NCBI RefSeq assembly: GCF_029227855.1 | Contig: NZ_CP074356.1 | Length of the DNA: 64,000 nt | DNA from: Escherichia coli | Lineage (GTDB): Bacteria; Pseudomonadota; Gammaproteobacteria; Enterobacterales; Enterobacteriaceae | Reading direction: 5' to 3' (one strand) | Position numbers and translations under genes: made by a program | Notes under the pieces: generated by a model | Seen by the model: the letters and a program-made list of their open reading frames with translations, nothing else | Databases searched by the model: none | What the model was told of the DNA's origin: nothing | Part shown: piece by piece, positions 1-64,000 of the stretch | Layout: each line of letters begins with the position of its first letter | Numbering within the stretch: position 1 is the first letter of the stretch

Positions 1-12892: not shown

Positions 12893-14161
12893 TTATTTGA
12901 CCCGCAGTAAATCAGAACTTCGCGTTGTATAACGTGGTGAAAGCATGGCACGCTTCATCTGCCATTGTTGCTGGATCCCCTGCCCGGCAAAATAGAGTGT
13001 TCCTCTGCCCTCTTTAGCATTTAGCGTATCCATTACCGCCATCAATTGCTCACTCCCGGGGCGCGGTGCGTTGTCATCGAATAAATTGAGCTGCGCGACT
13101 CCCTGACTGAAGAAATCTCCCAGCATCACGCCCGCTTTTTGGTAGCGATGGCCCGCTTGCCAGATGGCATCCAGAGATCGCGTAGCGGCGTTAATGATAT
13201 CCCTGCTGTCCTGAGTGGGCGTCAGCAGTTTTACCGACGCGCTATTGCCGTAATAAGGTTCATTAAGCGCAAATGGTGACGTCTTAATAAACGTGGAGAT
13301 AAACCGACAATATTGATGCTCACTGCGAAGTTTTTCCGCCGCCCGGGCAGCGTAACTACAAATGGCCTGCCGCATCGACGGATAATCCGTGATGCGTTCA
13401 CCAAACGAGCGGGAACAGATAATTTCCTGCTTCGTCGGTGCAAACTCTTCCAGTTGCAAACAGGGTTCACCGCGCAGTTCACGCACCGTTCTTTCGAGCA
13501 CGACATTAAAATGTTTACGGATAAACCGGATATCTGTATCCGCCAAATCGAGAACGGTTTTGATCCCCATCGCGTCCAGTTTTTTGCTGATCCGCCGTCC
13601 AATCCCCCAGACTTCATCCACGGGGAGAGCAGACATTAATTTACGCTGGCGTTCCAGATTTGATAAATCCACCACCCCACCCGTCTGCCGCTGCCATTTT
13701 TTTGCCGCATGATTGGCAAGCTTAGCCAGCGTTTTGGTCTGGGCGATCCCCACACCAACAGTAAGATGGGTACGTTGTAGCACCGTTGCGCGAATTTCTC
13801 TGCCAAGATCAGTCAGATCGCGACAATTACGCACACCTGTCAGATCGCAGAATGCCTCATCAATACTGTAAATCTCGACGCGGGGCGATAATTCTTCCAG
13901 CGTCGACATCACCCGATTGCTCATGTCTGCGTAAAGCTCATAATTGCTGCTAAAGCAAACCACGCCACAGCGACGAAACAGATCTTTTTGTTTGAACCAG
14001 GGATCGCCCATTTTAACGCCAAGCGCCTTTGCCTCAGCGTTTCGGGCGATAACGCAACCGTCATTATTCGATAGCACAACCACTGGTTTACCCCATAAAT
14101 CAGGGCGAAACACCGTCTCACAGCTGGCATAAAACGCGTTTACATCACAGAGGGCAAACAT
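12893..14161 (-). CDS. umuC: error-prone DNA polymerase V catalytic subunit UmuC
   Basis: 422-aa Y-family polymerase ORF ([41 protein letters not shown]...). Confidence 0.93.
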   Translation of the reverse strand: MFALCDVNAFYASCETVFRPDLWGKPVVVLSNNDGCVIARNAEAKALGVKMGDPWFKQKDLFRRCGVVCFSSNYELYADMSNRVMSTLEELSPRVEIYSIDEAFCDLTGVRNCRDLTDLGREIRATVLQRTHLTVGVGIAQTKTLAKLANHAAKKWQRQTGGVVDLSNLERQRKLMSALPVDEVWGIGRRISKKLDAMGIKTVLDLADTDIRFIRKHFNVVLERTVRELRGEPCLQLEEFAPTKQEIICSRSFGERITDYPSMRQAICSYAARAAEKLRSEHQYCRFISTFIKTSPFALNEPYYGNSASVKLLTPTQDSRDIINAATRSLDAIWQAGHRYQKAGVMLGDFFSQGVAQLNLFDDNAPRPGSEQLMAVMDTLNAKEGRGTLYFAGQGIQQQWQMKRAMLSPRYTTRSSDLLRVK

Positions 14162-14580
14162 CAGCGCATCGCCTTAACGACGTGGATCACCACACCAAAG
14201 ACATCCAGCGTATCTTCGCTACTGATGGTAATGGGTGAATATGCACTGTTCATGGGAATAAGCTGCACTGTCGGGCGTAGTTGCAATTTTTTCACCGTAA
14301 ACTCGCCGTCAACAGCAGCGATGACAATATCACCATGGCTGGCGGTAATAGCGCTATCGACAATCAGTAAATCACCGTCACTAATCCCACCGTCAATCAT
14401 AGAATCACCACTTGCTTTGACGAAGTAAGTCGCGCTGGGATGCTGGATCAACAGTTGATTCAGATCGATGCGCTGTTCAACGTAATCTGCGGCCGGTGAA
14501 GGAAAGCCACACTGAACAAGATCGCTAAATAGCGGAAAAGTCACAATTTCGCGGAGATCCGCAGGCTTGATAAACAACAT
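14161..14580 (-). CDS. umuD: DNA polymerase V accessory subunit UmuD (LexA-like self-cleaving)
   Basis: 139-aa [36 protein letters not shown]..., 1-nt overlap with umuC. Confidence 0.93.
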
Positions 14581-14599
14581 AATAATCTGCCTGAAGTTA

Positions 14600-14619
14600 T
14601 ACTGTTTTTATATACAGTA
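14600..14619 (-). promoter_or_regulatory. LexA operator (SOS box) of the umuDC promoter
   Basis: tactgtttttatatacagta = CTGT-N8-ACAG palindrome 20 bp upstream of the umuD start codon. Confidence 0.8.
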
Positions 14620-14951
14620 GTCTGTTCTTGCCAGCAGATCAATACTGATTCAGGCTATCAATATTTGTCGCTGCATAGACTGCTGATTTTTCGTTCTCTT
14701 ATCCTGTGCTCACGCGCCTTCTGGCGACGACGCTCATCCAGCAGAAATGAAAAATATCACCCGGCTAAAAAATAGAATAGAAGCATTCGCCATAATGACA
14801 TTAAACATTGTTTGATATTTATCATATTAATAGAAATAAAGACATTGACGCATCTCGCCCGCCTAACTATGAATTAGATGAAGTAAAATTCATTAATAGT
14901 TGTAAAACAGGAGTTTCATTACAATTTATATATTTAAAGAGGCGAATGATT

Positions 14952-15863
14952 ATGACTGAAATCGTTGCAGATAAAACGGTAGAGGTAGTTAAAAACGCAA
15001 TCGAAACCGCAGATGGAGCATTAGACCTTTATAATAAATATCTCGATCAGGTCATCCCCTGGCAGACCTTCGATGAAACCATAAAAGAGTTAAGTCGCTT
15101 TAAACAGGAGTATTCACAGGCAGCCTCCGTTTTAGTTGGCGATATTAAAACCTTACTTATGGATAGCCAGGATAAGTATTTTGAAGCAACCCAAACGGTG
15201 TATGAATGGTGTGGTGTTGCGACGCAATTGCTCGCAGCGTATATTTTGCTATTTGATGAGTACAATGAGAAGAAAGCATCCGCCCAGAAAGACATTCTCA
15301 TTAAGGTACTGGATGACGGCATCACGAAGCTGAATGAAGCGCAAAAATCCCTGCTGGTAAGCTCACAAAGTTTCAACAACGCTTCCGGGAAACTGCTGGC
15401 GTTAGATAGCCAGTTAACCAATGATTTTTCAGAAAAAAGCAGCTATTTCCAGTCACAGGTAGATAAAATCAGGAAGGAAGCGTATGCCGGTGCCGCAGCC
15501 GGTGTCGTCGCCGGTCCATTTGGATTAATCATTTCCTATTCTATTGCTGCGGGCGTAGTTGAAGGGAAACTGATTCCAGAATTGAAGAACAAGTTAAAAT
15601 CTGTGCAGAGTTTCTTTACCACCCTGTCTAACACGGTTAAACAAGCGAATAAAGATATCGATGCCGCCAAATTGAAATTAACCACCGAAATAGCCGCCAT
15701 CGGGGAGATAAAAACGGAAACTGAAACAACCAGATTCTACGTTGATTATGATGATTTAATGCTTTCTTTGCTAAAAGAAGCGGCCAAAAAAATGATTAAC
15801 ACCTGTAATGAGTATCAGAAAAGACACGGTAAGAAGACACTCTTTGAGGTACCTGAAGTCTGA
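14952..15863 (+). CDS. hlyE: pore-forming hemolysin E / cytolysin A
   Basis: 303 aa from ATG at 14952 (MTEIVADKTVEVVKNAIETADGALDLYNKYLDQVIPWQTF...). Confidence 0.92.
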   Translation: MTEIVADKTVEVVKNAIETADGALDLYNKYLDQVIPWQTFDETIKELSRFKQEYSQAASVLVGDIKTLLMDSQDKYFEATQTVYEWCGVATQLLAAYILLFDEYNEKKASAQKDILIKVLDDGITKLNEAQKSLLVSSQSFNNASGKLLALDSQLTNDFSEKSSYFQSQVDKIRKEAYAGAAAGVVAGPFGLIISYSIAAGVVEGKLIPELKNKLKSVQSFFTTLSNTVKQANKDIDAAKLKLTTEIAAIGEIKTETETTRFYVDYDDLMLSLLKEAAKKMINTCNEYQKRHGKKTLFEVPEV

Positions 15864-16069
15864 TAAGCGATTATTCTCTCCATGTACTCAAGGTATAAAG
15901 TTTATCACATTTAAAAACACAGCCGTTTTTTAAAGATTGAGAGTTACCTGTTGATAATAAGGTATCGGGTAACTCTCATTATGACAGAGCGCTTTCAAAA
16001 ACAGGGCTACGAAATGGCGAGCATCCAGACGTATATTAAGAAAGCCCCCATCAAAATCTATTAAATTTA

Positions 16070-16531
16070 TCACTGCGCCCAGTCAGGTTTATTTAAGATA
16101 TGATCCTGCCAGTCAATCACTTCTGATTCTTTCACTGCGATATGACGCACAGAGATACGTTCACCATGCATTGTTGCTTTCGAACCAGTAAGCAGCGGAT
16201 GCCACGCAGGTAAATCTTTACCTTCCGCCAGCAAACGATAAGCGCAGGTCATTGGCAGCCATTCGAATGTTGGCAGATTTTCACGGGTTAATTTAATGCA
16301 GTCGGGTTCAAACTCGAAACGACGTTCGTAGTTCCGACATTGACAGGTTTTAATATTGAGCTGGCGACAGGCGACGTTAGTGAAGTAGATTTCGTCGGTG
16401 TCTTCATCCATCAGTTTATGCAGGCAACACTGACCGCAACCATCACACAACGACTCCCATTCCGCATCGCTCATTTCGTCCAGGGTTTTACTTTGCCAGA
16501 AAGGTACATCGCTCATCAGGTGTTCCGCCAT
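16070..16531 (-). CDS. ycgN: UPF0260 family protein YcgN
   Basis: 153 aa from the internal ATG ([40 protein letters not shown]...). Confidence 0.82.
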
Positions 16532-16607
16532 TACGTTAAAACGCACCTTATAACCAGTCTGGCACAGCGATGCAAGTTTTGCCGCCGCTTTCAGGCGGCA
16601 AAAAGTA

Positions 16608-17267
16608 TTACAAAACGCGAGTTGTCAAAGAATGCCCATCGAAAGTGACTGTCAGCTCATCACCGCTTTGCAACGGGCCGACGCCATCAGGCGTGCCTGT
16701 CAACACAACGTCACCGGCCTTGAGGGTAAAAAACTTGCTCATATAAGCGATCAGCGAAACGATTTTATGGATCATGTCCGCAGTCGTACCTTGCTGGCGT
16801 TGTTCGCCGTTTACGCTCAGGCCCAGCGTTGTATTTTGCGGATCGCCGGTGAATTCCGCCGCGGGAATAAACCCGGAAAGCGGACAAGAGTTATCAAACG
16901 CTTTGGCCTTTTCCCACGGCTGCCCGGCTTTCTTCATTTTTCCCTGAACATCACGCAATGTCAGATCGAGCGCCACGCCGTAACCGGCAATGGCTTTACG
17001 GACATGCTCTTCCGTAGCCTGACGCAGCGTCGCGCCAATCAATACCGCCAGTTCGACTTCATGATGAACTGAACCGAAATCGGATGGGATCGCCAATGGC
17101 TGCCGCAGATCGCACAGTGCCGTTTCTGGTTTAATAAACAGCACTGGCTCTTCGGGCACTGCGCTGCCCATCTCTTTAATATGTTTGGCATAGTTACTGC
17201 CAACACAGACTACTTTACTCACCGGATAATCCAGCAGCGCACCTTGCCAGTTGTGATGTTGATACAT
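16608..17267 (-). CDS. ycgM: fumarylacetoacetate hydrolase-family protein YcgM
   Basis: 219-aa ORF with FAH-fold signature; conserved position. Confidence 0.87.
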
Positions 17268-17338
17268 AACGTTCCCCTCACCTTATCGTGGATATGAAAA
17301 CCCGCGCCGACAAAGATAATGCCACCGCCGGATATCGG

Positions 17339-17665
17339 TTATTTGTTCGTGTCGTCTGTTTTCTGCCCCATGACGGAAAGATGTTGCTTCAGCAAATCTT
17401 CGGGTGGTGGCGGTAACTGCAAATAGTAACCTTGCTCGGTTAATGCCTGTTTAACCTTTTCAATATCGGCATTGACCAGTTTCTTCCGCCCATCCAGCGG
17501 CAGAATCATCGCTAACTGAGGCTGACCAAAACCTTTCATCAGTTCCTCAGGTACACGCGAAAAATCGTCTTTTTTTTCGACATATAAATAGGTCTGGTCA
17601 CGCTTGCTGCTTCGATAAATCACACAAAACATACTTTTACTCTTTAAGATGGCAGGTTTTGGCAT
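17339..17665 (-). CDS. ycgL: YcgL (DUF709-type small protein)
   Basis: 108-aa ORF; position between ycgM and pliG. Confidence 0.82.
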
Positions 17666-17871
17666 AAGCTAACATCAATGAAACCCGCGCCACAAGCCAG
17701 CCAGCTGTAGATTTCTGCGGTTTGTTCAGTCCATGCGCCCTTAATAAGTGATCCCCGGCAAAAATGCCGCGCTGGGATTTAACCGAACGCAGGAAAGCCA
17801 CTGGAATTCTCCTGTGATGAATTGTTATATTATAACAGTTCATCGTACTCATTCTGAACAGGAGACTACCT

Positions 17872-18273
17872 ATGAAAATCAAGGGCATCAGTAAGGCTGT
17901 ATTATTGCTTGCACTGCTAACCTCCACGAGCTTTGCTGCGGGTAAGAATGTCAATGTTGAGTTCAGAAAAGGCCATAGCAGCGCTCAGTACTCCGGCGAA
18001 ATAAAGGGATACGATTACGATACATATACCTTCTATGCCAAAAAAGGTCAGAAAGTGCACGTGAGTATCTCTAATGAAGGCGCTGATACTTACCTCTTCG
18101 GGCCAGGAATCGATGATTCTGTTGATTTATCCAGATATTCCCCAGAACTCGATAGTCACGGACAATACTCACTCCCTGCTTCTGGCAAATATGAGCTGCG
18201 AGTGCTGCAAACCCGAAACGACGCCCGTAAAAACAAAACTAAAAAATATAACGTCGATATTCAAATTAAGTAA
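17872..18273 (+). CDS. pliG: periplasmic inhibitor of g-type lysozyme PliG (YcgK)
   Basis: 133-aa ORF with signal peptide [22 protein letters not shown]; conserved position. Confidence 0.85.
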
Positions 18274-18375
18274 ATATCAACCGACGGGGACTCTCCCCGT
18301 CATAAACGTTAACGCCCCACTCCTCTCTGTCGCTCAAGAGGTTAATGACGAATAGAACATAATGTAAACAAGACA

Positions 18376-18744
18376 TCACTCACGACACATAAATAACATC
18401 TTTGTGGTGGTTTGATTGATTTTTCCACTCCGCTTACCATCCACACCAAAATAACGATCATCACGACATAATTTTTCTTTAACATCGCAAAATACACCGT
18501 TAGCGAATGTAAATTCGCTGGGATCGTAGCCTTGTACTGATTGTAAGTTTTCAGCGGCTTTTTCGCCGAGATATTTCCTTGTTAACTCTGGGGAAATGCC
18601 ATCTGAGTTAACACAAATATACGGGTCGCAAACAACGCCACACGCAGGAGATTGAAGTCCGCCAGCGTCATGTCCAGACGCCATTGATGAGAACATCATC
18701 CCCACACCTGACAATCCGATATAAATAATACGCATCATATTCAT
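18376..18744 (-). CDS. ycgJ: YcgJ, small secreted protein
   Basis: 122-aa ORF with N-terminal signal peptide; conserved position upstream of minC. Confidence 0.78.
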   Translation of the reverse strand: MNMMRIIYIGLSGVGMMFSSMASGHDAGGLQSPACGVVCDPYICVNSDGISPELTRKYLGEKAAENLQSVQGYDPSEFTFANGVFCDVKEKLCRDDRYFGVDGKRSGKINQTTTKMLFMCRE

Positions 18745-19263
18745 AGCACATCCTGATAATCCAACCGTGCAACACTTATGCTCATTTCATCATCAATCCG
18801 TAATCAAAACCGCTGACCTGGACGAGTTACGATGACCTGACAGAAGTATCAGACGTCTTCTGCGGTTTCTATGATAGAGCAATTCTGTGGCGGATATTAA
18901 GATAACGGGTATCTGTTCTTTAATGATGCCGCAAAAAATGGAAAGTTAAGAAAGCCTGGCGTGGTGAAAAAATACACTCGCCTCAATACTGGATATTTAA
19001 ACAGGTCTGAAGATGCTGTTACGATTAGGGTGCGGAAAAAGGAAGCGTAAATAAGAACAATCAAAAGTACGACGGCAATGGGTTGATTGACAAGGATATT
19101 TTTTAAGCTATGAATCAGCGCCATTTATCACAGAATAGACTTTTACTCTGAATAAATGGGAGGGTGACTTGCCTCAATATAATCCAGACTATAACATGCC
19201 TTATAGTCTTCGGAACATCATCGCGCGCTGGCGATGATTAATAGCTAATTGAGTAAGGCCAGG

Positions 19264-19959
19264 ATGTCAAACACGCCAATCGAGCTTAAAGGCAGTAGCT
19301 TCACTTTATCTGTGGTTCATCTGCATGAGGCAGAACCTAAGGTTATCCATCAGGCGCTGGAAGACAAAATCGCTCAGGCCCCCGCATTTTTAAAACATGC
19401 CCCCGTTGTACTCAACGTCAGTGCACTGGAAGACCCGGTAAACTGGTCAGCGATGCATAAGGCGGTTTCGGCAACCGGTTTGCGGGTTATTGGCGTAAGT
19501 GGCTGCAAAGATGCGCAACTTAAAGCCGAAATTGAAAAAATGGGGCTGCCTATCCTGACGGAAGGAAAGGAAAAAGCGCCGCGTCCAGCTCCCGCACCGC
19601 AGGCTCCAGCGCAAAATACAACGCCGGTCACAAAAACGCGTTTAATAGATACCCCGGTGCGTTCCGGTCAGCGTATTTATGCTCCACAATGTGATCTGAT
19701 TGTTACAAGCCACGTTAGCGCTGGGGCCGAATTGATTGCCGATGGTAACATTCATGTCTATGGCATGATGCGCGGTCGTGCGCTGGCAGGGGCAAGTGGT
19801 GACCGGGAAACGCAAATATTTTGCACGAACCTGATGGCGGAATTGGTGTCCATCGCAGGTGAATACTGGCTGAGTGATCAAATCCCAGCAGAATTTTATG
19901 GCAAAGCGGCGCGACTGCAGTTAGTCGAAAACGCTTTGACCGTTCAACCGTTAAATTGA
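19264..19959 (+). CDS. minC: septum site-determining protein MinC
   Basis: 231 aa from ATG at 19264 ([53 protein letters not shown]...). Confidence 0.94.
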
Positions 19960-19982
19960 TCCCTTTTTAACAAGGAATTTCT

Positions 19983-20795
19983 ATGGCACGCATTATTGTT
20001 GTTACTTCGGGCAAAGGGGGTGTTGGTAAGACAACCTCCAGCGCGGCCATCGCCACTGGTTTGGCCCAGAAGGGAAAGAAAACTGTCGTGATAGATTTTG
20101 ATATCGGCCTGCGTAATCTCGACCTGATTATGGGTTGCGAACGCCGGGTCGTTTACGATTTCGTCAACGTCATTCAGGGCGATGCAACGCTAAATCAGGC
20201 GTTAATTAAAGATAAGCGTACTGAAAATCTCTATATTCTTCCGGCATCGCAAACTCGCGATAAAGATGCCCTCACCCGTGAAGGGGTCGCCAAAGTTCTT
20301 GATGATCTGAAAGCGATGGACTTTGAATTTATTGTTTGCGACTCCCCGGCAGGGATTGAGACCGGTGCGCTAATGGCACTCTATTTTGCAGACGAAGCCA
20401 TTATTACCACCAACCCGGAAGTCTCCTCAGTACGCGACTCTGACCGTATTTTAGGCATTCTGGCGTCGAAATCACGCCGCGCAGAAAATGGCGAAGAGCC
20501 TATTAAAGAGCACCTGCTGTTAACGCGCTATAACCCAGGCCGCGTAAGCAGAGGTGACATGCTGAGCATGGAAGATGTGCTGGAGATCCTGCGCATCAAA
20601 CTCGTCGGCGTGATCCCAGAGGATCAATCAGTATTGCGCGCCTCTAACCAGGGTGAACCGGTCATTCTCGACATTAACGCCGATGCGGGTAAAGCCTACG
20701 CAGATACCGTAGAACGTCTGTTGGGAGAAGAACGTCCTTTCCGCTTCATTGAAGAAGAGAAGAAAGGCTTCCTCAAACGCTTGTTCGGAGGATAA
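19983..20795 (+). CDS. minD: septum site-determining ATPase MinD
   Basis: 270 aa, MARIIVVTSGKGGVGKTTSSAAIATGLAQKGKKTVVIDFDIGLRNLDL (deviant Walker A). Confidence 0.96.
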   Translation: MARIIVVTSGKGGVGKTTSSAAIATGLAQKGKKTVVIDFDIGLRNLDLIMGCERRVVYDFVNVIQGDATLNQALIKDKRTENLYILPASQTRDKDALTREGVAKVLDDLKAMDFEFIVCDSPAGIETGALMALYFADEAIITTNPEVSSVRDSDRILGILASKSRRAENGEEPIKEHLLLTRYNPGRVSRGDMLSMEDVLEILRIKLVGVIPEDQSVLRASNQGEPVILDINADAGKAYADTVERLLGEERPFRFIEEEKKGFLKRLFGG

Positions 20796-20798
20796 GTT

Positions 20799-21065
20799 AT
20801 GGCATTACTCGATTTCTTTCTCTCGCGGAAGAAAAACACGGCCAACATTGCAAAAGAACGGCTGCAGATTATTGTTGCTGAACGCCGTCGCAGCGATGCA
20901 GAACCGCATTATCTGCCGCAGTTGCGTAAAGATATTCTTGAGGTCATTTGTAAATACGTACAAATTGATCCTGAGATGGTAACCGTACAGCTTGAGCAAA
21001 AAGATGGCGATATTTCTATTCTTGAGCTGAACGTGACCTTGCCGGAAGCAGAAGAGCTGAAATAG
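20799..21065 (+). CDS. minE: cell division topological specificity factor MinE
   Basis: 88 aa, [31 protein letters not shown]... Confidence 0.96.
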
Positions 21066-21092
21066 GCCCGCTGTAAAAGCGCATTTCTCTTC

Positions 21093-21123
21093 AAGGCAGA
21101 GTCATCTCTGCCTTGCGTTTTTC
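21093..21123 (+). terminator. intrinsic terminator of the minCDE operon
   Basis: aaggcagag-tcat-ctctgcctt followed by gcgttttt. Confidence 0.6.
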
Positions 21124-21333
21124 ATCCCCCTCATCCACGTTTGATAAGAGCGGCGAGTATTCTTGCTGATGCTACTCATTGCTTCCCCCCTTTACACCTT
21201 AATGCCGTTCCCCCCACACAGATCAAATTGTTTATACCTGGCTGAGTAAATAACCTTATTGTTAGTATAGGTATACTGGGTGATGATAACCCCGCAATTT
21301 CATTATTCATTGTTCTCCCATAGGATGAGGTTT

Positions 21334-21359
21334 CCCGCCGTAACTGGCGGGCTTTTTTT
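21334..21359 (+). terminator. second plus-strand intrinsic-terminator-like hairpin about 210 bp beyond the minE terminator
   Basis: cccgccg-taac-tggcggg followed by cttttttt; no annotated gene ends here. Confidence 0.45.
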
Positions 21360-21388
21360 GCCGCAGAATTTTTCCTTTTAACACCCTG

Positions 21389-21412
21389 TAAACGAAAACT
21401 GCGCCGAAGCGC
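21389..21412 (-). terminator. terminator downstream of the 1116-aa autotransporter gene
   Basis: On the minus strand aactgcgc-ttcg-gcgcagtt followed by ttcgttt, 18 bp after the stop. Confidence 0.5.
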
Positions 21413-21429
21413 AGTTTAATCGTTGATGG

Positions 21430-24400
21430 TCAGAACGACCAGTTCGCACCAGCCACCGCGTTCCACGGGGATTCCACACCGGCACCATGGCTATACCCCA
21501 CCCCGAGATGCCCGCTTAACGAACTGCTGAATGAGGCTTTAATACCTGCCTGATATATTCCACGTCTGCCCGACAAATCATTGACAAAATTACCGTCATT
21601 ATTCACTTTCACCCGGTTATCATCGACAAATTCTTTGCGCACAGCCGCCTTCAGCCACGGCTCAACTTCCATGCCGTTCCCCAGACGCATGTTGTAACTC
21701 AGCGTTGCGCCCAGTTCACGATATATACTGCGGGTATCGACTGATTTCGATTCCATACCATTGGATAAATGATATTCGGGGTTATCAGCGGTGAACCCCG
21801 TTAACGATGCATACGGCGTCAGGTTCCAGTTACCATCGGTAAATCGCATCCCGGTTTCAATGTGACCGCCCAGCCCGTTGCTGCGATAACTGCCGTTGGC
21901 GGCTCCACCGCTGCTCATTTTACCGGCTACGTTACTTTCAAAGCGGTTCAGCTTCACGATACCGTCCAGATAGAAACCACTTTCATGTTCCCAACTGGCA
22001 TAGCCGCCCAGAGAATAACTGCCCACACTGCCATGACCTCCGCGATCAAAACCGATATGTGAATGGGAATAACCCATAAAAGCGCCCAGCGTGGCAATTC
22101 CTTCTGGAATATCATTACGGCTGTCGATCCCCACTGTCATTCCGATCAGCGTCTGCTCAAACCCGGCACCCGCATCGGTGGTGACATTATTACGGGTGTT
22201 ATACGTCGCCCCCCAGACATTATTGTTGTGTGGACTCGCTTTCATTATGTTCAACCGCTCGCGAATACTGTTTAGCTCAGCATCAAATACCAACGGTAAT
22301 GTTGCTGCCATATTGAGTACAGCTGCCGTAGAAGGCGTGATGCGTTTCTCCGGAACGGGTGTCGGCGTTGGATCGGGAGTCGGGTCTGGATTTGGATTTG
22401 GGTTTGGGTTCGGGTTCGGGTTCGGGTTCGGGTTCGGGTTTGGATTTGGATTCGGATTTGGGTTTGGATTTGGGTTTGGGTTCGGATTTGGGTTGACATC
22501 ATTAGTCAGGTTCCAGTTGCTGTTGCCGTCGCTTTTCAGGACATACTCATAGGTCCCAAGATCAACGAAACCACCGGTATTGCCCAGCGTAAACGACGCA
22601 TCCCCTCCCCCTGTTTTCACCAGCGTCATCGCATCGTCAGACTGAGGGCTGACGCCGGTATCCTGAACAAAGATTTTAAAATTACCAGTGGCATTGTTGT
22701 TGACGACCAGTTGATCGCCCCGGGAGCCTGCAATGTTGGTATGCAGGTAGAAATTACCGCTGCCGGAAAGTTCACTGGTGGTCAGCGTATTGTAGATACC
22801 GTTAGTTGTGGCAGGCGCTGATAAATAAACATCACCGTCGTTGAGTAGCAAACTGTTTACTCTATATTCGCAGTTGCTGGTGCCTGCACAGGAATTATTG
22901 CTGTTAAGCCAGACACTGCCCCGGCTGGCAGCCGTCAGGTCGGCAAGCGTCGTATCAACGCCATTGCCGATAGTGAATGTCGCGCTATCGGTAATCCGGA
23001 TCGCCCCTTCGAGTTTAACTGGCGTAACATTATCCCGTGGCGTCATTAACGACAGGCTTCCTGTCGCGCCACTGACCGATGCATCCGCCAGCGTACCTGC
23101 GTAGACGATTGCTGTCCCGCCAGCAACCTGGAGATCTTCTGCCCGGGCCAGAGCCTGAAACTCATCTTTTGACCGCCCAAGGGTATATTGCCCACCAGAG
23201 TTAACCTTTGTGGCGGAGTCCTGACCCAGGTTTTGCATTGCACCACCCTTGTCAACCGTGGAGTCACGGGCTTCGGTACCTGCTAATACCAATAAATTAC
23301 CGCCATTTTCCAGCAACATATTGGTCGCTAAATTGCTGGCAATGGAAAAGGTGCCGTACTGGTGCGTACCGCTGATTTCAATACCGTTAGCCGTGCTCGT
23401 CTGGAGAGCGGCACCGCTGTTCTGGACGATATCTGTCGCTTTGCCATTATCGTTGACTGTCAGCGTTCCGCCTTCATTGATCGTTGTTTTTATTGCCTCT
23501 CCGTTAGCTGAAACTGTTTGTATTCCGCCGTCGTTAATTGTTGTCTCATTTGCCACACCCTCGACGATTTGTTCACCGCCAGTGAGCGTCGTGCCTGTCG
23601 CAGTGGCTTTTGTTTTGACGATCTCCCGACCGCCCGCATTGACCTGTGTTTTGGCGGAAGTGGTGTCTGACTCCACGGTTAACACGCCGCCATTTGTCAG
23701 CAGGATATTGTTCGCCGCACCCTGCTCGATGCTGAACGCGACGCCATCAGCGCGTGTCCCTGTGACCCGCGTCGCCCTGGTGGTTGCAACCAACGCGCCC
23801 TGACTACTCTGCTGTATCCCCGTTGCGCTGCCTTTCTCCCGCACATCGAGTATGCCGCCATTGTTAAGTCTGGTGGTATATGCTACGGCCTCCTCGTGGA
23901 CAATCAGCTTACCGCCAGCATCAACGATGGTATCTACCGCCGAGGTTTGAGCTACGACCGTCAGTTGGCCGGTATTTTCCAGCACAACATGCTCAGCCCT
24001 GCCTCCGGTAATAGTGAAGTGAGATGACCTCTGGTATCCATCAATATCAGTCCCCGCGCCCGTGTTGGCAACTAAAGCACTCCCCGTGTCCAGGTAAACC
24101 CCATGTGCGATACCGCCGGTATCGACAATCAGCGTGCCTCCGGCACGAATATTGCTGCCAGTTGCCGTACCTCCTTTCTCAACAACCTGCTTGCTCCCGG
24201 AAGAGATATTTGTTGTGTCAGCTTTCCCGCCGCTCTTGATATTTTGCGTGCCACTGTTGATATTAGTTCCCGTAGCAATACCATGATTATAAATATTCTG
24301 TGTACCGCCATTAATTATGGTATTAGTCGCGTTCCCGGCAACATCCATGGCCCCGCCGTTATCTATTCGGGTCGCATCAGCTTTAGCATTCGTTAAAACT

Positions 24401-24780
24401 GACATTGTTCCTTTATCGTTAATTATCGTCCCTGTAGAAATTCCTCCCTCACTAATTGTCTGGCTGCCACCGTTAATGACTGTATTATTAGCCTGCCCCT
24501 GATAAGAGCCATGACCAGATACCTCTTGATGTCCACCAGTATCAATAACACTTCCATTAGAAATCCCGCCATATACCTCCTGATTGCCGTGATTGATGAT
24601 ATGAGCATTATTTGTTGTACCTCGTTCATCTACTCTTTGGCTGCCGTCTACAGTCTCATCATTTACAACGCCAATAACATTAGAAGTGAAGGCCGTCATC
24701 CCAGGCGGGGCATATATCATGGCAGCTATCAATAAGGAAAGTACTGAGCGGTGAAAATAATAGCGACTGATTCTGTTCAT
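21430..24780 (-). CDS. type Va autotransporter adhesin (AIDA-I/Ag43-like passenger, Asn-Pro repeat linker, C-terminal beta-barrel); apparently intact
   Basis: Extended autotransporter signal peptide MNRISRYYFHRSVLSLLIAAMIYAPPGMTA from the ATG at 24780 (GAGG 9 nt upstream); glycine-rich beta-helix passenger repeats; (NP)n-DPTPDPTPTPVP linker; C-terminus ...AGANWSF. Occupies the ymgG-minE interval where K-12 carries only short remnants (recalled). Confidence 0.85.
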   Translation of the reverse strand: MNRISRYYFHRSVLSLLIAAMIYAPPGMTAFTSNVIGVVNDETVDGSQRVDERGTTNNAHIINHGNQEVYGGISNGSVIDTGGHQEVSGHGSYQGQANNTVINGGSQTISEGGISTGTIINDKGTMSVLTNAKADATRIDNGGAMDVAGNATNTIINGGTQNIYNHGIATGTNINSGTQNIKSGGKADTTNISSGSKQVVEKGGTATGSNIRAGGTLIVDTGGIAHGVYLDTGSALVANTGAGTDIDGYQRSSHFTITGGRAEHVVLENTGQLTVVAQTSAVDTIVDAGGKLIVHEEAVAYTTRLNNGGILDVREKGSATGIQQSSQGALVATTRATRVTGTRADGVAFSIEQGAANNILLTNGGVLTVESDTTSAKTQVNAGGREIVKTKATATGTTLTGGEQIVEGVANETTINDGGIQTVSANGEAIKTTINEGGTLTVNDNGKATDIVQNSGAALQTSTANGIEISGTHQYGTFSIASNLATNMLLENGGNLLVLAGTEARDSTVDKGGAMQNLGQDSATKVNSGGQYTLGRSKDEFQALARAEDLQVAGGTAIVYAGTLADASVSGATGSLSLMTPRDNVTPVKLEGAIRITDSATFTIGNGVDTTLADLTAASRGSVWLNSNNSCAGTSNCEYRVNSLLLNDGDVYLSAPATTNGIYNTLTTSELSGSGNFYLHTNIAGSRGDQLVVNNNATGNFKIFVQDTGVSPQSDDAMTLVKTGGGDASFTLGNTGGFVDLGTYEYVLKSDGNSNWNLTNDVNPNPNPNPNPNPNPNPNPNPNPNPNPNPNPNPNPNPDPTPDPTPTPVPEKRITPSTAAVLNMAATLPLVFDAELNSIRERLNIMKASPHNNNVWGATYNTRNNVTTDAGAGFEQTLIGMTVGIDSRNDIPEGIATLGAFMGYSHSHIGFDRGGHGSVGSYSLGGYASWEHESGFYLDGIVKLNRFESNVAGKMSSGGAANGSYRSNGLGGHIETGMRFTDGNWNLTPYASLTGFTADNPEYHLSNGMESKSVDTRSIYRELGATLSYNMRLGNGMEVEPWLKAAVRKEFVDDNRVKVNNDGNFVNDLSGRRGIYQAGIKASFSSSLSGHLGVGYSHGAGVESPWNAVAGANWSF
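22350..22494 (-). repeat. in-frame tandem hexanucleotide repeat (ggttYg/ggattt units) encoding (Asn-Pro)~17 followed by DPTPDPTPTPVP; coordinates approximate
   Basis: Visible run gggtttgggttcgggttcgggttc... on the plus strand; translates on the minus strand to NPNPNP... inside the autotransporter. Confidence 0.8.
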
Positions 24781-25392
24781 AAATTTCATCCTCTGAAAAA
24801 TGAATACTGAGTACTGAGTAGCGTCTAAGTAACCTAAGCTCGGCTGCAACATCAGCCCGCAGGCACCAGACCAGGGGATTCATCCTGAAGAGACAGCGCA
24901 GGTGTATTGTGTTCACCGCTCACCAAAGACATCATGATGAAATGATGATATCCCGCATAATAAAGAGGCATTTTTTAAACGCAATGCGCTGAAGTGTAGT
25001 TGGATAAAAAATCACTCTTTTCAGATAATACTGTCGTACGCTTATCTTTCGACAATGAGGCCGTCGGCAAAATAAAATGACTAATGTAATCGTTGCTGAT
25101 GAATATCTTCTGCTCACATAAAAATCACACAATAATATTGATAAATCAGATTATCTTACCTTTACAACATTGCGTTAACAGTCAATGACACTTCTTGAAT
25201 AAAAATATTGTCAATCAATGAGTTATTCCTCATTTAAGATTATTCTCATTCACGTAAAAAACATAATTCCTATCATCACAGCCACGCTCATTTTGAATTA
25301 TCTGAATAATAGCGAGCGTTCTTTAGTTAAGCAGATCTTAATTGAAGACGAAATTATTGTGTGTGCAACTTACTTAATACCGGACATCTAAG

Positions 25393-25737
25393 TTGAAGAA
25401 AAAAATACTTGCCTTCGGGCTTATCTCAGCATTGTTCTGCTCCACGCCAGCGATGGCGGATATGAACCGCACCACGAAAGGTGCATTGCTAGGCGCAGGC
25501 GTTGGTTTACTTACTGGCAATGGTGTTAATGGCGTACTGAAAGGTGCAGCTGTTGGCGCTGGTGTTGGTGCAGTAACAGAAAAAGGCCGCGACGGTAAAA
25601 ATGCGCGTAAAGGTGCAAAAGTGGGTGCCGCCGTTGGTGCTGTCACTGGCGTTCTGACCGGCAATGGCCTCGAAGGGGCGATTAAAGGTGCCGTGATTGG
25701 CGGTACGGGTGGTGCAATTCTGGGTAAAATGAAATAA
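25393..25737 (+). CDS. ymgG: glycine-zipper small outer-membrane/periplasmic protein YmgG
   Basis: 114 aa, signal peptide then repeated GxxxG/GAxVGA glycine zipper; TTG start as reported by the track. Confidence 0.78.
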
Positions 25738-25746
25738 GGAATGATG

Positions 25747-26076
25747 ATGAAAAAATTTGCTTTACTGGCGGGTCTGTTTGTTTTCGCACCAATGACCTGG
25801 GCGCAGGACTACAATATTAAAAACGGTTTGCCGTCAGAAACCTATATTACTTGCGCAGAAGCCAACGAAATGGCAAAAACTGACAGCGCACAGGTTGCAG
25901 AAATTGTTGCGGTAATGGGTAATGCCAGCGTTGCCAGCCGTGATTTAAAAATTGAGCAATTTCCGGAACTAAGCGCCAAAGTGGTAGAAAAACTGAATCA
26001 GGTTTGCGCTAAAGACCCGCAAATGCTGTTGATCACGGCAATTGATGACACTATGCGTGCTATCGGCAAAAAATAA
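25747..26076 (+). CDS. ymgD: periplasmic protein YmgD
   Basis: 109 aa from ATG at 25747 (MKKFALLAGLFVFAPMTWAQDYNIKNG...). Confidence 0.8.
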   Translation: MKKFALLAGLFVFAPMTWAQDYNIKNGLPSETYITCAEANEMAKTDSAQVAEIVAVMGNASVASRDLKIEQFPELSAKVVEKLNQVCAKDPQMLLITAIDDTMRAIGKK

Positions 26077-26089
26077 TATTTAATATGTT

Positions 26090-26120
26090 ACCGCGTCGAT
26101 GAATTCGACGCGGTATTTTA
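26090..26120. terminator. bidirectional terminator between convergent ymgD and the 887-aa autotransporter gene
   Basis: accgcgtcga-tgaat-tcgacgcggt followed by atttta. Confidence 0.55.
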
Positions 26121-26131
26121 GCTAACGGGGA

Positions 26132-28795
26132 TCAGAACTTATATTTCAGGCCCACCATCACTGCGGTGTCATTGTAGCCATTATCACCCAGCTGCACGCC
26201 CACATTACCCCAGACGCTGGCCGCCGGATTCAGATTGCCATTTACGCCAAGTTTAATTTCCCCCAGATTACGCGCCCCGTCTTGTTCAACTTTCACACCG
26301 TTCATTGAGACAGCAAAATCTTTACTGTTATGGATCCAGTTCATTTCAACAAAAGGTTCAAAGTCGTCACCGTGCGGACCGCTGTTTTTCTCCTGAGTAC
26401 GAATAAAGGTACGGAAGCCGAGTCGGGTCTGGATGTTGTTATTTGCGTCATTCTCAATACGTGAGCCATTGGCTTCCGTGTGCGCATTATGATCGACGCC
26501 CATCCAGATAGCCTGTGCCTGTGGCTGGAAGATCCACGTATATTTCGCCGCTTCCAGACCAAAGGATTTATTCAGGGCAAAACCGTAACCCGCTTCCAGC
26601 GAGACGGTTGCACCTTTCGCGCTATAGGATTCATAGGCTAACTCATCCCCTTTCACCGAGTTTTTAAACCAGCTATATTGCGCCCAGGCGTCAATGTATG
26701 CGCCTTTTTTACTGATGTCATCGGCAAACCAGGTGGCATACAGCCCTGCGCTATAGCCTCTGACACTCCCTTTCGAACGATAATCCGACACGCTGGAATG
26801 AGTTGAGTTGTAGTCGCGGGCATAACCAGCCATCACTCCCAAACGCCAACTGTCACTGTCGGTAAAACCACCGGTTAACAGATCGGCCCCTAACTGTGAG
26901 ACGTAGCGATGCGAGGTCGTTCTCAACTGTCCGTTGCTGTCACGCCAGGCATTATGCCCGCCAATTTGACGTAGCCAAAGTCGGCTTGAACGCTCCTGTT
27001 CAGTTACAGGATCGATGTAACGCGTTTCACCTGCACGGTCGTTCAGACGCATAACAAAAAGAGTGTTAGCGGCTGCCAGGTTGGCGACGTAACTTCCAGC
27101 TTCGGGGCGCAGAACGGGGGTAGGCGTTTCTGTTGATTCTGAATTTCCCTCTGAGCTGTTATCCTCCTCATTCACTGACTGATAACTTGTCAAATACCAG
27201 TTTTTGCCTTGTTGTTTTAGTTGATATTCGAAAGCTCCAGCTGCAATCCTTGCATCACCTTGTCTGAAGGCATCTGCTGGAGATTCATCGCCATTCACAG
27301 TTATGAGTTCGATCCCATTTAGCGTGGCCGCGCCGCTTCCTCCAGCATTTTTCACATAGACGGTAGTTGAACCCGAAGTATTGCCCTCAACAATAAGTCT
27401 GTCAGTAGCCGATTTATCATCACCTAATACGGTGCGGGTATTAAGCTGACCATTATTACCGACATAATTACCTTTTACGGTTAACGTTTTTCCCTGGGTA
27501 AATGTTTGACCATCATCATACGAAAGATTGATAATACTGTCTGAATTAGTCAGATGGATAACAACGGAGTCATCTTTCATATTCCAGATTGTGTTTTCTG
27601 AAAGCTTCAGTGTAGTTGTGCCGCTAACGAGTTTAGTCGCTCCATTTAGAGTAGAGTCGGACGAAATTATGTTTAAGCCACCTCCAGTATTATTAACCAG
27701 AATATTATTACCAGGCGTGATAATACTTCGATTAAGGATGCTTACATCCGTTGTAGTTTTGTTAACATCAATACTATCCAAAGCACTTGAAAGTTCGACA
27801 CTTGATAGTGCTATTTTGGCTTGAGAATCGATATTTGATGCATCAATTGATATTCCTTTATCTTGTTCTGATACCGCGGTGACATTGGAAAAAAATAACT
27901 CTCCACCATTGTATATTTTTGCAATGGGGGCTTTAGTGCCTTTTGTTGTAATAGAACTATTTTTTATATCAATGTTACCTTGTCGAATAGCAACTGCATA
28001 ACTTCCATGCTCCCCGGTTTCAAGTGCCACATAATCTAAATTAATATATGCTTTTTCCCCATTAGCATAAGCACCATAGCTATTAGTGCCATTAGTTGTT
28101 ATGGAACCACCATTCATTTTTAAATCAGCACGGCTAATAACTTCGTAACTGTTAGAATCACTAACTTCATCATCTACAGCATCGACACATGTTCGAGACT
28201 CTCCAGAACTTGAACATGCAAGAACACCTACTGCATTTTCCCCATAGGTAACAATGTTCGTTTTATCTGTGGTTTCAAGACGGGTGTTATTTTCCACAAT
28301 CCCAGAATCATTAACCTGACTTAAAAGTCCCGCTGAATATGCCCCCCTCGTCTCGACTGAATTATCACCATTCATAACGATGGTGCCACCAAATTCACTG
28401 ACTACTGCGCTGGCTGTTATCCCTCCATTAACATCTTGGTTATTTCCTTTGTCAGATACGCTTCCAGAGGTCTTAATACCGCTATCGCTTATATATAATA
28501 CTTTGTTATGACTATCAACAGAAATACCATAAGATCCATCACCACTAGTCATCACACTGGCATTATTTATATATCCAGTTACACCGTCATCCACTTTCAC
28601 AGCATGGCTTTCGTCTTTAGTGGTTAGATACTCTCCATTACTTATCGAATTATTATCTTTGATTTCAATCGGCGATTCTTCATCAGTTATATAGGAAAGT
28701 ATACTATAATCATCCAACAATTGTGTTGCATATGCATTACCCACCGCCAAAGCAATAAGTCCTAAACTAAACCCGGGGAGTTTTTTCAGTTTCAT
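26132..28795 (-). CDS. ycgH: type Va autotransporter, apparently intact (counterpart of the K-12 ycgH pseudogene by position)
   Basis: 887-aa ORF with signal peptide MKLKKLPGFSLGLIALAVGNAYA and terminal beta-barrel ending ...VGLKYKF; located between ymgD and ymgF. Confidence 0.8.
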   Translation of the reverse strand: MKLKKLPGFSLGLIALAVGNAYATQLLDDYSILSYITDEESPIEIKDNNSISNGEYLTTKDESHAVKVDDGVTGYINNASVMTSGDGSYGISVDSHNKVLYISDSGIKTSGSVSDKGNNQDVNGGITASAVVSEFGGTIVMNGDNSVETRGAYSAGLLSQVNDSGIVENNTRLETTDKTNIVTYGENAVGVLACSSSGESRTCVDAVDDEVSDSNSYEVISRADLKMNGGSITTNGTNSYGAYANGEKAYINLDYVALETGEHGSYAVAIRQGNIDIKNSSITTKGTKAPIAKIYNGGELFFSNVTAVSEQDKGISIDASNIDSQAKIALSSVELSSALDSIDVNKTTTDVSILNRSIITPGNNILVNNTGGGLNIISSDSTLNGATKLVSGTTTLKLSENTIWNMKDDSVVIHLTNSDSIINLSYDDGQTFTQGKTLTVKGNYVGNNGQLNTRTVLGDDKSATDRLIVEGNTSGSTTVYVKNAGGSGAATLNGIELITVNGDESPADAFRQGDARIAAGAFEYQLKQQGKNWYLTSYQSVNEEDNSSEGNSESTETPTPVLRPEAGSYVANLAAANTLFVMRLNDRAGETRYIDPVTEQERSSRLWLRQIGGHNAWRDSNGQLRTTSHRYVSQLGADLLTGGFTDSDSWRLGVMAGYARDYNSTHSSVSDYRSKGSVRGYSAGLYATWFADDISKKGAYIDAWAQYSWFKNSVKGDELAYESYSAKGATVSLEAGYGFALNKSFGLEAAKYTWIFQPQAQAIWMGVDHNAHTEANGSRIENDANNNIQTRLGFRTFIRTQEKNSGPHGDDFEPFVEMNWIHNSKDFAVSMNGVKVEQDGARNLGEIKLGVNGNLNPAASVWGNVGVQLGDNGYNDTAVMVGLKYKF

Positions 28796-29194
28796 AGATT
28801 AACCATCCATTCATTGGATTAACAAACATTCCTGGTCAAATAACCTATGAGTTCAGATTACCAAAACGGAGGGTAAAGACAAAAACAAAAGCACAAAAAA
28901 TTTAAATAGATAAACAGCGACAATATATAAATGATAAATAAGGCGGCATTATCATTTTTCACCTTATTTTCATGACATTGATCACTTTGGGGTGACGATT
29001 TTGTTTAACAAATAACTCTTCGACATCAAAATTATTAATAGTTGCCATAGAAATTATTTCGATGATATATAAAACCAACTGTGATAACACCAGGGTTGAC
29101 AACTATTTGCGCAATAATTCCTTTCCTTCAATGATCCAGGCGTTCACTGTCAGCACCCCATTCAGCCGCATACTGACAGTGAGAAACTGAAAGA

Positions 29195-29413
29195 TTATTG
29201 CTGATCCCTGTGGCTGACGAGTCTTTCCCTTAATCGATTAATCAGATTGATCGCCAGCCAAACAAGGGCATTAAGCAAATTTATCGTCACAAGCACTTCT
29301 CCCAGCCCGGTACTGGGTTTTGCAATAAGGATGACCAGGATAGTGATCAGCATAAATGCAATGGAAAAGATGATATAGAGAGTGAAATAATCCAGATTAT
29401 TACTATTGTTCAT
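29195..29413 (-). CDS. ymgF: small inner-membrane division-associated protein YmgF
   Basis: 72 aa from the internal ATG (MNNSNNLDYFTLYIIFSIAFMLITILVILIA...), two transmembrane helices. Confidence 0.75.
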   Translation of the reverse strand: MNNSNNLDYFTLYIIFSIAFMLITILVILIAKPSTGLGEVLVTINLLNALVWLAINLINRLRERLVSHRDQQ

Positions 29414-29544
29414 GCTACTAATGGCAATCCTGTCAAAACTTTCAAACAATTATAGCAAACAAAATAATGAACAATAGTAACAAGAGGCAACGAGCTAATT
29501 AGCTGTCTATAATTACACCGCACTATGGCCTTACTGATCGATTT

Positions 29545-31068
29545 TTACTCAACCACAACCTTCACCTTCGGTTTAGAAAGGATAATTTTGACCAGGTCGA
29601 TGTATGTTACCGGTTTATAGAAATAATAACCCTGCTGAAATGTGATATTATTTTGATTCAGATAGTCAAGTTGTTCTTTCGTTTCGACACCTTCAGCGAC
29701 GATACTGATCGAAAGTTTACGCGCCAGATCCAATACACAATCCAGAATCCGAGTTGATTCTGGGTCTGCGTTTACGCGGCCAACGAAACTGTGATCAATT
29801 TTGATATAATCAATATGCAGGTCATGCAGATAAGAAAGCCCTGAGTAGCCAGTACCGAAATCATCCAGCGCGATGACAAAACCATTTTCATGCAGAATGT
29901 TCAACCGCTGAACCAGACTTTCATCAACATTTAATGGCTCACGCTCGGTAACTTCCAGAACGAGGTTTAAATCGCGACGGGTAAAACTGTCACGGTAATT
30001 TAAGCACTCGTCGACAAATGTCGGCGAAATAATATGCGAGGCGCTAAAATTAATCCCAATATGAAAACCTTCCGGCAGTTTACTCGCGATAGCGTTCATC
30101 TGTCTGGCAACCTGATTCATCAGGCTTTGCGTAAGCGGAACGATTAATCCGGATTTTTCAGCAAGTGGAATAAATGCCGCGGGTGATATATATCCACCGT
30201 GAGGTTGTTTCCAGCGGGCTAACACCTCAACTCCCCGCAATGTCCCTTCCCGACCATTTACCACAGGTTGGTAAAATGGGACGATCTCCCCATTATTTAT
30301 AGCCCGTCGCAGGATCTCTTCAGGCGTTGCGCTTTTATTGAAATACCTATCAAGCAGGAAGGCAGCGGCGCAGGCGATTAACAGAATAAATATCAAAATC
30401 CCAAAGCCTTTATCGATAAGTCTGTAGAAGCTAAAGAGTGGCGGCGGGTTAAAGATAATAGTGAAATGATATTTTGTGGAGTGAACCTTCTCGGTATAGG
30501 GATAGTGTCCATTAAGCGTCATCACATCACCCGTAGGTCCAATAATGTCATCTGCCACGCGTAATACATACCTTACCCCTTTCAAGGGTACATTAAGCGC
30601 CCCGCGAATATGCTGATCACTTATCGTAACCAAAATGCGCGTATCTGCAAATTGGCTCTGATAGAGCAGGATAGGTAATCTATTAACGGTGTCGATTGCC
30701 GGAGCCAGCAGTAAATTACTGTCCGGGAAAACAGGAATACGAGACAGTAGGACCCGATTCCCCGGTAAGGATGTACACCAGACCGTTCCCTGTTTGAGAA
30801 TGATGATTGTGCGCAGGTGAGGTTTCAGAGCTGCTTCAGTGCCAAGCTGATATTGCTCCTCGAGGTCGCATTCCTTCCCGGCAATGTTAACCGCCGTTTG
30901 AGTCGCCTGTGACGCTTCTTCAAGTATATGATTGATATTGTTGGCTGCATATCTTGCTCCCGCCAGGTACTCTGCTTTTGCGGAATACCAGAGCTGGATG
31001 TTCAAAATAGTGACACCGGTTATAAACAAGCATATCGCAATGAAGATGGGTATGAGTGTATTGCGCAT
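29545..31068 (-). CDS. pdeG: c-di-GMP phosphodiesterase PdeG (YcgG), CSS-type sensor with EAL domain
   Basis: 507 aa from ATG at 31068; C-terminal EAL-domain motifs (EVLARW..., DDFGTGYSGLSYL). Confidence 0.87.
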   Translation of the reverse strand: MRNTLIPIFIAICLFITGVTILNIQLWYSAKAEYLAGARYAANNINHILEEASQATQTAVNIAGKECDLEEQYQLGTEAALKPHLRTIIILKQGTVWCTSLPGNRVLLSRIPVFPDSNLLLAPAIDTVNRLPILLYQSQFADTRILVTISDQHIRGALNVPLKGVRYVLRVADDIIGPTGDVMTLNGHYPYTEKVHSTKYHFTIIFNPPPLFSFYRLIDKGFGILIFILLIACAAAFLLDRYFNKSATPEEILRRAINNGEIVPFYQPVVNGREGTLRGVEVLARWKQPHGGYISPAAFIPLAEKSGLIVPLTQSLMNQVARQMNAIASKLPEGFHIGINFSASHIISPTFVDECLNYRDSFTRRDLNLVLEVTEREPLNVDESLVQRLNILHENGFVIALDDFGTGYSGLSYLHDLHIDYIKIDHSFVGRVNADPESTRILDCVLDLARKLSISIVAEGVETKEQLDYLNQNNITFQQGYYFYKPVTYIDLVKIILSKPKVKVVVE

Positions 31069-31403
31069 TTGCTTGTCCCGGCCAAAGGGTTTAATACATG
31101 AAAATGCCATTCATTCGCTCGCACTGGCATCTACAGAGAGCATGGTAGAGAGCATCACAAATATCCACGCCGAAGATAAAATTTTCTCCATCTTCATCTA
31201 ACCTATTAATTATTGAGCACAATGTAGTCAGAATTAAACAAATTAGGTGGGATATCAGGCGTCAAGAATGGAAAACGAGCGCTCTCCATTCCTGTTTGCC
31301 CCCTGATATTGCGGATATATTAAGAAAGCAAAACGCCTGAAATGCTCACTTTGCACCAGCATGATGATACAGCTGATGTTTATTCTATAACCTTACTCAA
31401 GTT

Positions 31404-31652
31404 CTAAGAGAGCACTGATTCCCTGTCATTAATAATGATATCCGTTAGTGTAGTCTTATGCATTTCAATGTACTGCAAGATTTGCAGATAGAGATCAGAA
31501 AGAATCACACTAGTTTCATCTTTTAAACGCAAGCGTAAAGCCTGATCAATAATATGACTATCAACATACCCGTGCGTCATGAGCACCTCCCTCTCGAGAT
31601 TTTTAAACAAAGCACATTGAAAAATAAATCTCTCGGGGATTGAATTATTCAT
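31404..31652 (-). CDS. ymgC: YmgC, last gene of the ycgZ-ymgA-ariR-ymgC operon
   Basis: 82 aa from the internal ATG (MNNSIPERFIFQCALFKNLEREVL...). Confidence 0.75.
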   Translation of the reverse strand: MNNSIPERFIFQCALFKNLEREVLMTHGYVDSHIIDQALRLRLKDETSVILSDLYLQILQYIEMHKTTLTDIIINDRESVLS

Positions 31653-31764
31653 GTCAGCCTCGTAGGAATATTGACCCAATAAAATTATGCTGTGTATAGT
31701 CTAAAGCGACAGACAAAAATAAGATGACTGAGTTTTCTATAAACTTATACTTAATAATTAAAAG

Positions 31765-32031
31765 TTACATATCATCAGCTGTGTATCGCAACACGATTTC
31801 CAGTGTTTTTCTAATCACATCAGCTTTGAGAATATCACTTGTTGTTTCCAGAGAGTGTATCAGACTTAAGATAATATTTTTATTATTAACATTATCGCCT
31901 GAAAGCATTAAATTGGTCACAGCCTGCCCTAACACAGCTGACTCTTCTTCTAACAAATTACCTGAACTACGAAAGTAGCTTGATAACGCTTTATCAGTTA
32001 TTGCATTATGAATTGTAGTATCTTCAAGCAT
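31765..32031 (-). CDS. ariR: regulator of acid resistance and biofilm AriR (YmgB)
   Basis: 88 aa [45 protein letters not shown]... Confidence 0.85.
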
Positions 32032-32059
32032 GGTAACCTCTCATCTTACTTATGAAATT

Positions 32060-32332
32060 TTAATGTATTCTGTTTATTTTCTTACCATTGAACATACTTT
32101 TATTGTCAGCTATCGCTGTTCTTCTGTTTGGCTCTCCTGTATCACTGTTGCTAAAATCACGAATTATGCTGTCAATTAAATCTCGTCGGAAAGCATTTTC
32201 CTCAGCCGATTTCATTACGAGTAATTGCTTAATAAGAGTCTGTAACGAAAAATTTATCTTCATGCGCAGTATATGGAGCACCGCCTGGCCAGTAATTTCA
32301 TATTTTGTACTTTCATTATCAGATGTCTTCAT
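32060..32332 (-). CDS. ymgA: RcsB connector protein YmgA
   Basis: 90-aa ORF; operon position between ycgZ and ariR. Confidence 0.8.
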   Translation of the reverse strand: MKTSDNESTKYEITGQAVLHILRMKINFSLQTLIKQLLVMKSAEENAFRRDLIDSIIRDFSNSDTGEPNRRTAIADNKSMFNGKKINRIH

Positions 32333-32374
32333 AACGACTTCATAGCTAACCTGTTAAATAATCAGGCTGTTGCA

Positions 32375-32611
32375 TTATTCAAAAAGCAACCCAATTAGTG
32401 CATTATAATGTTTCTGTTCCTCTTCCCCTGTCGCTTGTTCCAGTCGGCATAGAAGTTTGGCACAAAGCGACTTTCGACTCAGATTACGTCCATCTTTCAA
32501 AATCTCAGTCACAATTTCCCCGAGAGTTTCCTGCTGAGTAGGCAAGTTAGCTTTTGCAAAGTAACGAGTGATTGCTCCCGCAGAATCTAAAGTCACTGAA
32601 TTTTGATGCAT
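32375..32611 (-). CDS. ycgZ: YcgZ, first gene of the BluR-repressed operon
   Basis: 78-aa ORF, divergent from bluF. Confidence 0.8.
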   Translation of the reverse strand: MHQNSVTLDSAGAITRYFAKANLPTQQETLGEIVTEILKDGRNLSRKSLCAKLLCRLEQATGEEEQKHYNALIGLLFE

Positions 32612-32924
32612 GCTACGCCTCTGTTAAAAATGTTAATCAATGTTAAGTGAGGTAACAATAGCAAACTTGTACGAAATATGTGTACAGAATGATAAATTAA
32701 TTTTTTGCATTTAGTGCTAATACATATAAAACAACAGGTTATGATAAAAAATATTGCATCATTTAAATGACAACCTATACAAGAATTTTCGCCAACTCAT
32801 CTTCAACTTTTTCCATTTTTTATCAATGTAAAGAAACAGTTATGTTTTGGTATTAAAAGAAAGACACCGGAAGATATGTCTGTTACCGTCTTACTCTCGC
32901 CTCTCCCATTACCCTGGACAGTTA

Positions 32925-34136
32925 ATGCTTACCACCCTTATTTATCGTAGCCATATACGTGACGACGAACCTGTCAAAAAAATCGAAGAAATGGTTTCGA
33001 TAGCAAATCGCAGGAACATGCAGTCTGACGTAACAGGGATCTTACTGTTTAATGGATCTCATTTTTTCCAGCTTCTGGAAGGTCCGGAAGAACAGGTTAA
33101 AATGATATATCGGGCTATATGCCAGGATCCACGGCACTATAATATTGTTGAGCTGCTGTGCGATTACGCGCCTGCTCGCCGTTTTGGCAAAGCGGGAATG
33201 GAATTATTTGATTTGCGCCTGCACGAGCGAGATGACGTTTTACAGGCCGTATTCGACAAAGGCACATCAAAATTTCAGCTAACTTATGATGACAGAGCGC
33301 TACAATTTTTTCGTACTTTTGTCCTTGCAACCGAACAAGCAGCCTATTTCGAGATCCCTGCCGAAGACTCCTGGCTTTTTATCGCTGACGGATCTGATAA
33401 AGAACTTGATTCCTGTACCCTTTCACCAACTATAAACGACCACTTTGCCTTTCATCCTATTGTCGATCCCTTATCGCGGCGGATAATCGCTTTTGAAGCC
33501 ATTGTGCAAAAAAATGAAGACAGCCCGTCAGCTATAGCGGTTGGGCAGCGTAAAGAAGGGGAAATCTATACAGCGGATCTCAAAAGTAAGGCGCTTGCAT
33601 TCGCGATGGCACACGCACTTGACCTCGGTGATAAAATGATTTCAATCAATCTATTACCTATGACCCTGGTTAACGAACCTGACGCAGTCTCTTTTTTACT
33701 TGATGAAATAAAGGCCAATGCTCTGGTGCCTGAACAAATCATCGTTGAATTTACTGAAAGTGAAGTCATATCTCGGTTTGATGAGTTTGCAGAAGCGATT
33801 AAATCGCTTAAGGCTGCCGGTATCAGTGTAGCAATTGATCATTTTGGCGCAGGTTTTGCCGGTTTGTTACTCCTGTCACGCTTCCAGCCTGACAGAATTA
33901 AAATCAGTCAGGAATTGATTACCAATGTTCATAAAAGCGGGCCACGGCAGGCAATTATTCAAGCGATCATAAAATGCTGTACATCACTTGAAATTCAAGT
34001 CAGTGCTATGGGCGTGGCAACACCAGAAGAGTGGATGTGGCTTGAATCCGCAGGAATTGAGATGTTTCAGGGAGATCTGTTTGCGAAAGCTAAATTGAAT
34101 GGTATCCCTTCAGTTGCGTGGCCAGAGAAAAAATAA
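32925..34136 (+). CDS. bluF: blue-light sensor BluF (YcgF), BLUF domain plus degenerate EAL domain
   Basis: 403 aa from ATG at 32925 (MLTTLIYRSHIRDDEPVKKIEEMVSIANRRNMQSDVTGILLFNGSHFFQLLEGPEEQV... BLUF signature). Confidence 0.9.
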   Translation: MLTTLIYRSHIRDDEPVKKIEEMVSIANRRNMQSDVTGILLFNGSHFFQLLEGPEEQVKMIYRAICQDPRHYNIVELLCDYAPARRFGKAGMELFDLRLHERDDVLQAVFDKGTSKFQLTYDDRALQFFRTFVLATEQAAYFEIPAEDSWLFIADGSDKELDSCTLSPTINDHFAFHPIVDPLSRRIIAFEAIVQKNEDSPSAIAVGQRKEGEIYTADLKSKALAFAMAHALDLGDKMISINLLPMTLVNEPDAVSFLLDEIKANALVPEQIIVEFTESEVISRFDEFAEAIKSLKAAGISVAIDHFGAGFAGLLLLSRFQPDRIKISQELITNVHKSGPRQAIIQAIIKCCTSLEIQVSAMGVATPEEWMWLESAGIEMFQGDLFAKAKLNGIPSVAWPEKK

Positions 34137-34254
34137 TTTTCAGCATATTATTTCACATGATTTCAGTAAATCATCGTGAAAATGAATACGTTATGTTTAA
34201 ATTTAATCCACATTAAAAATAATGTTTCATTCAATTTAGCTGAAATCTTATTTA

Positions 34255-34290
34255 TACTTTGTACAATTTTAGCGTATATTGTACAAAGTA
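34255..34290. promoter_or_regulatory. inverted repeat with 13-bp arms (tactttgtacaat / attgtacaaagta) and 10-bp spacer, 50 bp upstream of bluR; candidate operator
   Basis: Perfect arm complementarity read directly from the sequence in the bluF-bluR intergenic region. Confidence 0.4.
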
Positions 34291-34340
34291 TTATTGGGTC
34301 GTGTACAGGCGACGGAGATTTGTGACCGCAAGGAGGAATT

Positions 34341-35072
34341 GTGGCTTATTACAGCATTGGTGATGTTGCTGAACGTTGCGGGATTAATCCTGTCACTCTC
34401 CGGGCCTGGCAACGCCGCTACGGTTTGTTAAAACCACAGCGCAGTGAAGGCGGACACCGACTCTTTGATGAAGAAGACATACAACGCATCGAAGAGATCA
34501 AGCGTTGGATAAGTAATGGCGTCCCTGTAAGCAAAGTTAAAGCATTACTGGAAACCACCAGCCAGGATACGGAAGATGACTGGAGCCGCCTGCAAGAAGA
34601 GATGATGTCAATTCTTCGTATGGCTAATCCTGCCAAACTACGCGCGAGAATTATTTCACTGGGTCGAGAGTACCCAGTAGATCAATTGATTAATCATGTT
34701 TACCTTCCTGTTCGCCAGCGTCTCGTGCTTGATCACAACACCTCCCGCATTATGAGCAGTATGTTTGACGGCGCATTAATTGAATACGCAGCAGCCTCGC
34801 TTTTCGAAATGCGCCGTAAGCCCGGTAAAGAAGCCATTCTGATGGCGTGGAATGTTGAAGAGAGAGCACGATTGTGGCTGGAAGCATGGCGTTTATCATT
34901 GTCAGGATGGCACATTTCTGTTCTTGCTGATCCCATTGAAGCGCCGCGCCCGGAACTGTTCCCAACGCAAACATTGATTGTCTGGACAGGCATGGCACCA
35001 ACGAGAAGGCAAAACGAACTTTTACAACACTGGGGTGAGCAAGGTTATAAAGTCATCTTTCATGCCCCCTAA
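34341..35072 (+). CDS. bluR: MerR-family repressor BluR (YcgE)
   Basis: 243 aa; N-terminal MerR HTH ([44 protein letters not shown]). Confidence 0.88.
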
Positions 35073-35292
35073 TTTCACCTTTATCCCGCCCCTTAGACAG
35101 AATCTTATAATCTGAACCCACAACAGCGTTTGTACCGGAGCTGGTCCGTTGCAAAATGCTCACCGGGAGAATTCAGGTAATCCCCCTTTCACACTTTGTA
35201 CATATCACAGCCAAAGGACAGACCAGATTGAAGTGGTAAAACCGATCGTGCACACTACGCAGTCTCACAACTAACAAGAGGTTATTATCCTG

Positions 35293-35697
35293 ATGGATCA
35301 GGTTGTTGTTTTTCAAAAGATGTTTGAGCAAGTGAGAAAAGAGCAAAACTTCTCCTGGTTTTATTCAGAATTAAAACATTACCGTATTGCACATTACATT
35401 TATTATCTGGCTACGGATAACATCAGAATTATTACTCACGATGACACGGTTTTGTTATTAAGAGGAACCAGGAACCTGTTAAAAGTTAGTACGACCAAGA
35501 ACCCTGCTAAAATAAAAGAGGCCGCATTGCTTCATATTTGCGGAAAATCAACATTTCGGGAATACTGTTCAACACTGGCAGACGCGGGCGTTTTCCGGTG
35601 GGTTACTGATGTTAATCATAACAAACGCAGTTACTACGCCATTGATAATACGCTTTTATATATTGAAGATGTAGAAAATAATAAACCATTAATCTAG
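35293..35697 (+). CDS. ycgX: YcgX (DUF1398-type protein)
   Basis: 134-aa ORF at the conserved position next to bluR. Confidence 0.72.
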   Translation: MDQVVVFQKMFEQVRKEQNFSWFYSELKHYRIAHYIYYLATDNIRIITHDDTVLLLRGTRNLLKVSTTKNPAKIKEAALLHICGKSTFREYCSTLADAGVFRWVTDVNHNKRSYYAIDNTLLYIEDVENNKPLI

Positions 35698-35959
35698 CTA
35701 AAGTTGGATGCTTAAAAAATGCTTCATAATTCAGTAAGGCATTAGCATAATGGAAATAAAAGTGCAGAGACTATTCATATGGATGAGTAATACTATCTTT
35801 TTATTGCCACCCATAAATAATCACCAGATCAATACTATCAACTTGATATTTGAAATGTGATCACTTGACTTTTGATACGTTATTTTATAGCGGTTAACAT
35901 ATTTATAAAAAACAACGGGCGTATAACACGCCCGTTTCAATATTTAACACATGTAGAGA

Positions 35960-37210
35960 TTACATGTTCTTGATGATCGCATCACCAAACTCTGAACATT
36001 TCAGCAGTTTAGCGCCATCCATCAGACGCTCGAAGTCATAGGTTACAGTCTTGGCGTTGATTGCGCCTTCCATACCTTTAACAATCAGGTCTGCGGCTTC
36101 AGTCCAGCCCATATGGCGCAGCATCATCTCAGCGGAGAGAATAATAGAGCCTGGGTTTACTTTGTCCTGACCGGCATATTTCGGCGCAGTACCGTGGGTG
36201 GCTTCAAACAGGGCGCATTCGTCACCGATGTTTGCGCCTGGGGCGATACCGATACCGCCGACCTGTGCAGCCAGAGCGTCAGAAATGTAGTCACCGTTCA
36301 GGTTCATACAGGCGATAACATCATATTCAGCCGGACGCAGCAGGATCTGTTGCAGGAATGCGTCAGCAATCACGTCTTTAATGACGATCTCTTTGCCGGT
36401 ATTCGGGTTTTTAACTTTCATCCACGGGCCGCCGTCGATCAGTTCACCGCCAAACTCTTCACGCGCCAGCTGGTAGCCCCAGTCTTTAAACGCGCCTTCG
36501 GTGAACTTCATGATGTTGCCTTTGTGCACCAGGGTCACAGAGTCACGATCGTTAGCAATTGCGTATTCGATCGCTGCACGAACCAGACGTTTGGTGCCTT
36601 CTTCCGAACACGGCTTAATACCGATACCGCAATGTTCCGGGAAGCGAATTTTCTTCACGCCCATCTCTTCACGCAGGAATTTAATCACTTTCTCGGCGTC
36701 GGCAGAGTCAGCTTTCCATTCGATACCCGCATAAATGTCTTCCGAGTTTTCACGGAAGATAACCATATCGGTCAGTTCAGGATGTTTAACCGGGCTTGGG
36801 GTGCCCTGATAGTAACGTACCGGACGCAGGCAGATGTAGAGATCCAGTTCCTGGCGCAGGGCAACGTTCAGAGAACGAATACCGCCACCAACCGGAGTGG
36901 TCAGAGGGCCTTTAATGGCAACGCGATATTCACGAATCAGATCAAGGGTTTCAGCAGGCAGCCAGACATCCTGACCATAAACCTGTGTGGATTTTTCACC
37001 GGTGTAAATTTCCATCCAGGAGATTTTACGCTCGCCTTTATAGGCTTTCTCGACTGCAGCGTCGACCACTTTCAGCATGGCTGGGGTTACATCTACACCG
37101 ATTCCATCACCTTCAATGTAAGGGATAATCGGATTTTCAGGAACGTTGAGTTTGCCGTTTTGCAGGGTGATCTTCTTGCCTTGTGCCGGAACAACTACTT
37201 TACTTTCCAT
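35960..37210 (-). CDS. icd: NADP-dependent isocitrate dehydrogenase
   Basis: 416-aa [48 protein letters not shown]...; 3' end abuts ycgX with no prophage. Confidence 0.96.
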
Positions 37211-37381
37211 TCACCTCTCCTTCGAGCGCTACTGGTTTGCTCGTCTGCCACCACGTTGCATATGCGTTTGCGTCCTGCGATACGGATGCATTAGAGCAAT
37301 TTTTTGTTAATGATTTGTAATTGGCTTGTCAATACTACCCTATTGTTTGCCGTCATGAAAGATGCGCGTTATTAGGCTATA

Positions 37382-37432
37382 ATGCGGCAATTCATAATCT
37401 CTGAAAATACCATGCAAAAAACTTCTTTTAGA
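37382..37432 (+). pseudogene. displaced original 5' end of rluE (first ~17 codons, [17 protein letters not shown]) separated from the gene body by a ~1.5 kb insert
   Basis: ATG 171 bp from the divergent icd start encodes [16 protein letters not shown], which I recall as the K-12 RluE N-terminus; after the 11-bp repeat cttcttttaga the frame runs into unrelated sequence and stops. Confidence 0.6.
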
Positions 37433-37671
37433 CCAAAGACAGTATTTTTCAGACCTTCAAATAAGGCATTAAATATCAATAAGTTATACCGGTTTTTAAG
37501 CAATAAAAAAAACCACCAGAGATAACTAACAGGATGCTATTTGGTCAAAATTTGACATTACTCGACTCAGCGACTATCTCACTTTGAGCACTATTGGGAA
37601 AATTATCAAAAGTCATGGTTGAAGCGACAAGCAACGAGTAAATTATGGCATCCCCCCTTTTTGAGGTTCAC

Positions 37672-37758
37672 ATGAAACGCTTTGCACTGATAGCTGTGAA
37701 ACTCGTTGCCTTTACTGGTTCTGCATCTGCTGCAACCGAAGAAATCAACTTCAAGTAA
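37672..37758 (+). CDS. possible 28-aa small protein with signal-peptide-like/hydrophobic N-terminus (MKRFALIAVKLVAFTGSASAATEEINFK)
   Basis: Not in the ORF track (too short); strong RBS gagg 5 nt before the ATG; perfect TTGACA -35-like hexamer at 37552..37557 upstream. Confidence 0.3.
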   Translation: MKRFALIAVKLVAFTGSASAATEEINFK

Positions 37759-37791
37759 CAGAAACACTATATAACAATGGAGTGTTGACAA

Positions 37792-38241
37792 ATGGATACT
37801 ACCGAAGAACGCAATGGAACATATTTCTACAGAGGACACCCTAACCTGTCCAAAATAGAACTACTCAACGTCATATTCCTTGAAGAATTCTGTAAGGAAT
37901 TGGGGATTGATTCGGTATCAGGTGCAGCAATCTTATCTGGTCAACCGTGGCTGGGTACAAGAGCGAAGCCGCAAGGGGCAACCCTGGGAACAAGTGTTGT
38001 CTCAAAGTATGCGCGTATACTGATGAGAGATGCACGCATGCCTTTTGGTATTTCTGTTCATACACCAGTGGGTGTAAGGATGCAGAAATCTAATAAGCTT
38101 GCTGCAATTATCGCTCGTTGGGTCCCGTGGATTGGTTGGGCTTCACTGTCGATGAGTCTTTACAGGCTTTCGACTCGTACCCAGGAAAAATACAATCTGA
38201 TTGCCAAACCTCAAGACCGTATTAAGTGGACTTCCTTCTAA
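37792..38241 (+). CDS. hypothetical 149-aa protein, cargo gene A of the rluE insert (candidate toxin-like partner)
   Basis: ORF with ggag RBS-like motif upstream; stop codon overlaps the start of the next ORF (TAATG); no recognisable family from sequence alone. Confidence 0.6.
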   Translation: MDTTEERNGTYFYRGHPNLSKIELLNVIFLEEFCKELGIDSVSGAAILSGQPWLGTRAKPQGATLGTSVVSKYARILMRDARMPFGISVHTPVGVRMQKSNKLAAIIARWVPWIGWASLSMSLYRLSTRTQEKYNLIAKPQDRIKWTSF

Positions 38242-38576
38242 TGGCGACAACAATCACAGACGAAGTTTTAGCACTGTTCCGTGATGAGATTCCAGGTTAT
38301 CAGGATGACCACGGGAAGGAAATTCCGTTAGAACTGGACTCTGATTTGTTCGACTATCCACGAGATGATTTAGAGGACGCTATACGGAAATACAAAGAGA
38401 GGTTTGGGATTAACCTGGATAATCTGGACTGGTCTTTGTACCTTCCATGGGAGTCTGCACCATTGCTTCAACGATGGTTCAAGCTCAAGCGGGAAGAGGT
38501 AGAAACAACACGTTTACCGTTAACTGTACGGATGTTTGCAGAATCAGCAGAAGCGGGAAAATGGCTGTATCAGTAG
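38241..38576 (+). CDS. hypothetical acidic 111-aa protein, cargo gene B of the rluE insert (ACP-like/DUF1493-like by recollection; candidate immunity/antitoxin-like partner)
   Basis: ATG overlaps the stop of gene A by 1 nt (translational coupling); acidic composition, no signal peptide, motif LELDSDLFDYPRDDLEDAI reminiscent of the ACP fold. Confidence 0.6.
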   Translation: MATTITDEVLALFRDEIPGYQDDHGKEIPLELDSDLFDYPRDDLEDAIRKYKERFGINLDNLDWSLYLPWESAPLLQRWFKLKREEVETTRLPLTVRMFAESAEAGKWLYQ

Positions 38577-38908
38577 AATAAAAAAGAAGGCTGCGATGCC
38601 CCTCTTATTACTGCTGATGATGGTAGTGGTAAAGCATCATCCTGAACTTGAACAGTGAAGTGCTGTCACCCATCAGTAATACAGAAACACTATTTTTCAT
38701 ACCAGTATTTATTCAATTCATCAATGTAAAATGTGTTCATTGGGCCATATTTCTCACCATGCAGCCACACAACCGCTGCTCACTAACCCAGGTATTGATG
38801 AAACCGCGCTGAAGAGCCTGAACCCTGAACCTCTAACGAGTACCTTAAAAGTCCAATGCAATCCGACACTGTGCTACCCTCTGCGTATAGCTCTATTTGG
38901 AATTTACC

Positions 38909-39547
38909 ATGAAATACTTTAGCGATTCTAAATCTTCTTTTAGAAAAAAACAGGTTAGTCGACTAAACTCGCAACACTCCACTAAGCGTAAACCTGAAAA
39001 TCAGCCCACGCGCGTGATCCTGTTCAATAAACCCTACGATGTTCTTCCGCAGTTCACCGATGAAGCCGGACGCAAAACATTAAAAGAATTCATCCCGGTT
39101 CAGGGCGTTTATGCAGCAGGTCGTCTTGACCGCGATAGCGAAGGGTTACTGGTGCTGACCAATAACGGCGCGTTGCAGGCGCGTTTAACCCAGCCGGGTA
39201 AACGCACCGGAAAAATCTATTATGTGCAGGTGGAAGGTATTCCCACACAAGACGCACTTGAAGCCTTGCGCAATGGCGTAACCTTAAATGATGGCCCTAC
39301 CCTGCCCGCAGGCGTAGAGCTGGTTGACGAACCCGCGTGGTTATGGCCGCGGAATCCACCAATTCGTGAACGCAAAAGTATTCCCACCAGCTGGCTGAAG
39401 ATCACCTTATATGAAGGACGTAATCGCCAGGTGCGCCGCATGACCGCCCATGTTGGTTTCCCCACGCTGCGACTGATTCGCTATGCGATGGGTGATTACT
39501 CTTTGGATAATCTTGCCAACGGCGAATGGCGAGAAGCGACAGATTAA
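38909..39547 (+). CDS. rluE: 23S rRNA pseudouridine(2457) synthase RluE with variant N-terminus
   Basis: From ...[61 protein letters not shown] onward matches RluE as recalled; first ~27 residues ([28 protein letters not shown]) are a diverged version of the displaced fragment; start could also be the TTG at 38897. Confidence 0.85.
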
Positions 39548-39556
39548 GGACGCAAA

Positions 39557-41178
<1,622 letters not shown>

Positions 41179-41213
41179 TTATTTTCTTTACTTAAAACAA
41201 GGAAGCAGTGAAC

Positions 41214-41855
41214 GTGGCAAAGAATTACTATGACATCACCCTCGCCCTGGCCGGTATTTGTCAGTCGGCACGCCTGGTGCAACAACTCGCTCACCAGGGG
41301 CATTGTGATGCCGATGCGCTACACGTCTCACTCAACAGTATTATTGATATGAACCCCAGCTCGACGCTGGCGGTTTTTGGCGGTAGCGAAGCCAACCTGC
41401 GCGTCGGGCTGGAAACCTTGCTCGGCGTGCTCAATGCCAGCAGTCGCCAGGGCTTAAACGCCGAATTAACCCGCTACACACTCAGCCTGATGGTGCTTGA
41501 GCGCAAACTCTCCTCAGCGAAAGGTGCGCTCGACACTCTGGGCAACCGGATCAACGGCCTGCAACGCCAGCTCGAACACTTCGATTTACAGTCCGAAACG
41601 CTGATGAGCGCGATGGCCGCCATCTATGTTGATGTTATCAGCCCGCTAGGCCCGCGCATTCAGGTCACTGGTTCCCCTGCTGTACTGCAAAGCCCACAGG
41701 TGCAGGCGAAAGTTCGCGCCACCCTGCTGGCAGGCATTCGCGCCGCCGTGCTCTGGCACCAGGTCGGCGGCGGACGTCTGCAACTGATGTTTTCTCGTAA
41801 TCGCCTGACCACTCAGGCAAAACAAATTCTTGCTCATTTAACCCCGGAGTTGTGA
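41214..41855 (+). CDS. hflD: lysogenization regulator HflD
   Basis: 213 aa from GTG at 41214 ([29 protein letters not shown]...). Confidence 0.87.
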
Positions 41856-43229
<1,374 letters not shown>

Positions 43230-43321
43230 GCGTCAAAACAGTGCCGGATGGCGATGCTGTCCGGCCTGCTTATTAAGATTATCCACTTTTTCTTTTTTCA
43301 CTTTACCTCCCCTCCCCGCTG

Positions 43322-43337
43322 GTTTATTTAATGTTTA
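43322..43337 (+). promoter_or_regulatory. PhoP box (direct repeat GTTTA-N5-TGTTTA) of the autoregulated phoPQ promoter
   Basis: gtttatttaatgttta about 60 bp upstream of the phoP start codon. Confidence 0.7.
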
Positions 43338-43398
43338 CCCCCATAACCACATAATCGCGTTACACTATTTTAATAATTAAGACAGGGAGAAATAAAAA

Positions 43399-44070
43399 AT
43401 GCGCGTACTGGTTGTTGAAGACAATGCGTTGTTACGTCACCATCTTAAAGTTCAGATTCAGGATGCTGGTCATCAGGTCGATGACGCAGAAGATGCCAAA
43501 GAAGCCGATTATTATCTCAATGAACATTTACCGGATATTGCGATTGTCGATCTCGGTTTGCCTGACGAGGACGGTCTGTCACTGATACGCCGCTGGCGTA
43601 GCAATGATGTTTCACTGCCGATTCTGGTATTAACCGCCCGTGAAAGCTGGCAGGACAAAGTCGAAGTATTAAGTGCCGGTGCTGATGATTACGTGACTAA
43701 ACCGTTTCATATTGAAGAGGTGATGGCGCGAATGCAGGCATTAATGCGGCGAAATAGCGGTCTGGCTTCACAGGTCATTTCGCTACCCCCGTTTCAGGTT
43801 GATCTCTCCCGCCGTGAATTATCTATTAATGACGAAGTGATCAAACTGACCGCGTTCGAATACACCATCATGGAAACGTTGATACGCAATAATGGCAAAG
43901 TGGTCAGCAAAGATTCGTTAATGCTACAACTCTACCCGGATGCGGAGCTGCGGGAAAGTCATACCATAGATGTACTGATGGGACGTCTGCGCAAAAAAAT
44001 ACAGGCACAATATCCGCAAGAAGTGATTACCACCGTTCGCGGCCAGGGCTATCTGTTCGAATTGCGCTGA
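43399..44070 (+). CDS. phoP: response regulator PhoP
   Basis: 223 aa [59 protein letters not shown]... Confidence 0.96.
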
Positions 44071-45530
44071 TGAAAAAATTACTGCGTCTTTTTTTCCCGC
44101 TCTCGCTGCGGGTACGTTTTCTGTTAGCAACGGCAGCAGTAGTATTGGTGCTTTCGCTTGCCTACGGAATGGTTGCGCTGATCGGTTATAGCGTCAGTTT
44201 CGATAAAACCACGTTTCGGCTGTTACGTGGCGAGAGCAATCTGTTCTATACCCTTGCGAAGTGGGAAAACAATAAGTTGCATGTCGAGTTACCCGAAAAT
44301 ATCGACAAGCAAAGCCCCACTATGACGCTAATTTATGATGAGAACGGGCAGCTTTTATGGGCGCAACGTGACGTGCCCTGGCTGATGAAGATGATCCAGC
44401 CTGACTGGCTGAAATCGAATGGTTTTCATGAAATTGAAGCGGATGTTAACGATACCAGCCTCTTGCTGAGTGGAGATCATTCGATACAGCAACAGTTGCA
44501 GGAAGTGCGGGAAGATGATGACGACGCGGAGATGACCCACTCGGTGGCGGTAAACGTCTACCCGGCAACATCGCGGATGCCAAAGTTGACCATTGTGGTG
44601 GTGGATACCATTCCGGTGGAGCTAAAAAGTTCCTATATGGTCTGGAGCTGGTTTATCTATGTGCTCTCAGCCAATCTGCTGTTAGTGATCCCGCTGCTGT
44701 GGGTCGCCGCCTGGTGGAGTTTACGCCCCATCGAAGCCCTGGCAAAAGAAGTCCGCGAACTGGAAGAACATAACCGCGAATTGCTCAATCCAGCCACAAC
44801 GCGAGAACTGACCAGTCTGGTACGAAACCTGAACCGATTGTTAAAAAGTGAACGCGAACGTTACGACAAATATCGTACGACGCTCACCGACCTGACCCAT
44901 AGTCTGAAAACGCCACTGGCGGTGCTGCAAAGTACGCTGCGTTCTCTGCGTAGTGAGAAGATGAGCGTCAGTGATGCTGAACCGGTAATGCTGGAGCAAA
45001 TCAGCCGCATTTCACAGCAAATTGGCTACTACCTGCATCGTGCCAGTATGCGCGGCGGGACATTGCTCAGCCGCGAGCTGCATCCGGTCGCCCCACTGCT
45101 GGACAATCTCACCTCGGCGCTGAACAAAGTGTATCAACGCAAAGGGGTCAATATCTCTCTCGATATTTCGCCAGAGATCAGCTTTGTCGGTGAGCAGAAC
45201 GATTTTGTCGAGGTGATGGGCAACGTGCTGGATAATGCCTGTAAATATTGCCTCGAGTTTGTCGAAATTTCTGCAAGGCAAACAGACGAGCATCTCTATA
45301 TTGTGGTCGAGGATGATGGCCCCGGTATTCCATTAAGCAAGCGAGAGGTCATTTTCGACCGTGGTCAACGGGTTGATACTTTACGCCCTGGGCAAGGTGT
45401 AGGGCTGGCGGTAGCCCGCGAAATCACCGAGCAATATGAGGGTAAAATCGTCGCCGGAGAGAGCATGCTGGGCGGTGCGCGGATGGAGGTGATTTTTGGT
45501 CGCCAGCATTCTGCGCCGAAAGATGAATAA
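44070..45530 (+). CDS. phoQ: Mg2+/antimicrobial-peptide sensor kinase PhoQ
   Basis: 486 aa, two TM segments, HAMP and HisKA/ATPase motifs; overlaps the phoP stop. Confidence 0.96.
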
Positions 45531-45605
45531 ATATGTCCATACTTCACGCATTACGTTAAGCATCCGTTATAATCGGTTGCAGATACCAGCCTGTGGATGC
45601 TTAAC

Positions 45606-46727
45606 ATGGAATACCAACTCACTCTTAACTGGCCCGATTTTCTTGAACGTCACTGGCAGAAACGCCCGGTGGTGTTAAAACGCGGCTTTAATAATTTTAT
45701 TGACCCAATCTCTCCAGACGAGTTGGCGGGTCTGGCGATGGAAAGCGAAGTCGACAGTCGACTGGTCAGTCACCAGGATGGCAAATGGCAGGTCAGCCAC
45801 GGTCCGTTCGAAAGCTACGATCATCTCGGTGAAACTAACTGGTCATTGTTAGTGCAAGCAGTGAATCACTGGCATGAGCCGACCGCCGCGCTGATGCGAC
45901 CGTTCCGTGAACTACCGGACTGGCGTATTGATGATCTGATGATCTCTTTTTCTGTACCTGGCGGCGGCGTCGGCCCGCATCTCGATCAGTACGACGTGTT
46001 TATCATTCAGGGTACCGGACGTCGTCGCTGGCGAGTGGGCGAAAAGCTGCAAATGAAACAGCACTGCCCACATCCGGATCTGTTACAGGTCGATCCGTTC
46101 GAAGCCATCATCGATGAAGAGCTGGAGCCTGGAGATATTCTTTATATTCCGCCAGGATTCCCGCATGAAGGCTACGCGCTGGAAAATGCGATGAACTATT
46201 CCGTGGGTTTTCGCGCGCCAAATACGCGGGAACTGATTAGCGGATTTGCCGATTATGTGCTGCAACGTGAACTGGGCGGCAACTACTACAGCGATCCTGA
46301 TGTTCCACCTCGCGCTCATCCTGCGGATGTTCTGCCGCAAGAGATGGATAAATTGCGTGAGATGATGCTCGAATTGATCAACCAGCCGGAACACTTTAAG
46401 CAATGGTTTGGCGAGTTTATATCCCAGTCACGTCATGAACTGGATATCGCGCCACCAGAGCCGCCTTATCAGCCGGATGAAATCTACGATGCGCTGAAAC
46501 AAGGTGATGTGCTGGTGCGCCTGGGTGGTCTGCGCGTATTGCGCATTGGCGACGACGTGTATGCCAATGGTGAGAAGATCGATTCCCCACACCGTCCGGC
46601 ACTGGATGCGCTCGCCAGCAACATTGCGCTGACCGCGGAGAATTTTGGTGATGCACTGGAAGATCCGTCATTCCTCGCGATGCTCGCGGCGCTGGTCAAT
46701 AGCGGATACTGGTTCTTCGAAGGGTAA
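45606..46727 (+). CDS. roxA: ribosomal protein uL16 arginine hydroxylase RoxA (YcfD), JmjC/cupin
   Basis: 373 aa from ATG at 45606 (MEYQLTLNWPDFLERHWQKRPVVLKRGF...). Confidence 0.87.
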   Translation: MEYQLTLNWPDFLERHWQKRPVVLKRGFNNFIDPISPDELAGLAMESEVDSRLVSHQDGKWQVSHGPFESYDHLGETNWSLLVQAVNHWHEPTAALMRPFRELPDWRIDDLMISFSVPGGGVGPHLDQYDVFIIQGTGRRRWRVGEKLQMKQHCPHPDLLQVDPFEAIIDEELEPGDILYIPPGFPHEGYALENAMNYSVGFRAPNTRELISGFADYVLQRELGGNYYSDPDVPPRAHPADVLPQEMDKLREMMLELINQPEHFKQWFGEFISQSRHELDIAPPEPPYQPDEIYDALKQGDVLVRLGGLRVLRIGDDVYANGEKIDSPHRPALDALASNIALTAENFGDALEDPSFLAMLAALVNSGYWFFEG

Positions 46728-46775
46728 GTTTGGATTTAAGCCGGATGCGGCATCACATGCCGCATCCCTTTTCGC

Positions 46776-48002
46776 TTACTTCCGTTGCGCCGTCAACTCG
46801 GCAATACGGACGATCACCTGCACCGCTTTTTCCATACCTTCCAGAGTCACAAACTCATGCTTACCATGATAGTTGTAACCGCCAGTGAACAGGTTCGGGC
46901 ACGGTAATCCCATAAACGACAACTGCGCGCCGTCGGTACCGCCGCGGATCGGTTTCAGTTCCGGTTCAATATCGCAGTCACGCATCGCCTGCTGGGCGAT
47001 ATCGAGAATATGCGGATGCTCAACCACTTTCTCGCGCATATTGTAGTAACTGTCTTCAATCACCAGTTCAATGTAGCAATCAGGATGTAACCCTTTGCCC
47101 ACTTTTTTGGCGATCTCCATCATTTTACGTTTACGCGCTTCAAACTGTTTACGGTCGAAATCACGGATGATGTAGTGCATATCGGCCCGTTCAACGGTGC
47201 CTTTCATGCTCGCCAGGTGATAGAAACCTTCATAGCCTTCTGTCATTTCCGGGCTTTCATCCGCCGGAACTTCCGCATGAATACGTGCCGCCAGCGACAG
47301 CGCATTTACCATCACTCCTTTCGCCGTGCCCGGGTGAACATTGTTACCGACAATTTTGATATTGACCGACGCGGCGTTGAAGTTTTCAAACTCCAGTTCA
47401 CCTACGCCACCACCATCAACGGTGTAAGCCCAGCGGGCATCGAAGGCGTCAACATCAAAATGTTTCGCCCCTTTGCCCACTTCTTCATCCGGGGTAAAGG
47501 CGACGCGAATATCACCATGCGGAATGTTTTTCTGTTGCAATACCGCCAGCGCGGTCATGATTTCTGCAATACCTGCTTTGTCATCGGCACCTAACAAGGT
47601 TTTACCATCGGTGGTAATCAGCGTCTGACCCAGTAGCTGATGCAGCACCGGGAACATAACCGGTGATAAAACTTCATCGCCGATACCCAGCGCAATATCG
47701 CCACCGCGATAGTTTTCAACAATTTGCGGATTCACATTTTTGCCGCTGCAATCCGGTGAGGTATCCACATGAGAAATAAAGCCAATCGCCGGGATATCGC
47801 CAGGGACGTTAGCCGGTAACGTCGCCATCAAAGTGCCCTTCTCACTTAAGGTCACATTGATAAGCCCCATCTCTTCGAGCTGCTCTTTCAGCAGATGCAA
47901 TAACTTCCATTGGCCTTCCGTGCTGGGAACCTGTCTCACCCCTGCCTTTGATTGGGTATCCAGAGACACGTAGTTCAAAAATCGCTCAAGTAGTTTATCC
48001 AT
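46776..48002 (-). CDS. pepT: peptidase T (tripeptide aminopeptidase)
   Basis: 408 aa from the internal ATG ([46 protein letters not shown]...). Confidence 0.92.
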
Positions 48003-48251
48003 GTAGTCACCCTCACTTTTTGTGACAACATTATTAAGAAGCAAGAAAAGACAAATATTGCGTCAGGTCACTTTTAGCCCTGCAAGCGGGAATATTTATC
48101 AGCATTACCTTAATGAATATAAAGCTAAGCCAGTAATTCACAACAAAGATTGGCGATTCAAGCGGTTTGCCGTAGAATTACCGCCCTCATTAAGAGTCAC
48201 CAAGGTGGTTAACCACAAACCCCGCATCGGTAAGCCATCCGTTGCGTTTAC

Positions 48252-49388
48252 ATGGGACAGAGTAAAAAATTGAATAAACAACCGAGTTCGCTTTCACCGC
48301 TGGTGCAATTGGCGGGAATTCGCAAATGCTTTGATGGTAAAGAGGTCATTCCCCAGCTGGATCTGACTATCAACAATGGCGAGTTCCTCACGCTGCTTGG
48401 CCCTTCTGGCTGCGGTAAAACAACCGTTCTTCGCCTGATTGCAGGTCTGGAAACTGTTGATTCCGGACGCATCATGCTGGATAACGAGGACATCACCCAC
48501 GTTCCGGCGGAAAACCGCTATGTGAACACTGTTTTCCAAAGCTACGCACTTTTCCCCCACATGACCGTATTCGAAAATGTGGCCTTTGGGTTACGCATGC
48601 AAAAAACCCCCGCTGCTGAAATTACGCCCCGCGTGATGGAAGCCCTGCGGATGGTGCAGCTGGAAACCTTCGCTCAACGCAAACCGCATCAGCTCTCTGG
48701 TGGTCAACAGCAACGCGTCGCCATTGCCCGCGCGGTGGTTAACAAGCCTCGTCTGTTGTTGCTGGATGAGTCGCTCTCAGCGCTGGATTACAAACTGCGC
48801 AAGCAAATGCAGAACGAGCTGAAAGCGTTACAGCGTAAGCTTGGCATTACATTCGTCTTCGTGACTCACGACCAGGAAGAAGCACTCACCATGTCGGACA
48901 GGATTGTGGTGATGCGCGATGGTCGCATTGAGCAAGACGGCACGCCGCGTGAAATCTATGAAGAGCCGAAAAACCTGTTTGTTGCTGGGTTTATTGGCGA
49001 AATCAATATGTTTAACGCCACTGTCATCGAACGTCTAGACGAGCAGCGCGTACGCGCCAACGTTGAAGGCCGCGAATGTAATATCTACGTTAACTTCGCC
49101 GTTGAACCGGGGCAAAAACTGCATGTTCTGCTGCGCCCGGAAGACTTACGTGTTGAAGAGATTAACGACGACAACCACGCTGAAGGGCTGATTGGTTACG
49201 TTCGCGAGCGTAACTACAAAGGCATGACGCTGGAGTCGGTTGTTGAACTGGAAAATGGCAAGATGGTGATGGTCAGCGAATTCTTCAATGAAGACGATCC
49301 TGACTTTGACCACTCTCTCGACCAAAAAATGGCCATTAATTGGGTAGAAAGCTGGGAGGTCGTACTGGCTGATGAAGAACACAAGTAA
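48252..49388 (+). CDS. potA: spermidine/putrescine ABC transporter ATPase PotA
   Basis: 378 aa, Walker [10 protein letters not shown] and ABC signature [14 protein letters not shown]. Confidence 0.94.
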
Positions 49389-50229
49389 GTTCCAGAATGT
49401 AGTGATTGTCACTATTGTCGGTTGGCTTGTGTTGTTTGTCTTTCTGCCCAACCTGATGATCATTGGCACCAGCTTTTTGACCCGCGACGACGCCAGTTTC
49501 GTCAAAATGGTCTTTACGCTGGATAACTACACGCGTCTGCTTGATCCGCTCTATTTTGAAGTGCTATTGCACTCGCTGAATATGGCGCTGATCGCCACCC
49601 TCGCCTGCCTGGTGCTGGGCTATCCTTTTGCCTGGTTTCTGGCGAAGCTGCCACACAAGGTGCGTCCGCTGCTGCTGTTTCTGCTGATTGTTCCGTTCTG
49701 GACCAACTCATTGATTCGTATCTACGGGCTGAAAATTTTCCTCAGCACCAAAGGCTATCTCAACGAGTTTTTGCTCTGGCTGGGCGTTATCGATACACCA
49801 ATTCGCATCATGTTCACACCCAGTGCGGTGATTATCGGTCTGGTTTACATTCTGCTGCCGTTTATGGTGATGCCGCTGTACTCCAGTATCGAAAAACTGG
49901 ATAAGCCGTTGCTTGAGGCGGCGCGCGATCTCGGTGCCAGCAAGTTACAGACTTTTATCCGCATCATTATTCCACTGACGATGCCAGGAATTATTGCCGG
50001 ATGCCTGTTGGTGATGCTGCCAGCGATGGGCCTGTTCTATGTGTCCGACCTGATGGGCGGTGCGAAAAACCTGCTGATCGGTAACGTCATCAAAGTACAG
50101 TTCCTCAATATTCGTGACTGGCCGTTTGGTGCAGCCACCAGCATTACGCTGACTATCGTAATGGGCCTGATGTTGCTGGTTTACTGGCGCGCTTCTCGTT
50201 TGCTGAATAAGAAGGTGGAACTCGAATGA
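49372..50229 (+). CDS. potB: spermidine/putrescine ABC transporter permease PotB
   Basis: Membrane permease ORF; the true start may be the GTG at about 49402, giving 275 aa. Confidence 0.9.
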
Positions 50230-51020
50230 TCGGTCGACTGCTTCGCGGCGGTTTTATGACCGCTATCTACGCGTACCTGTATATCCCAATCATTATTTTG
50301 ATTGTGAACTCCTTTAACAGCTCGCGCTTTGGCATCAACTGGCAGGGTTTTACCACTAAATGGTATAGCCTGCTGATGAACAACGACAGTCTGTTGCAGG
50401 CAGCTCAGCATTCATTGACGATGGCGGTGTTTTCAGCGACGTTTGCTACGCTTATCGGTTCACTGACTGCAGTTGCGCTGTACCGTTATCGCTTTCGCGG
50501 TAAGCCGTTCGTTAGCGGAATGCTGTTTGTGGTGATGATGTCGCCAGATATTGTGATGGCAATTTCTCTGCTGGTGCTGTTTATGCTGCTGGGTATTCAG
50601 CTTGGCTTCTGGTCGCTACTGTTCTCGCATATCACCTTCTGCCTGCCGTTTGTGGTGGTGACGGTGTATTCGCGCCTGAAAGGTTTTGACGTGCGGATGC
50701 TGGAAGCGGCGAAAGATCTCGGTGCCAGCGAATTTACCATTCTGCGAAAAATCATTCTGCCACTGGCAATGCCAGCGGTGGCGGCGGGCTGGGTGTTAAG
50801 CTTTACCCTGTCGATGGACGATGTGGTGGTTTCTTCGTTCGTCACCGGACCAAGTTATGAAATTCTGCCATTAAAAATTTATTCGATGGTTAAAGTCGGC
50901 GTATCGCCGGAAGTTAACGCGCTGGCAACCATATTACTGGTGCTGTCGCTGGTGATGGTAATTGCCAGCCAGCTTATTGCTCGTGATAAAACGAAAGGTA
51001 ACACAGGGGACGTTAAATGA
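50226..51020 (+). CDS. potC: spermidine/putrescine ABC transporter permease PotC
   Basis: 264-aa permease, overlaps the potB stop. Confidence 0.93.
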   Translation: MIGRLLRGGFMTAIYAYLYIPIIILIVNSFNSSRFGINWQGFTTKWYSLLMNNDSLLQAAQHSLTMAVFSATFATLIGSLTAVALYRYRFRGKPFVSGMLFVVMMSPDIVMAISLLVLFMLLGIQLGFWSLLFSHITFCLPFVVVTVYSRLKGFDVRMLEAAKDLGASEFTILRKIILPLAMPAVAAGWVLSFTLSMDDVVVSSFVTGPSYEILPLKIYSMVKVGVSPEVNALATILLVLSLVMVIASQLIARDKTKGNTGDVK

Positions 51021-52063
51021 AAAAATGGTCACGCCACCTGCTCGCGGCGGGTGCTCTGGCACTGGGCATGAGCGCCGCTCACGCCGATGACAACAACACG
51101 CTGTATTTCTACAACTGGACCGAGTACGTGCCGCCAGGACTGCTTGAACAGTTCACCAAAGAAACCGGTATTAAGGTTATCTATTCGACTTACGAGTCGA
51201 ACGAAACCATGTACGCGAAGCTGAAAACGTACAAAGACGGTGCCTATGACCTGGTGGTTCCTTCAACCTATTACGTCGATAAAATGCGTAAAGAAGGGAT
51301 GATCCAGAAGATCGACAAGTCGAAGTTAAGCAATTTCAGCAACCTCGATCCAGACATGCTCAACAAGCCGTTTGACCCGAATAACGACTATTCCATTCCG
51401 TATATCTGGGGTGCAACGGCGATTGGCGTTAACGGTGATGCGGTGGATCCGAAATCTGTCACCAGCTGGGCCGATCTGTGGAAACCTGAGTACAAAGGCA
51501 GCCTGCTGCTGACCGACGATGCCCGTGAAGTGTTCCAGATGGCACTGCGTAAGCTGGGCTACTCCGGTAACACCACCGATCCGAAAGAGATTGAAGCTGC
51601 ATACAACGAGCTGAAAAAACTGATGCCAAACGTCGCGGCGTTTAACTCCGATAACCCGGCGAACCCGTATATGGAAGGCGAAGTTAACCTCGGCATGATC
51701 TGGAACGGTTCTGCTTTCGTTGCACGCCAGGCGGGTACGCCAATTGATGTGGTGTGGCCGAAAGAAGGCGGCATTTTCTGGATGGACAGCCTGGCGATCC
51801 CGGCAAATGCCAAAAACAAAGAAGGCGCGCTGAAATTGATCAACTTCCTGCTGCGCCCGGATGTGGCAAAACAGGTTGCAGAAACTATCGGTTATCCAAC
51901 GCCAAACCTTGCGGCGCGTAAGCTGTTAAGTCCGGAAGTGGCGAACGATAAAACGCTCTACCCGGATGCTGAAACCATTAAAAATGGTGAATGGCAGAAT
52001 GACGTTGGCGCAGCCAGCAGCATTTATGAAGAGTATTATCAGAAGCTGAAAGCAGGACGTTAA
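51017..52063 (+). CDS. potD: spermidine/putrescine periplasmic binding protein PotD
   Basis: 348 aa with signal peptide MKKWSRHLLAAGALALGMSAAHA. Confidence 0.94.
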   Translation: MKKWSRHLLAAGALALGMSAAHADDNNTLYFYNWTEYVPPGLLEQFTKETGIKVIYSTYESNETMYAKLKTYKDGAYDLVVPSTYYVDKMRKEGMIQKIDKSKLSNFSNLDPDMLNKPFDPNNDYSIPYIWGATAIGVNGDAVDPKSVTSWADLWKPEYKGSLLLTDDAREVFQMALRKLGYSGNTTDPKEIEAAYNELKKLMPNVAAFNSDNPANPYMEGEVNLGMIWNGSAFVARQAGTPIDVVWPKEGGIFWMDSLAIPANAKNKEGALKLINFLLRPDVAKQVAETIGYPTPNLAARKLLSPEVANDKTLYPDAETIKNGEWQNDVGAASSIYEEYYQKLKAGR

Positions 52064-52071
52064 TTCAGCAA

Positions 52072-52100
52072 GCGGGCGGTGGTATTACCGCCCGTTTTTT
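52072..52100 (+). terminator. intrinsic terminator of the potABCD operon
   Basis: gcgggcggt-ggtatt-accgcccg followed by tttttt. Confidence 0.65.
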
Positions 52101-52120
52101 ATTTAGCAAGGATGTGGCTA

Positions 52121-52582
52121 ATGAGTCAGGACAGTAGAGTTTTCTTTCGTATATTCCTCGGTATCGGTCTGGTACTGATCCTCATTTCTGTTGTTGTCTT
52201 TTATAACCAGTTCACCTATAGCAAAGACGCGATTCATACTGAAGGCGTCATTGTTGATACCGTCTGGCACTCCAGTCATTCTCATCGCACGGGTAAAAAT
52301 GGTTCGTGGTATCCCGTCGTTGCCTTTCGACCGACGCCTGATTACACGCTAATTTTCAATTCGAGTATCGGCAGCGATTTTTATGAAGACAGCGAAGGCG
52401 ATAAAGTTAATGTTTATTATTCTCCAGGGCATCCTGAAAAGGCTGAGATAAATAACCCGTGGGTTAATTTTTTTAAATGGGGGTTTGTCGGCATTATGGG
52501 CGTTATTTTTATCGCCGTCGGTTTATTAATCAGTATGCCCTCCTCTAAAAAGTCACGCAGGAAACGGAAGTCCCGTCCATGA
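52121..52582 (+). CDS. ymfA: inner membrane protein YmfA
   Basis: 153 aa from the internal ATG ([30 protein letters not shown]...). Confidence 0.78.
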
Positions 52583-53364
52583 AAAAAATCATAATACTGC
52601 TCAGTTTACTGATACTGCTGCCTCTGACAGCAACCAGTAAGCCCTTAATCCCAATAATGAAGACACTTTTTACGGATGTTACAGGTACTGTACCGGATGC
52701 TGAGGAGATTGCGCGGAAGGCGGAGCTTTTTCGTCAACAAACCGGGATTGCGCCGTTTATCGTGGTTGTACCTGACGTTAATGAAGCAAGCTTCAGGCAA
52801 AATGGCAAAGCGATGCTGGCGCATGCGTCATCTTCATTGAGTGATGTAAAAGGCAGCGTCCTGTTACTTTTTACCACCCGCGAGCCACGGTTAATTATGA
52901 TAACCAACGGCGAGGTTGAAAGCGGTCTGGACGATAAACATCTCGGCCTTCTGGTAGAAAATCACACTCAGGCTTATTTACATGCGGACCTCTGGTATCA
53001 GGGAATCAATAATGCATTGGCTGTTTTACAAGCACAGATATTAAAACAACCGACGCCGCCACTGACATATTATCCGCATCCCGGACAACAGCAGGAGAAT
53101 GATCCTCCCGGCAGTACCACGATATTAGGTCTTTTTGCCTGGGCAGTTGCATTCATCGTCTTTACTGCATTTTTTTACTACACGACGCGCCTTAATTATG
53201 CATTAAAGTTTGCAGTGGCGATGACTATTGCCAATATGGGTTATCAGGCTTTATGTTTGTACATCGATAATAGCTTTGCGATTACCAGAATATCGCCGCT
53301 CTGGGCAGGGCTGATTGGTGTCTGTACGTTTATTGCCGCGTTGTTATTGACGAGTAAACGGTAA
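52579..53364 (+). CDS. ycfZ: inner membrane protein YcfZ
   Basis: 261-aa ORF overlapping the ymfA stop; conserved position. Confidence 0.82.
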
Positions 53365-53390
53365 AAGAGGCAGTAAAGTGTGCGTTTATT

Positions 53391-53493
53391 ATGCCGGATG
53401 CGGCGCGAACGCCTTATCTGGCCCACAAAACCCGCAAATTCAATTAATTGCGTCCCCTTGTAGGCCTGATAAGCGTAGCGCATCAGGCAATGC
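53391..53493. repeat. pair of REP (repetitive extragenic palindrome) elements in inverted orientation
   Basis: gccggatgcggcgcgaacgccttatctggcc and gtaggcctgataagcgtagcgcatcaggca, REP-consensus-like, between ycfZ and cobB. Confidence 0.55.
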
Positions 53494-53501
53494 TTCCTGC
53501 T

Positions 53502-54323
53502 TTATAAGCCCTTCAGCAACTTTTCAACAAACTCTGGCACCACCTGGCTTGCCGGGCCGTAATATTTCTCGGCAAATTCATTACCGACCTGGCTTGGTTC
53601 AAGATTCAGTTCCACGGTGTGTGCGCCATGCAGTTTCGCTTCGTGAACAAACCCAGCCGCCGGATAAACATGCCCTGATGTACCAATGGCAATGAAAATA
53701 TCGGCCATTGACAACGCCATATAAATTTCATCCATGCCGAGTGGCATTTCGCCAAACCAAACGACGTGCGGGCGCAAGGGGGCCGGGAACTGGCAACAAT
53801 GGCATTTATCTTCTGGCGTAACGTCTCCGGTCCAGTCGAGAACCTGACCACTTTGCGAACAGCGAACTTTCAGCAGTTCCCCATGCATATGAATGACATT
53901 GGTATTACCTGCGCGTTCATGCAGGTTGTCGATATTCTGCGTCACCAGCAAAAAGCGATCGCCGAGGGCGTCTTGCAGTTTAGCCAGCGCAAGATGCGCG
54001 GCGTTAGGCTGAATTTCTGGCTGCTGTAGCTGTCGACGACGGGCGTTATAAAACGCTTGCACCAGTTCAGGATCGCGATCGAAACCTTCCGGCGTTGCCA
54101 CATCTTCAACCCGATGTTCTTCCCACAGGCCATCTGCGGCGCGAAAGGTACGAATACCTGATTCCGCAGAAATCCCTGCCCCTGTCAGTACGAGTACTCT
54201 TGGTTTTTCCATTGCTTCCGGCACCACTTTATCTCTGAAAAAAATACGCTGACGCAAACGCTCGCGCAGACGGCGTTTATTTTTACGAAAACGACTTAAC
54301 CGATGACCCCGACGCGACAGCAT
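53502..54323 (-). CDS. cobB: NAD-dependent protein deacylase CobB (sirtuin)
   Basis: 273-aa ORF with sirtuin motifs ([14 protein letters not shown]..., Zn-binding CxxC pairs). Confidence 0.9.
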
Positions 54324-54338
54324 AGCAACCTCTGTTGT

Positions 54339-55250
54339 TTAATCGGTTAGATGTAGGAAGGCCGCACCACGCATTCCTCCCGCATCACCGTGGCGCGCGC
54401 GTTCAATGCGCGGAACACGAGCTACAGGTAAGAGATGACGAGGCAGCCTGTCCGCCAGTTGCGTTGTGATTGCCGGGAAATTCGATAAGCCACCACCAAT
54501 GACGACCAGGTCAGGGTCAACAATGGTCAGGATATTTCCCAGACAAACCGCTAATAAATCCAGATAACGCTCAACGTGCGCCCTTGCCTGCTCATCACCT
54601 TGATCATAAAGCGCAATAATTTCGGGAGCCTGCAACGGTTGATGATAATAGTGTTGATACAGCCACGCAAAACCGCGACCAGACAGATAATTTTCAATGC
54701 AGCCATGCTGACCACAGCCGCAGCGGCGTAACGGGAAATCCAGCCCCATCATGGTTAACGCATCAACCGGCAGACGCATATGGCCAAACTCGCCGGTAAT
54801 ATAGCTTTTACCGGTAATTGGTTTACCGTTGAAAATCAGCCCGCCGCCAACGCCGGTGCCGAGAATCAACCCCATCACCAGTGGATATTGAGTAAATTCA
54901 TCATCCCAGGCTTCTGAAAGGGCAAAACAGTTGGCATCGTTATCAAGGCGTACATCGCGATCAAGACGTGCGCTCAGGTCGGCACGCAGCGGTTTACCGC
55001 TGGCAGCGGGGACATTGGCGGCATACAGCGTACCATCTTCTGTTTCCGGCATTCCCGGAATACCGATGCCGACAGAGCCTTTACAGCCAAAACGTTGGTC
55101 AGCTTCAGCTACCAGCTCACACACTGCATCTAAAAATGCGTCATAGCTGTCACGCGGTGTCGGCACCCGCTTTTCCCACTGCAACTGCCGACCGCTATCA
55201 AACACGCCAAGCGCAATTTTTGTTCCACCAATATCAAACCCGTAATACAT
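54339..55250 (-). CDS. nagK: N-acetyl-D-glucosamine kinase NagK
   Basis: 303 aa from the internal ATG ([32 protein letters not shown]...), ROK family. Confidence 0.9.
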
Positions 55251-55278
55251 TGCCGCTCCTTGTTTTAATGTACTGCCT

Positions 55279-58527
<3,249 letters not shown>

Positions 58528-58676
58528 TCAATCGACTAAAGGGCCTCATTTTCTCATTGGCCTTGTGGCCTGATCTTTATCTGAAAAATAACCAAATACA
58601 GACAGATACGCATTACACCACGCGACTGGCCCCTCAGGATCAACAGCATGTTAAATAAAAAGAGCGTGTTGTCCTG

Positions 58677-59750
58677 ATGAAACAAAAAGAGCTATGGATT
58701 AACCAGATCAAAGGATTATGTATTTGTCTGGTAGTGATTTATCACTCGGTGATTACCTTTTATCCGCATCTGAGCACTTTTCAGCATCCGTTATCGGAAG
58801 TCCTGAGCAAATGCTGGATCTATTTCAATCTTTACCTTGCACCCTTTCGTATGCCGGTTTTTTTCTTTATATCCGGCTATTTGATTCGCCGCTATATCGA
58901 CAGCGTACCGTGGGGAAATTGTCTCGATAAACGGATCTGGAACATCTTCTGGGTGCTGGCGCTTTGGGGCGTGGTGCAGTGGCTGGCGTTAAGTGCGCTG
59001 AACCAGTGGCTGGCACCTGAGCGCGATTTAAGCAATGCCTCCAATGCCGCGTATGCCGATTCCACCGGTGAGTTCCTGCACGGGATGATCACCGCCAGCA
59101 CCAGTTTGTGGTATCTGTATGCGTTAATTGTTTATTTCGTGGTATGTAAAATTTTTAGCCGTCTGGCGCTGCCACTATTCGCCTTGTTTGTACTGATGAG
59201 TGTGGCGGTTAATTTCGTTCCCACGCCGTGGTGGGGCATGAACAGTGTGATCCGCAATTTGCCTTATTACAGCCTTGGCGCATGGTTTGGCGCAACATTA
59301 ATGACCTACGTTAAAGAGGTGCCGTTGCGCCGCCATCTGCTGATGGCTTCTTTGCTGACCGTTCTGGCGGTCGGTGCCTGGTTGTTTACTATCTCGCTGC
59401 TGTTGTCGCTGGTATCGATTGTGGTGATCATGAAGCTGTTTTATCAATACGAGCAACGTTTCGGTATGCGCTCCACCAGCCTGCTGAATGTGATTGGCAC
59501 CAACACCATTGCTATCTACACCACCCATCGCATTCTGGTAGAGATATTCAGCTTAACTCTGCTTGCGCCAATGAACGCGGCACGCTGGTCGCCGCAAGTC
59601 GAACTGACACTCCTGATGGTTTACCCCTTTGTCAGTTTGTTCATCTGTACTGTTGCGGGCTTGCTGGTAAGAAAACTTTCACAGCGCGCATTCAGCGATC
59701 TGTTGTTCTCCCCGCCTTCACTGCCCGCTGCCGTCAGTTACTCCCGCTAA
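58677..59750 (+). CDS. ycfT: inner-membrane acyltransferase-family protein YcfT
   Basis: 357-aa polytopic membrane ORF at the conserved position between lolC and mfd. Confidence 0.8.
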   Translation: MKQKELWINQIKGLCICLVVIYHSVITFYPHLSTFQHPLSEVLSKCWIYFNLYLAPFRMPVFFFISGYLIRRYIDSVPWGNCLDKRIWNIFWVLALWGVVQWLALSALNQWLAPERDLSNASNAAYADSTGEFLHGMITASTSLWYLYALIVYFVVCKIFSRLALPLFALFVLMSVAVNFVPTPWWGMNSVIRNLPYYSLGAWFGATLMTYVKEVPLRRHLLMASLLTVLAVGAWLFTISLLLSLVSIVVIMKLFYQYEQRFGMRSTSLLNVIGTNTIAIYTTHRILVEIFSLTLLAPMNAARWSPQVELTLLMVYPFVSLFICTVAGLLVRKLSQRAFSDLLFSPPSLPAAVSYSR

Positions 59751-59877
59751 GCCATCGCCCCAGCCGGGGCGATTCAATTTGCTAAACCATGTCGATTACG
59801 GATAATGAACAGCATTGCTTATCAGAGATATGCCCCCATATGTTGAGGCATATCCTAACGAGAATCTGACAACCGTT

Positions 59878-62800
59878 ATGCCTGAACAATATCGTTATAC
59901 GCTGCCCGTCAAAGCGGGTGAGCAGCGTCTGCTGGGCGAGTTAACTGGCGCTGCCTGCGCGACGCTGGTGGCGGAAATTGCCGAACGTCACGCCGGACCA
60001 GTGGTGCTTATTGCGCCAGATATGCAAAATGCCCTGCGTTTGCATGATGAAATTAGCCAGTTTACCGACCAGATGGTGATGAATCTGGCGGACTGGGAAA
60101 CTCTTCCCTACGACAGTTTTTCGCCTCATCAGGACATTATCTCCTCGCGCCTTTCCACCCTTTACCAGCTACCGACGATGCAGCGTGGCGTACTGATTGT
60201 TCCGGTGAATACGCTTATGCAGCGCGTTTGCCCGCACAGTTTTCTCCACGGCCATGCGCTGGTGATGAAAAAAGGTCAGCGCCTGTCACGAGATGCATTA
60301 CGAACCCAACTGGACAGCGCCGGTTATCGCCATGTTGACCAGGTGATGGAGCACGGCGAATACGCCACGCGCGGCGCGTTGCTGGATCTCTTCCCGATGG
60401 GGAGTGAGCTGCCTTATCGTCTTGATTTCTTTGATGATGAAATCGACAGCCTGCGGGTGTTTGACGTCGACAGCCAGCGTACGCTGGAGGAAGTAGAAGA
60501 GATCAATCTGCTTCCCGCGCACGAATTTCCGACCGATAAAGCGGCAATTGAACTGTTCCGCAGCCAGTGGCGTGATACCTTCGAAGTGAAGCGCGATCCG
60601 GAACATATTTATCAGCAAGTGAGTAAAGGCACATTACCTGCCGGGATCGAGTACTGGCAGCCGCTATTCTTCAGCGAACCGCTGCCGCCACTGTTCAGTT
60701 ATTTCCCTGCCAATACGCTGTTGGTGAATACTGGCGATCTGGAAAACAGTGCCGAACGTTTCCAGGCTGACACGCTGGCGCGTTTTGAAAATCGCGGCGT
60801 CGATCCGATGCGTCCACTGTTGCCACCACAATCGCTCTGGCTGCGGGTAGACGAGCTCTTTTCAGAGCTGAAAAACTGGCCGCGTGTGCAGCTAAAAACT
60901 GAACATTTACCGACAAAAGCAGCGAATGCCAATTTAGGTTTCCAGAAACTGCCAGACCTGGCCGTTCAGGCACAACAAAAAGCGCCGCTGGATGCGCTGC
61001 GTAAGTTCCTCGAGTCTTTCGACGGTCCGGTGGTGTTCTCGGTAGAAAGTGAAGGTCGCCGTGAAGCACTGGGTGAACTGCTCGCGCGAATTAAAATTGC
61101 TCCTCAACGCATTATGCGTCTTGATGAAGCCAGCGACCGTGGGCGTTATCTGATGATTGGCGCTGCCGAACATGGTTTTGTCGATACGGTGCGTAATCTG
61201 GCGCTGATCTGCGAAAGCGATCTGCTCGGTGAACGCGTTGCCCGCCGTCGTCAGGATTCTCGCCGCGCCATCAACCCCGATACACTGATCCGTAACCTCG
61301 CGGAGCTGCATATTGGTCAGCCGGTGGTCCATCTGGAGCACGGTGTCGGTCGTTATGCAGGAATGACCACGCTGGAAGCGGGCGGCATTACTGGCGAGTA
61401 CCTGATGCTCACCTATGCCAACGACGCCAAACTGTATGTTCCGGTGTCGTCACTGCATCTGATTAGCCGTTACGCAGGTGGCGCGGAAGAAAACGCCCCG
61501 CTGCATAAACTTGGCGGCGATGCGTGGTCACGCGCGCGGCAGAAAGCGGCGGAAAAAGTGCGTGATGTGGCGGCAGAATTACTGGATATTTACGCGCAAC
61601 GCGCCGCCAAAGAGGGCTTCGCGTTTAAACACGATCGCGAGCAGTATCAGTTGTTCTGCGACAGCTTCCCGTTTGAAACCACGCCGGATCAGGCACAGGC
61701 CATTAATGCGGTACTTAGCGACATGTGTCAGCCGCTGGCAATGGATCGTCTGGTGTGCGGCGATGTTGGCTTTGGTAAAACAGAAGTGGCGATGCGCGCC
61801 GCTTTCCTGGCAGTAGATAACCACAAGCAGGTGGCGGTGCTGGTGCCTACCACCCTTCTCGCGCAGCAGCATTACGACAACTTCCGCGACCGTTTCGCCA
61901 ACTGGCCGGTACGTATCGAAATGATCTCCCGTTTCCGCAGCGCCAAAGAGCAGACGCAAATCCTTGCGGAAGTGGCGGAAGGGAAAATCGATATTCTGAT
62001 CGGTACGCACAAACTGCTGCAAAGTGACGTCAAGTTTAAAGATTTAGGCCTGCTGATTGTCGATGAAGAACACCGCTTCGGGGTGCGTCATAAAGAGCGC
62101 ATTAAAGCGATGCGTGCGAACGTGGATATTCTGACGCTTACCGCTACGCCGATCCCACGTACGCTGAATATGGCGATGAGCGGAATGCGCGATCTGTCGA
62201 TTATTGCCACGCCGCCCGCCCGTCGTCTGGCGGTCAAAACGTTTGTCCGCGAGTATGACAGTCTGGTGGTCCGGGAGGCGATCCTGCGTGAAATTTTGCG
62301 CGGAGGACAGGTTTATTATCTCTACAATGATGTGGAAAACATCCAGAAAGCCGCCGAACGGCTGGCAGAACTGGTACCTGAAGCGCGGATTGCCATCGGT
62401 CACGGGCAGATGCGTGAGCGCGAACTGGAACGGGTGATGAATGATTTCCATCATCAACGTTTCAACGTGCTGGTTTGTACCACCATTATCGAAACCGGGA
62501 TCGACATCCCGACAGCCAACACCATTATCATTGAACGCGCGGATCACTTCGGTCTGGCGCAGCTGCACCAGTTACGCGGTCGCGTCGGACGTTCGCATCA
62601 TCAGGCATATGCATGGTTGCTGACACCGCATCCAAAAGCTATGACTACCGATGCACAAAAACGTCTTGAAGCGATTGCCTCGCTGGAAGATCTCGGGGCA
62701 GGTTTTGCGCTGGCAACGCACGATCTGGAGATTCGCGGCGCGGGTGAACTGCTTGGCGAAGAACAAAGCGGCTCAATGGAAACCATCGGTTTCTCGCTGT

Positions 62801-64000: not shown

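Follow-up and report, generated by a model that had tools for sequence, protein, structure and literature searches.

An inverted repeat between hlyE and ycgN

The window analyzed here is a 64-kb stretch of Escherichia coli DNA in which hlyE and ycgN face each other across a 206-bp intergenic region. The hlyE gene is largely silent under laboratory growth. No annotation is carried by RefSeq within the 206 bp, and no paper in the literature library searched names hlyE together with ycgN. A first-pass annotation had reported an inverted repeat between these convergent genes (gagagttacc-N19-ggtaactctc, 15939-15977), and both the gene arrangement and the repeat were found exactly as given there. 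Complementarity was perfect for one further base on each side, so that the arms measured 11 bp around a 19-nt spacer. The genes and the parts of the repeat, in window positions, were as follows.

14952-15863, plus strand: hlyE (clyA/sheA) coding sequence; the hairpin lies 75 nt past its stop codon
15938-15948: left arm, TGAGAGTTACC, the 3' half of the stem in ycgN-sense (minus-strand) RNA
15949-15967: 19-nt spacer, partly palindromic
15953-15956 and 15963-15966: inner 4-bp stem within the spacer, GATA and TATC
15957-15962: apical loop, 6 nt
15968-15978: right arm, GGTAACTCTCA, the 5' half of the stem in ycgN-sense RNA
16070-16516, minus strand: ycgN, coding for a cysteine-cluster protein of the YcgN family; its mRNA ends at the hairpin

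The whole 41 nt formed an extended imperfect hairpin in which the 11-bp stem was followed by an internal loop, the inner stem, and the apical loop. The predicted folding energy was -19.5 kcal/mol for the plus-strand (hlyE-sense) RNA, with a z-score of -3.7 against shuffled sequence, and -17.1 kcal/mol (z-score -4.6) for the ycgN-sense RNA. This is a stable stem-loop of the kind expected in an intrinsic terminator, with only 45% GC and a long composite loop. The first-pass annotation had further stated that the repeat was not followed by a T-run. This held for the plus strand (TTATGACAG), but on the minus strand the stem was followed by a short, interrupted run, ATCTTTA.

The arm sequence was unique within the window. 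If the window is modeled as a first-order Markov sequence, 11-bp arms that pair perfectly across 3-30 nt are expected 0.57 times per 64 kb, and about 0.002 times in the 206-bp intergenic region. The actual window held seven perfect inverted-repeat loci whose arms reached 11 bp or more and whose spacers did not exceed 30 nt, against the 0.57 expected. The other six, at 789, 4553, 26089, 34254, 45555, and 46743 (the one at 34254 having arms of at least 12 bp), are probably terminators.

Several smaller features were noted around the repeat. Two A/T runs form an imperfect inverted repeat around it (GTTTTTTAAAG at 15925-15935 and CTTTCAAAAAC at 15992-16002, 10/11 complementary), which was not used in the minimum-energy folds and whose left arm contains the mapped ycgN 3' end described below. 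A direct repeat (TATAAAGTTTATCAC at 15894-15908 and TATTAAATTTATCAC at 16059-16073, 13/15 identical) brackets most of the intergenic region, its second copy overlapping the ycgN stop codon; it is probably due to chance. The stretch from the repeat to the ycgN stop codon holds another long imperfect hairpin (GGGGGCUUUC...GAAAGCGCUC, 16017-16061, minus strand), which contains GUUUUUG and for which no published 3' end was reported. The left arm is also the annealing site of the PCR primer p79, used for clyA screening and sequencing. In the umuD-hlyE intergenic region, the Rfam C0299 sRNA family matched at 14640-14718 on the minus strand (107.7 bits, gathering score 40), a known K-12 sRNA candidate.

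The ycgN transcript ends at the foot of the hairpin

By coordinate mapping, the repeat corresponds to MG1655 positions 1229368-1229408. A published TRS analysis (PMC10687069), in which the signal equals one minus local readthrough, mapped 3' ends from two independent RNAtag-seq datasets of E. coli MG1655 grown in LB. The first dataset placed a plus-strand 3' terminus at 1229409-1229420, dominant at 1229415, with a signal of 0.83 and adjusted p values in three libraries of 1e-7, 2e-16, and 3e-6. The second placed it at 1229408-1229418, dominant at 1229414, with a signal of 0.81 and adjusted p values of 2e-9, 5e-4, and 4e-6. The terminus was attributed to ycgN as "Distant primary" with a 3' UTR of 140 nt, and the fold that the authors gave upstream of it, at -17.1 kcal/mol, was exactly this hairpin (PMC10687069). 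In the window the terminus falls at 15932/15931 on the minus strand, 6-7 nt past the stem and within the AUCUUUA tail. The transcript features on the minus strand were therefore placed as follows.

15852, minus strand: peak of a Rho termination region (MG1655 1229494), antisense to the hlyE 3' end; the position is coarse, being scored over 800-nt windows
15931-15937, minus strand: AUCUUUA tail after the stem, ycgN sense
15931-16069, minus strand: ycgN 3' UTR, about 139-140 nt from stop codon to mapped terminus

The first-pass annotation had suggested a processing or terminator structure shared by the two transcripts, which mapped 3' ends located elsewhere would have spoken against. For ycgN, the published terminus lies at the hairpin foot and bears the suggestion out. 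The repeat thus encodes the hairpin where the ycgN mRNA ends, which makes it an ordinary 3'-end or terminator hairpin and no new kind of element. It is unannotated, yet already visible in a published 3'-end table. No 3' end within the hlyE-ycgN intergenic region appears in the Term-seq tables of PMC7815308, which may be due to low expression. The TRS tables also contain a primary 3' terminus at MG1655 1228773 (plus strand), 36 nt past ycgM at a GC-rich hairpin (GCCGCC...GGCGGC), which suggests partial termination between ycgM and ycgN.

The U-tract is weak and a Rho signal lies downstream

We next consider how the ycgN 3' end is made. An intrinsic terminator carries a U-rich tract of 7-8 nt after the stem, and neither strand had one. 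The tail in the ycgN sense, AUCUUUA, has 4 U in 7 and a decaying U-tail score of -2.6, and the tail in the hlyE sense, UUAUGAC, has 3 U in 7 and a score of -3.3; canonical terminators scored -5.2 to -6.1 on the same scale. The score follows the TransTermHP method, with its cut-off of -2.5. This cut-off is reached by 27% of random tails, and the ycgN-sense tail clears it only narrowly. A consensus terminator scan of 15500-16400 found no terminator. An RNA 3' end 6-9 nt after the stem, as intrinsic terminators produce, was mapped in the ycgN sense; the data examined yielded no hlyE-sense 3' end. The same observations fit the pattern of Rho-dependent transcripts, in that a precise steady-state 3' end follows a stable hairpin directly and the tail is not U-rich.

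A Rho termination region was in fact reported on the ycgN-sense strand at MG1655 1229494 from a bicyclomycin dataset (PMC7815308), with its peak some 80 nt beyond the mapped ycgN terminus. The reads upstream and downstream of this position were 103 and 27 in untreated cells and 169 and 208 with bicyclomycin, with a Rho score of 4.7 (p = 4e-12; PMC7815308). From these counts the downstream-to-upstream ratio rose from 0.26 to 1.23 with bicyclomycin, a rise in readthrough. This effect could also come from new antisense starts inside the AT-rich, H-NS-silenced hlyE gene instead of readthrough, as the score spans 800-nt windows. Looked at for a C-rich, G-poor rut site past the hairpin, GC skew on the plus strand was about +0.17 at 15700-15850, meaning more C than G in ycgN-sense RNA, and near zero at 15800-15950. 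In E. coli, Rho-dependent transcripts end just past stable stem-loops without U-tracts, to which PNPase and RNase II trim them; loss of uridines can change the type of a terminator, and cases with weak uridine tracts may use both routes (PMC6061677). The terminator structure proposed in the first pass is therefore retained in part: the ycgN 3' end lies at the hairpin, but the weak U-tract and the Rho signal are not those of a classical intrinsic terminator.

The main alternative is that the hairpin is a weak but genuine intrinsic terminator for ycgN, maybe bidirectional, with direct release at AUCUUUA and Rho catching the readthrough. We consider this possible, though doubtful. Direct termination keeps some weight because the 3' end sits exactly at the release site of an intrinsic terminator, in the one stretch that contains U (4 of 7 nt). 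The TRS signals of 0.81-0.83 correspond to low local readthrough, a homologous hairpin in a divergent E. coli allele (see below) has canonical A- and U-tracts, and cases of mixed intrinsic and Rho-dependent termination are known (PMC6061677). However, the tail has few uridines and narrowly clears a cut-off that random tails often reach, the consensus scan called nothing, and bicyclomycin abolished the drop in coverage. The loop is also far above the TransTermHP limit of 3-13 nt, unless the inner stem is counted.

A second alternative builds on the convergence of the two genes. The hairpin, which can form on both strands and has no good U-tract, would fix the meeting place of the RNA polymerases from hlyE and ycgN, and release would follow from head-on and trailing collisions. 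With hlyE largely silent, polymerases should seldom converge here, and still the ycgN 3' end was seen in LB. In published work on this class (10.1101/2022.10.23.513370), such terminators are placed at hundreds of convergent E. coli gene pairs, with a stem-loop needed for defined positions, but they are described by the authors as Rho-independent, against the Rho signal found here. We regard a collision-type bidirectional terminator as quite improbable.

The repeat is conserved in E. coli and tolerates some variants

Conservation across strains had been named in the first pass as a check, and the element was found in about 5410 of the 5426 complete E. coli genomes. The 206-bp intergenic region was present in 5414 of these 5426 genomes, once per genome (median one place), at 95-100% identity, and the 68-nt core around the repeat was identical in 4331 of 5412 records. 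Since core-genome diversity in E. coli is low, this within-species conservation is weak evidence. Twelve matches to the intergenic region in the E. coli genome search fell on plasmid-typed records.

Variants were collected by variant-allele queries and by reading sampled loci. Two lay in the apical loop (G15961A, in 661 records, and G15962A), two in the right arm (G15968A, in 237 records, and G15969A, in 17), and one, T15982C, just outside the stem. Arm variants were present in about 5% of genomes. Both arm variants are C-to-U changes in ycgN-sense RNA, where a G·U pair is kept and the fold is unchanged (-15.2 and -14.5 kcal/mol, respectively), and both give C·A mismatches in hlyE-sense RNA. 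All sampled variants inside the element were thus either in the apical loop or C-to-U in the ycgN sense with G·U pairing kept. The strand asymmetry of the arm variants is suggestive, although with n = 2 it is not significant. Structural selection is unproven because no compensatory double changes were seen among the sampled variants.

In a few strains, hlyE and part or all of the element were lost through IS1-mediated deletions, and the element is therefore dispensable. In FELIX_MS533, the place of the AUCUUUA tail is taken by an IS1 end that adjoins the hairpin base (window 15934/15935). The PEC41 deletion takes the whole repeat, and only 16025-16069 is left.

The repeat could also be read as a functionless palindrome, a relic carried along with hlyE, with the nearby RNA 3' end incidental to it. 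Low core-genome diversity, the lack of covariation among the variants, and loss of the element in a few strains without obvious harm all agree with such a relic. However, chance would supply a repeat of this kind in the hlyE-ycgN region with an expectation of only about 0.002, the 3' end lies exactly at the hairpin foot in two datasets, and in the divergent allele described next the repeat is an island of identity amid flanks that cannot be aligned. We hold the relic reading to be unlikely.

A divergent allele carries the repeat with a better U-tract

The ycgN loci examined from Salmonella, Klebsiella, and a metagenomic relative had no hlyE, no umuDC, and no repeat; in all three, ycgN was followed by a TehB-like gene and/or dsbB. 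Hence hlyE and umuDC were inserted within the E. coli lineage. The metagenomic relative had a textbook bidirectional terminator directly past ycgN. In Salmonella, partial similarity was seen over about 60 nt directly after ycgN. Among hlyE homologues elsewhere, those of Trabulsiella and of another enterobacterial contig were followed by unrelated canonical terminators and not by this repeat, and Salmonella clyA had no repeat, only AAAATGAGAG being in common with the left arm region.

One homologous repeat was found beside a divergent hlyE allele, in E. coli SCPM-O-B-8794 (contig NZ_JAATUR010000009.1, 1-4128). Here hlyE is a chimeric, frameshifted pseudogene whose 5' part is E. coli-like and whose 3' half has about 81% nucleotide identity at aligned positions. 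Both arm cores of the repeat are identical to E. coli at 9/9 bases, and the loop is partly kept and 12 bases longer. The downstream DNA aligned to the window at 0.47-0.48, compared with 0.48-0.49 for shuffles, and the repeat was the exception. An A-run stands before the stem and, on the opposite strand, U6 after it, with a tail score of -5.4, and the element looks like a genuine bidirectional intrinsic terminator. This single comparison places the repeat at the 3' edge of the hlyE module and suggests that the E. coli copy is this stem with decayed U-tracts. Together with the ycgN loci that lack the repeat, it indicates that the element came in with the hlyE cassette.

Past the repeat, the SCPM-O-B-8794 contig continues with an IS3 remnant and two ORFs, one of 410 aa with unknown function and one of 278 aa that by eye was judged DNA methyltransferase-like. 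Apart from the IS3 remnant, this allele was absent from the 5426 complete E. coli genomes and from plasmids. A metagenome scan for repeats of this type returned 10 chance matches, which were unrelated and without hlyE, and two metagenome scaffolds with more divergent HlyE came from ordinary E. coli and carried the repeat as it is in the window.

The identity of the arms bears on another reading raised in the first pass, a protein-binding dyad. The repeat would then be a DNA site, with half-sites TGAGAGTTA and TAACTCTCA, at which a regulator or nucleoid protein binds, for instance one that helps to silence or activate hlyE. It is the arm sequence itself, and not just its pairing, that is identical in the divergent allele (9/9 per core) while the flanks are randomized, and the spacer there differs by 12 bp, near one helical turn. 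This comparison is of one divergent allele, and the proposal gained no positive support beyond the arm identity in it. No known motif was matched, the half-sites are 30 bp apart center to center, which is unusual for a dimer, and the spacer is itself palindromic, as expected of a hairpin. Furthermore, the element is already explained by the RNA 3' end mapped at the hairpin, and natural arm variants occur in about 5% of genomes. A protein dyad is in our judgment very unlikely. A broader version, in which a sequence-specific element travels with the hlyE toxin cassette, could involve a protein on the DNA dyad or RNA stem, or a programmed polymerase-collision site coupling hlyE silencing to ycgN expression; this would be a rather improbable arrangement.

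Promoters, genes, and repeat families do not explain the element

For a promoter, there was one 9/12 sigma-70-like match, TTTAAA-18-GATAAT, ending inside the loop; the region was no richer in such matches than shuffles, and the 12-bp loop indel of the SCPM-O-B-8794 allele would break any -35/-10 spacing. A 27-aa ORF (15981-16064, plus strand) has its ATG at 15981, right past the hairpin. It is unannotated, its start is lost in strain 74-2 (T15982C), and it is probably no gene. Two ORFs of 37 and 47 aa starting with TTG and GTG are likewise unannotated in RefSeq. A dispersed repeat or MITE is excluded by the single copy per genome. The only Rfam match overlapping the repeat, in a search of 14500-17500 at E values up to 10, was to mir-2076 (19.3 bits against a gathering score of 90, E = 1.8).

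Discussion

The reading we favor, at a probability of roughly one in two, is that the element is a stem-loop that defines the 3' end of the ycgN mRNA and protects it from exonucleases, with a decayed U-tract and with Rho doing most of the release. Transcription from ycgN would pass a 90-nt proximal 3' UTR and then make the hairpin, which would set the steady-state 3' end of the ycgN (ycgM-ycgN) mRNA. Because the U-tract is degenerate, most polymerases would probably not be released by the hairpin alone, and Rho would stop them over the next 100 nt or so, where transcription runs antisense to the hlyE 3' end. The RNA would then be trimmed back to the hairpin by 3'-to-5' exonucleases, the hairpin shielding the message. 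The mature RNA ends 6-7 nt past the stem, in AUCUUUA. Some direct hairpin-dependent termination may occur too. The ancestral form was presumably a canonical bidirectional intrinsic terminator brought in with the hlyE cassette. As judged from its symmetry and from the divergent allele, the hairpin probably also caps the hlyE mRNA when the silenced hlyE gene is expressed.

The closest known counterparts are the protective 3' stem-loops of Rho-dependent transcripts (Dar and Sorek 2018, PMC6061677). They share with the ycgN element a stable hairpin without a proper U-tract, a 3' end just past the hairpin, a bicyclomycin-sensitive region downstream, and a folding energy near that of intrinsic terminators. 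The ycgN hairpin differs in being longer than typical and in having an internal loop. Its tail keeps 4 U in 7, and it may be a mixed or transitional case; trimming by PNPase and RNase II at this locus would follow by analogy with the class. Bidirectional intrinsic terminators are alike in their convergent setting and in a symmetric hairpin usable on both strands. The SCPM-O-B-8794 homologue has the A-run before and the U-run after the stem that belong to them, and the metagenomic relative has one right past ycgN, whereas the U-tracts of the E. coli copy are degenerate on both strands, are not called by consensus scans, and stand beside a Rho-dependent region.

Two further systems are similar in part. 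REP/BIME elements are also extragenic 3'-UTR palindromes able to stabilize the upstream mRNA, but the ycgN element is single-copy, has no REP consensus, and matched no Rfam or repeat family. As for collisions between polymerases, the convergent partner hlyE is normally silent. Collision-dependent terminators (Ju et al. 2019, as cited in 10.1101/2022.10.23.513370) resemble the locus in the convergent gene pair and in a stem-loop unlike that of an intrinsic terminator, and differ in being described as Rho-independent.

The hairpin fixes the 3' boundary of the ycgM-ycgN transcript, with a 3' UTR of about 140 nt, and matters little beyond annotation. It also suggests where the hlyE mRNA should end. 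For the engineering of clyA/hlyE cassettes, it means that the hairpin is no strong stand-alone terminator. The locus would further offer a worked example of one stem that has good U-tracts in one lineage and decayed U-tracts in another, where Rho takes over, which fits the published switching of terminators through the gain or loss of uridines.

Follow-up and report, generated by a model that had tools for sequence, protein, structure and literature searches.

Downstream of minCDE, an operon for cell division in Escherichia coli, a second hairpin followed by a run of T residues lies on the same strand as the terminator of minE and ~235 nt past it. Which transcript, if any, does this hairpin terminate? 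The locus was studied in a window of 64,000 nucleotides (contig NZ_CP074356.1 of assembly GCF_029227855.1), and coordinates refer to this whole stretch of DNA unless they are given for K-12. In the window, minC, minD and minE are carried by the plus strand (minE, 20799-21065) and are convergent with an autotransporter gene of 1140 codons on the minus strand (21430-24852). The minE-autotransporter spacer of 364 bp contains three hairpins in all. The region around the element is 100% identical to that of strain JNEC-KY178; in K-12, the autotransporter gene has shrunk to the 344-bp pseudogene ycgI, and the K-12 RefSeq record has no annotated gene in the ycgI-minE interval. From the evidence set out below we conclude, with a probability of roughly 0.6, that the second hairpin terminates a small RNA (sRNA) of about 65-75 nt that associates with Hfq and has escaped annotation; it would be encoded on the plus (minE) strand from ~21284-21294 to ~21359.

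The first of the three hairpins, called by a terminator scan, is the intrinsic terminator of minCDE (plus strand, 21092-21123, with the hairpin proper at 21092-21115). It consists of a 10-bp stem followed by CGUUUUU, and its fold has a predicted energy of −17.0 kcal/mol (z = −6.9). The second hairpin, which a sequence-only reading of the window had already reported as a strong plus-strand hairpin with a T-run, was also called by the scan: a stem of CCCGCC and GGCGGG around the loop GUAACU (21334-21351) is followed by a single C and by U7 (21353-21359), so that the complete candidate sRNA terminator covers 21334-21359 on the plus strand. The scan counted 7 pairs, 6 of them G-C, a loop of 4 and the tail CTTTTTTTGC. 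Hairpin and tail together fold at −12.2 kcal/mol (z = −2.8), a stability equalled by 2 of 200 shuffled sequences, and 1.5 kb of the region contains four terminator-like sites against 1.5 ± 1.3 in shuffles. Directly 5′ of the second hairpin stands GGUUU, which together with the U7 tail has the composition of an Hfq-binding module. As had been stated, no plus-strand open reading frame (ORF) ends at the hairpin: two ORFs starting with TTG (21141-21245 and 21163-21249) lie in indel-variable DNA, and an ORF starting with GTG (21280-21381) passes through the terminator. The latter, open in E. albertii too, was rejected as a coding sequence because it crosses the terminator, has its stop codon beyond the U-tract and has the Shine-Dalgarno-like GGGAG right against the ATG.

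The third hairpin is the terminator of the autotransporter gene on the minus strand (21396-21417), read from the sequence as ACUGCGC and GCGCAGU around a UUCG loop, followed by UUUUCGUUU; it bounds the candidate RNA and is not part of it. Its position disposes of the proposal that a transcript ending at the second hairpin would be antisense to the 3′ untranslated region (UTR) of the autotransporter gene, as the autotransporter mRNA ends at 21417-21396, before the element is reached. Because this terminator is located between the stop codon and the element, the candidate RNA (~21284/21294-21359) does not overlap the terminated 3′ UTR, and it would overlap the autotransporter transcript only on read-through.

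The DNA between the first two hairpins is not uniform. The 200 bp in question had been described as AT-rich, which is true of ~21200-21320 (35-39% GC) but not of 21120-21259, where the GC content is ~44-50% and C strongly exceeds G (GC skew of −0.35 to −0.56). Judged by GC skew and strain alignments, 21124-21258 is a C-rich, G-poor, indel-variable and rut-like spacer on the plus strand. An 8-nt indel and a poly-C tract of variable length distinguish strains in this part, 26% of its columns are polymorphic, and the E. albertii counterpart has another sequence with the C-rich composition kept.

A different picture emerges for the DNA leading into the second hairpin. An alignment with K-12 shows no difference in 21282-21371, but many substitutions and the 8-nt indel in the first half of the spacer; eight E. 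coli strains of different lineages gave the same picture. Polymorphism affects 22-39% of the flanking columns in a set of 71 copies from E. coli (44 haplotypes), compared with about one site in 21282-21312. Within the latter, 21294-21312 shows no polymorphism except one singleton at 21294; positions 21313-21339 were set by the retrieval pattern and hence are not countable. An 81-nt block is present as a single copy in 5315 of 5426 complete E. coli genomes, with 3753 of 5316 records showing at least 99% identity. With one copy per genome, a repeat or mobile element was ruled out.

Comparison with E. albertii places the conserved core between sharp limits. Both species have in common an exact run of 57 nt (21294-21350; GCAATTTCATTATTCATTGTTCTCCCATAGGATGAGGTTTCCCGCCGTAACTGGCGG), which is the third-longest in a 5.2-kb alignment, the two longer ones being located inside minD and across the minC-minD junction. 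In the same alignment, identity is 52% and 49% in the intergenic flanks, 91% in minE, 93.5% in minD and 69% in the 3′ part of the autotransporter gene. Against flanks of this kind, the exact run far exceeds what chance would give. A second, metagenomic E. albertii sequence shows the same conservation pattern. The suggestion to check the conservation of the hairpin was thus answered beyond the hairpin itself, since ~40 nt upstream of it are likewise identical in E. coli and E. albertii, with both flanks diverged. At the level of sequence comparison, these data demonstrate purifying selection on the 57-nt core. The ~40-nt stretch 5′ of the hairpin is G-poor. It corresponds to the conserved body of the candidate sRNA (plus strand, 21294-21333), which contains the putative seed GCAAUUUCAUUAUUCAUUGUUCUCCCAUAGGAUGAGGUUU with the anti-Shine-Dalgarno-like UUCUCCC, and UUU just 5′ of the hairpin. 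In the autotransporter terminator, by comparison, only the 18-nt hairpin is kept in E. albertii and the surroundings have diverged. Because conservation is limited there to the 18-nt hairpin, plain terminators at this locus do not come with 40 nt of conserved 5′ sequence; therefore, the ~40 nt 5′ of the second hairpin appear to be under selection for something besides termination.

Beyond E. coli, the element has a narrow distribution. Among the 80 Enterobacteriaceae loci listed by a MinE-anchored scan, which took one genome per species and contained neither E. fergusonii nor E. marmotae, it was found only in E. albertii. MinE is 92-100% identical in the 80 loci listed, and the spacer is matched only by E. 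albertii, from 21242 on, apart from a truncated Escherichia contig (L012) in which the first half of the spacer is E. coli-like. Unrelated genes follow minE in Salmonella, Citrobacter, Klebsiella and others. In two cryptic-clade loci (L011 and L013) and in E. whittamii (L015), minE is joined directly to the region upstream of the ymgG homologue. E. coli strain FEX669 has a gap from the U-tract of the minE terminator (~21121) to ~25125, and the element, the autotransporter gene and ymgJ are missing; cryptic-clade Escherichia also lack the whole segment. The element thus belongs to a ~4-kb segment of E. coli and E. albertii that includes the autotransporter gene. With some E. coli and the cryptic clades lacking it, this segment is dispensable. 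Deletions in the neighbourhood nevertheless stop short of the element, both in the K-12 ycgI type and in a metagenomic variant (locus L124) in which the U-tract is fused to the middle of the autotransporter β-barrel region. We count this sparing of the element in favor of an sRNA.

That the segment behaves as an indel unit, absent in FEX669 and in the cryptic clades, would also be expected if the hairpin were a functionless relic terminator brought along with the autotransporter segment, its conservation reflecting recent recombination between E. coli and E. albertii. Mutations of the decay type in B2 strains, described below, agree with such an origin. However, it is implausible that recombination exchanged just 57 nt between two flanks of ~50% identity, the pattern recurs in two E. 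albertii sequences, neighbouring deletions spare the element, and an RNA from the locus is found on Hfq with defined partners. We therefore regard a mere relic as highly improbable.

This last observation comes from published K-12 data. An RNA named minE.ycgI.IGR is listed among the Hfq RIL-seq features published by Bar et al. (2021; PMC8175672, Table S1). Its stationary-phase sRNA score is 0.276, which places it at rank 38, between rybB (0.292) and spf (0.228), with 137 chimeric fragments, 5 unique interactions and a U-tract of 7, and another sheet of the same table holds it with 12 fragments (PMC8175672). Its SIC score is 0.8, and under the paper's formula, S − 1/k, this corresponds to S = 1.0, meaning that minE.ycgI.IGR takes the second position in every chimera. 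Its interactors have a median degree of 2 and a median SIC of −0.5 and are thus target-like, and its neighbours in the ranking are the 3′ UTRs of sucD, malG and uhpT as well as fliC.fliA.IGR (PMC8175672). Bar et al. (2021) set no score cut-off and do not mention minE.ycgI.IGR in their text (PMC8175672).

Assignment of this entry to the second hairpin follows from the U-tract. On both strands of the K-12 spacer, the only T/U run of at least six is the T7 after the second hairpin, the minE terminator having T5. Because a U-tract of 7 fits only this T7, minE.ycgI.IGR should be the second-hairpin element on the minE strand; the name itself carries no strand, and the plus-strand orientation is deduced from the U-tract argument. 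With this assignment, Hfq association of the element in vivo is documented in at least two published RIL-seq data sets of K-12.

Other published K-12 data concern transcript ends and Rho-dependent termination. A strong Term-seq 3′ end is located at the minE terminator (1224224/5, minus strand of K-12; Adams et al. 2021, PMC7815308, Supplementary file 1). The proposed search for a Term-seq 3′ end at the second hairpin (~1223978) turned out negative, none being reported in the curated K-12 lists for LB at OD 0.4, LB at OD 2.0 and M63 (PMC7815308). In the bicyclomycin experiment of the same study, a Rho termination region was called at 1224064 with a Rho score of 24.9 (p = 3.6e-67); in 800-nt windows, downstream reads rise from 18 to 571 and upstream reads from 230 to 293 (PMC7815308). 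We mapped this position to the inside of a candidate −10 hexamer, TATACT, 11-21 nt upstream of the candidate starts and 160 nt past the minE terminator. It is just downstream of the C-rich tract.

These data bear on a second interpretation, in which the hairpin serves as a back-up and stops transcription that has passed the minE terminator. A Rho-dependent terminator in the C-rich tract and a second intrinsic terminator would then shield the convergent autotransporter gene from antisense transcription, and the Hfq-bound RNA would be a stable 3′ fragment of a long minE 3′ UTR isoform, processed at its 5′ end and lacking a promoter of its own. Such a fragment could still act as a 3′-UTR-derived sRNA. 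The Rho termination region between the two hairpins speaks for this interpretation, as do a tract whose C-rich, G-poor composition E. coli shares with E. albertii, the lack of a convincing promoter in our scan and a minE terminator with five U only. On the other hand, a terminator needs a hairpin and a U-tract, not 40 nt of identical 5′ sequence, as is illustrated by the autotransporter terminator. Moreover, the boundary seen with bicyclomycin is at 1224064, near the candidate starts, and not at the minE terminator (1224224), with little change upstream, which we count in favor of an sRNA but which is suggestive only, given the 800-nt windows. Finally, always being second in chimeras and having five target-like partners points to a functional RNA and not to debris. 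On balance, we judge this interpretation to be unlikely. If the RNA were only read-through debris, the finding would be ordinary. In any case, termination downstream of minCDE appears to be organized in three layers, with an intrinsic terminator, a Rho-dependent region and a second intrinsic terminator following one another.

If the element encodes an sRNA with its own promoter, the 5′ end should be sought near 21284-21294. The promoter-like hexamer TTGTTA had been pointed out before and is indeed present at 21259-21264 (plus strand), although the promoter match is only 8/12. Read as a −35 element, it is located 17 nt upstream of GATGAT (21282-21287), an alternative candidate −10 from which transcription would start at ~G21294. 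The other candidate −10 is TATACT (21272-21277), which resembles σ70 and σS promoters and would give a start near 21284. Scanning of 20500-22000 on both strands revealed no site at 9/12 or better; the two candidates score 8/12, and the TTGTTA site therefore was not called at the threshold of 9/12.

Sequence variation at these candidates is consistent with their being used. In both candidate −10 elements, no E. coli sequence departs from the key −11 A or −7 T. Positions 1, 2 and 6 of TATACT (T, A and T) are invariant in the 44 E. coli haplotypes and positions 3 and 4 vary; its counterpart in E. albertii is CATTCT. GATGAT is invariant in the sampled E. coli and reads AATGAT in E. albertii, where A2 and T6 of the hexamer are kept. 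Between TTGTTA and GATGAT, the sequence varies, and the length of 17 nt is kept in every copy but one. G21294, the start predicted from GATGAT, is the first base of the 57-nt exact run. TTGTTA is mostly conserved in E. coli, with TCGTTA in B2-type strains. In E. albertii, the corresponding TGGTGA makes a poor −35.

The RNA appears to be made mainly in stationary phase, and the higher RIL-seq signal in that phase would be consistent with a σS-type promoter. Inspection by eye also raised a Fur-box-like sequence, GATGATAA...TCATTATTC, which was discarded because of a 10-nt insertion between its halves, and readings as σ28, σ54 or σE promoters, which were likewise dismissed.

The short non-coding plus-strand transcript ending at the hairpin that the sequence-only reading had put forward is thus supported by the conservation pattern and by the K-12 Hfq RIL-seq data, but finds no counterpart in the Term-seq 3′ ends and no promoter better than 8/12. 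Since the promoters score 8/12, no Term-seq 3′ end is reported and a Rho boundary is located just upstream, read-through from minCDE may also be a source of the RNA. The two models can be merged into that of a Rho-gated, 3′-extended sRNA.

Natural variation in the hairpin bears on its role. The stem is invariant except for changes at the last base pair and one disruptive substitution, G21347A, and because of this invariance covariation evidence for the hairpin is absent. Of 75 metagenomic copies, 19 have G21347A, always accompanied by T8-9, and so do the B2 strains examined, for example ABU 83972; carriers of this substitution, B2-type strains, make up about one quarter of the sampled E. coli. 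With the substitution, the plus-strand hairpin folds at −5.0 instead of −12.2 kcal/mol, whereas its minus-strand counterpart retains a G-U pair and −10.4 kcal/mol. We read G21347A as decay or tolerance within one lineage. It remains an observation that counts against a strict requirement for the plus-strand terminator.

The persistence of the minus-strand hairpin in carriers of G21347A, in which the plus-strand hairpin is broken, would fit a core that acts on the minus strand instead. Read in that direction, the core consists of the hairpin, a strong Shine-Dalgarno sequence (GGGAGA), an ATG (21310) and six codons of an ORF starting with MNNEIAG (minus strand, 21176-21310; 44 aa here). It could specify a small protein, a leader peptide or a decayed type I toxin, and in the case of a toxin the plus-strand transcript would be the antisense RNA of the type I pair. 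Shine-Dalgarno sequence, ATG and first six codons all fall within the exact-identity run, the ORF is open in E. albertii as well (39 aa), and it has been called in ABU 83972. UTI89 C1358 is probably the same ORF.

The body of this ORF, however, shows no coding constraint. Depending on the strain, its length is 15, 36, 39, 44, 47, 69 or 75 aa, internal frame-shifted variants are common, and only the first ~7 residues are fixed; in the ST131-like strain Eco889 it is truncated after 15 aa. Homologues are limited to 14 small clusters among 5.8 billion proteins, none with a Pfam domain and all from E. coli or Shigella wherever an organism is named, and PGAP/RefSeq annotation does not include the ORF. 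As neither frame nor length is maintained and homologues are few, we rejected a small protein gene. The peptide does not resemble a hydrophobic toxin-like helix. In addition, no minus-strand promoter was found in the scan, the strong autotransporter terminator is located just upstream on this strand, and the minus strand of the spacer lacks any U-tract of five or more. For the last reason, the minus strand is unable to account for the U-tract of 7 in the RIL-seq table. A function on the minus strand is, in our estimation, very unlikely.

Taking the evidence together, we favor an Hfq-associated sRNA and propose the following model. The RNA would be transcribed on the plus strand, starting at ~21284 (from TATACT) or at G21294 (from TTGTTA-N17-GATGAT) and ending at 21359. 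Its conserved and largely unstructured 5′ part, UUCAUUAUUCAUUGUUCUCCCAU..., with the anti-Shine-Dalgarno-like UUCUCCC, would pair with target mRNAs, while the UUU-hairpin-U7 module at the 3′ end would hold Hfq. Complementarity to the seed within the 64-kb window amounts to words of at most 10-11 nt, which is at chance level, and none of these is located at a translation start.

A more elaborate version of this model makes use of the Rho boundary. It holds that the element is a Rho-gated, stationary-phase Hfq sRNA, specific to Escherichia, that travels with the autotransporter-adhesin segment next to minCDE. Normal Rho activity would keep the RNA low; upon relief, transcription would reach the protective terminator and the RNA would be released. 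We consider this combination speculative and rather unlikely. If it is true, the silencing of an acquired segment by Rho or H-NS would be connected with the post-transcriptional regulation of core genes, and if the level of the RNA depends on Rho, the locus would be a useful case of termination control generating regulatory RNAs.

Work on bacterial small RNAs has E. coli K-12 as its reference organism. In the literature searched, the only prior record of the element is the unvalidated row minE.ycgI.IGR in a supplementary table. Searches of full texts with sequence strings, with minCDE combined with sRNA and with locus names found no paper on the element. For minE, the accessible part of the Hfq CLASH supplements has nothing but a coding-sequence fragment in a chimera with OmrB, and no intergenic entry, and the accessible part of the SMRT-Cappable-seq supplements has no entry for the locus. 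The present analysis ties the row minE.ycgI.IGR to a precise 66-nt sequence that is, as far as alignments can tell, under strong purifying selection in two Escherichia species, and in doing so turns an anonymous RIL-seq node into a testable candidate gene with a defined candidate seed.

How does the element compare with known systems? A permissive Rfam search returned nothing near any gathering score. The best overlap was anti-hemB (12.9 bits against 49.5; E = 7.9), and a match to istR (16 bits against a gathering score of 45) covers only the autotransporter-terminator hairpin. The closest resemblance is to intergenic Hfq sRNAs such as RybB, MicA, CyaR and Spot 42. Like these, the element is short, ends in a Rho-independent terminator with at least seven U preceded by a U-rich stretch, has a conserved, single-stranded 5′ part with an anti-Shine-Dalgarno-like motif, and is recovered on Hfq in second place in RIL-seq chimeras; its score falls between those of RybB and Spot 42. 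Unlike them, it is a candidate only, without an Rfam family, and has a narrow range (E. coli and E. albertii among the 80 loci listed) and a Rho-sensitive boundary at its 5′ edge.

SdhX (sucD), MalH (malG) and CpxQ (cpxP) are 3′-UTR-derived sRNAs that were found by RIL-seq and later validated, and sRNAs of this type share the terminator of their own mRNA. The sucD, malG and uhpT 3′ UTRs and fliC.fliA.IGR have since been recognised as sRNAs. The element is similar in being located downstream of an operon on the same strand, in having an intrinsic terminator and in ranking close to them in RIL-seq. In contrast, minE has its own efficient terminator ~235 nt upstream, with a Rho-dependent region in between, and the element is absent from relatives that keep minCDE. 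The conserved stretch ending in the second hairpin is found ~270 bases past the minE gene. A standard 3′-UTR-derived sRNA of minE was rejected because the dominant minE 3′ end maps to the gene's own terminator (K-12 1224224/5), ~245 nt upstream, and because the element is not retained together with minE across species.

With cis-encoded sRNAs of the GadY type, the element has in common that it is convergent with a neighbouring gene, here the autotransporter gene. It differs in that the autotransporter mRNA, ending at 21417-21396, does not overlap it unless read through, and in that K-12 retains the autotransporter as a 344-bp remnant while the element is still fully conserved. The arrangement also recalls type I toxin-antitoxin loci such as symE/SymR and tisB/IstR-1, in which a small ORF has its Shine-Dalgarno sequence and start codon opposite a small RNA with a terminator of its own. 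Here, however, the ORF is frame-shift variable, is not toxin-like and has no promoter in the scan; a type I locus was rejected because the ORF is frame-shifted or variable in length, with only ~7 residues fixed. Set beside these systems, the element is a testable and strongly conserved sRNA candidate that is not conceptually surprising.

Directly 3' of the minE terminator (21092-21123, plus strand) lies a C-rich, G-poor tract (21124-21258; approximately 1224064-1224224 on the minus strand of K-12 NC_000913.3), which corresponds to a published region of bicyclomycin-sensitive, that is Rho-dependent, termination. Therefore, minCDE is followed by an intrinsic terminator first and a Rho-dependent one next. 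A hypervariable poly-C/8-nt indel is located within this tract, at approximately 21184-21190. The tract also contains one arm of a perfect 8-nt long-range complement: CCUCAUCC (21129-21136), just downstream of the minE terminator, can pair with GGAUGAGG (21322-21329), positioned just 5' of the second hairpin (21334-21359), the intrinsic terminator of the candidate Hfq-associated sRNA. Both arms are paired in the minimum-free-energy fold of the entire 364-bp spacer between minE and the autotransporter gene (z = -3.1), and the complement is shortened to 7 nt in K-12 and to just 6 nt (UCAUCC) in E. albertii. If transcription reads through, base pairing between the two arms would mask a portion of the element's conserved core (21294-21350) in the resulting RNA.

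The hairpin of the element itself has a common lineage-specific variant, represented by two of the compared loci (L006 and L007), in which a G>A change at 21347 is combined with a run of eight to nine T residues from 21353 onward. The change disrupts one C-G pair of the plus-strand hairpin and is always accompanied by the longer T run. Carriers are B2-type strains, as well as 19 of the 75 metagenomic copies; in 11 of these 19, the -35-like hexamer (21259-21264, TTGTTA in the window) also reads TCGTTA. This combination could reflect coordinated decay of the element in the B2-type lineage.

Convergent to the element, the minus-strand autotransporter gene (21430-24852) encodes an intact protein of 1140 aa, annotated as YpjA/EhaD-like, with a long Pro-Asn repeat linker (PNPNPN...). 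An intact copy, as found in the window, is the minority state in E. coli: approximately 380-450 records match this region at 99% identity or more. Only a 3' remnant (ycgI) of approximately 340-750 bp is left in K-12, O157:H7, and B2 strains. Genome comparison revealed that window positions 21121-25125, comprising the element, the intact autotransporter gene, and ymgJ, behave as a single indel unit. This unit is present in E. albertii but absent from the sampled cryptic-clade genomes, from E. whittamii, and from E. coli O150:H6 FEX669, where the U-tract of the minE terminator is fused directly to the upstream region of ymgI. No obvious target-site duplication was found at the junctions of the unit.

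Two further loci differ in or next to the spacer. In L124, an E. coli variant on metagenome contig ERZ894220 NODE-10654, a deletion of approximately 240 bp removes the autotransporter terminator and brings the T-run of the element, itself left intact, directly up against an internal stretch of the sequence coding for the autotransporter beta-barrel. In L012 (Escherichia sp. MOD1-EC7003, 2769-2974), the first half of the spacer is E. coli-like, after which the sequence changes abruptly before the contig ends; this break is probably due to an insertion sequence or to the assembly.

A published UTI89 screen that looked for filamentation upon over-expression recovered an enriched region around minCDE (1,297,038-1,299,321) that reached downstream across the homologue of ycgI and a hypothetical ORF, C1358, and linkage to minC was indistinguishable to the authors from an effect of the downstream fragment (PMC6206680). 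C1358 covers the minE-autotransporter spacer.

Follow-up and report, generated by a model that had tools for sequence, protein, structure and literature searches.

The stretch of 64,000 nucleotides of Escherichia coli DNA that was analysed here (the window) contains, between the minC/minD/minE genes (19249..21065) and ymgI/ymgG/ymgD (25218..26076), a single open reading frame on the minus strand, listed as 21430..24852 and 1140 amino acids long if the first ATG is used. The coding sequence of this min-locus autotransporter of the YpjA/EhaD type is placed at 21430..24780 (minus strand, 1116 codons plus stop, no internal stop), opening at the ATG at 24780 (MNRISRYYF...), with a ribosome-binding site, GAGGA, read from the sequence 9 nt before it (24789..24793, minus strand). 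The 1140-residue reading from the ATG at 24852 was dropped, as its frame is open only in strains that carry a 7-nt TACTCAG duplication; since the 24 extra codons depend on this strain-specific element, 1116 amino acids is the right call. The tandem duplication, detected by TRF in the leader as TACTCAG-TACTCAG-TATTCA (24801..24820, minus strand), is polymorphic between strains and forms a two-state polymorphism, not an array, with two TACTCAG copies in the window, Ch1 and VCSW5, and one in MEI003, HYM1, GN25 and K-12 ypjA. The PGAP annotation of the closest genome, Z0117EC0032, has a coding sequence of 3351 nt that matches the window gene in start and length. Thus, the original prediction of an intact gene for 1116 amino acids in the ymgG-minE interval was correct, with the uninterrupted frame lying between minE and ymgI/ymgG. 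The nearest RefSeq protein, WP_135155397.1, is one residue apart from the window protein (T55A), and an exact look-up of the 1116-residue protein among 15 billion proteins gave no match.

A region of about 395 nt upstream of the start codon (24781..25175, minus strand) is common to the window gene and its paralogue ypjA, the matches of the ypjA locus reaching 25175. Two sigma-70-like promoter sites (25178-25150 and 25052-25025) are found upstream of the gene, and the upstream region has ymgJ and a 39-aa ORF as small annotated reading frames. Over the whole spacer between the gene and ymgI (24781..25217) the G+C content is 38%. Silenced autotransporter genes of E. coli typically have AT-rich upstream regions, and the base composition would fit a silenced, cryptic gene.

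Judged from its domain matches, the window gene encodes a classical (type Va) autotransporter, intact and with canonical domain order, and the hits in Pfam, NCBIfam and PDB agree on the beta-helical passenger and the beta-barrel that had been proposed. A Sec signal peptide, predicted by inspection and homology, covers residues 1-29/30 (MNRISRYYFHRSVLSLLIAAMIYAPPGMT/A; 24694..24780, minus strand); by eye, the N-terminus has a basic region and a hydrophobic core, and it is near-identical to that of K-12 YpjA, for which a signal peptide of 29 aa is listed (PMC13101318). It is followed by a beta-helical passenger with AIDA-type repeats (aa 94-530; 23191..24501, minus strand), recognised by Pfam PF16168 with six matches at E<=0.001 and two weaker ones, by six matches to the TIGR04415 repeat, and by PDB matches to the Ag43 and TibA passengers at about 1e-28 (TibA 4Q1Q, 1.2e-28). 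The C-terminal part of the passenger, corresponding to the junction or autochaperone region, is of the pertactin type (aa 641-759; 22504..22860, minus strand): PF03212 is covered in full at 1.3e-46, and aa 616-760 align with residues 390-534 of pertactin 1DAB (1.2e-16). A putative alpha-helical linker through the barrel pore, EKRITPSTAAVLNMAATLPLVFDAELNSIRERLNIMK..., would occupy about aa 811-850 (22231..22350, minus strand), its exact boundaries being inferred, and the protein ends with a beta-barrel translocator (aa 855-1116; 21433..22218, minus strand) that closes with an aromatic residue (...NWSF). For this C-terminal part, PF03797 gave 1.3e-45 (aa 855-1094) and TIGR01414 gave 8e-97, with 325 bits against a cut-off of 16, whereas in PDB the Vag8 chain 7AKV_G aligns with aa 808-1115 and the BrkA translocator 3QQ2 with aa 834-1116 (1.3e-23).

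Scores against the curated models for Ag43 (NF033177, 185 bits) and AIDA-I (NF033176, 159 bits) stay below their cut-offs of 1200, and by sequence the repeat type is all that the protein has in common with the self-associating autotransporters AIDA-I, TibA and Ag43. No HMM equivalog for YpjA/EhaD was among the matches of the NCBIfam search. Two other matches, in PDB to the circumsporozoite protein with its NANP repeats and in NCBIfam to SslE at aa 763-812, were set aside as low complexity and not homology.

The tract between the autochaperone and the pore helix consists of 24 X-Pro hexamers over 22351..22494, which is 48 residues. It starts with an (Asn-Pro)18 array of 18 AAY-CCR hexamers (aa 763-798; 22387..22494, minus strand), established by TRF (repeat scores of 121 and 140) and direct reading, and ends with a constant X-Pro tail, DPTPDPTPTPVP (aa 799-810; 22351..22386, minus strand), encoded by GACCCG ACTCCC GATCCA ACGCCG ACACCC GTTCCG. 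The array was thus rightly noticed from the letters, but its counts of about 20 hexamers and (NP)~17 have to be replaced by 24 X-Pro hexamers, of which 18 are pure Asn-Pro. A pattern of four AAYCCR units occurs 15 times in the window and not at all in 100 shuffles. The hypervariable core of the array is located at 22399..22440 on the minus strand and comprises (AACCCG)5 (22411..22440) followed by (AACCCA)2 (22399..22410). Many terminator-like stems predicted within the repeat were rejected as artefacts of the repeat itself. The length of the DPTPDPTPTPVP tail is identical in all min-locus and ypjA alleles that were read, and its sequence is likewise conserved, with a D/E replacement and a synonymous substitution as the sole deviations in some alleles.

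The hexamer array is a genuine in-frame VNTR. With a probe from which the repeat had been deleted, 60 genomes sharing 99.6% identity or more in the flanks were surveyed, and unit numbers of 8 (one genome), 18 (one), 20 (four), 21 (six), 22 (14), 23 (28), 24 (three), 25 (two) and 27 (one) were found. Sequenced alleles have 8, 16, 18, 19, 20, 21, 22, 23, 24, 25, 27, 32 or 33 units, those with 16, 19, 32 and 33 being derived from other lineages. The frame is kept in all 13 sequenced alleles and each of the 60 spans fits whole 6-nt steps, which agrees with the expectation that the repeat changes length (8-33 units, all multiples of 6 nt) without frameshifting. The outcomes that would have spoken against this, an invariant repeat or an interrupted reading frame, were not encountered, as 8-27 units occur among 60 near-identical genomes and the frame is intact. 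In the closest clade the alleles can be arranged in stepwise order as abaacabcc-(AACCCG)5-12-(AACCCA)2-4-cc, in which the flanking units are fixed; one allele has an additional interspersed AACCCG unit. The restriction of changes to the perfect runs is a signature of replication slippage, which we infer from these allele patterns as the probable source of the variation.

RefSeq names the gene at this locus 'adhesin-like autotransporter YpjA/EhaD', after YpjA of E. coli K-12 and EhaD of O157:H7. Its nucleotide identity to K-12 ypjA is 93.2% over 3321 aligned positions, with 95-99% over most of the 3' two-thirds, the linker tract aside, and 80-88% in the first 900 nt. The domain order, N-terminus, autochaperone, pore helix, barrel and about 395 nt of upstream sequence are common to both, whereas the min-locus protein is 410 aa shorter than K-12 YpjA, two blocks of the passenger (217 and 199 aa) being missing from it. 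The positions differ as well: the window gene sits in the minE-ymgI backbone, while in a K-12-type genome ypjA adjoins the island genes yfjZ/ypjF. Since the position is not orthologous and most genomes with a min-locus copy also carry ypjA (two places per record), the window gene is to be considered a paralogue of ypjA and not its orthologue. The linkers of the two genes behave differently, the min-locus one being homogeneous (NP)n of 8-33 units and the ypjA one a heterogeneous series of K/N/D/I-Pro, with little variation in K-12 and differences of 12-nt KPDP units in O157. With respect to function, YfaL, YpjA and YcgV were credited with a role in initial adhesion and in the formation of biofilm (PMC3796261), ehaD is among the autotransporter genes of STEC that are associated with biofilm formation (PMC4076661), and YpjA was grouped with biofilm-forming autotransporter adhesins and suggested as a possible SAAT (PMC9289746).

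The min-locus copy is absent or damaged in most of the species. A blastn comparison of the window with L001 indicates that a segment of 3,042 bp (21775..24816, unstranded) is deleted in B/K-12-type genomes, leaving at the site the last 345 bp of the gene; the barrel pseudogene annotated there in such a genome measures 344 bp. The earlier statement that K-12 holds only small remnants in this interval is therefore supported, and the remnant pseudogene corresponds to ycgI in the nomenclature of K-12. Among 5,426 complete E. coli genomes, the copy extends past the deletion endpoint, and is thus kept at least partly, in 712 (13%), and the full passenger is present at 95% identity or more in about 445 (about 8%). 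Other forms of damage are truncation by IS1203 in an O157-like strain, an in-frame deletion of 147 aa in GN25, and an annotated frameshift in VCSW5, which must lie upstream of the repeat since the frame does not change across it. Decay of the locus in most of the species points to weak selection, and variation in stalk length may accordingly be phenotypically neutral.

Taken together, it is highly probable from the sequence comparisons that the window encodes an intact type Va adhesin, a second YpjA/EhaD copy, with an Asn-Pro stalk varied by slippage. In line with established autotransporter biology, the protein would be exported by the Sec system via its N-terminal signal peptide, the 12-stranded C-terminal barrel would be inserted into the outer membrane by BAM with the alpha-helix plugging the pore, and the passenger would emerge C-terminus first, so that the pertactin-type autochaperone folds first. 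The AIDA-repeat beta-helix may then stay attached to the surface and promote adhesion or biofilm formation, as reported for YpjA/EhaD. The 48-residue X-Pro tract, from the end of the autochaperone at aa 760 to the pore helix at about aa 811, is presumably an extended, non-globular stalk placed directly outside the mouth of the barrel; 36 of its residues come from (AAY-CCR)18, in which (AACCCG)n and (AACCCA)n would gain or lose whole units by slippage. Between 8 and 33 Asn-Pro units are accordingly encoded for the stalk in different strains, always with the reading frame kept. The gene may be expressed and its product displayed and active as an adhesin, and changes in the passenger-to-barrel spacing that stalk length sets may have functional effects, for example on the reach past LPS or capsule.

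The architecture has a precedent in TibA of ETEC, a distant relative, which has a passenger with AIDA-type repeats like that of the window protein, and a proline-rich domain (residues 627-677) between its junction region and membrane domain (PMC3835316). TibA is documented to be glycosylated and to associate with itself; no copy-number polymorphism of the TibA proline-rich domain is reported in the literature consulted. Pertactin of Bordetella has the same type of C-terminal passenger domain as the window protein. Alleles of pertactin carry different numbers of short repeats with proline (GGXXP, PQP), which is a classic in-frame repeat polymorphism of an autotransporter. These repeats differ from the Asn-Pro array in sequence and unit length, lie within the structured passenger or next to it, and have immunological relevance. 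Literature searches yielded no report of a ypjA VNTR, nothing specific on length variation of proline-rich autotransporter repeats and nothing relevant on ycgI as an autotransporter, and a search for the Asn-Pro repeat motif gave only noise.

Hexanucleotide VNTRs are also used in typing. The generic E. coli MLVA schemes GECM-7/10 (CVN001-CVN017) include several 6-bp units, and their hexanucleotide loci vary between and within sequence types, including ST38 (PMC3407997). Primers were taken from PMC8143711, and 18 of the 20 in the scheme, those for CVN001-CVN017 and thus all but the CCR001 pair, were compared with three targets: the window, the ypjA locus of a K-12-type genome, and the 44-kb L008 region. 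With up to three mismatches allowed, these primers had no match in any of them, and the Asn-Pro array is thus not one of those typing loci. CVN016 appeared suggestive, as ST38 isolates vary there, but its primers match neither the window nor the ypjA locus.

Other explanations for the length differences have to be weighed against slippage. Some long-read assemblies are prone to errors in repeats, and the length differences might then be artefacts of assembly or sequencing in low-complexity DNA, to which the frameshift annotation of VCSW5 could point. This frameshift, however, sits upstream of the repeat, all differences are exact multiples of 6 nt within an ordered series in which the perfect runs alone change, and the records ES1 and 'ST38', which look like one strain sequenced twice with genomes 6 bp apart, both have a span of 617 nt, just as several other likely related isolates agree in a common span; artefacts are a very improbable source of the variation. 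Hardly more credit can be given to an exchange of sequence, by recombination or gene conversion, with the paralogue ypjA or other alleles. Conversion is physically possible in view of the 95-99% identity of the 3' two-thirds, and both copies are present in most genomes with the min-locus gene, but units of the ypjA type (K/D/I-Pro, with AAA/AAG/GAC codons) are absent from the min-locus alleles, and within the clade it is the homogeneous runs alone that change, by single-unit steps. The least probable of all is a strict contingency locus in which the repeat acts as an on/off switch. A simple-sequence repeat within the gene for a surface protein may invite this idea, yet a 6-nt unit keeps the frame, all sampled alleles are in frame, and the single out-of-frame gene copy is broken outside the repeat; on/off phase variation was therefore rejected.

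With slippage as the preferred source of the alleles, the question is what their lengths would mean to the cell. It is well possible, with chances only a little below even, that this is a cryptic, decaying adhesin gene in which Asn-Pro copy number is neutral mutational noise that affects neither adhesin function nor exposure, a reading that accepts both the identity of the gene and slippage and denies a functional role of length. Loss of the gene by independent routes in most genomes, the broad distribution of alleles and the AT-rich upstream region all favour it; the conservation of frame in all alleles and the retention of an X-Pro linker as such in both paralogues speak against it, although both are compatible with neutrality of length. 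A more ambitious proposal, which we consider unlikely, is that (Asn-Pro)n serves as a graded 'length dial', with selection fitting the reach of the adhesin to the thickness of O-antigen or capsule, or varying an exposed repetitive epitope. Slippage would in that case provide stalks of about 5 to 20 nm, given 16-66 residues and, in an extended chain, about 0.3 nm for each.

Surface proteins with in-frame repeat polymorphism and autotransporters with proline-rich spacers are both well known. The second YpjA/EhaD copy with its variable stalk was read correctly and is a real but ordinary kind of feature, and current understanding is not overturned. Its significance is mainly an annotation tidy-up, since counts of 'ypjA' in adhesin surveys and pipelines merge the island and backbone loci. 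Furthermore, the array could be of use as an additional VNTR marker inside clones like ST38. If the length dial were true, E. coli would possess an analogue-type contingency locus that is at the same time a high-resolution typing marker for ST38-like lineages. The natural series of stalks of 8-33 units on near-identical proteins may in any case provide a system for testing whether short autotransporter adhesins owe their exposure beyond LPS or capsule to spacer length.

The E. coli min region lies within the window, with minC, minD and minE at 19249..21065 (+) and ymgI, ymgG and ymgD at 25218..26076 (+) according to the ORF list and the annotation of a related genome. A single uninterrupted ORF, 21430..24852 (-), separates minE and ymgI in the ORF listing, in agreement with the original prediction of an autotransporter gene in the ymgG-minE interval. 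The 1116-aa reading from the ATG at 24780 (MNRISRYYF...), which had been predicted as well, is favoured over this longer ORF, since a ribosome-binding site (GAGGA) is located 9 nt upstream of this ATG, the PGAP start is identical in every related genome fetched, and the additional 24 codons of the longer ORF stay in frame solely in strains with a 7-nt duplication, TACTCAG-TACTCAG(-TATTCA), at 24801..24820 (-), 21-40 nt ahead of the start codon. The window and strains Ch1 and VCSW5 have two TACTCAG copies, and MEI003, HYM1 and GN25, as well as the upstream sequence of K-12 ypjA, have one; in the strains and paralogues with one copy the upstream 24-codon frame is lost. The 1140-aa reading is thus spurious and was opened by the duplication.

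Matches to the min locus occur in 5,421 of the 5,426 complete E. coli genomes. Full-length copies carry the RefSeq name 'ypjA: adhesin-like autotransporter YpjA/EhaD', and the window protein departs by one residue from its counterpart in strain Z0117EC0032 (WP_135155397.1). True ypjA is found elsewhere, adjoining yfjZ/ypjF in a K-12-type genome, and matches the min-locus gene at ~92%, with ~1.2 kb extra in ypjA. Two passenger blocks of K-12 YpjA (1526 aa), 217 and 199 aa long, are missing from the window protein. Nucleotide identity to K-12 ypjA is 80-88% within the first 900 nt, rising to 95-99% beyond. Judged from the separate ypjA locus and these alignments, the min-locus gene is a paralogue of YpjA/EhaD, situated where K-12 has a remnant pseudogene, known as ycgI; the RefSeq record gives this remnant as a pseudogene, 'autotransporter outer membrane beta-barrel domain-containing protein'. 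The similarity to ypjA extends past the start codon into the ~395 nt that precede it (window 24781..25175; 6092..about 6480 in L002, the region upstream of ypjA), a stretch that includes the small ORFs annotated there, ymgJ and one for a 39-aa 'hypothetical protein', a counterpart of the latter being likewise annotated upstream of ypjA. A long conserved leader or promoter region thus seems to have been copied along with the gene.

The predicted order of a type Va passenger followed by a barrel was recovered by the domain search, with Pfam matches to AIDA-type repeats (aa 94-530), a Pertactin domain (aa 641-759; 1.3e-46) and an Autotransporter barrel (aa 855-1094; 1.3e-45), NCBIfam TIGR01414 concurring on the barrel (8e-97). 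The NCBIfam equivalog models for Ag43 and AIDA-I scored far under their cut-offs. Among solved relatives, the passengers of Ag43 and TibA match the repeat region of the passenger, and alignments cover residues 616-760 for pertactin (1DAB), 808-1115 for Vag8 and 834-1116 for the BrkA translocator. With these boundaries, the X-Pro tract (aa 763-810) directly joins the passenger's last folded domain to the pore helix plus barrel. TibA is arranged in the same way, its proline-rich domain (residues 627-677) separating the junction region from the membrane domain (PMC3835316). Read codon by codon, the linker comprises 18 Asn-Pro (NP) hexamers (AAC/AAT followed by CCA/CCG; 22387..22494), after which comes DPTPDPTPTPVP (22351..22386). 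The predicted hexamer array was therefore found, with a slightly higher count: 24 X-Pro hexamers in all, where about 20, with (NP)~17, had been estimated. TRF scores of the array are 121 and 140, and a four-unit degenerate pattern gave 15 matches in the array versus 0 in 100 shuffles.

For comparison of copy number, a 473-nt probe was used that consists of both flanks with the 18 NP units taken out, and the span of each match was read. In 60 genomes with flanks 99.6-99.8% identical, spans ranged from 521 to 635 nt, corresponding to 23 NP units in 28 genomes, 22 in 14, 21 in six, 20 in four, 24 in three, 25 in two, and 8, 18 and 27 units in one genome each. The ten alleles that were fetched form an ordered series with fixed 5' (abaacabcc) and 3' (cc) units, in which changes are restricted to (AACCCG)5-12 and (AACCCA)2-4, the one exception being an interspersed unit in the allele with 25 units. 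Arrays of 16, 19, 32 and 33 NP units with other internal patterns occur in more distant lineages; the 32-unit array, the second longest, belongs to VCSW5. Assembly artefacts could in principle generate length differences, but all differences between alleles are multiples of 6 nt and repeat records agree: ES1 and 'ST38', apparently one strain sequenced twice (sizes 6 bp apart), both have a span of 617 nt, and equal spans are also seen among several further isolates that are likely related. Such a pattern is what replication slippage within perfect sub-runs should produce, and it all but rules out assembly artefact. The proposal of an in-frame, length-changing repeat is thus borne out, with a repeat that varies across strains and an uninterrupted ORF in the window.

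The linker of true ypjA behaves differently. It uses heterogeneous codons (KPNPDPIPNPKPDPKPDPKPDPNPKPDPTPDPTPTPVP in K-12) and is near-constant, most spans being 545-557 nt. The EhaD/ypjA linker of O157:H7 also varies in length, by 12-nt Lys-Pro-Asp-Pro (KPDP) units, the ehaD linker of strain OK1 having two units more than that of SS17. Already known are the gene itself, in RefSeq as YpjA/EhaD, proline-rich autotransporter spacers, and in-frame repeat polymorphism of surface proteins. In the searchable literature, no description was found of the backbone paralogue as distinct from ypjA or of its hexamer VNTR. The array is not a generic E. coli MLVA locus, as none of the tested CVN001-CVN017 primers matches.

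That K-12 holds a small remnant at this site, as originally stated, is correct. In B/K-12-type genomes a 3,042-bp deletion (window 21775..24816), which ends inside the 7-nt duplication (24816/24817), has taken the ribosome-binding site and start codon together with the passenger and the greater part of the barrel, so that 345 bp remain. The gene is kept past the deletion endpoint bordering these 345 bp in 712 of the 5,426 genomes, and the passenger-coding part is present at at least 95% identity in ~445 records (276 at at least 99%; 169 at 95-99%). A loss route independent of the K-12-type deletion is found in the O157-like strain 124 (L014, 4730..6737), where the autotransporter is reduced to a 753-nt barrel fragment abutting IS1203 and where ompT and other foreign genes occupy the usual position of the ymg genes. 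In VCSW5 a frameshift precedes the repeat, and in GN25 an in-frame deletion of 147 aa inside the passenger yields a 965-aa protein. Given these several decay routes, the gene is ancestral to the site and is undergoing repeated loss.

A second autotransporter gene, ycgH (26132..28795 (-)), lies 1.3 kb away and is intact (887 aa); in the closest genome it is annotated by RefSeq as 'autotransporter YcgH', and B/K-12-type genomes carry it as a pseudogene that has a frameshift and an internal stop. The strain thus retains both autotransporters of the min-ymg region. Elsewhere in the window, an IS200C-type element occupies the ycgB-fadR intergenic region (~8937..9641). Strain Z0117EC0032, otherwise 99-99.6% identical, is without it there and has a copy adjoining icd, at a site that is vacant in the window (~35908), which points to recent IS200 movement between close relatives. 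Between cvrA and dadX, a 478-aa ORF annotated as hypothetical (3083..4519 (+)) has a leucine-rich-repeat (LRR) region similar to that of two type III effectors, SlrP and SspH2 (Pfam LRR_4; NCBIfam 5.5e-22 and 1.2e-17, both far short of the family cut-offs), and no E3-ligase domain was detected in it. It carries tandem repeats of a 12-nt unit (x11, 3408-3542) and a 9-nt unit (x4, 4249-4284).

Regarding function, reviews assign YfaL, YpjA and YcgV a role in biofilm formation and initial adhesion (PMC3796261), count ehaD among the STEC autotransporter genes linked to biofilm (PMC4076661), and class YpjA with the biofilm-forming autotransporter adhesins (PMC9289746). As the min-locus gene is lost repeatedly and the region upstream of it is AT-rich (38% G+C), it may be cryptic and the variation in NP units neutral. 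If the gene is expressed, established autotransporter biology predicts that the protein would be exported by Sec, that the barrel would be inserted into the outer membrane, its pore occupied by the helix (aa ~811-850), and that the cell surface would display the beta-helical passenger. The X-Pro tract would then form an extended spacer at the barrel mouth, which each slippage event would alter by two residues, and it is plausible that spacer length alters the reach or antigenicity of the adhesin.

Follow-up and report, generated by a model that had tools for sequence, protein, structure and literature searches.

Identity of the open reading frame between ymgD and ymgF

In Escherichia coli K-12, the locus between ymgD and ymgF is occupied by ycgH (b1169/b1170), an annotated pseudogene, which raises the question of whether an open reading frame at the same position in another strain is an intact form of this gene, how unusual such a form is, and what its product might do. 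The sequence considered here is a stretch of 64,000 nucleotides from the E. coli contig NZ_CP074356.1 (referred to as the window). An ATG-started reading frame at 26132..28795 (minus strand; 887 codons plus stop) is translated without any internal stop. It is flanked by ymgD (25741..26076, plus strand; Pfam YmgD, E 5e-49) and by ymgF (29195..29413, minus strand), the latter identified by the NCBIfam YmgF equivalog (E 4.8e-41 over aa 13–84 of the ORF) and by RefSeq annotation of the identical region. The gene order ymgD/ycgH/ymgF, within the minCDE to bluR interval, was identical in all genomes sampled. RefSeq uses the gene name ycgH, and its entry WP_275877270.1, "autotransporter YcgH", is an exact match to the window protein; the same 887-aa protein recurs on five independent public contigs, which come from different projects.

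An earlier, sequence-only reading of the window had described an uninterrupted 887-aa frame at this position, with a signal peptide and a C-terminal barrel ending in F, and all of these features are present. Its assignment of the frame to ycgH is borne out by shared synteny, by 96.9% DNA identity along the full gene, and by the RefSeq name. We are confident that 26132..28795 represents an intact, ancestral-state allele of ycgH, whose product is a type Va (classical) autotransporter built like AIDA-I and pertactin. The observation of an intact ycgH is correct and was already known; the gene is common and already annotated in databases. The finding is ordinary, because hundreds of sequenced E. 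coli carry the intact gene and databases name it.

Comparison with the K-12 pseudogene

The two loci share their position and the same upstream region, and the window gene aligns colinearly with K-12 ycgH from end to end, with 68 mismatches and two indels over 2,664 nt (megablast: 100% coverage, 96.9% identity). The K-12 counterpart had been described as disrupted in the sequence-only reading; it carries the RefSeq flag "frameshifted; internal stop", and both lesions could be located. The first is a CAA to TAA change at K-12 codon 507, corresponding to codon 512 of the window gene, which has no stop there. The second, likewise absent from the window, is the loss of one nucleotide from a G-run close to the 3' end (window gene nt 2589, codon 863). 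K-12 additionally shows a 15-nt in-frame deletion (NNQDV) relative to the window gene; this difference is not a lesion, because intact 882-aa alleles have it too. Besides the lesions, only one further substitution separates K-12 from one such 882-aa allele (L010). Neither codon 435 nor codon 512 nor the G-run is interrupted in the window or in the other intact alleles, which supports the view that the open frame is the ancestral state. The K-12 lesions constitute a natural allele rather than a peculiarity of the laboratory strain, being common to 1,494 of 5,426 complete genomes.

Domain organization of the predicted protein

The AF2 model of the whole protein (pLDDT 83.9, pTM 0.75) consists of a beta-helix, a helix and a barrel. 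The signal peptide (aa 1–23, MKLKKLPGFSLGLIALAVGNAYA; 28727..28795, minus strand), with TQ following the cleavage site, comprises a basic n-region with three Lys residues, a hydrophobic core and an A-Y-A cleavage motif (AXA site). It was called by eye together with hydropathy (Kyte-Doolittle 9-mer mean up to 2.5); residues 1–41 have a pLDDT <50, as expected of a cleaved leader.

The variable N-terminal passenger (aa 24–409; 27569..28726, minus strand) is encoded by DNA of low GC content (0.34–0.40). In the AF2 model, short beta-strands run throughout the passenger, with pLDDT values mostly >80 over residues 45–540, and Foldseek matched it to pertactin (1DAB), IcsA and Hap. A pair of cysteines, Cys194/Cys203, is conserved. 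The 386 residues of this segment did not match any family in Pfam or NCBIfam, and the variable passenger gave 66 representative hits among 1.84 billion proteins, nearly confined to Escherichia. The model shows a plain beta-helix without a globular insert, and protease, esterase or lipase domains were not found in it. Tandem repeats were not detected inside ycgH, the sole array of the region lying in the neighbouring autotransporter gene.

The pertactin-like C-terminal part of the passenger (aa 410–556; 27128..27568, minus strand) contains Pfam AC_1 (PF18883) at 410–526 (E 3e-28, 98 bits, cut-off 27) and Pertactin at 432–536; the match to the IcsA autochaperone 3ML3 (E 7e-19) identifies it as a type-1 autochaperone. 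It is followed by a linker (aa 557–605; 26981..27127, minus strand) that connects passenger to barrel within a single polypeptide and is situated inside the match to 4MEE; in it, a predicted pore-spanning alpha-helix at 564–578 directly precedes the first barrel strand, starting at 605. The translocator beta-barrel (aa 606–887; 26135..26980, minus strand) matches PF03797, the Autotransporter beta-domain, at 606–865 (E 5.7e-41, 141 bits, cut-off 26) as well as TIGR01414 (E 4.7e-111, 372 bits, cut-off 16), and the modelled barrel superposes on 4MEE with a TM score of 0.95 and an rmsd of 1.9 Å (Foldseek). Its C-terminus, VMVGLKYKF, is hydrophobic at positions 1, 3, 5, 7 and 9 from the end and has the terminal Phe of an OMP beta-signal. 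YcgH hence combines a signal peptide (by inspection), a barrel, a linker helix (in the model) and a terminal beta-signal, as type Va autotransporters do. NCBIfam holds no equivalog-level YcgH model; matches in this respect stayed below cut-off and covered the C-terminal transport unit alone.

Upstream region and transcriptional signals

The AT-rich ymgF–ycgH intergenic region (28796..29194, minus strand), presumed to be the promoter and regulatory region of ycgH, shows 97% conservation among three classes of allele. The gene has a conserved 400-bp upstream region of its own, and it is the neighbours that are BluR- and RcsB-controlled: BluR control in the K-12 literature refers to ycgZ-ymgABC (PMC3509220), and RcsB control to ymgG-ymgD, with ymgD being induced by RcsB in K-12 (PMC2731931, Table 3). 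For the K-12 ymgF–ycgH spacer, a sigma-70 promoter and H-NS binding were reported from genomic SELEX (PMC3946193), and an E-sigmaS ChIP-seq peak was assigned to ycgH (PMC4447067). These K-12 signals were the only ones found in the regulation literature on ycgH, the BluR/Rcs reports covering its neighbours. Expression of ycgH is probably low and conditional, as suggested by the AT-rich, H-NS-bound DNA and the sigma-S RNA polymerase at the K-12 locus.

A scan of the coding strand of the spacer for the sigma-70 consensus revealed no strong -35/-10 pair, its total being no higher than in shuffled sequences, and the published TTGACA-19-TATAAG hexamers (PMC3946193) are absent from the K-12 locus at spacers of 17–21 nt. 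Since the published hexamers were not found and the scan did not rise above the shuffles, we make no claim on the position of the ycgH promoter. The terminator scan recovered a GC-rich hairpin with an 11-bp stem (26089..26115) and A/T-rich flanks on both sides, located between the stop codons of the convergent genes ymgD and ycgH; it is a possible bidirectional terminator by virtue of its position, as the total of three sites in the scan was not above that of shuffles.

Prevalence, decay and passenger exchange

YcgH-type sequence around codon 512 occurs in 2,238 of the 5,426 complete E. coli genomes, 1,494 of them with the K-12 stop and 693 without it. Eleven of 14 sampled genomes lacking the K-12 stop carry an intact gene, so that ycgH is intact in roughly 10% of complete E. 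coli genomes, an estimate built on lesion-specific 63-mers and on 14 sampled annotations, eight of which were top-listed ties rather than a random draw. Intact alleles of 882–890 aa are present in hundreds of complete genomes, and single variants of 887 aa were each found on 721 to at least 1000 contigs. Intact ycgH is a minority state, yet a common one.

Across roughly 30 sampled genomes, the gene was inactivated independently no fewer than seven times. The routes of decay include insertions of IS3, IS2 and IS1, frameshifts, deletions and a private TGA; deletion remnants make up about 20% of the sampled entries. This TGA, at codon 435, is all that distinguishes ycgH in the nearest complete genome from the window gene, G at this codon being the state of K-12 and of nearly all of the 2,208 genomes that have the segment. 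The locus is a mosaic in which conservation of the promoter region, the signal peptide and the barrel goes together with exchange of at least three types of passenger. Between allele lineages, dN/dS amounts to 0.76–1.0 in the passenger (aa 24–409), 0.06 in the autochaperone and 0.02–0.12 in the barrel. At the population level ycgH is dispensable, with recurrent independent inactivation and with swapping of its outer passenger between lineages. The passenger dN/dS and the recurrent inactivation fit weak or fluctuating selection, and with a passenger dN/dS of about 0.8–1.0 and at least seven inactivations, an open frame is no guarantee of function.

The frame in the window might accordingly be open in a gene that is nevertheless cryptic, permanently silenced by H-NS or impaired by missense changes, and that has simply not acquired a stop yet. 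The recurrent decay by the K-12-type stop and frameshift, TGA-435, IS elements and deletions is in line with this explanation, as are the passenger dN/dS, the AT-rich 5' half of the gene and the H-NS binding reported in the K-12 spacer. However, the low dN/dS of barrel and autochaperone indicates long-term purifying selection on the secretion machinery, the passenger indels of 15 nt and 9 nt are in frame and so keep it open, and the syntenic site of a divergent Escherichia genome holds intact, persisting YcgH orthologues; moreover, diversifying selection on a surface antigen would likewise raise the passenger dN/dS. We consider a cryptic gene unlikely, though it is the likeliest of the alternatives to an intact type Va autotransporter gene.

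A more speculative reading, which we regard as doubtful, sees the ymgF–ymgD locus as a site of antagonistic selection, where promoter, signal peptide and barrel would form a fixed "socket" and the passenger would be swapped or the gene killed (in about 80% of genomes). The exposed beta-helix might then be useful as an adhesin in stationary phase or biofilms, encoded alongside the small-protein cluster under BluR/Rcs control, and yet carry a cost as an antigen or phage receptor; the allele of the window would be a functional, conditionally expressed adhesin rather than a neutral survivor.

Proposed mechanism and function

What is established for the autotransporter family in general suggests a mechanism for the intact protein. 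Its signal peptide of 23 residues would direct Sec export, and BAM would insert the C-terminal 282 residues into the outer membrane as a 12-stranded barrel whose pore would hold the linker helix (about 564–578). The passenger would be threaded outward, C-terminus first, and the autochaperone segment 410–556 would nucleate its folding to a right-handed beta-helix on the cell surface. A role in adhesion, aggregation or biofilm formation is likely, because no catalytic module is present and relatives sharing the fold have such roles; the label "adhesin" would be assigned to YcgH by family resemblance alone. In the literature on ycgH and ECIAI39_1904 and in autotransporter surveys, no functional study of YcgH was found; K-12 ycgH appears there as a neutral pseudogene integration site, in two genome-wide binding tables and in one virulence-gene heat map.

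That the passenger is instead an enzyme, a toxin or a phage or colicin receptor, which would explain its frequent loss, appears improbable. Such a non-adhesin would be compatible with a passenger segment that lacks a Pfam or NCBIfam family and is almost restricted to Escherichia, and with patterns of loss and replacement like those of surface molecules under antagonistic selection; the plain beta-helix of the model, its structural neighbours among the stalks of pertactin, IcsA and Hap, and the lack of protease, esterase and lipase domains speak against it. A sequencing or assembly artefact, or a frame unrelated to ycgH, can be dismissed, since its sole hint, a nearest complete genome that is one base away and has a stop, is outweighed by the identical protein on five independent contigs, the hundreds of intact alleles, the near-universal G at codon 435 and the colinear K-12 alignment.

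A second autotransporter gene and implications

The sequence-only reading had pointed to a neighbouring intact autotransporter, and this holds: 21430..24780 (minus strand), at the position of the K-12 ycgI remnant, codes for 1116 aa from Met25 of a 1140-aa ORF, whereas K-12 retains there only a 344-nt barrel remnant. Pfam detected six AIDA repeats, Pertactin and the Autotransporter domain in the product; three Pro-Asn repeats aside, this protein has 99% identity to RefSeq WP_087503993.1. The strain of the window thus keeps an intact YcgH, as about one tenth of sequenced E. coli do, plus a second intact autotransporter. Beyond bookkeeping, the significance is slight: K-12, in which ycgH and the ycgI remnant are dead, is unrepresentative at this place. 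The intact natural allele is a ready template for testing a role in adhesion or biofilm formation, and the recurrent loss of ycgH together with passenger exchange provides a modest example of surface-protein turnover that will not surprise specialists on E. coli autotransporters.

Relation to known autotransporters

IcsA/VirG of Shigella and pertactin of Bordetella have, like YcgH, a beta-helical passenger and a type-1 autochaperone (5KE1, E 1e-16; 1DAB aligned over 603 columns). With identities of 15–34% these are structural analogies only, and YcgH gave evidence of neither the actin-nucleation motifs of IcsA nor the RGD function of pertactin.

The autochaperone, linker helix and barrel of YcgH resemble the transport unit of AIDA-I from E. 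coli 2787 (4MEE; phmmer E 2e-76, 35% identity). In contrast to AIDA-I, YcgH lacks the 19-residue AIDA repeats (no match to PF16168) and has a much shorter passenger, and repeats of the kind targeted by heptosyltransferase were not detected in it. The NCBIfam model auto_AIDA-I (NF033176) scored 283 bits against a cut-off of 1200, matching the C-terminal part only. YcgH was therefore rejected as an AIDA-I orthologue: it has no AIDA repeats, falls below the NF033176 cut-off, and shares with AIDA-I the transport unit alone.

The "ECIAI39_1904 family autotransporter adhesin", which VFDB includes under its locus tag (PMC5654935), is an allele of the same locus as ycgH. Alleles of this type share with the window gene an identical signal peptide, an upstream spacer that is about 97% identical, and a linker and barrel (aa 560–887) with 99.7% identity; the passenger (aa 24–555), in contrast, shares only about 40% identity, interrupted by many indels, and represents a different surface-exposed cassette. 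The RefSeq autotransporter YcgH proteins WP_275877270.1, WP_001522908.1 and WP_129547404.1 represent the same family member as the window protein and show no difference of substance; WP_001522908.1, which is carried by at least five sampled complete genomes, differs from it in five residues.

The ycgH gene and its genomic neighbourhood

The reading frame at 26132..28795 (-) comprises 887 codons from ATG and contains no internal stop, exactly as the sequence-only reading had claimed. A megablast search of 5,426 complete E. coli genomes identified the locus as ycgH, and its flanking genes are indeed ymgD (25741..26076, +) and ymgF (29195..29413, -). The protein is identical to RefSeq WP_275877270.1 ("autotransporter YcgH"), and five independent contigs in public databases encode it. 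Beyond ymgF, on the same side, pdeG/ycgG, ymgC-ariR-ymgA-ycgZ, bluF and bluR follow; on the opposite side of ycgH lie ymgG, ymgI, ymgJ, a second autotransporter gene and minEDC. Since icd (35960..37210, -) is located only about 900 bp past bluR (34341..35072, +), the segment of K-12 comprising ycgX/iraM and the e14 prophage, which is integrated at icd, is absent from this strain. The bluR-icd gap (35073-35959) contains one 134-aa ORF (35293..35697, +).

The neighbouring autotransporter gene, likewise intact, corresponds to an ORF at 21430..24852 (-); its product combines six AIDA repeats with a pertactin domain, a linker of Asn-Pro repeats and a barrel. Translation most likely starts at Met25 (window 24780; 21430-24780), resulting in a protein of 1116 aa with the leader MNRISRYYFHRSVLSLLIAAMIYAPPGMTA. 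At this site, K-12 has no more than a 344-nt remnant of the barrel; the window has two intact autotransporters, compared to none in K-12. The linker is encoded by an 18-nt/6-nt tandem array (22376-22494), and the corresponding protein of strain JNEC-KY178 has three more Pro-Asn units. In RefSeq the protein is named "YpjA/EhaD"; its site corresponds to the position of the ycgI remnant of K-12 by minE, not to the ypjA locus of K-12. At least 80% of the gene is covered in about 2,463 complete genomes.

Inactivation of ycgH in K-12 and other strains

The ycgH gene of K-12 (MC4100) is annotated as "frameshifted; internal stop", consistent with the disruption stated in the sequence-only reading. Global alignment with this gene supported the identity of the ORF as ycgH and revealed 68 substitutions and three further events, namely an in-frame 15-nt gap in K-12 at nt 352 of the window gene, a CAA to TAA change at K-12 codon 507 (window codon 512), and a G-run shortened by one G at nt 2589 (codon 863). 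The 15-nt gap also occurs in intact alleles of 882 aa and is therefore no lesion. As only one further substitution separates K-12 from one such allele (L010), inactivation in K-12 must be recent. At codons 435 and 512 and in the G-run, the window gene shares the state of other intact alleles and therefore represents the ancestral, unbroken form.

Allele counts based on lesion-specific 63-mers indicated YcgH-type sequence around codon 512 in 2,238 of the 5,426 complete genomes, with the exact TAA version of K-12 in 1,494 and the exact CAA version in 693 of them. Annotation and sequence of 14 CAA-type genomes revealed intact genes (882, 887 or 890 aa) in 11, which by extrapolation suggests about 550 intact copies, i.e., about 10% of complete genomes. 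The 63-mer counts and the sampled genomes thus identify the K-12 lesions as a natural, lineage-wide allele rather than a laboratory accident. In an evenly spaced sample of 40 rows of the megablast results, the YcgH type was intact in 5 and disrupted in 12; 8 rows were deletion remnants (61% coverage), and 13 showed a different passenger (45% coverage), annotated as full-length "ECIAI39_1904 family autotransporter adhesin" in 3 cases and split in 10. Near-identical proteins of 887 aa are widespread: two individual sequences occur on at least 1000 contigs each and a third on 721. Intact genes are a minority, but a common one, and not unusual.

Decay of ycgH is recurrent. The closest complete genome, JNEC-KY178 (NZ_AP045174), differs from the window by one base within ycgH, TGA replacing GGA at codon 435 (window 27493), which renders the gene a pseudogene; present in only 2 of the 5,426 genomes, this stop is a very recent, private loss. 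Independent hits include a further +1 frameshift (nt 901), a deletion of one nucleotide (nt 831), insertions of IS3 and IS2 within the gene and of one IS1 just upstream, and large internal deletions. The protein cluster that contains YcgH at 90% identity comprises 5,132 distinct sequences, of which many are fragments. In strain EC12 (locus L020), which carries a deletion remnant, the adjoining pdeG gene (EAL phosphodiesterase, 3901-4692) is annotated as truncated, its N-terminus missing; decay in that lineage therefore reaches beyond ycgH. In strains Iso00041 and EC23, both with a K-12-type ycgH pseudogene, the adjacent ymgD too is listed as a pseudogene, with an internal stop.

Mosaic structure and regulation

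The half of the gene coding for the barrel has a GC content of 0.47-0.52, which drops to 0.34-0.40 in the half coding for the passenger and in the spacer upstream. The ECIAI39_1904-type protein, encoded by an alternative allele at the locus, has a signal peptide identical to that of YcgH and a linker and barrel of 99.7% identity, but is only about 40% identical over residues 24-555. Another passenger, P0136 (880 aa), represents a third type and occurs at the syntenic pdeG-ymgF-autotransporter-ymgD-ymgG-minE site of an Escherichia assembly that is more divergent. One site hence accommodates at least three divergent types of passenger (window 26981-28726, compared to loci L021 and L023/L024 of other Escherichia genomes). 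In every allele class, the deletion remnant among them, the 400-bp spacer separating ymgF from ycgH is conserved to about 97%. When YcgH-type lineages are compared, the barrel has a dN/dS of 0.02-0.12 and the autochaperone/linker one of 0.06; the value of 0.76-1.0 for the N-terminal passenger is compatible with relaxed constraint and diversifying selection alike, which the data do not separate. Among 1.84 billion representative proteins, only 66 matched the passenger at E ≤ 0.001, mostly YcgH fragments besides about 20 full-length autotransporters of about 30% identity; the passenger is nearly restricted to its own gene family. The pattern fits a conserved secretion scaffold with an exchangeable, fast-evolving exposed domain.

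Placement within a BluR/Rcs-controlled cluster agrees with the position of ycgH between ycgZ-ymgABC, controlled by BluR (PMC3509220), and ymgG-ymgD, induced by RcsB (PMC2731931); control of ycgH itself by BluR or Rcs is hypothetical. The literature searched contained regulatory data on ycgH only from two genome-wide studies of K-12, which reported a sigma-70 "constitutive" promoter and H-NS binding in the ymgF-ycgH spacer (PMC3946193), and a ChIP-seq peak of E-sigmaS that was assigned to ycgH (PMC4447067). Published promoter hexamers for the spacer (PMC3946193) were sought but not located, and a scan with consensus sequences revealed no strong -35/-10 pair there. The stops of the convergent genes ymgD and ycgH enclose a GC-rich hairpin with a perfect 11-bp stem and A/T-rich flanks (TACCGCGTCGA-tgaat-TCGACGCGGTA, 26089-26115), which may act as a bidirectional terminator for both genes.

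Protein architecture and relation to known autotransporters

By inspection, the YcgH N-terminus (MKLKKLPGFSLGLIALAVGNAYA/TQ) has the tripartite structure of a Sec signal peptide, and the C-terminus (...VMVGLKYKF) is an alternating-hydrophobic, aromatic-terminal outer-membrane barrel motif, in accordance with the features initially noticed. Pfam assigned residues 606-865 to an autotransporter beta-domain (E 5.7e-41), 410-526 to a type-1 autochaperone and 432-536 to a segment resembling pertactin; the generic NCBIfam autotransporter barrel model matched with E 4.7e-111. Only two cysteines are present, Cys194 and Cys203 (window 28187-28216), both in the passenger and separated by nine positions (ACSSSGESRTC). 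They are kept in most of the distant full-length relatives in the alignment, suggesting a small disulphide-bonded loop that would be compatible with autotransporter secretion.

The well-established biology of type Va secretion underlies the pathway proposed for YcgH. The protein would be exported through Sec, its barrel inserted with the aid of BAM, the linker helix residing inside the pore, and the passenger translocated C-to-N, the autochaperone templating folding of the surface-exposed beta-helix. By analogy, adhesion or aggregation would be the most probable role. No functional study of YcgH was found in the literature searched, and the locus is mildly interesting only, for this reason and for its repeated loss and passenger exchange.

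An AlphaFold2 model, based on an alignment of 26 sequences, was confident (mean pLDDT 83.9, pTM 0.75) and comprised short strands as in a beta-helix from residues ~45 to 540, a helix (564-578), and long antiparallel strands over 605-886. Globular modules such as a protease or an esterase were absent from the Pfam results, the model and the structure search. In Foldseek searches, the C-terminal unit of the model superposed on 4MEE, the transport unit of AIDA-I (E 1.9e-25, TM 0.95, rmsd 1.9 Å), and the passenger aligned with pertactin across 603 columns and also with IcsA and Hap; a PDB sequence search retrieved the same relatives. The window carries an allele of a known gene, ycgH, that has been annotated before and is often intact; its product belongs to a well-known protein class.

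Follow-up and report, generated by a model that had tools for sequence, protein, structure and literature searches.

A perfect inverted repeat lying just upstream of bluR in Escherichia coli is probably an operator for BluR itself, placed over the core promoter of the bluR gene and conferring negative autoregulation, a reading to which we assign a probability of roughly 0.68. The conservation of the TGTACA hexamers rather than of the pairing between the arms, the association of the element with the regulator gene, its likeness to the known BluR motif and its overlap with the promoter together make it a candidate site for the BluR-like protein itself. Binding of BluR at the repeat, the resulting repression and its relief by BluF are all inferred from the DNA sequence and its comparison among genomes.

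The initial annotation had described a perfect inverted repeat, tactttgtacaat-N10-attgtacaaagta, which was recovered exactly at positions 34255-34290 of the window (the whole stretch of 64,000 nucleotides that was analysed). With a repeat finder, the complementarity was found to reach one base beyond these ends on both sides, giving two 14-nt arms that are 100% complementary and are separated by a 10-nt spacer (Table 1). Both arms contain the octamer TTGTACAA, and the dyad can therefore be read as a direct repeat too, its period being 20 bp. It is the sole perfect inverted repeat in the window with arms of at least 12 nt and a spacer of at most 30 nt, and in 200 first-order Markov simulations of the window dyads of at least 14 nt appeared in 1.5% and dyads of at least 12 nt in 9%; these simulations were used instead of a search for TTGTACAA-N12-TTGTACAA with up to three mismatches, for which the chance estimate was uninformative. 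A perfect dyad is improbable in this window, and about one would be expected by chance in the whole genome, so that the description of the repeat as far beyond chance was overstated for the dyad alone, and the functional case therefore leans on the conservation data. About 16 copies of the hexamer TGTACA would be expected in the 64 kb, and 10 are present, of which three are at 34260, 34280 and 34302 and one is within the ycgZ operator.

Table 1. Features of the bluF-bluR region and loci used for comparison. Positions refer to the window, except in the last two rows.
Feature	Position	Strand	Remarks
ymgC-ariR-ymgA-ycgZ	ycgZ 32375-32611	-	
Known BluR operator in ycgZ promoter, TGTACA-catattt-CGTACA	32668-32686	-	about -39 to -21 of ycgZ
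bluF stop	34136	+	upstream neighbour of bluR
Predicted bluR sigma-70 promoter	34251-34280	+	consensus scan
Dyad left arm, ATACTTTGTACAAT	34254-34267		overlaps predicted -35 end and promoter spacer, about -33 to -20
Left core, self-complementary octamer TTGTACAA with TGTACA	34259-34266		
Internal sub-site TGTACA-N7-CGTATA	34260-34278	+	ycgZ-operator geometry, E. coli-specific, inferred likeness
Dyad spacer, TTTAGCGTAT	34268-34277		asymmetric
Dyad right arm, ATTGTACAAAGTAT	34278-34291		covers -10 end, transcription start and +1 to +5
Right core, octamer TTGTACAA	34279-34286		
bluR transcription start	34287 (approx.)	+	transferred from K-12; equals NC_000913.3 position 1,214,113
Third TGTACA	34302-34307		bluR 5' untranslated region, 22 bp past second hexamer
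bluR (ycgE) coding sequence	34341-35072	+	GTG start, 243 aa, MerR-family repressor
ycgX	35293-35697	+	
icd	35960-37210	-	
BluR-like genes at mlrA position (L012, L015-L017, L019-L024, L026, L029-L032, L034, L050, L055)	~5001-7600		
Loci compared with the mlrA-position BluR-like genes	L069-L081, L086		

As initially annotated, the site is situated about 50 bp before bluR in the bluF-bluR intergenic region, its end being 50 nt ahead of the GTG codon at 34341; it is nevertheless not simply an upstream element, since it overlaps the core promoter and the mapped transcription start. The 5' end of the bluR transcript was located by primer extension 54 nt ahead of the start codon (Tschowri 2012, PMC3509220), and bluR was reported to have its own sigma-70 promoter, independent of bluF, with which it forms no operon (PMC3509220). 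In an alignment, K-12 MG1655 is identical to the window from 34232 to the bluR start codon (the bluF-bluR intergenic region as a whole being 100% identical to that of strain 7/2 and 98% to that of K-12), and the published start falls inside the right arm of the dyad. The transfer of coordinates is supported by a 36-nt offset for ycgZ, which recovers the operator of that paper over the -35 element and the spacer. A predicted promoter with a -35 element TTTATA (34251-56), an 18-nt spacer and a -10 element TATATT (34275-80) agrees with the start at about 34287, and the dyad would thus cover positions -33 to +5, approximately. Homologues of bluR carry the Pfam domains PF13411 and PF00376.

At the ycgZ promoter, binding of BluR has been proven by footprinting, EMSA and mutagenesis: the protected region combines GTACA...GTACA with TGTAC...GTACA, and point mutations in the operator abolish both binding and repression (PMC3509220). 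The same repeated GTACA/TGTAC motif is present in the bluR dyad as TGTACA at 34260 and 34280. The two sites are distinct (34254-34291 versus 32668-32686), as had been proposed, and they resemble each other in having the same twofold TGTAC/GTACA motif within the same locus, in overlapping the core elements of a promoter whose spacer is 18 bp and in being found alongside each other across genera. They differ in spacing, given that the hexamers are 7 nt apart at ycgZ (13-bp period) and 14 nt apart in the bluR dyad (20-bp period; 13 nt in most genera), and in position relative to the transcription start (-39 to -21 versus -33 to +5); moreover, BluR binding is proven at ycgZ, whereas the bluR dyad is a candidate BluR site recognized by its sequence. 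The comparison of the dyad with the ycgZ operator, which the initial annotation had recommended, thus revealed a common TGTACA motif but a different hexamer spacing, N14 versus N7. The ycgZ-like spacing occurs in the dyad only as the internal sub-site at 34260-78, TGTACA-N7-CGTATA, which is one base away from the TGTACA-N7-CGTACA of ycgZ, in the second hexamer; no such N7 sub-site was found in the N13 species among the matches listed.

Within E. coli, the bluF-bluR intergenic region is present in 4970 of 5426 genomes. The segment containing the left arm (34240-34269) is exact in 4912 of the approximately 4970 genomes with the locus and that containing the right arm (34276-34305) in 4895, both arms being invariant in about 98.5% of them; the whole 38-mer is exact in 4594 genomes. 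For comparison, the preceding 117 bp are at least 99% identical in just 261 genomes and 90-95% identical in 1315. In the divergent E. coli alleles that were sampled, the spacer is the sole part of the dyad that varies (34270 T>C and 34274 G>A), the second substitution, which hits the CGTATA sub-site, being found in one sampled genome, that of strain 10035004-3. The third hexamer reads TGTAGA in strain 83972 and in two other divergent E. coli alleles, on which grounds an array of three hexamers including the TGTACA at 34302 was rejected; this third copy is probably outside the element.

Species-representative genomes were scanned with a BluR alignment, which yielded at least 80 loci, and a pair was scored as TGTACA-Nx-TGTACA with no more than one mismatch. 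Among the matches listed, the pair is located 41-64 nt before the start codon in 65 of 68 BluR-like genes from other species, without any mismatch in 47 of the 65 positive loci, and is absent from all 13 MlrA-type loci, as well as from K-12 mlrA. The 68 BluR-like proteins are 54-83% identical to BluR and come from Citrobacter, Klebsiella, Enterobacter, Kluyvera, Cedecea, Buttiauxella, Pantoea, Erwinia, Mixta and others, and the MlrA-type proteins are 70-80% identical to E. coli MlrA, except one Tatumella homologue at 45%. The matches listed include no named Escherichia species, the sole Escherichia label being 'Escherichia sp. ESNIH1' (L014), which groups with Pseudescherichia vulneris. The initial annotation had considered an operator for a dimeric regulator, either autoregulatory or foreign, and the motif of the ycgZ footprint, the presence of the pair upstream of these orthologues and its specificity among the matches listed favour the first option.

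Regarding specificity, in about 800 kb of BluR-like loci among the matches listed the only other exact pairs (n=24), which are spaced by N7 or N8, all fall between ycgZ and bluF, where the known BluR operator sits. Allowing one mismatch gives 73 pair-hits in front of bluR-like genes and 67 in the ycgZ-bluF spacers, which together measure 12 kb, compared with 11 at all other places. The gene upstream of the pair is bluF in Enterobacteriaceae and a divergent XRE-cupin gene in Pantoea, Mixta and Erwinia, in which yehW/yehX lie downstream, and on the loci compared the pair tracks the regulator gene, whatever its neighbours. At bluF-linked loci, the distance between dyad and bluR start is confined to 41-62 nt, versus 17-182 nt between the bluF stop and the dyad. 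Three BluR-like loci have no upstream pair, namely L010 (Pseudescherichia vulneris), L014 (ESNIH1) and L047 (Kluyvera ascorbata). In L010 and L014, no more than about 65 nt separate the end of bluF from bluR, a short gap that suggests co-transcription, and the pairs of their ycgZ promoters are retained.

Among the matches listed, the spacing upstream of bluR is N13 at 48 sites, N7 at nine, N12 at four, N14 at four (E. coli included) and N10 at one; the N7 sites belong to Enterobacter and Kosakonia, and the form in the Enterobacter own promoter is TATACA-N7-TGTACA. The 48 orthologous sites of the N13 class have the consensus tcaagtTGTACAatnAaAaAananTTGTACAa, in which TGTACA is invariant or nearly so. 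Outside the hexamers, complementarity beyond one base on either side is generally 0.3-0.4 at orthologous sites, and arms of 12-14 nt occur only in E. coli and a few lineages, for which reason extended flank symmetry was rejected as a general feature. The 13-nt arms of the initial annotation are thus perfect in E. coli, but the conserved core consists of the two TTGTACAA octamers; judged from these alignments, the full arms of 13-14 nt are an E. coli peculiarity.

The low conservation of pairing bears on the possibility that the dyad is an RNA hairpin ending bluF read-through transcripts, that is, a weak terminator or stabiliser separating the bluF and bluR units, which we regard as highly improbable. 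Such a hairpin would be stable in E. coli (-16.9 kcal/mol, z = -5.0), UAUUAUU comes after it, the interval between the two genes contains no other terminator-like site, their reported lack of an operon (PMC3509220) is compatible with a boundary there, and extended arms whose flanks are lineage-specific occur in several lineages. However, most species keep the hexamers with only 0.3-0.4 complementarity beyond one flanking base, loci without an upstream bluF keep the pair with hairpins that are no weaker (median -10.0 versus -8.65 kcal/mol), and the distance from the bluF stop varies over the range given above. Moreover, bluR mRNA begins inside the right arm, so the hairpin cannot be part of it. 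A scan of 34100-34400 returned no intrinsic terminator; of the 14 stem pairs, 3 are G-C, and the loop measures 10 nt. The terminator reading was consequently rejected: despite its stability in E. coli, the structure is neither conserved nor linked to bluF, and its AU-rich stem is followed by no proper U-tract.

It is also very unlikely that the arms are mere core promoter elements (a -35-like TTGTAC/TGTACA and a -10-like TACAAn), conserved for their recruitment of RNA polymerase and with no dedicated regulator. A TTGTAC-17 nt-TACAAA arrangement can indeed be read in E. coli, with a spacer of 16 nt in the N13 species, the promoter scan picks TACAAT/TGTACA combinations at the dyad, and the distance between pair and start codon is constant. 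Nevertheless, the mapped start at 34287 would be the last base of the putative TACAAA -10 element and fits TATATT (34275-80) instead, the N7, N10 and N12 sites of other genera would imply promoter spacers of 10-15 nt, and the TGTACA pair recurs with N7/N8 spacing at ycgZ promoters, a proven repressor site. TGTACA is similar to TTGACA as well as to TACAAT, so that some of the conservation could still derive from promoter elements.

Another regulator recognising TGTACA, mainly the curli activator MlrA, which would then cross-regulate bluR, or else RcdA or a further factor, appears unlikely as the cognate protein of the dyad. The MlrA box at csgD is AAAGTTGTACA(12N)TGCACAATTTT (PMC3509220), also given as AAAATTGTACA-N12-TGTACAATTTT (Ogasawara 2010, quoted in PMC3509220 and PMC9662190), and its N12 is a long TGTACA-type spacing, nearer to N13/N14 than that of the ycgZ operator. 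Just four residues differ between the helix-turn-helix motifs of BluR and MlrA (PMC3509220), and BluR binds the csgD site weakly (PMC3509220), so that cross-binding in the reverse direction is plausible. For RcdA, the box TTGTnnACA includes a GTACA-like sequence, and the protein binds the neighbouring ycgF-ycgZ spacer. Against a different regulator, the pair tracks BluR-like genes across genera irrespective of the neighbouring genes, the outer AAAAT flanks of the MlrA box are unmatched by the ACTT/AAGT outward flanks of the dyad, and the bluF-bluR spacer is absent from the RcdA SELEX lists. RcdA was rejected in addition because TTGTACAA does not fit TTGTnnACA and because TTGTACAAT and TTGTACAAA have no ACA at positions 7-9. 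A genomic SELEX study assigned binding in the bluR-bluF region to SrsR (YgfI), which was rejected as well, since its box gCAGgTTTTGC (GCAGGTTTTGC) is at 33849-59 inside bluF and outside the dyad. Exact copies of GCAGGTTTTGC are present at 33849-33859, about 490 nt upstream of the bluR start, and at 62698-62708, and with at most one mismatch there are 8 matches in the window versus 1.8 expected.

BluR is the preferred candidate ligand, and the geometry of its putative operator can be set beside that of related regulators. Autoregulation is known in the MerR family, as for MerR at the mer operator-promoter, where a dimer binds a dyad in a promoter with a long spacer and controls its own gene. 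Classical MerR sites are dyads of 18-22 bp that lie at the centre of a target-promoter spacer of 19-20 bp, and the regulator gene is divergently transcribed. The family has reportedly been reviewed by Brown et al. in 2003. The bluR dyad is similar to the mer system in being located within a promoter with a longer-than-optimal spacer and in the putative control of its own gene. Unlike the classical sites, it is 38 bp long, its centre is at about -14.5 of its own promoter, the promoter spacer is 18 bp and the right arm extends downstream of the -10 element. This unusual placement, as well as the distance of 20 bp between hexamer centres versus 13 bp at ycgZ, argues against a BluR auto-operator.

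The MlrA box is comparable with the dyad in being a long palindrome with two TGTACA hexamers about two helical turns apart, in being bound by MlrA, the closest paralogue of BluR, and in that its left half at csgD, AAAGTTGTACA, is matched by the Erwiniaceae consensus cAAGTTGTACA. It differs in that its hexamers are separated by N12 rather than N14, in that its A/T-rich flanks are outside the hexamers, whereas in the bluR dyad AT is inside and ACTT/AAGT outside, and in that it is an upstream activator site and not a promoter-overlapping one. The dyad is thus not an MlrA box in the strict sense of N12 with outward A/T-rich flanks. The hexamer periods are 13 bp at ycgZ, 19-20 bp upstream of bluR and 18 bp at csgD (MlrA), and a single dimer of the MerR type would not be expected to accommodate both the short and the long arrangement. 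It is possible, though doubtful, that regulators of the BluR/MlrA type use two TGTACA geometries, one of 13 bp at targets such as ycgZ and one of 19-20 bp at their own promoters and csgD. If this were true, two binding modes would be implied (one dimer versus two cooperating dimers, or a stretched dimer), which have not been described for the MerR family; bluR and the Erwiniaceae genes in the mlrA position would then have retained an ancestral long-period auto-operator that mlrA of Enterobacteriaceae has lost, and in E. coli this operator would complete an undescribed negative feedback loop in blue-light and cold signalling.

In Pantoea, Mixta and some Erwinia, a BluR-like gene is located beside yehW/yehX, which is the chromosomal position of mlrA in E. 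coli. The proteins encoded there are 62-67% identical to BluR and 53-56% to MlrA, and the TGTACA pair is present; mlrA of Enterobacteriaceae at the yehW/yehX position has no such pair among the matches listed. The Erwiniaceae genes at the mlrA position also carry the pair; this arrangement appears to be ancestral to the BluR/MlrA subfamily, and the comparison suggests that mlrA is the copy that diverged, the original sequence and self-regulation having been preserved in bluR. An ancestral bluR would reverse the emphasis of the published scenario in which BluR is a duplicate of MlrA.

As to how the proposed autoregulation would operate, BluR bound at the two TTGTACAA cores (about -28 to -21 and -8 to -1) would deny RNA polymerase access to the -10 element and to +1. 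BluF, when activated by blue light and low temperature, releases BluR from DNA (PMC3509220), and light and cold would thus derepress bluR along with ycgZ-ymgA-ariR-ymgC. Derepression of bluR would in turn complete a negative feedback loop, by which the response is limited or reset. In the accessible literature we found no description of the site upstream of bluR, of BluR binding there or of an effect of a bluR mutation on bluR expression; autoregulation of bluR is not mentioned by Tschowri 2012 (PMC3509220), the bluR sgRNA dropped out of the PPTP-seq study, the tunable transcription factor library paper gives only growth for BluR, and a genomic SELEX overview merely lists the protein. The site is therefore apparently undescribed, albeit of a kind already known and in a well studied pathway.

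The BluF-BluR-Ymg pathway is a model for the control of E. coli biofilm functions by blue light and cold, and is currently drawn as a one-way derepression switch. If bluR does have an auto-operator, a feedback loop would be added in which light raises synthesis of the repressor, and the expected dynamics and dose-response of the pathway would change. In addition, the comparative data yield TTGTACAA-N11/12-TTGTACAA as a motif of the BluR/MlrA subfamily that holds across genera, and raise the structural question of how a MerR-type protein reads hexamers 13 bp apart versus about 19-20 bp apart.

Several further features of the locus were observed. In E. coli strain SL124 (L085, NZ_CM194971.1 957379-957806), the left arm of the dyad is interrupted by an IS1 insertion that removes the -35 side of the bluR promoter; the annotation lists bluR of SL124 as a pseudogene containing an internal stop. 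Between 10 and 12 matches to the intergenic region are on plasmid-labelled records, which may indicate either that the blu locus is occasionally plasmid-borne or that the records are mis-assigned. In the window, an intact icd directly follows ycgX (35697-35960), and this end has neither the e14 prophage nor the iraM-ymgK segment of about 815 bp found in K-12. The 10-mer ACTTTGTACA, which is the core of the left arm, recurs downstream of bluR at 35193-35202, about 95 nt upstream of ycgX, with no partner hexamer at N7 or N13-14; this copy may be coincidental or may represent a solitary BluR half-site. Finally, most Pantoea and Erwinia loci have a second conserved palindrome (approximately TCTCATATATGAGA) about 30-50 nt upstream of the TGTACA pair, for example at 4876-4892 of L023, adjoining the divergent XRE-HTH/cupin regulator gene, which is followed by a GNAT acetyltransferase gene; this palindrome is probably the operator of the adjacent XRE-HTH/cupin regulator.

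Follow-up and report, generated by a model that had tools for sequence, protein, structure and literature searches.

A decayed insert in the first codons of Escherichia coli rluE, probably the remnant of a site-specific integrative island

The 5' end of rluE in the stretch of Escherichia coli DNA analysed here (the window; 64,000 nucleotides of contig NZ_CP074356.1, RefSeq assembly GCF_029227855.1) is split by an insert that we consider, with a probability of roughly 0.8, to be the decayed, recombinase-less remnant of a site-specific integrative island. Comparison with related loci suggests that it belongs to an apparently undescribed family of small islands, which large serine recombinases (LSRs) would insert at one fixed spot in the first rluE codons of enteric bacteria. 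A 51-bp remnant of K-12 type (37382-37432) precedes an insert of 1,476 bp, after which rluE begins anew at 38909 with a different N-terminus (Table 1).

An earlier note on this DNA had described a displaced gene start opposite icd and an insert AT-richer than its flanks, and had given the K-12 arrangement as uninterrupted; all of this stands. The ATG at 37382 lies 171 bp from the icd start and begins a K-12-type rluE peptide, which gives way to unrelated sequence with a stop at 37525. The GC content of the insert is 0.34-0.48, against 0.50-0.55 in its flanks, and RluE of MG1655 starts as the note states, directly opposite icd. An exact 13-bp repeat, ACAGAAACACTAT, occurs at 37758-37770 and again at 38681-38693, and an Rfam search of 37100-39100 gave no match.

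Table 1. Features at the icd-rluE junction and in the insert (positions in the window)
Feature	Coordinates	Strand	Remarks
icd	35960..37210	-	divergent neighbour of rluE; intact; no e14-type prophage at the 3' end in this strain
native rluE promoter-like site	37355..37383	+	ATGAAA-17 nt-TATAAT, 10 of 12; consensus match only
native rluE 5' remnant = attL B arm	37382..37432	+	51 bp; 37300-37432 100% identical to K-12
attL core copy AAAACTTCTTTTAGA	37418..37432	.	predicted crossover at the TT of AC-TT-CT
conserved element left end, P' arm (CCAAAGACAGTATTTT...)	37433..37731	+	75-77% identity to left ends of the Citrobacter-type elements L019 and L023; begins right at the core
truncated left-end gene	37645..37770	+	first ~37 codons (signal peptide + ATEEINFK, stop, QKHY); homology ends at 37770
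STM2901-family gene	37792..38241	+	149 aa; Pfam DUF8209; probable Hcp-dependent type VI effector
DUF1493 gene	38241..38576	+	111 aa; probable cognate immunity protein
spacer without detectable relative	38577..38763	.	holds second copy (38681-38693) of the 13-bp exact repeat
large serine recombinase ghost	38764..38869	-	codons 1-20 and 22-39, one frameshift, start codon lost
element right end, P arm	38806..38933	+	surrogate rluE start ATG 38909, codons MKYFSDSKS; 90% identity to the L023 right end
reconstituted intact rluE	38909..39547	+	212 aa; 97.9% identity to K-12 from 38989 onward
attR core copy AAATCTTCTTTTAGA	38930..38944	.	
non-E. coli-type rluE tract	38945..38985	+	~40 bp; 13 differences from K-12; not Citrobacter- or Enterobacter-type either

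The 11-bp direct repeat that the note had placed at both junctions occurs only there and is not a chance similarity, but its true extent is greater. Scanned on both strands, the 64-kb window contains the 11-mer CTTCTTTTAGA at 37422 and 38934 only, against a chance expectation of about 0.03, and between AAAACTTCTTTTAGA and AAATCTTCTTTTAGA 15 of 16 bases match. Elements of Escherichia, Citrobacter and Enterobacter share this repeat, AAAACTTCTTTTAGA, as the core of their attachment site. Its interpretation as a target-site duplication is ruled out, given that the same conserved rluE sequence is present in every host. Insertion of a transposon or insertion sequence with such a duplication was rejected as well, given that the insert has neither a transposase nor terminal inverted repeats and that the target is invariant across hosts.

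Elements at the same junction were found in Enterobacter cancerogenus (L027 and L028), Citrobacter (L019 and L025), E. coli (L030) and a Citrobacter-like metagenome contig (L023), in agreement with the earlier proposal of an island that entered the rluE 5' coding region with a surrogate 5' end of its own. Complete relatives are 6.7-7.9 kb long and encode an LSR of 555-557 aa, the gene of which lies 39-51 nt upstream of the surrogate rluE start and is divergent from it. Two recombinase types are present, 65% identical to each other. The E. coli-type protein, P0126, has Resolvase (9e-14), Recombinase (9e-14) and Zn_ribbon_recom (1e-5) domains, as have the Enterobacter-type protein, P0124, and the L025 protein, and the N-terminal GYMRYSS or AYMRYSS fits the YxRxS active-site pattern of serine recombinases. 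The best phage matches to the LSR are YbcK-like proteins that are at most 26% identical. Neither recombinase type occurs in 5,426 complete E. coli genomes, and only draft assemblies provided the E. coli example. The left-end gene of L027/L028 and of the L019 element encodes a secreted protein of 116/117 aa, and other cargo differs among the related elements and includes a PADLOC candidate defence gene, PDC-S64. A literature search returned nothing on rluE as an attachment site.

The flanks of the related loci are host-specific, and both junctions have a constant layout: attL consists of the native 5' end, the core and the conserved element end, and attR of an element-borne start codon, the core and, immediately after it, the native host rluE. 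In E. coli L030, the left part of attL, the core and the right part of attR add up to the K-12 sequence with one mismatch in 91 nt, and the same logic holds for the Citrobacter and Enterobacter hosts. Compared with the empty site, the window copy is exactly K-12 in its left half and foreign in its right half. One and the same TT is the best dyad centre in the reconstructed attP of all four elements analysed, and 14-18 of the 28 positions are complementary; the arms form an imperfect dyad, AAATACT...AGTATTT, around this central TT, and the core shared with attB is 15 nt. No clear dyad symmetry was found in attB. The distance of the AAATACT motif from the core is 15-16 nt in attP and 10 nt in attB, an offset of about 5 nt that may resemble the known offset of the zinc-ribbon motif between attP and attB of LSRs.

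The window copy has lost most of this machinery. On the left, truncated first gene included, it matches elements that encode an LSR, and on the right it matches L023. The earlier note had found no integrase, and there is indeed no intact recombinase gene in the window; what is left is a 40-codon frameshifted ghost at 38764-38869, so an integrase was once there. In the ghost the catalytic motif YxRYSS has decayed to LLRYSL. The ghost stops 39 nt short of the new rluE ATG, a spacing and orientation equal to those of the intact genes in L025 and L027, and only 1 of 100 shuffles yielded any match at E<=0.01. A cassette junction shared by the window and L023 was not found, the second small gene of L023 being a different, pseudogenised paralogue.

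We consider it likely that in this family the LSR recombines the attP of the element with the fixed attB in the first codons of rluE, with catalysis at the central TT of the core. The right arm brings its own start codon, followed by 3-12 surrogate codons that end in (K)(S/T)SFR, so that a full-length RluE is retained after integration; the native promoter-like site and first codons are stranded at attL. Of the LSR gene almost nothing survives in the lineage of the window copy; the greater part of the left-end secreted-protein gene and any hcp gene have gone as well. Because the window has no functional recombinase, this mechanism is historical for this copy.

Could the junctions have arisen without a site-specific recombinase? 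A single illegitimate, homology-facilitated event, in which the rluE body served as the homology anchor, the left joint formed at chance microhomology and the 11-mer is simply conserved rluE sequence, would suit a window that contains no intact recombinase, and the approximately 40 bp of foreign rluE past the second 11-mer do imply homologous recombination within rluE at some stage. However, four or more host backgrounds have the same junctions on both sides, with cargo that differs and flanks that are host-specific up to the core. The conserved element ends start exactly at the core, an LSR gene lies at the right end, the window itself holds an LSR ghost, and the attP dyads are centred on one dinucleotide. 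We therefore regard such an event as highly unlikely. Still less probable, in our judgement, is that Escherichia originally had the interrupted form and that a deletion between the repeats produced the K-12-type gene. The islet of Escherichia sp. E1V33 is 93-98% identical to the E. coli copy, and core genes are 91-96% identical; this similar divergence fits long residence and an old presence/absence polymorphism. A deletion, on the other hand, predicts a native 5' end fused to the foreign tract, and among complete E. coli genomes the foreign tract is no more frequent than the islet. In Citrobacter, Salmonella, Enterobacter and Kluyvera, rluE has its contiguous native form (...MQKTSFRNH...), and the duplicated 5' end and the recombinase ghost are marks of insertion. 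A prophage of the e14/phage 21 type at icd was also considered and rejected: the insert is on the other side of icd, in rluE, no tyrosine integrase is present, and ymgL, ycgX and bluR directly follow icd.

If the insert is the remnant of an LSR island, its right-hand side needs a further explanation. The sequence right of attR is not of E. coli type, which rules out simple Campbell integration in E. coli for the window copy. The note had ascribed the entire diverged rluE segment to the insert; this is correct for the first 12 codons, up to SFR, which are element-borne, but the diverged stretch past the core is not part of the element and probably comes from the rluE of another host. This non-E. 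coli sequence extends about 40 bp beyond the second repeat, to ~38985, and appears to be the scar of an earlier host. In E. coli it is perfectly linked to the islet, the variant 5' end and the islet both being counted in 374 genomes. A search for the donor found the diverged post-core stretch in islet carriers only, among the 120 best RluE matches, and a metagenome scan for the native site ACTTCTTTTAGAAAAAAACAGG gave one chance match, in an unrelated M23-peptidase-like gene.

Locus L026 shows directly that the islet has spread via homologous recombination of E. coli flanks. Its host is a Citrobacter: mnmA-purB is 94.5% identical to Citrobacter loci and icd is 88.6% identical to E. coli. The intergenic region, the remnant, the islet and the next ~100 bp of rluE are nevertheless 94-100% E. 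coli-like. The right-hand boundary was considered as a second site-specific junction and rejected, the E. coli-like tract in L026 continuing to ~39043. Since the recombinase is absent, the islet now moves only through homologous recombination of its flanks, and this route best explains the foreign rluE sequence right of the core.

Within E. coli the insert is polymorphic. The earlier note had called for its presence or absence to be scored across genomes: it is present in 374 of 5,426 complete E. coli genomes, the others having an uninterrupted gene. IAI39 and JNEC-KY178 are examples of carriers. The proposed search for matches in plasmids and phages pointed to no such source, the sole plasmid matches being chromosome pieces mislabelled as plasmids.

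The two intact genes of the islet, of the STM2901 and DUF1493 families, are probably a type VI secretion effector/immunity pair. This suggestion is made because, of 14 loci outside Escherichia, 11 have hcp immediately before the STM2901-family gene, among them L023 at rluE itself. The pair directly follows hcp in Klebsiella, Enterobacter, Lelliottia, Erwinia, Pantoea and L023, and the distance from the end of hcp to the STM2901-family start is 9-17 nt in several genera and at different chromosomal sites. Small effectors (149-155 aa here) are expected for cargo in the Hcp lumen. Alternatively, the window cargo could be an orphan immunity locus. Searches for a known toxin domain in the cargo and sequence searches of the PDB came back empty, and the AlphaFold2 model of the STM2901-family protein is poor (pLDDT 58.8). 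No type VI role for DUF1493, STM2901 or DUF8209 was found in the accessible portions of the literature.

It is possible, though we think it rather unlikely, that the pair is some other two-gene system, such as a toxin-antitoxin or phage defence system, and that its linkage to hcp reflects shared island hot spots. No hcp is found beside the pair in the window, in any of the E. coli-type islets, in Salmonella (where the pair is next to SPI-1) or in L009 and L011; DUF1493 has no signal peptide and no known immunity fold, and related LSR elements carry PDC-S64. Against this stands the close spacing behind hcp in several genera and at different chromosomal sites, and PADLOC gave no match on the pair. 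The L023 allele of the pair is only 45%/40% identical, as in the rapid co-divergence typical of polymorphic toxin/immunity pairs. In IAI39 and D17EC0246 an IS3 disrupts the putative effector gene and spares DUF1493, as expected if the immunity gene is retained.

The arrangement also bears on the expression of rluE. The promoter-like site of the native gene is stranded at attL and now faces into the islet; its -10 box overlaps the ATG annotated in K-12, and the first 10 codons as annotated there may be untranslated leader. A promoter scan upstream of the new rluE start found nothing convincing. Transcription of rluE would be either read-through from the stranded native promoter over the co-oriented cargo or the product of a weak promoter in the right arm.

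Among known systems, SCCmec and the other staphylococcal cassettes, inserted by CcrAB or CcrC at rlmH (orfX), resemble the rluE islands in the inferred use of an LSR to insert a cargo island and in the single fixed site, located within one end of a conserved rRNA-modification gene that remains intact. Recombinase-less remnants and composite arrays are common among SCC elements. The best NCBIfam matches of the rluE-site recombinase are CcrA/CcrB, weak ones (E 1e-7) far below the curated cut-off, and the relationship between the recombinases is only remote. SCC elements use the 3' end of rlmH in Gram-positives, whereas the rluE family uses a 5' end in Enterobacteriaceae; islands that target a 5' end have to bring both a start codon and an expression signal upstream of it. 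The e14 and phage 21 prophages at icd likewise carry a diverged copy of the displaced gene end and leave the gene functional, but they are prophages with a tyrosine integrase and use a 3' end, in contrast to a 7-kb island with a serine recombinase at a 5' end. In IAI39 and L030 a prophage integrase adjoins the icd 3' end.

Serine integrases insert SPbeta into spsM, skin into sigK and A118 into comK, within coding sequence and at a short core with a central dinucleotide. These genes are split and restored only by excision, whereas in the rluE islet the gene is mended by the element-borne surrogate 5' end. Like CIMEs and other decayed integrative elements, the window islet has kept both att sites and its cargo and lost the recombinase, but its right B' arm is now foreign. 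A further parallel is offered by the orphan hcp-effector-immunity islands of type VI secretion systems, the pair directly following hcp in the genera named above and in L023; the window copy has no hcp.

As the islet keeps both att sites, we also entertain, tentatively and at low odds, that it is a non-autonomous hitchhiker that a recombinase of the L030 or L027 type could excise and re-integrate in trans, and that the family expresses its cargo from the captured host promoter. Neither a circular form nor an excision product was seen, in that no E. coli genome combines an empty site with the foreign tract. If trans-mobilisation is true, the first codons of E. coli rluE would offer a natural conserved attB to an LSR system so far unrecognised, and serine integrase and landing pad could be of use as a new pair.

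From the perspective of genome evolution, the remnant accounts for a presence/absence polymorphism that affects a core ribosome-modification gene in ~7% of complete E. coli genomes, and it has crossed genus boundaries purely through flank homology. The related loci precisely define attB, attP and two types of recombinase in a serine-integrase family that is native to the Enterobacteriaceae, where, to our knowledge, such integrases are scarce and are sought as genome-engineering tools. The element mends the 5' end of its target gene and not the usual 3' end, and must provide or borrow expression signals for a gene of an essential pathway. The otherwise uncharacterised STM2901/DUF1493 pair, also present beside Salmonella SPI-1, is linked to hcp and hence to type VI competition, and if this reading is true the two proteins would be a new type VI effector/immunity family.

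At this locus the truncated rluE start opposite icd runs into unrelated sequence and a stop, and an intact rluE resumes behind a different N-terminus, as the earlier note had described from the sequence. Its description of K-12 was also correct, as MG1655 has the uninterrupted arrangement and the RluE start given there. The 11-mer CTTCTTTTAGA occurs at both junctions and, with both strands scanned, nowhere else in the window. In alignments to K-12, the left side is 100% identical through the last base of the first 11-mer, whereas the match on the right side restarts only at ~38986. Beyond the second 11-mer, ~40 bp (the foreign tract) show 13 differences from K-12; rluE from 38989 to its stop codon is 97.9% identical. 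The higher AT content of the insert was confirmed (GC 0.34-0.48 versus 0.50-0.55 in the flanks).

Features of the window at and around the rluE insert, with other annotated features of the stretch
Feature	Position	Strand	Remarks
Leucine-rich-repeat protein gene	3065-4501		beside cvrA; RefSeq annotation of the identical genome
IS200C copy	9023-9481		between ycgB and fadR; RefSeq annotation of the identical genome
ycgH pseudogene	26132-28795		internal stop; RefSeq annotation of the identical genome
icd	35960-37210	minus	
Native promoter-like site	37355-37383		10/12 consensus matches; -10 box TATAAT at 37378-37383
rluE 5' remnant, ATG	37382		171 bp from icd; opens with 17 residues, then unrelated sequence, stop at 37525
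11-mer, first copy	37422		
ORF at left end of islet	37645-37758		
13-bp direct repeat	37758-37770 and 38681-38693		
Frameshifted recombinase remnant	38869-38764	minus	
rluE, intact	38909-39547		annotated in the identical RefSeq genome E. coli JNEC-KY178; begins with a different 28-residue segment
11-mer, second copy	38934		

Among RluE homologues, replaced N-termini were also found in a few Citrobacter-type proteins (MSNARKYSSDSKTSFR, MRYYNDSKSSFR and MSNARKYYNDSKTSFR). All of them end exactly at SFR, which corresponds to the 11-mer, and native Citrobacter sequence then follows. The contigs encoding these variants have islands between icd and rluE. In one Citrobacter contig (L025), the surrogate rluE start is preceded, at a distance of 39 nt, by the start of an oppositely oriented gene for a 555-aa large serine recombinase (LSR); in another (L019), IS110 reduced the LSR gene to 56 codons. 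The island of a Citrobacter-like metagenome contig (L023) is without a recombinase, and its cargo is a small secreted-protein gene followed by hcp, an STM2901-family gene and a DUF1493 gene. Searches with the LSR showed that Enterobacter cancerogenus (L027/L028) has a copy 94% identical to it and E. coli draft assemblies (L030-L032) one that is 65% identical. Both have the same position beside a variant rluE, and the elements that contain them, 6.7 and 7.8-7.9 kb in size, take up the gap between icd and rluE. These proteins have the Resolvase, Recombinase and zinc-ribbon domains of large serine recombinases, and we take their N-terminal GYMRYSS or AYMRYSS to fit the YxRxS active-site pattern.

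The cargo of L030 (11893-17290) encodes a 455-aa protein, a 65-aa sigma-70 region-4-like protein, a 324-aa protein, a 209-aa small resolvase and a 345-aa protein that matches the PADLOC candidate defence family PDC-S64 (E 2e-42). L027 and L025 have a conserved pair of 358 and 312 aa with no family matches (L027 11668-16312). At the left end of L023 (7516-8570) are two tandem small genes with a common signal peptide (MKRFPL...), one encoding an intact 120-aa protein and the other a pseudogene, and L019 has a pair of 120 and 117 aa; these tandem genes look like a small paralogous secreted-protein family.

In every occupied site, attL consists of the native rluE 5' end, AAAACTTCTTTTAGA and a conserved element end, nAAAT(C/G)ATAGTATTTT (CCAAAGACAGTATTTT in the window), and attR consists of an element-borne start codon, a few codons, (A/T/G)CTTCTTTTAGA and the native rluE of that host. 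L030 and K-12 provide a clean comparison of occupied and empty sites within one species: the left side of attL, the core and the right side of attR, when joined, differ from K-12 by one mismatch in 91 nt, and the surrogate N-terminus MQSKTSFR is a near-copy of the native MQKTSFR. When attP was reconstructed for four elements, including that of the window, the best dyad was centred on the TT of AC-TT-CT in all four, with 14-18 of 28 positions complementary and arms AAATACT/AGTATTT. Because of the shared junctions, the att arithmetic of L030 and K-12, the attP dyads and the LSR domains, we identify the 11-mer, on sequence evidence, as the att core of a serine-integrase system. The concern that the repeat might be mere chance similarity was not borne out, given the same junctions in every occupied site and dyads on the same TT; as an att core, it is not a target-site duplication either. 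By sequence criteria (a recombinase encoded by relatives, att sites that add up to the empty site, and a dyad in attP), the family qualifies as serine-integrase elements.

The islet in the window is a decayed member of this family. Starting right at the core, its leftmost 300 bp share 75-77% identity with the left ends of L019 and L023; at the other side of the islet, the last 100 bp share 90% with the right end of L023. The ORF at its left end corresponds to codons 1-37 of the 116/117-aa secreted-protein gene of L027/L028 and L019, and homology to this gene stops at 37770. The earlier note had stated that no integrase is present; there is indeed no intact gene in the window, but a frameshifted LSR remnant is found there. 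Across a single frameshift, the first ~40 residues of all tested LSR homologues align to it (VSDCIGLLRYSLEVQGSGSS with MSIAIGYMRYSSAAQGSGST, for instance, and ALQRGFINTWVSEQRLCG with ARQRDRIQKWVDEQRKDG); when the insert was shuffled 100 times, only one shuffle had a match at E<=0.01. It ends 39 nt from the rluE ATG, with the spacing and orientation of intact LSR genes. Lacking an intact recombinase of its own, the window copy is best called a remnant. The exact 13-bp direct repeat ACAGAAACACTAT brackets the putative effector/immunity cassette, and its first copy sits exactly where the left-end-gene homology ends; we estimate that chance alone would give ~0.04 such repeats in 1.9 kb. Possibly the repeat was left when the cassette inserted secondarily into the island backbone. 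The junction is absent from L023 when compared with the window.

The cassette encodes a 149-aa STM2901-family protein (NCBIfam NF045926, 154 bits; Pfam DUF8209 among precomputed matches) and a 111-aa DUF1493 protein (Pfam E 1e-29), 45% and 40% identical to the pair in L023. Loci with close relatives were drawn from a one-genome-per-species scan (12 loci), to which one locus each from Klebsiella and Salmonella and a single metagenome contig were added. At 11 of the 14 loci outside Escherichia, hcp ends 9-17 nt before the STM2901-family start and DUF1493 follows directly. With the triad conserved, the first protein small and the two proteins diverging fast together, the gene neighbourhood points to an Hcp-dependent type VI effector and its immunity protein. 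Domain and PDB sequence searches and structure modelling gave no toxin domain, solved relative or usable structural model, and the portions of the literature accessible to our search included no paper tying the STM2901 or DUF1493 families to T6SS. In the islet carrier IAI39 (L005 4332-6094) and in D17EC0246 (L018 6361-8458), an IS3-family element splits the STM2901-family gene and DUF1493 is intact, a pattern expected if immunity were kept after effector loss. The triad adjoins mutS in Klebsiella and Erwinia; in Salmonella the STM2901/DUF1493 pair lies beside SPI-1, presumably the equivalent site.

Presence/absence scoring across the pangenome, as the note had proposed, indicates that the insert is polymorphic. 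It is present in 373-374 of 5,426 complete E. coli genomes, where it invariably sits between icd and rluE, at identities of 97.5-100%; genomes without it have the K-12 arrangement. The variant rluE 5' end, including the ~40-bp diverged tract, occurs in 374 of these genomes, the same number as insert carriers. Escherichia sp. E1V33 has the same architecture and junctions, with an islet 93-98% identical and an rluE body 91% identical to those in the window. A plasmid origin was rejected, as the matching 'plasmids' are chromosome fragments deposited under that label. Three PLSDB records are chromosomes or fragments: a 5.37-Mb Klebsiella record (L003, CP125156.1), a 728-kb Salmonella piece with SPI-1 (L004, NZ_LN868944.1) and a 175-kb E. 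coli piece with icd-purB (L018, CP088590.1).

The foreign tract in the window is not of E. coli, Citrobacter or Enterobacter type; in L030, the DNA right of the core is native E. coli. Given that a serine-integrase crossover leaves host DNA right of the core, the attR of the window would not have formed in a K-12-like E. coli. A Citrobacter contig (L026) documents how an islet can move. Its mnmA-purB region is 94.5% identical to Citrobacter loci, and its icd and rluE body are 88.6% and 78% identical to E. coli; its intergenic region, 5' remnant, islet and rluE to ~39043 are 94-100% E. coli-like. This islet crossed genera via homologous recombination in icd and rluE, carrying some donor flank. 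We suspect that the same happened earlier in reverse for the window islet, which would have integrated in another host and then been imported into Escherichia, with the left crossover within the 33 identical bases that adjoin the core in E. coli and Citrobacter and the right one at ~38986. It would fit equally well if a related incoming element had replaced the right part of one already resident in E. coli. No donor of the foreign tract was found among the 120 best RluE matches or in a metagenome scan for the native site. L026 also has an extra 312-aa gene between rluE and nudJ (7473-8411), with a signal peptide and no Pfam match, unrelated to the 312-aa cargo gene of L027.

The rluE family is similar in mechanism to SCC elements, whose serine recombinases place cargo in one end of an rRNA-modification gene and leave the gene intact, and in logic to e14 and phage 21 at the neighbouring icd, which bring a substitute gene end; it differs from them in recombinase class or in the gene end that is repaired. 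A full-text literature search returned nothing on rluE as an attachment site. Prophages with tyrosine integrases occupy the icd 3' end: e14 in K-12 and different ones in IAI39 and L030 (L002 from 3710 onward, L005 1246-2385 and L030 19144-20286). The strain of the window lacks a prophage there. The rluE start, 171 bp from that of icd, carries the LSR islands; integration hot spots lie at both outer ends of the divergent gene pair.

How rluE is expressed behind the islet can be considered from its flanks. The native promoter-like site remains at attL and is directed into the islet, whose genes all read in the direction of rluE. A terminator on the plus strand was not detected, and a promoter scan gave no good sigma-70 match upstream of the new rluE start. 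For these reasons, it is reasonable to suggest that rluE would be transcribed by read-through from the captured native promoter. The -10 box of this best promoter match overlaps the rluE ATG annotated in K-12, and in Citrobacter the annotation of many RluE proteins begins at the second ATG (MQKTSFR), to which the MQSKTSFR supplied by the L030 element may be compared. Because of this overlap and the Citrobacter annotation, the true rluE start may be the second ATG (37412), and the first 10 K-12-annotated codons may be leader rather than coding sequence. If so, the att core would lie at codons 3-7 of rluE.

Follow-up and report, generated by a model that had tools for sequence, protein, structure and literature searches.

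The region between icd and rluE in the 64,000-nucleotide stretch of Escherichia coli DNA analysed here (referred to below as the window) raises the question of whether a micro-ORF that resembles a signal peptide with hardly anything behind it is a gene in its own right or a part of a gene that has been lost. The micro-ORF (37672..37758, + strand) consists of 28 codons and TAA and encodes MKRFALIAVKLVAFTGSASAATEEINFK; a GAGG Shine-Dalgarno sequence (37663..37666, + strand) lies 5 nt before its ATG at 37672, and a longer ORF of 37 aa begins in the same frame at ATG 37645. Parts of a Sec-type (signal peptidase I) signal peptide can be recognized in its product, namely, a positively charged n-region (M-K-R at residues 1-3), a hydrophobic h-region (FALIAVKLVAF in the window allele) with Lys10 inside its core, a position at which Thr is found in other alleles and in the outgroup, and a c-region with small residues at positions -3 and -1 (A-S-A before A-T-E-E). 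The AxA motif (ASA) is followed by 8 residues, ATEEINFK, and then by TAA at 37756-37758, with no mature domain behind it. The combination of a ribosome-binding site (RBS), n-, h-, and c-regions, and an AxA motif in one short ORF occurs once in the window vs. 0.07 times per simulated 64-kb sequence, the criteria for this count having been set after the micro-ORF had been seen. The sequence-only reading of this region, in which the details of TTGACA, TATCTC, RBS, ATG, peptide, frame, and the two following stops are all correct, proposed for the micro-ORF a promoter of its own and three possible natures: a small membrane or secreted peptide, a type-I-toxin-like protein, or what decay has left of the N-terminus of a larger protein that was once secreted. 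Results of our analysis indicate that it is most likely an ordinary gene remnant in a decaying, horizontally acquired islet of 1.5 kb.

Anatomy of the rluE insert and its gene pair

The window represents the E. coli chromosome around icd (35960-37210, - strand), which is followed on the + strand by rluE-nudJ-mnmA-hflD-purB. The gap between icd and rluE holds an insert of 1512 bp (37433-38944) that is absent from K-12 and is carried by 374 of the 5426 complete E. coli genomes; its GC content is 43% vs. 49% for the window. The micro-ORF is located, as had been proposed, at the left end of this insert in the 5' end of rluE. The alignment to K-12 breaks after CTTCTTTTAGA, an 11-bp direct repeat that flanks the insert on the + strand (left copy at 37422..37432, right copy at 38934-38944) and has two matches in the window vs. 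0.02 expected, two matches being found in none of 100 shuffled sequences. The original 5' end of rluE (MRQFIISENTMQKTSFR; 37382..37432, + strand) has been displaced: the K-12 rluE start is at the position equivalent to 37382, and this start now continues into the insert as an ORF of 47 aa (37382-37525). At its end, the Escherichia-specific right part of the insert (38587..38944, + strand) contains the right direct repeat and supplies rluE with a diverged 5' end as a replacement, for which PGAP places the start at 38909. The AT-rich left end (37433..37578, strand not assigned) has no similarity to sequences of other genera, plasmids, or phages; the stretch 37433-37534 is the most variable one among the alleles (substitution density of 0.176 vs. 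0.029 for 37535-37672), and the GC content of 37433-37791 is 0.373. No integrase or other mobility gene is left in the 1.5 kb, and no match to PADLOC defence-system models was obtained.

The pair of genes that begins 33 nt downstream of the micro-ORF comprises gene A (37792..38241, + strand), which encodes an intact 149-aa protein of the STM2901 family (DUF8209; NF045926 match, 2.2e-45), and gene B (38241..38576, + strand), which encodes a 111-aa DUF1493 protein (PF07377 match, 1.2e-29; PGAP annotation) and whose start overlaps the gene A stop by 1 nt. The NF045926 NCBIfam model covers residues 8-142 of the gene A protein. Similarity to the corresponding cassette of other genera stops at about 38586. 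The micro-ORF is in the frame of gene A, the two starts being 120 nt apart (37792 minus 37672), with two stop codons in between (TAA at 37756-37758 and TGA at 37786-37788).

This shared frame, interrupted by only two stops, is what speaks for the possibility that the micro-ORF is the decayed N-terminus of gene A, i.e., of an STM2901-family protein that was once secreted. A survey of the family, in which one genome per species was used and which yielded 51 loci, leaves this possibility practically negligible. The gene A family begins with ATGGA(T/C)AC, read as MDTTEE, in 51 of 51 species loci, with hcp or other DNA upstream, and most gene A homologues are proteins of 149 aa. Homologues of 160-171 aa in the databases result from over-called start codons, their upstream ATGs being inside decayed hcp sequence. 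A fusion of the micro-ORF to gene A in other genomes, for which the sequence-only reading suggested looking, is refuted by these MDTTEE starts, which are usually found right after hcp, by the 149-aa homologues, and by the over-called nature of the long forms.

[quoted passage not shown] There is no hcp gene in the window. However, a probable hcp 3' relic was found by local alignment at 37579..37641 (+ strand), where the stretch 37579-37637 is colinear with the terminal ~63 nt of a T6SS hcp gene. Its score against the hcp 3' end of one cassette (L046) is 20.5 vs. 10.3 ± 1.6 in shuffled sequences (0 of 200), and when the maximum over 24 hcp genes is taken, 2 of 500 shuffles attain this score. 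Scores of 22.5-23 were obtained with other E. coli alleles. In one frame, the relic reads GKIIKSHG, a stop, and SDKQRV, which can be compared with GNIIYSDAWNDRQTI followed by a stop. This best match belongs to a distant cassette and not to the closest ones, and a search with an nhmmer profile of hcp found nothing. A further hcp remnant inside 37642-37791 was considered and rejected, as its score is at chance level (131 of 300 shuffles). Since the window retains this probable hcp 3' relic, the ~150 nt with the micro-ORF (37642-37791), which fill the place of the 12-16-nt spacer found elsewhere, appear to be extra DNA. The islet is a mosaic of a probable hcp 3' stub, these ~150 nt, an intact STM2901/DUF1493 pair, and a replacement rluE 5' end.

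The lost hcp probably had gene A as its cargo, and gene B is presumed to encode a partner or immunity protein for it. The pN/pS values are 0.51 for gene A and 0.28 for gene B, and the structure model of the gene A product is poor (pLDDT of 58). Throughout Enterobacterales, the pair of STM2901-family and DUF1493 genes shows tight linkage to hcp, and it seems to constitute a T6SS effector-immunity family that has so far not been described; a search of the literature found no paper on the STM2901 family or on its linkage to hcp and DUF1493, and no secretion or toxicity data. The Ssp6-Sip6 island of Serratia marcescens is an orphan hcp-linked T6SS effector-immunity island (PMC6889166). As in islands of this type, in the family described here a small effector-like gene is followed by a small partner gene, often behind an orphan hcp, and the family is restricted to Enterobacterales, occupies variable locations, and is present in several copies per genome. 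The islet differs from Ssp6-Sip6 in its hcp, of which a probable stub of ~63 nt is left, and in the nature of the partner, a DUF1493 protein of 111 aa instead of a two-helix membrane protein of 67 aa. The linkage of hcp, STM2901, and DUF1493 is a more interesting lead than the micro-ORF.

Transcription signals around the micro-ORF

The promoter proposed by the sequence-only reading (37552..37580, + strand) consists of TTGACA at 37552-37557, a 17-nt spacer, and TATCTC at 37575-37580. While its -35 hexamer and its spacing, within the usual 16-18 nt, agree with what is expected of a sigma-70 promoter, TATCTC has 3 of 6 matches to the -10 consensus, with C at position 6, and the site is not called in a consensus scan because its -10 hexamer is without the conserved T at that position. 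The third base of the -10 hexamer is polymorphic: four divergent E. coli alleles, as well as Escherichia sp. E1V33, have TAACTC. The occurrence of TTGACA is not above chance: 21 copies are present on both strands of the window vs. about 31 expected. An independent promoter for the micro-ORF is, on these grounds, not supported.

The scan of 37150-39000 gave two promoter-like sites vs. 4.0 ± 2.1 in shuffled sequences. The sole one on the + strand, ATGAAA-17-TATAAT with 10 of 12 matches (37355..37383), is in a stretch common to K-12 that belongs to the original K-12-type rluE, upstream of the insert. This site is a candidate source of read-through transcription. If the micro-ORF is transcribed at all, its transcription would proceed from this old rluE site into gene A, gene B, and rluE; we infer such a read-through because no + strand terminator is predicted before rluE, the scan for terminator-like sites having found none there. 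The other promoter-like site, the only one on the - strand (37630 to 37602), fires away from the micro-ORF, and no antisense promoter over the micro-ORF appeared in the scan. A search of the region against Rfam gave no match, and its predicted RNA structure contains nothing unusual (fold z-scores of -0.82 and +0.47).

Location on the same strand in the leader of the gene A/gene B bicistron, with no terminator in between, would be compatible with an upstream ORF or leader peptide, the translation of which tunes the expression of the two genes. We regard this role as very unlikely, considering that there is no attenuator-like structure (fold z-score of +0.47), that the micro-ORF does not overlap the RBS or start of gene A, and that homologous cassettes in 50 other species do without it.

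The type-I-toxin-like nature suggested in the sequence-only reading, i.e., a small hydrophobic protein under the control of an antisense RNA, found no positive support either. Validated small membrane proteins and type I toxins of E. coli include Hok, Ldr, Ibs, and TisB. The micro-ORF resembles them in its size below 50 aa, its one hydrophobic stretch, and its good RBS, and the product would also have a basic N-terminus and an acidic tail. Unlike them, it is confined to one islet, has no antisense partner or family match, and carries an AxA motif of the leader type. The sole promoter-like site on the - strand points away, there is no match to Rfam antitoxin or toxin-leader families, and the region is single-copy and forms no stable structure. 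A Lys in the hydrophobic core and a canonical AxA motif also fit a leader peptide better, and a toxin of this kind seems to us highly improbable.

Distribution, alleles, and constraint

Each of the 374 E. coli genomes with the insert has a single copy of the micro-ORF segment, which is also found in Escherichia sp. E1V33 and is always located between icd and gene A. A BLAST search of E. coli for other copies or sources of the segment returned only the islet itself, and matches in plasmid and phage records turned out to be mislabelled chromosome or host-flank sequence. In other genera, including Lelliottia and Cronobacter, and in the 51 species loci, the sequence at the position of the micro-ORF is unrelated, also at the protein level; a 13-mer common to the window and the promoter region of one of these loci (L026) is at chance level. 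The micro-ORF is restricted to the Escherichia islet, and the unrelated sequence that homologous inserts of other genera have at its position is an outcome named by the sequence-only reading as refuting its proposal.

Searches with the peptide did not reveal relatives. A comparison with a word-indexed set of 5.8 billion sequences found only the peptide itself, as did phmmer when run exhaustively against 1.84 billion representatives, a search of low power because the self-match reaches only E=1e-4. The DNA pattern for AATEEINFK is absent from viral contigs, and in metagenomes it was found in nine copies of the same ORF and in three chance matches. No Pfam match, including PF00497, was obtained for the micro-ORF, its read-through frames, or the right part of the insert. 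The micro-ORF is not called by PGAP, while the annotation of some submitters lists a hypothetical protein for it.

Differences between the alleles of the micro-ORF comprise K10T, V12I, a change of S to G, and an insertion and a deletion of 6 nt in a TCTGCA/TCTAGT repeat, which is slippage-prone and is the site of in-frame indels making the AxA region longer or shorter. Every observed substitution is non-synonymous, and synonymous changes were not seen. Rare missense variants are numerous and include losses of the start codon (M to L, M to I). Two forms, P0072 and P0073, are frameshifted, the latter being the allele of E1V33, in which TAA is also lost. The commonest allele (at least 1000 contigs) has the derived Lys within the hydrophobic core. 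The three common alleles (at least 1000, 981, and 234 contigs) are intact, and of more than 2,300 contigs, well over 99% have an unbroken micro-ORF. Among eight alleles, the substitution density of the micro-ORF is 0.070 vs. 0.029 for the preceding 138 nt, 0.033 for gene A, and 0.048 for gene B, and the micro-ORF alignment contains 15 gapped columns. Since the alleles differ by 8% or less and the islet is young, intactness is expected without selection; for the same reason of youth, neither intactness nor the small number of substitutions settles the question of selection. We see no sign of constraint on the micro-ORF, and weak constraint is compatible with the data.

These data bear on whether the micro-ORF is a genuine small-protein gene, with a product of 26-30 aa that is anchored in the membrane or exported and that possibly represents a co-opted artJ leader. 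Its GAGG at 5 nt from the ATG, the intactness of the three common alleles, the 6-nt length variants that stay in frame, and the annotation of a hypothetical protein by some submitters are consistent with such a gene. They are opposed by the lack of synonymous-only variation, by a density of substitutions and indels above that of the flanks, by the Lys in the core of the commonest allele, and by the occurrence of the in-frame indels in a repeat prone to slippage. Alleles with a frameshift or start loss, among which is that of a separate Escherichia species, the absence of homologues beyond the islet, and the absence of a PGAP call point in the same direction. A functional membrane or secreted peptide, as imagined in the sequence-only reading, gains no positive support from this analysis, and we consider it unlikely.

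Similarity to artJ and the origin of the micro-ORF

The reading that we favour, with modest confidence, is that the micro-ORF is a gene remnant, probably of ArtJ type, rather than a gene dedicated to a small protein and driven by a promoter of its own. The candidate, artJ, was chosen post hoc, the peptide resembling the N-terminus of ArtJ, and the K-12 artJ sequence was used for the comparison. In K-12, artJ encodes the periplasmic L-arginine-binding protein of an ABC transporter (SBP_bac_3 family, PF00497), and its RBS region, leader, AxA motif, and mature start can be aligned with those of the micro-ORF. The window sequence 37663-37751 aligns in register with artJ positions -10 to +74, so that the RBS region, ATG, leader, ASAA, and E(K/E)INF correspond to each other, and the proposed artJ-type 5' remnant, which comprises the RBS, the ATG, the signal peptide together with its cleavage site, and the beginning of the mature part, would occupy 37663..37782 (+ strand). 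The leader reads MKKLVLAAL-LASFTFGASAA in ArtJ vs. MKRFALIAVKLVAFTGSASAA in the micro-ORF, and the first mature residues are EKINF vs. (T)EEINF. A weak match to artJ goes on past the TAA stop codon (QKHY in the window vs. SATY in ArtJ).

The score of the artJ DNA alignment is 20.5 vs. 10.6 ± 1.4 in shuffled sequences (0 of 300), and 108 real 5' ends of Enterobacterales genes that encode signal-peptide-like or transmembrane-like segments give a mean of 9.35 with a standard deviation of 1.93 and a maximum of 14.5. The DNA identity is about 63% over 90 nt. At the protein level, 15 of 27 residues are identical to those of ArtJ (BLASTN E=0.002 and TBLASTN E=0.001, both for a single target). The artJ gene of Klebsiella pneumoniae aligns at the same coordinates with a score of 15.5 (2 of 300 shuffles), and no such alignment was obtained with Yersinia artJ. 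The leaders of artI, hisJ, argT, glnH, and eight other K-12 genes remain at the control level (7.5-11). With an HMM built of five binding proteins, the ORF by itself scores 9.9 bits, and reading through the stop codon raises this value to 13.2 bits, while the controls give -1.4 ± 2.2, with a maximum of 4.7. The single-test p values for artJ are about 3e-4 (DNA) and 2e-3 (protein), which after Bonferroni correction for ~500 secreted proteins become about 0.17 and about 1, respectively.

The part that can be aligned to artJ is only ~90-120 nt long. In comparison with artJ, the micro-ORF retains only the first ~25-35 codons, with no PF00497 domain and no art operon context. No match to ArtJ or ArtI was found in any related locus, and the micro-ORF is surrounded by icd, the hcp stub, gene A, and gene B. 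The possibility that the rest of artJ is represented by the right part of the insert was rejected: this part scores -4.2 bits with the binding-protein model, which is the null level, it has no Pfam match, and its weak tblastn matches are not colinear. A closer donor gene was not found either, as a search with a chimeric query gave only ArtJ fragments no nearer than that of E. coli. The micro-ORF is far more diverged from artJ than artJ orthologues are from one another. The similarity is suggestive, and the assignment of the micro-ORF to an artJ-type 5' remnant is likely but not established, as it is not significant proteome-wide.

Possibly, the micro-ORF is a chance ORF in ~150 nt of filler between the hcp stub and gene A, with no secreted protein in its ancestry. 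Codons rich in T and of the GC(N) type could spell a signal-peptide-like ORF behind a GAGG sequence, and a frequency of ~0.07 per 64 kb, at criteria chosen post hoc, is equivalent to several such ORFs per genome. The similarity to artJ is below proteome-wide significance, and no parent is present among the 1.84 billion representatives or in metagenomes. However, the RBS, start codon, n-, h-, and c-regions, AxA motif, and EKINF-like mature start are all in register with artJ and with its K. pneumoniae orthologue, and the artJ score is above those of all 108 real leader controls. A chance origin is in our opinion rather unlikely, although less so than the genuine small protein considered above.

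In the case of descent from an ArtJ-type gene, the micro-ORF would be the stranded first ~110 nt of a gene for a periplasmic amino-acid-binding protein, cut off by a stop codon. Its designed look, i.e., the RBS, ATG, MKR, hydrophobic core, ASA before A, and some polar residues at the end, would most likely be due to its ancestry in a binding-protein gene. The RBS and ATG of the stub may still load ribosomes, and translation of this kind would be incidental. The product, a signal peptide with 8 further residues, would be exported, cleaved, and degraded. Of the three natures proposed in the sequence-only reading, the third, a secreted protein of which the decayed N-terminus is left, has the best support, owing to the register with artJ, with the correction that the parent is not gene A. 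That a captured signal sequence of a binding protein has been kept as a functional exported or membrane peptide of 26-30 aa in the leader of the effector/immunity genes appears to us quite improbable; such a peptide might, for example, modulate the envelope entry or the expression of the orphan T6SS effector/immunity pair.

Remnants of gene ends at integration sites are known, such as the duplicated 3' end of icd beside prophage e14. The islet resembles such sites in that the rluE 5' end has been displaced as a small ORF, the insert provides a replacement for it, and 11-bp repeats flank the insert; the micro-ORF would be another case of a gene start that was left stranded. The islet differs from such sites in that no mobility gene is left and that the presumed parent of the micro-ORF is not the target gene.

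Taken alone, the micro-ORF matters little, as it would be one more stranded gene fragment. Gene starts that are left over keep their RBS and signal peptide and therefore mimic convincing small secreted proteins, which calls for caution in annotation; automatic pipelines already list the micro-ORF as a hypothetical protein. More valuable is its context: the STM2901/DUF1493 pair persists in E. coli as an hcp-less orphan within the 5' end of rluE.

Insertion of the islet into rluE

The insert interrupts rluE behind its 17th codon, and the old rluE promoter-like site is retained ahead of the 17 old codons, reading on into the insert, where these codons and insert DNA together form an ORF of 47 aa (window 37382-37525). 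The new N-terminus of rluE, which is homologous to the old one and diverged from it, is provided by the right end of the insert (window 38897-38960). The insert is bounded by an 11-bp direct repeat, CTTCTTTTAGA, an arrangement that resembles the outcome of site-specific integration, with the machinery since lost. A distant copy of the cassette, found in one metagenomic Enterobacterales bin (locus L059), adjoins tyrosine-recombinase fragments and has a 60-aa hydrophobic ORF directly 5' of the gene A relative (features at 1492-2508 and 2748-2930 of this locus), which hints that some cassette copies are carried by integrative elements.

Within the islet, the 13-nt sequence ACAGAAACACTAT is repeated exactly just 3' of the micro-ORF stop (window 37758-37770) and about 105 nt past gene B (window 38681-38693), and a third, related copy (18 of 22 positions) occupies the extreme left end of the insert (window 37434-37455). 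Shuffle tests on these repeats were marginal (7/300 and 15/300), and the repeats are not the exact borders of cassette homology, which ends at about 38586.

Variation among strains and a phage record with host flank

The poly-C tract located just 5' of the micro-ORF ribosome-binding site (window 37653-37658; see also locus L078) differs between alleles (C6, C5, and CACCC); in the C5 allele, the frame of the hcp relic continues uninterrupted into the micro-ORF (..SDKQRVNYGIPLFEVHMKRF..). Some strains with the insert carry a gene A cut down to 67 aa or one with a changed end (159 aa), and in strain AST85 an IS3 element lies immediately past gene B. Alterations of gene A or the islet were located in L093 (2900-3103), L089 (2654-3133), and L012 (2822-3356). 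The islet is under decay in parts of the population.

Record ON470584.1 (L080), deposited as a partial genome of Escherichia phage vB_EcoM-689R6, is a prophage integrated at icd, together with its host flank: the last ~6 kb are host chromosome with icd, the islet, rluE, nudJ, mnmA, and hflD, and include a 43-aa antisense ORF labelled "alpha-amylase".

The gene A/gene B pair and hcp

A full-length T6SS hcp gene is present directly upstream of the pair encoding STM2901-family (DUF8209) and DUF1493 proteins (gene A and gene B, window 37792-38576) in 26 of 51 Enterobacterales species; in loci L018-L065, hcp lies at about 2505-2990, and the gene A relative is at 3001. Among these species, a single genome can carry as many as three copies of the pair. 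The structure that AlphaFold predicts for the gene A product is of poor quality (pLDDT 58), and no literature on the STM2901-family/DUF1493 pair was found. The pair has the appearance of an effector/immunity family that is linked to Hcp and has yet to be described.

Follow-up and report, generated by a model that had tools for sequence, protein, structure and literature searches.

Type VI secretion system (T6SS) operons with the order hcp, effector gene and immunity gene are represented by Hcp-Tae4-Tai4 in Salmonella and Enterobacter and by the Hcp1-dependent Tse2/Tsi2 of P. aeruginosa. Small effectors below about 20 kDa can travel in the lumen of Hcp, and immunity proteins reside at the site where the toxin acts. 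Ssp6 of Serratia marcescens is an ion-selective pore-forming T6SS effector that is toxic from the periplasm, and its immunity protein, Sip6, has two transmembrane helices and is located in the outer membrane (PMC6889166).

Here, an overlapping gene pair of E. coli, A and B, was analyzed in a 64-kb stretch of chromosome, which is referred to as the window. Gene sequences and their contexts suggest that the pair is probably a polymorphic-toxin effector-immunity cassette, with the DUF8209/STM2901 protein A as the predicted toxin and the DUF1493 protein B as the predicted immunity protein. Delivery of this E. coli copy by the T6SS is much less certain. A preliminary description of the same DNA had proposed a co-expressed toxin/immunity candidate, and this proposal is strongly supported by comparative genomics, namely by the Rhs and hcp contexts and the conserved pairing.

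The gene pair and its insert between icd and rluE

Gene A extends from 37792 to 38241 on the plus strand (149 aa; ATG at 37792, stop codon TAA at 38239-38241), and gene B follows from 38241 to 38576 on the same strand (111 aa; ATG at 38241, stop codon TAG at 38574-38576). The two ORFs share one base within TAATG (38239-38243, plus strand), a stop/start overlap, read from the sequence, that points to translational coupling; the preliminary description had placed it exactly. An alternative GTG start of B at 38226 would give a product of 116 aa and a 16-nt overlap with A. Since both starts overlap A, the genes are coupled whichever of them holds. The overlap is also kept in homologues, the DUF1493 match starting on the last base of the A stop codon in 23 of 47 pairs of homologues.

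In the RefSeq annotation of E. coli, both CDS appear, under the names "STM2901 family protein" and "DUF1493 family protein". Comparison of A and B with orthologues gave pN values of 0.08-0.19 and pS values of 0.54-0.83, with dN/dS of 0.05-0.14 where measurable. The family HMM scores given below, together with pN far below pS, indicate that A and B are both genuine genes and not chance ORFs, and the substitution pattern indicates that purifying selection acts on both.

On the E. coli chromosome the pair lies in an insert between icd (35960-37210, minus strand) and rluE-nudJ-mnmA-hflD (plus strand). The insert of about 1.5 kb (37433-38929), delimited by blastn and the GC profile, is located within the 5' end of a K-12-type rluE: homology to E. 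coli K-12 ends at 37432 and restarts at 38930, and the two flanking K-12 segments overlap by 15 nt. Its GC content is 0.34-0.48, compared with 0.50-0.55 in the flanks, and no mobility genes were seen in it. The earlier view of the pair as carried by acquired DNA without mobility genes is thus borne out by the insertion relative to K-12, the low GC and the lack of any mobility gene.

Alignment with K-12 showed that the first 17 codons of the K-12-type rluE, MRQFIISENTMQKTSFR, remain as a start remnant at the left junction (37382-37432, plus strand), and the old rluE promoter-like site at 37355-37383 is retained 5' of the insert. An imperfect direct repeat, AAA(A/T)CTTCTTTTAGA, is present at both insert junctions. 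Its left copy, AAAACTTCTTTTAGA, lies at 37418-37437 and its right copy, AAATCTTCTTTTAGA, identified by repeat search and K-12 comparison, at 38930-38949 (repeat family D3, 85% over 20 nt). Downstream, rluE (38909-39547, plus strand) has an N-terminus replaced from the right end of the insert, as seen from an identical RefSeq locus and from comparison with K-12 RluE, so the insertion of the cassette changed the rluE start. Apart from the promoter-like site left over from rluE, Rfam, promoter and terminator searches of the insert returned nothing above chance.

Of 5426 complete E. coli genomes, 374 (~7%) contain the icd-rluE spacer at its full length of 1686 bp. The insertion site is shared only with Escherichia sp. 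E1V33, and in other genera just the two CDS are alike. The E. coli cassette is a variable marker and might affect how strains compete in the gut. Neither hcp, vgrG, PAAR nor Rhs genes were found beside the pair or elsewhere in the 64-kb window, and no hcp remnant was found 5' of A in E. coli, even at permissive settings. A phage origin, considered on account of the 99%-identical record ON470584, was rejected: that entry is an e14-like prophage record running into host icd-rluE DNA.

Family and architecture of the gene A product

A matched the NCBIfam model NF045926 (STM2901 family; curated cut-off, 110 bits) with 154.1 bits and an E value of 2.2e-45 over residues 8-142, covering the full model, and its homologues bear the precomputed Pfam assignment PF26636, which is DUF8209. 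The product is basic (pI 10.0) and has a mass of 16.8 kDa. The preliminary description could name no family for A, which is now superseded; the HMM searches that it had proposed for both proteins led to NF045926 for A and PF07377 for B, families of unknown function. In Salmonella, STM2901 adjoins SPI-1 and is entered as pigA, without an assigned function. A search of the literature, full text included, for DUF1493, DUF8209, STM2901 and pigA/pigB found no functional study, and a survey paper on Hcp cargo does not cover the STM2901/DUF8209 family.

Scoring of 1.84 billion representative proteins with a profile built from 23 homologues recovered 395 relatives. Among the best 147 of these 395, DUF8209 was at the extreme C-terminus in each of the 33 proteins with a length of 200 aa or more. 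The RHS-associated core TIGR03696 was found upstream of DUF8209 in 16 of 20 long proteins tested, accompanied by YD repeats in some, and other long DUF8209 proteins have lipoprotein-type N-termini. By its sequence organization, a C-terminal DUF8209 behind an RHS core corresponds to the usual design of polymorphic-toxin warheads, and it is because DUF8209 occupies this place in Rhs proteins that A is read as a predicted toxin domain. In the window, A itself (37792-38241) is a free-standing ORF of 149 aa without Rhs sequence. The free-standing forms share a conserved N-terminus (MDTTEE.NGTYFY), which is absent from the Rhs-fused forms.

Similarity of A to any characterised effector was not found by sequence or by fold, nor was any relative among solved structures. 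Structure matches in AFDB50 were solely members of the A family itself, and 29 diverse DUF8209 members gave no significant match when scanned with a Pfam release lacking PF26636. The structure models of A and B are of moderate confidence (pLDDT 66 and 68).

The residues Cys34 and His80, once taken as a possible sign of a small hydrolase, do not bear this out. Residue 80 is an Asp, the position having been miscounted; the histidines of A are H16 and H90, the latter at a position that is variable already in close homologues (H/L/P/K/Q/N), and Cys34 is replaced in distant family members. A Cys/His hydrolase was accordingly discarded as a candidate. The family-wide invariants are G50, T67, S68, S71, R109 and P112, plus K59, G38 and G115, and the family alignment holds no invariant Asp, Glu, His or Cys. 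Because A has no detectable relative of solved structure and no classical catalytic residues, the killing mode of the predicted toxin may be new.

In members of the A family, two segments rich in Gly and Ala, at about residues 38-52 and 103-125, are moderately hydrophobic, with 19-residue Kyte-Doolittle means of 1.0-2.1. These segments, whose means exceed 1.6 in several members, the lack of invariant acidic, His or Cys residues, and the automatic name "membrane protein" given to several AlphaFold DB members of the family would suit a mechanistic variant of the toxin reading, in which A is a membrane-inserting, depolarising pore former like Ssp6, Tse4 or Tme. This variant is possible, if on balance unlikely. 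The most conserved element of A is not a hydrophobic helix but the polar loop TRxK..G..GTS..S, and the segments of the E. coli protein (1.24 and 0.95) lie under the usual transmembrane threshold. B, moreover, is soluble, acidic and devoid of a hydrophobic segment, whereas the Ssp6 immunity protein is membrane-anchored (PMC6889166). Since the invariant residues would form a polar Gly/Thr/Ser/Lys/Arg loop beside two moderately hydrophobic helices and the predicted immunity protein appears to be soluble and cytoplasmic, we consider an enzyme or a target-binding toxin that acts in the cytoplasm more likely than a classical pore former acting from the periplasm.

Conserved pairing, genomic contexts and the gene B product

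Enterobacterales were surveyed with one genome per species, giving 49 loci that are not independent events. A was followed by a same-strand DUF1493 gene in all 48 evaluable loci, the window included; the 49th locus ends right after A and is not evaluable. Outside this order, a DUF1493 gene also comes directly after free-standing A homologues in Burkholderiales-like contigs, after Rhs-DUF8209 genes in contigs that are Bacteroidota-like, and after a non-Rhs DUF8209 fusion (L067). In two unrelated contigs, L003 and L005, two and three DUF1493 copies, respectively, are found directly 3' of the Rhs-DUF8209 gene, the first of each tandem overlapping or abutting the toxin stop codon. At L004, another locus with an Rhs-DUF8209 gene, a clear DUF1493 gene is missing 3' of the toxin; there the narrow profile was not significant and the wide one reached 6.4 bits. 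These contigs indicate that STM2901/DUF8209 and DUF1493 are spread over Enterobacterales, Burkholderiales-like and Bacteroidota-like bacteria, and A and B homologues thus co-occur well beyond E. coli: in the 48 enterobacterial loci, in other taxa, on plasmids and in phage EtG.

An Rhs/T6SS association, which the preliminary description had suggested looking for around homologues, was found. Full-length hcp lies directly upstream of A in 26 of the 49 loci, ending 12-17 nt before it; remnants of hcp occupy the same place in 3 further loci, and in another 8 hcp lies at a different position within 6 kb, so that 37/49 have hcp or a remnant. The order hcp-A-B is also seen in the Burkholderiales-like locus L066, and there, as in many Enterobacterales, A is a free-standing protein of 15-17 kDa encoded 12-17 nt behind hcp. 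On a Rahnella megaplasmid an Hcp adjoining A is annotated by RefSeq. In L060, the gene next after the A-B pair encodes an orphan Tai4 immunity protein. Searches of E. coli genomes at blastn sensitivity did not find the hcp-A-B arrangement.

Median pairwise identities were highest for Hcp (85%), followed by A (66%) and B (61%). Among 72 locus pairs in which Hcp was at least 90% identical, A was less than 55% identical in 30, and pairwise identities of A correlated with those of B at r = 0.93 and with those of Hcp at r = 0.70. These sequence comparisons indicate that A and B diversify jointly while Hcp is conserved, as is expected if the delivery gene is conserved and the effector-immunity cassette can be exchanged.

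As a stand-alone pair, A and B might instead constitute an intracellular toxin-antitoxin (TA), addiction or abortive-infection module, in which B restrains A until stress or phage attack. Translationally coupled genes on acquired DNA, in E. coli without a nearby secretion gene, would fit such a module, as would the copies on 153 plasmid records and the 12/49 loci that lack hcp within 6 kb. A and B both match PHROG families of unknown function, and in the P2-like phage EtG the pair forms a moron on the opposite strand, flanked by the genes for tail-fibre assembly and for the sheath, a position at which P2-like phages carry accessory genes or genes for exclusion. We nevertheless regard this module as distinctly unlikely. 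PADLOC gave no match for either protein and thus no support for the defence-like alternative raised earlier, although the one phage-moron context, in EtG, still speaks for it. No recognisable DNA-binding domain was detected in B by Pfam, and A precedes B, a toxin-first order that is the less common arrangement in type II TA systems. The prevailing contexts are hcp and Rhs, and one phage record hit, ON470584, is an artefact of a prophage boundary drawn so as to take in host icd-rluE DNA.

B (38241-38576, plus strand) matched Pfam DUF1493 (PF07377) with an E value of 1.3e-29 over residues 4-110, corresponding to model positions 3-107 of 108. It is acidic (24 D+E; pI 4.5) and lacks hydrophobic segments, its best 19-residue Kyte-Doolittle mean being 0.34 and its GRAVY -0.60, in agreement with the small acidic protein of 111 aa described before. 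The predicted model of B superposed best on ACPs and PCPs. A wide DUF1493 profile, which includes Bacteroidota-like and Burkholderiales-like members, matched solved ACPs with an E value of 1.3e-5 and E. coli AcpP with 19.9 bits, whereas a narrow profile was not significant against AcpP. One DUF1493 member matched Pfam PP-binding (PF00550; E value, 1.9e-4), and apart from this weak match and DUF1493 itself, Pfam searches of B and 21 relatives detected nothing else. The tentative earlier assignment of B as a DUF1493, ACP-like protein was therefore right in family (PF07377), profile and fold; its restriction to enterobacteria was not, as Bacteroidota-like and Burkholderiales-like members exist.

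In the profile alignment, the position of the ACP phosphopantetheine serine corresponds to Arg41 in B. The same position is R/G/A/P/E/V/T across 21 diverse DUF1493 members, with Ser in only 1/21. The acidic motif LELDSDL had been thought ACP-like, but its serine is not the ACP equivalent, and LDSDL is ruled out as an ACP motif because the ACP serine aligns with R41. DUF1493 proteins also have an extra conserved C-terminal segment beyond the ACP part, PLTvrMFaESAeAGKWLYD. As the phosphopantetheine serine is replaced by Arg41, the alignment indicates that B is a degenerate ACP-fold protein with a C-terminal extension and no carrier protein; an ACP carrier function, for which the attachment serine is missing, is ruled out. 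An ACP-shaped immunity protein is unusual and hints at the target of the toxin. The predicted toxin DUF8209, of unseen fold and activity, could target ACP or ACP-dependent lipid synthesis, with the DUF1493 proteins as decoy ACPs, an idea that we hold to be speculative and quite improbable. Such decoys would have kept the acidic binding face and lost the modifiable serine, so as to soak up the basic toxin. If true, DUF8209 would be the first effector family of T6SS/Rhs type directed against ACP, and DUF1493 the first immunity family that acts by target mimicry of ACP.

That the pair is non-toxic, for instance an accessory metabolic or structural pair of a membrane protein and a dedicated carrier-type protein, is hardly credible: the ACP-like fold of B would suit it, but 20/21 diverse DUF1493 members lack the phosphopantetheine serine, DUF8209 forms the C-terminal tip of Rhs proteins and adjoins hcp, co-occurring biosynthetic genes are absent from the loci and plasmid contexts examined, and the extra tandem DUF1493 copies behind Rhs toxins are typical of immunity genes.

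Proposed role and comparison with known systems

As an effector-immunity cassette, the pair would work as follows. A would be an antibacterial toxin injected into neighbouring cells, the free-standing form presumably as cargo inside the T6SS Hcp tube, and would act in the cytoplasm of the target or at the inner face of its membrane. B would bind the basic A one-to-one and thereby shield the producer and its kin, and the stop/start overlap would ensure that B is made whenever A is made. Because the cassette stands alone, without hcp in the 64-kb window, the E. coli copy might obtain Hcp from elsewhere in the genome, or it might be kept mainly for the immunity conferred by B. With this proposal, STM2901/DUF8209 and DUF1493, which carry the database label "unknown function", gain a concrete and testable toxin/immunity role.

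The pair resembles type II TA systems in having two small overlapping genes with basic and acidic products, found on plasmids, in a phage and in genomic islets. It differs from them in its toxin-first order, in the lack of a DNA-binding domain in B and in the predominance of Rhs and hcp linkage in the family. B is like the ACP/PCP proteins (PF00550) in its modelled fold and in the DUF1493 profile matches, and unlike ACP in the Arg at the serine position and the additional conserved C-terminal segment. As with Ssp6/Sip6, the effector family is small in size and found in Enterobacteriaceae, with some members near an orphan hcp and some far from T6SS genes; unlike Sip6, B is soluble and acidic, A and Ssp6 being compared here by description. 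The DUF8209 homologues placed C-terminal to the TIGR03696 core, with DUF1493 directly downstream and sometimes in tandem, follow the pattern of Rhs toxins and RhsI. The A of the window departs from this pattern as a free-standing protein with its own start codon and conserved N-terminus. Compared with Hcp-cargo operons, the E. coli copy has no adjoining hcp, and A resembles no characterised effector in sequence or fold. What the pair shares with these operons is a small A (16.8 kDa) whose gene directly follows hcp in 26/49 related loci, an overlapping predicted immunity gene next to it, and a conserved Hcp beside a variable cassette. A further likeness is to Tse2/Tsi2, whose immunity protein is soluble and cytoplasmic, as is predicted for B.

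Junctions and neighbourhood of the insert

The acquired DNA of ~1.5 kb between icd and rluE (37433-38929), which carries gene A (DUF8209; predicted toxin domain) and gene B (DUF1493; predicted immunity protein), divides the K-12-type start of rluE into two parts (within the regions 37355-37525 and 38909-38990). The former rluE promoter-like site and the first 17 codons are kept to the left of the insert, where these codons now begin a 47-aa ORF, and the right end of the insert brings a different rluE N-terminus. Identity to K-12 is only 94.9% in rluE just within the junction, as compared with 99.1% on the icd side. Both junctions (37418-37437 and 38930-38949) bear an imperfect direct repeat of 20 nt with the core CTTCTTTTAGA, which could represent either a target duplication or microhomology used for illegitimate recombination.

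A 28-codon ORF on the plus strand of the insert (37673-37759) encodes MKRFALIAVKLVAFTGSASAATEEINFK, which resembles a signal peptide with a stop codon almost directly after it. A longer version is annotated as a hypothetical protein in a phage record. The ORF may be what is left of a gene for a secreted protein that the insert carried. In the region 34341-37210, icd is continuous, with no e14 prophage inside it, and its 3' side directly adjoins ymgL/ycgX-like and bluR genes, whereas e14 starts within icd in K-12.

N-terminus and domain context of gene A homologues

The N-terminus MDTTEE.NGTYFY (37792-37830) is nearly invariant among the free-standing enterobacterial homologues of A and is missing in the forms fused to the C-terminus of Rhs proteins. 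The first five residues of the free-standing proteins may determine delivery or binding to Hcp. Several truncated E. coli variants of A, of 99-136 aa, were also identified (P0047, P0052, P0053 and P0059). In the Bacteroidota-like Rhs proteins P0189, P0214, P0259, P0289 and P0227, the RHS core and DUF8209 are separated by a long Gly-rich, glycine-zipper-like hydrophobic linker of ~100-190 aa, which may act as a translocation segment. Two database proteins, P0057 and P0065, contain PF26636 (DUF8209) and PF07377 (DUF1493) in a single polypeptide and may be either A-B fusions or frameshift/gene-call artefacts.

DUF1493 copies and a phage-borne pair

The Rhs-DUF8209 gene is followed by three tandem DUF1493 paralogues in locus L005 (5316-6443) and by two in locus L003 (5647-6365), and these copies appear far more ACP-like (DLGxDGDD) than enterobacterial DUF1493. 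Additional DUF1493 copies and second A-B pairs were found in the Mangrovibacter loci L036 and L037. In the P2-like Erwinia phage EtG (L064, NC_047833), an STM2901-like gene (32% identical) and a DUF1493 gene form an opposite-strand moron (3501-4261) flanked by the genes for tail-fibre assembly and the tail sheath.
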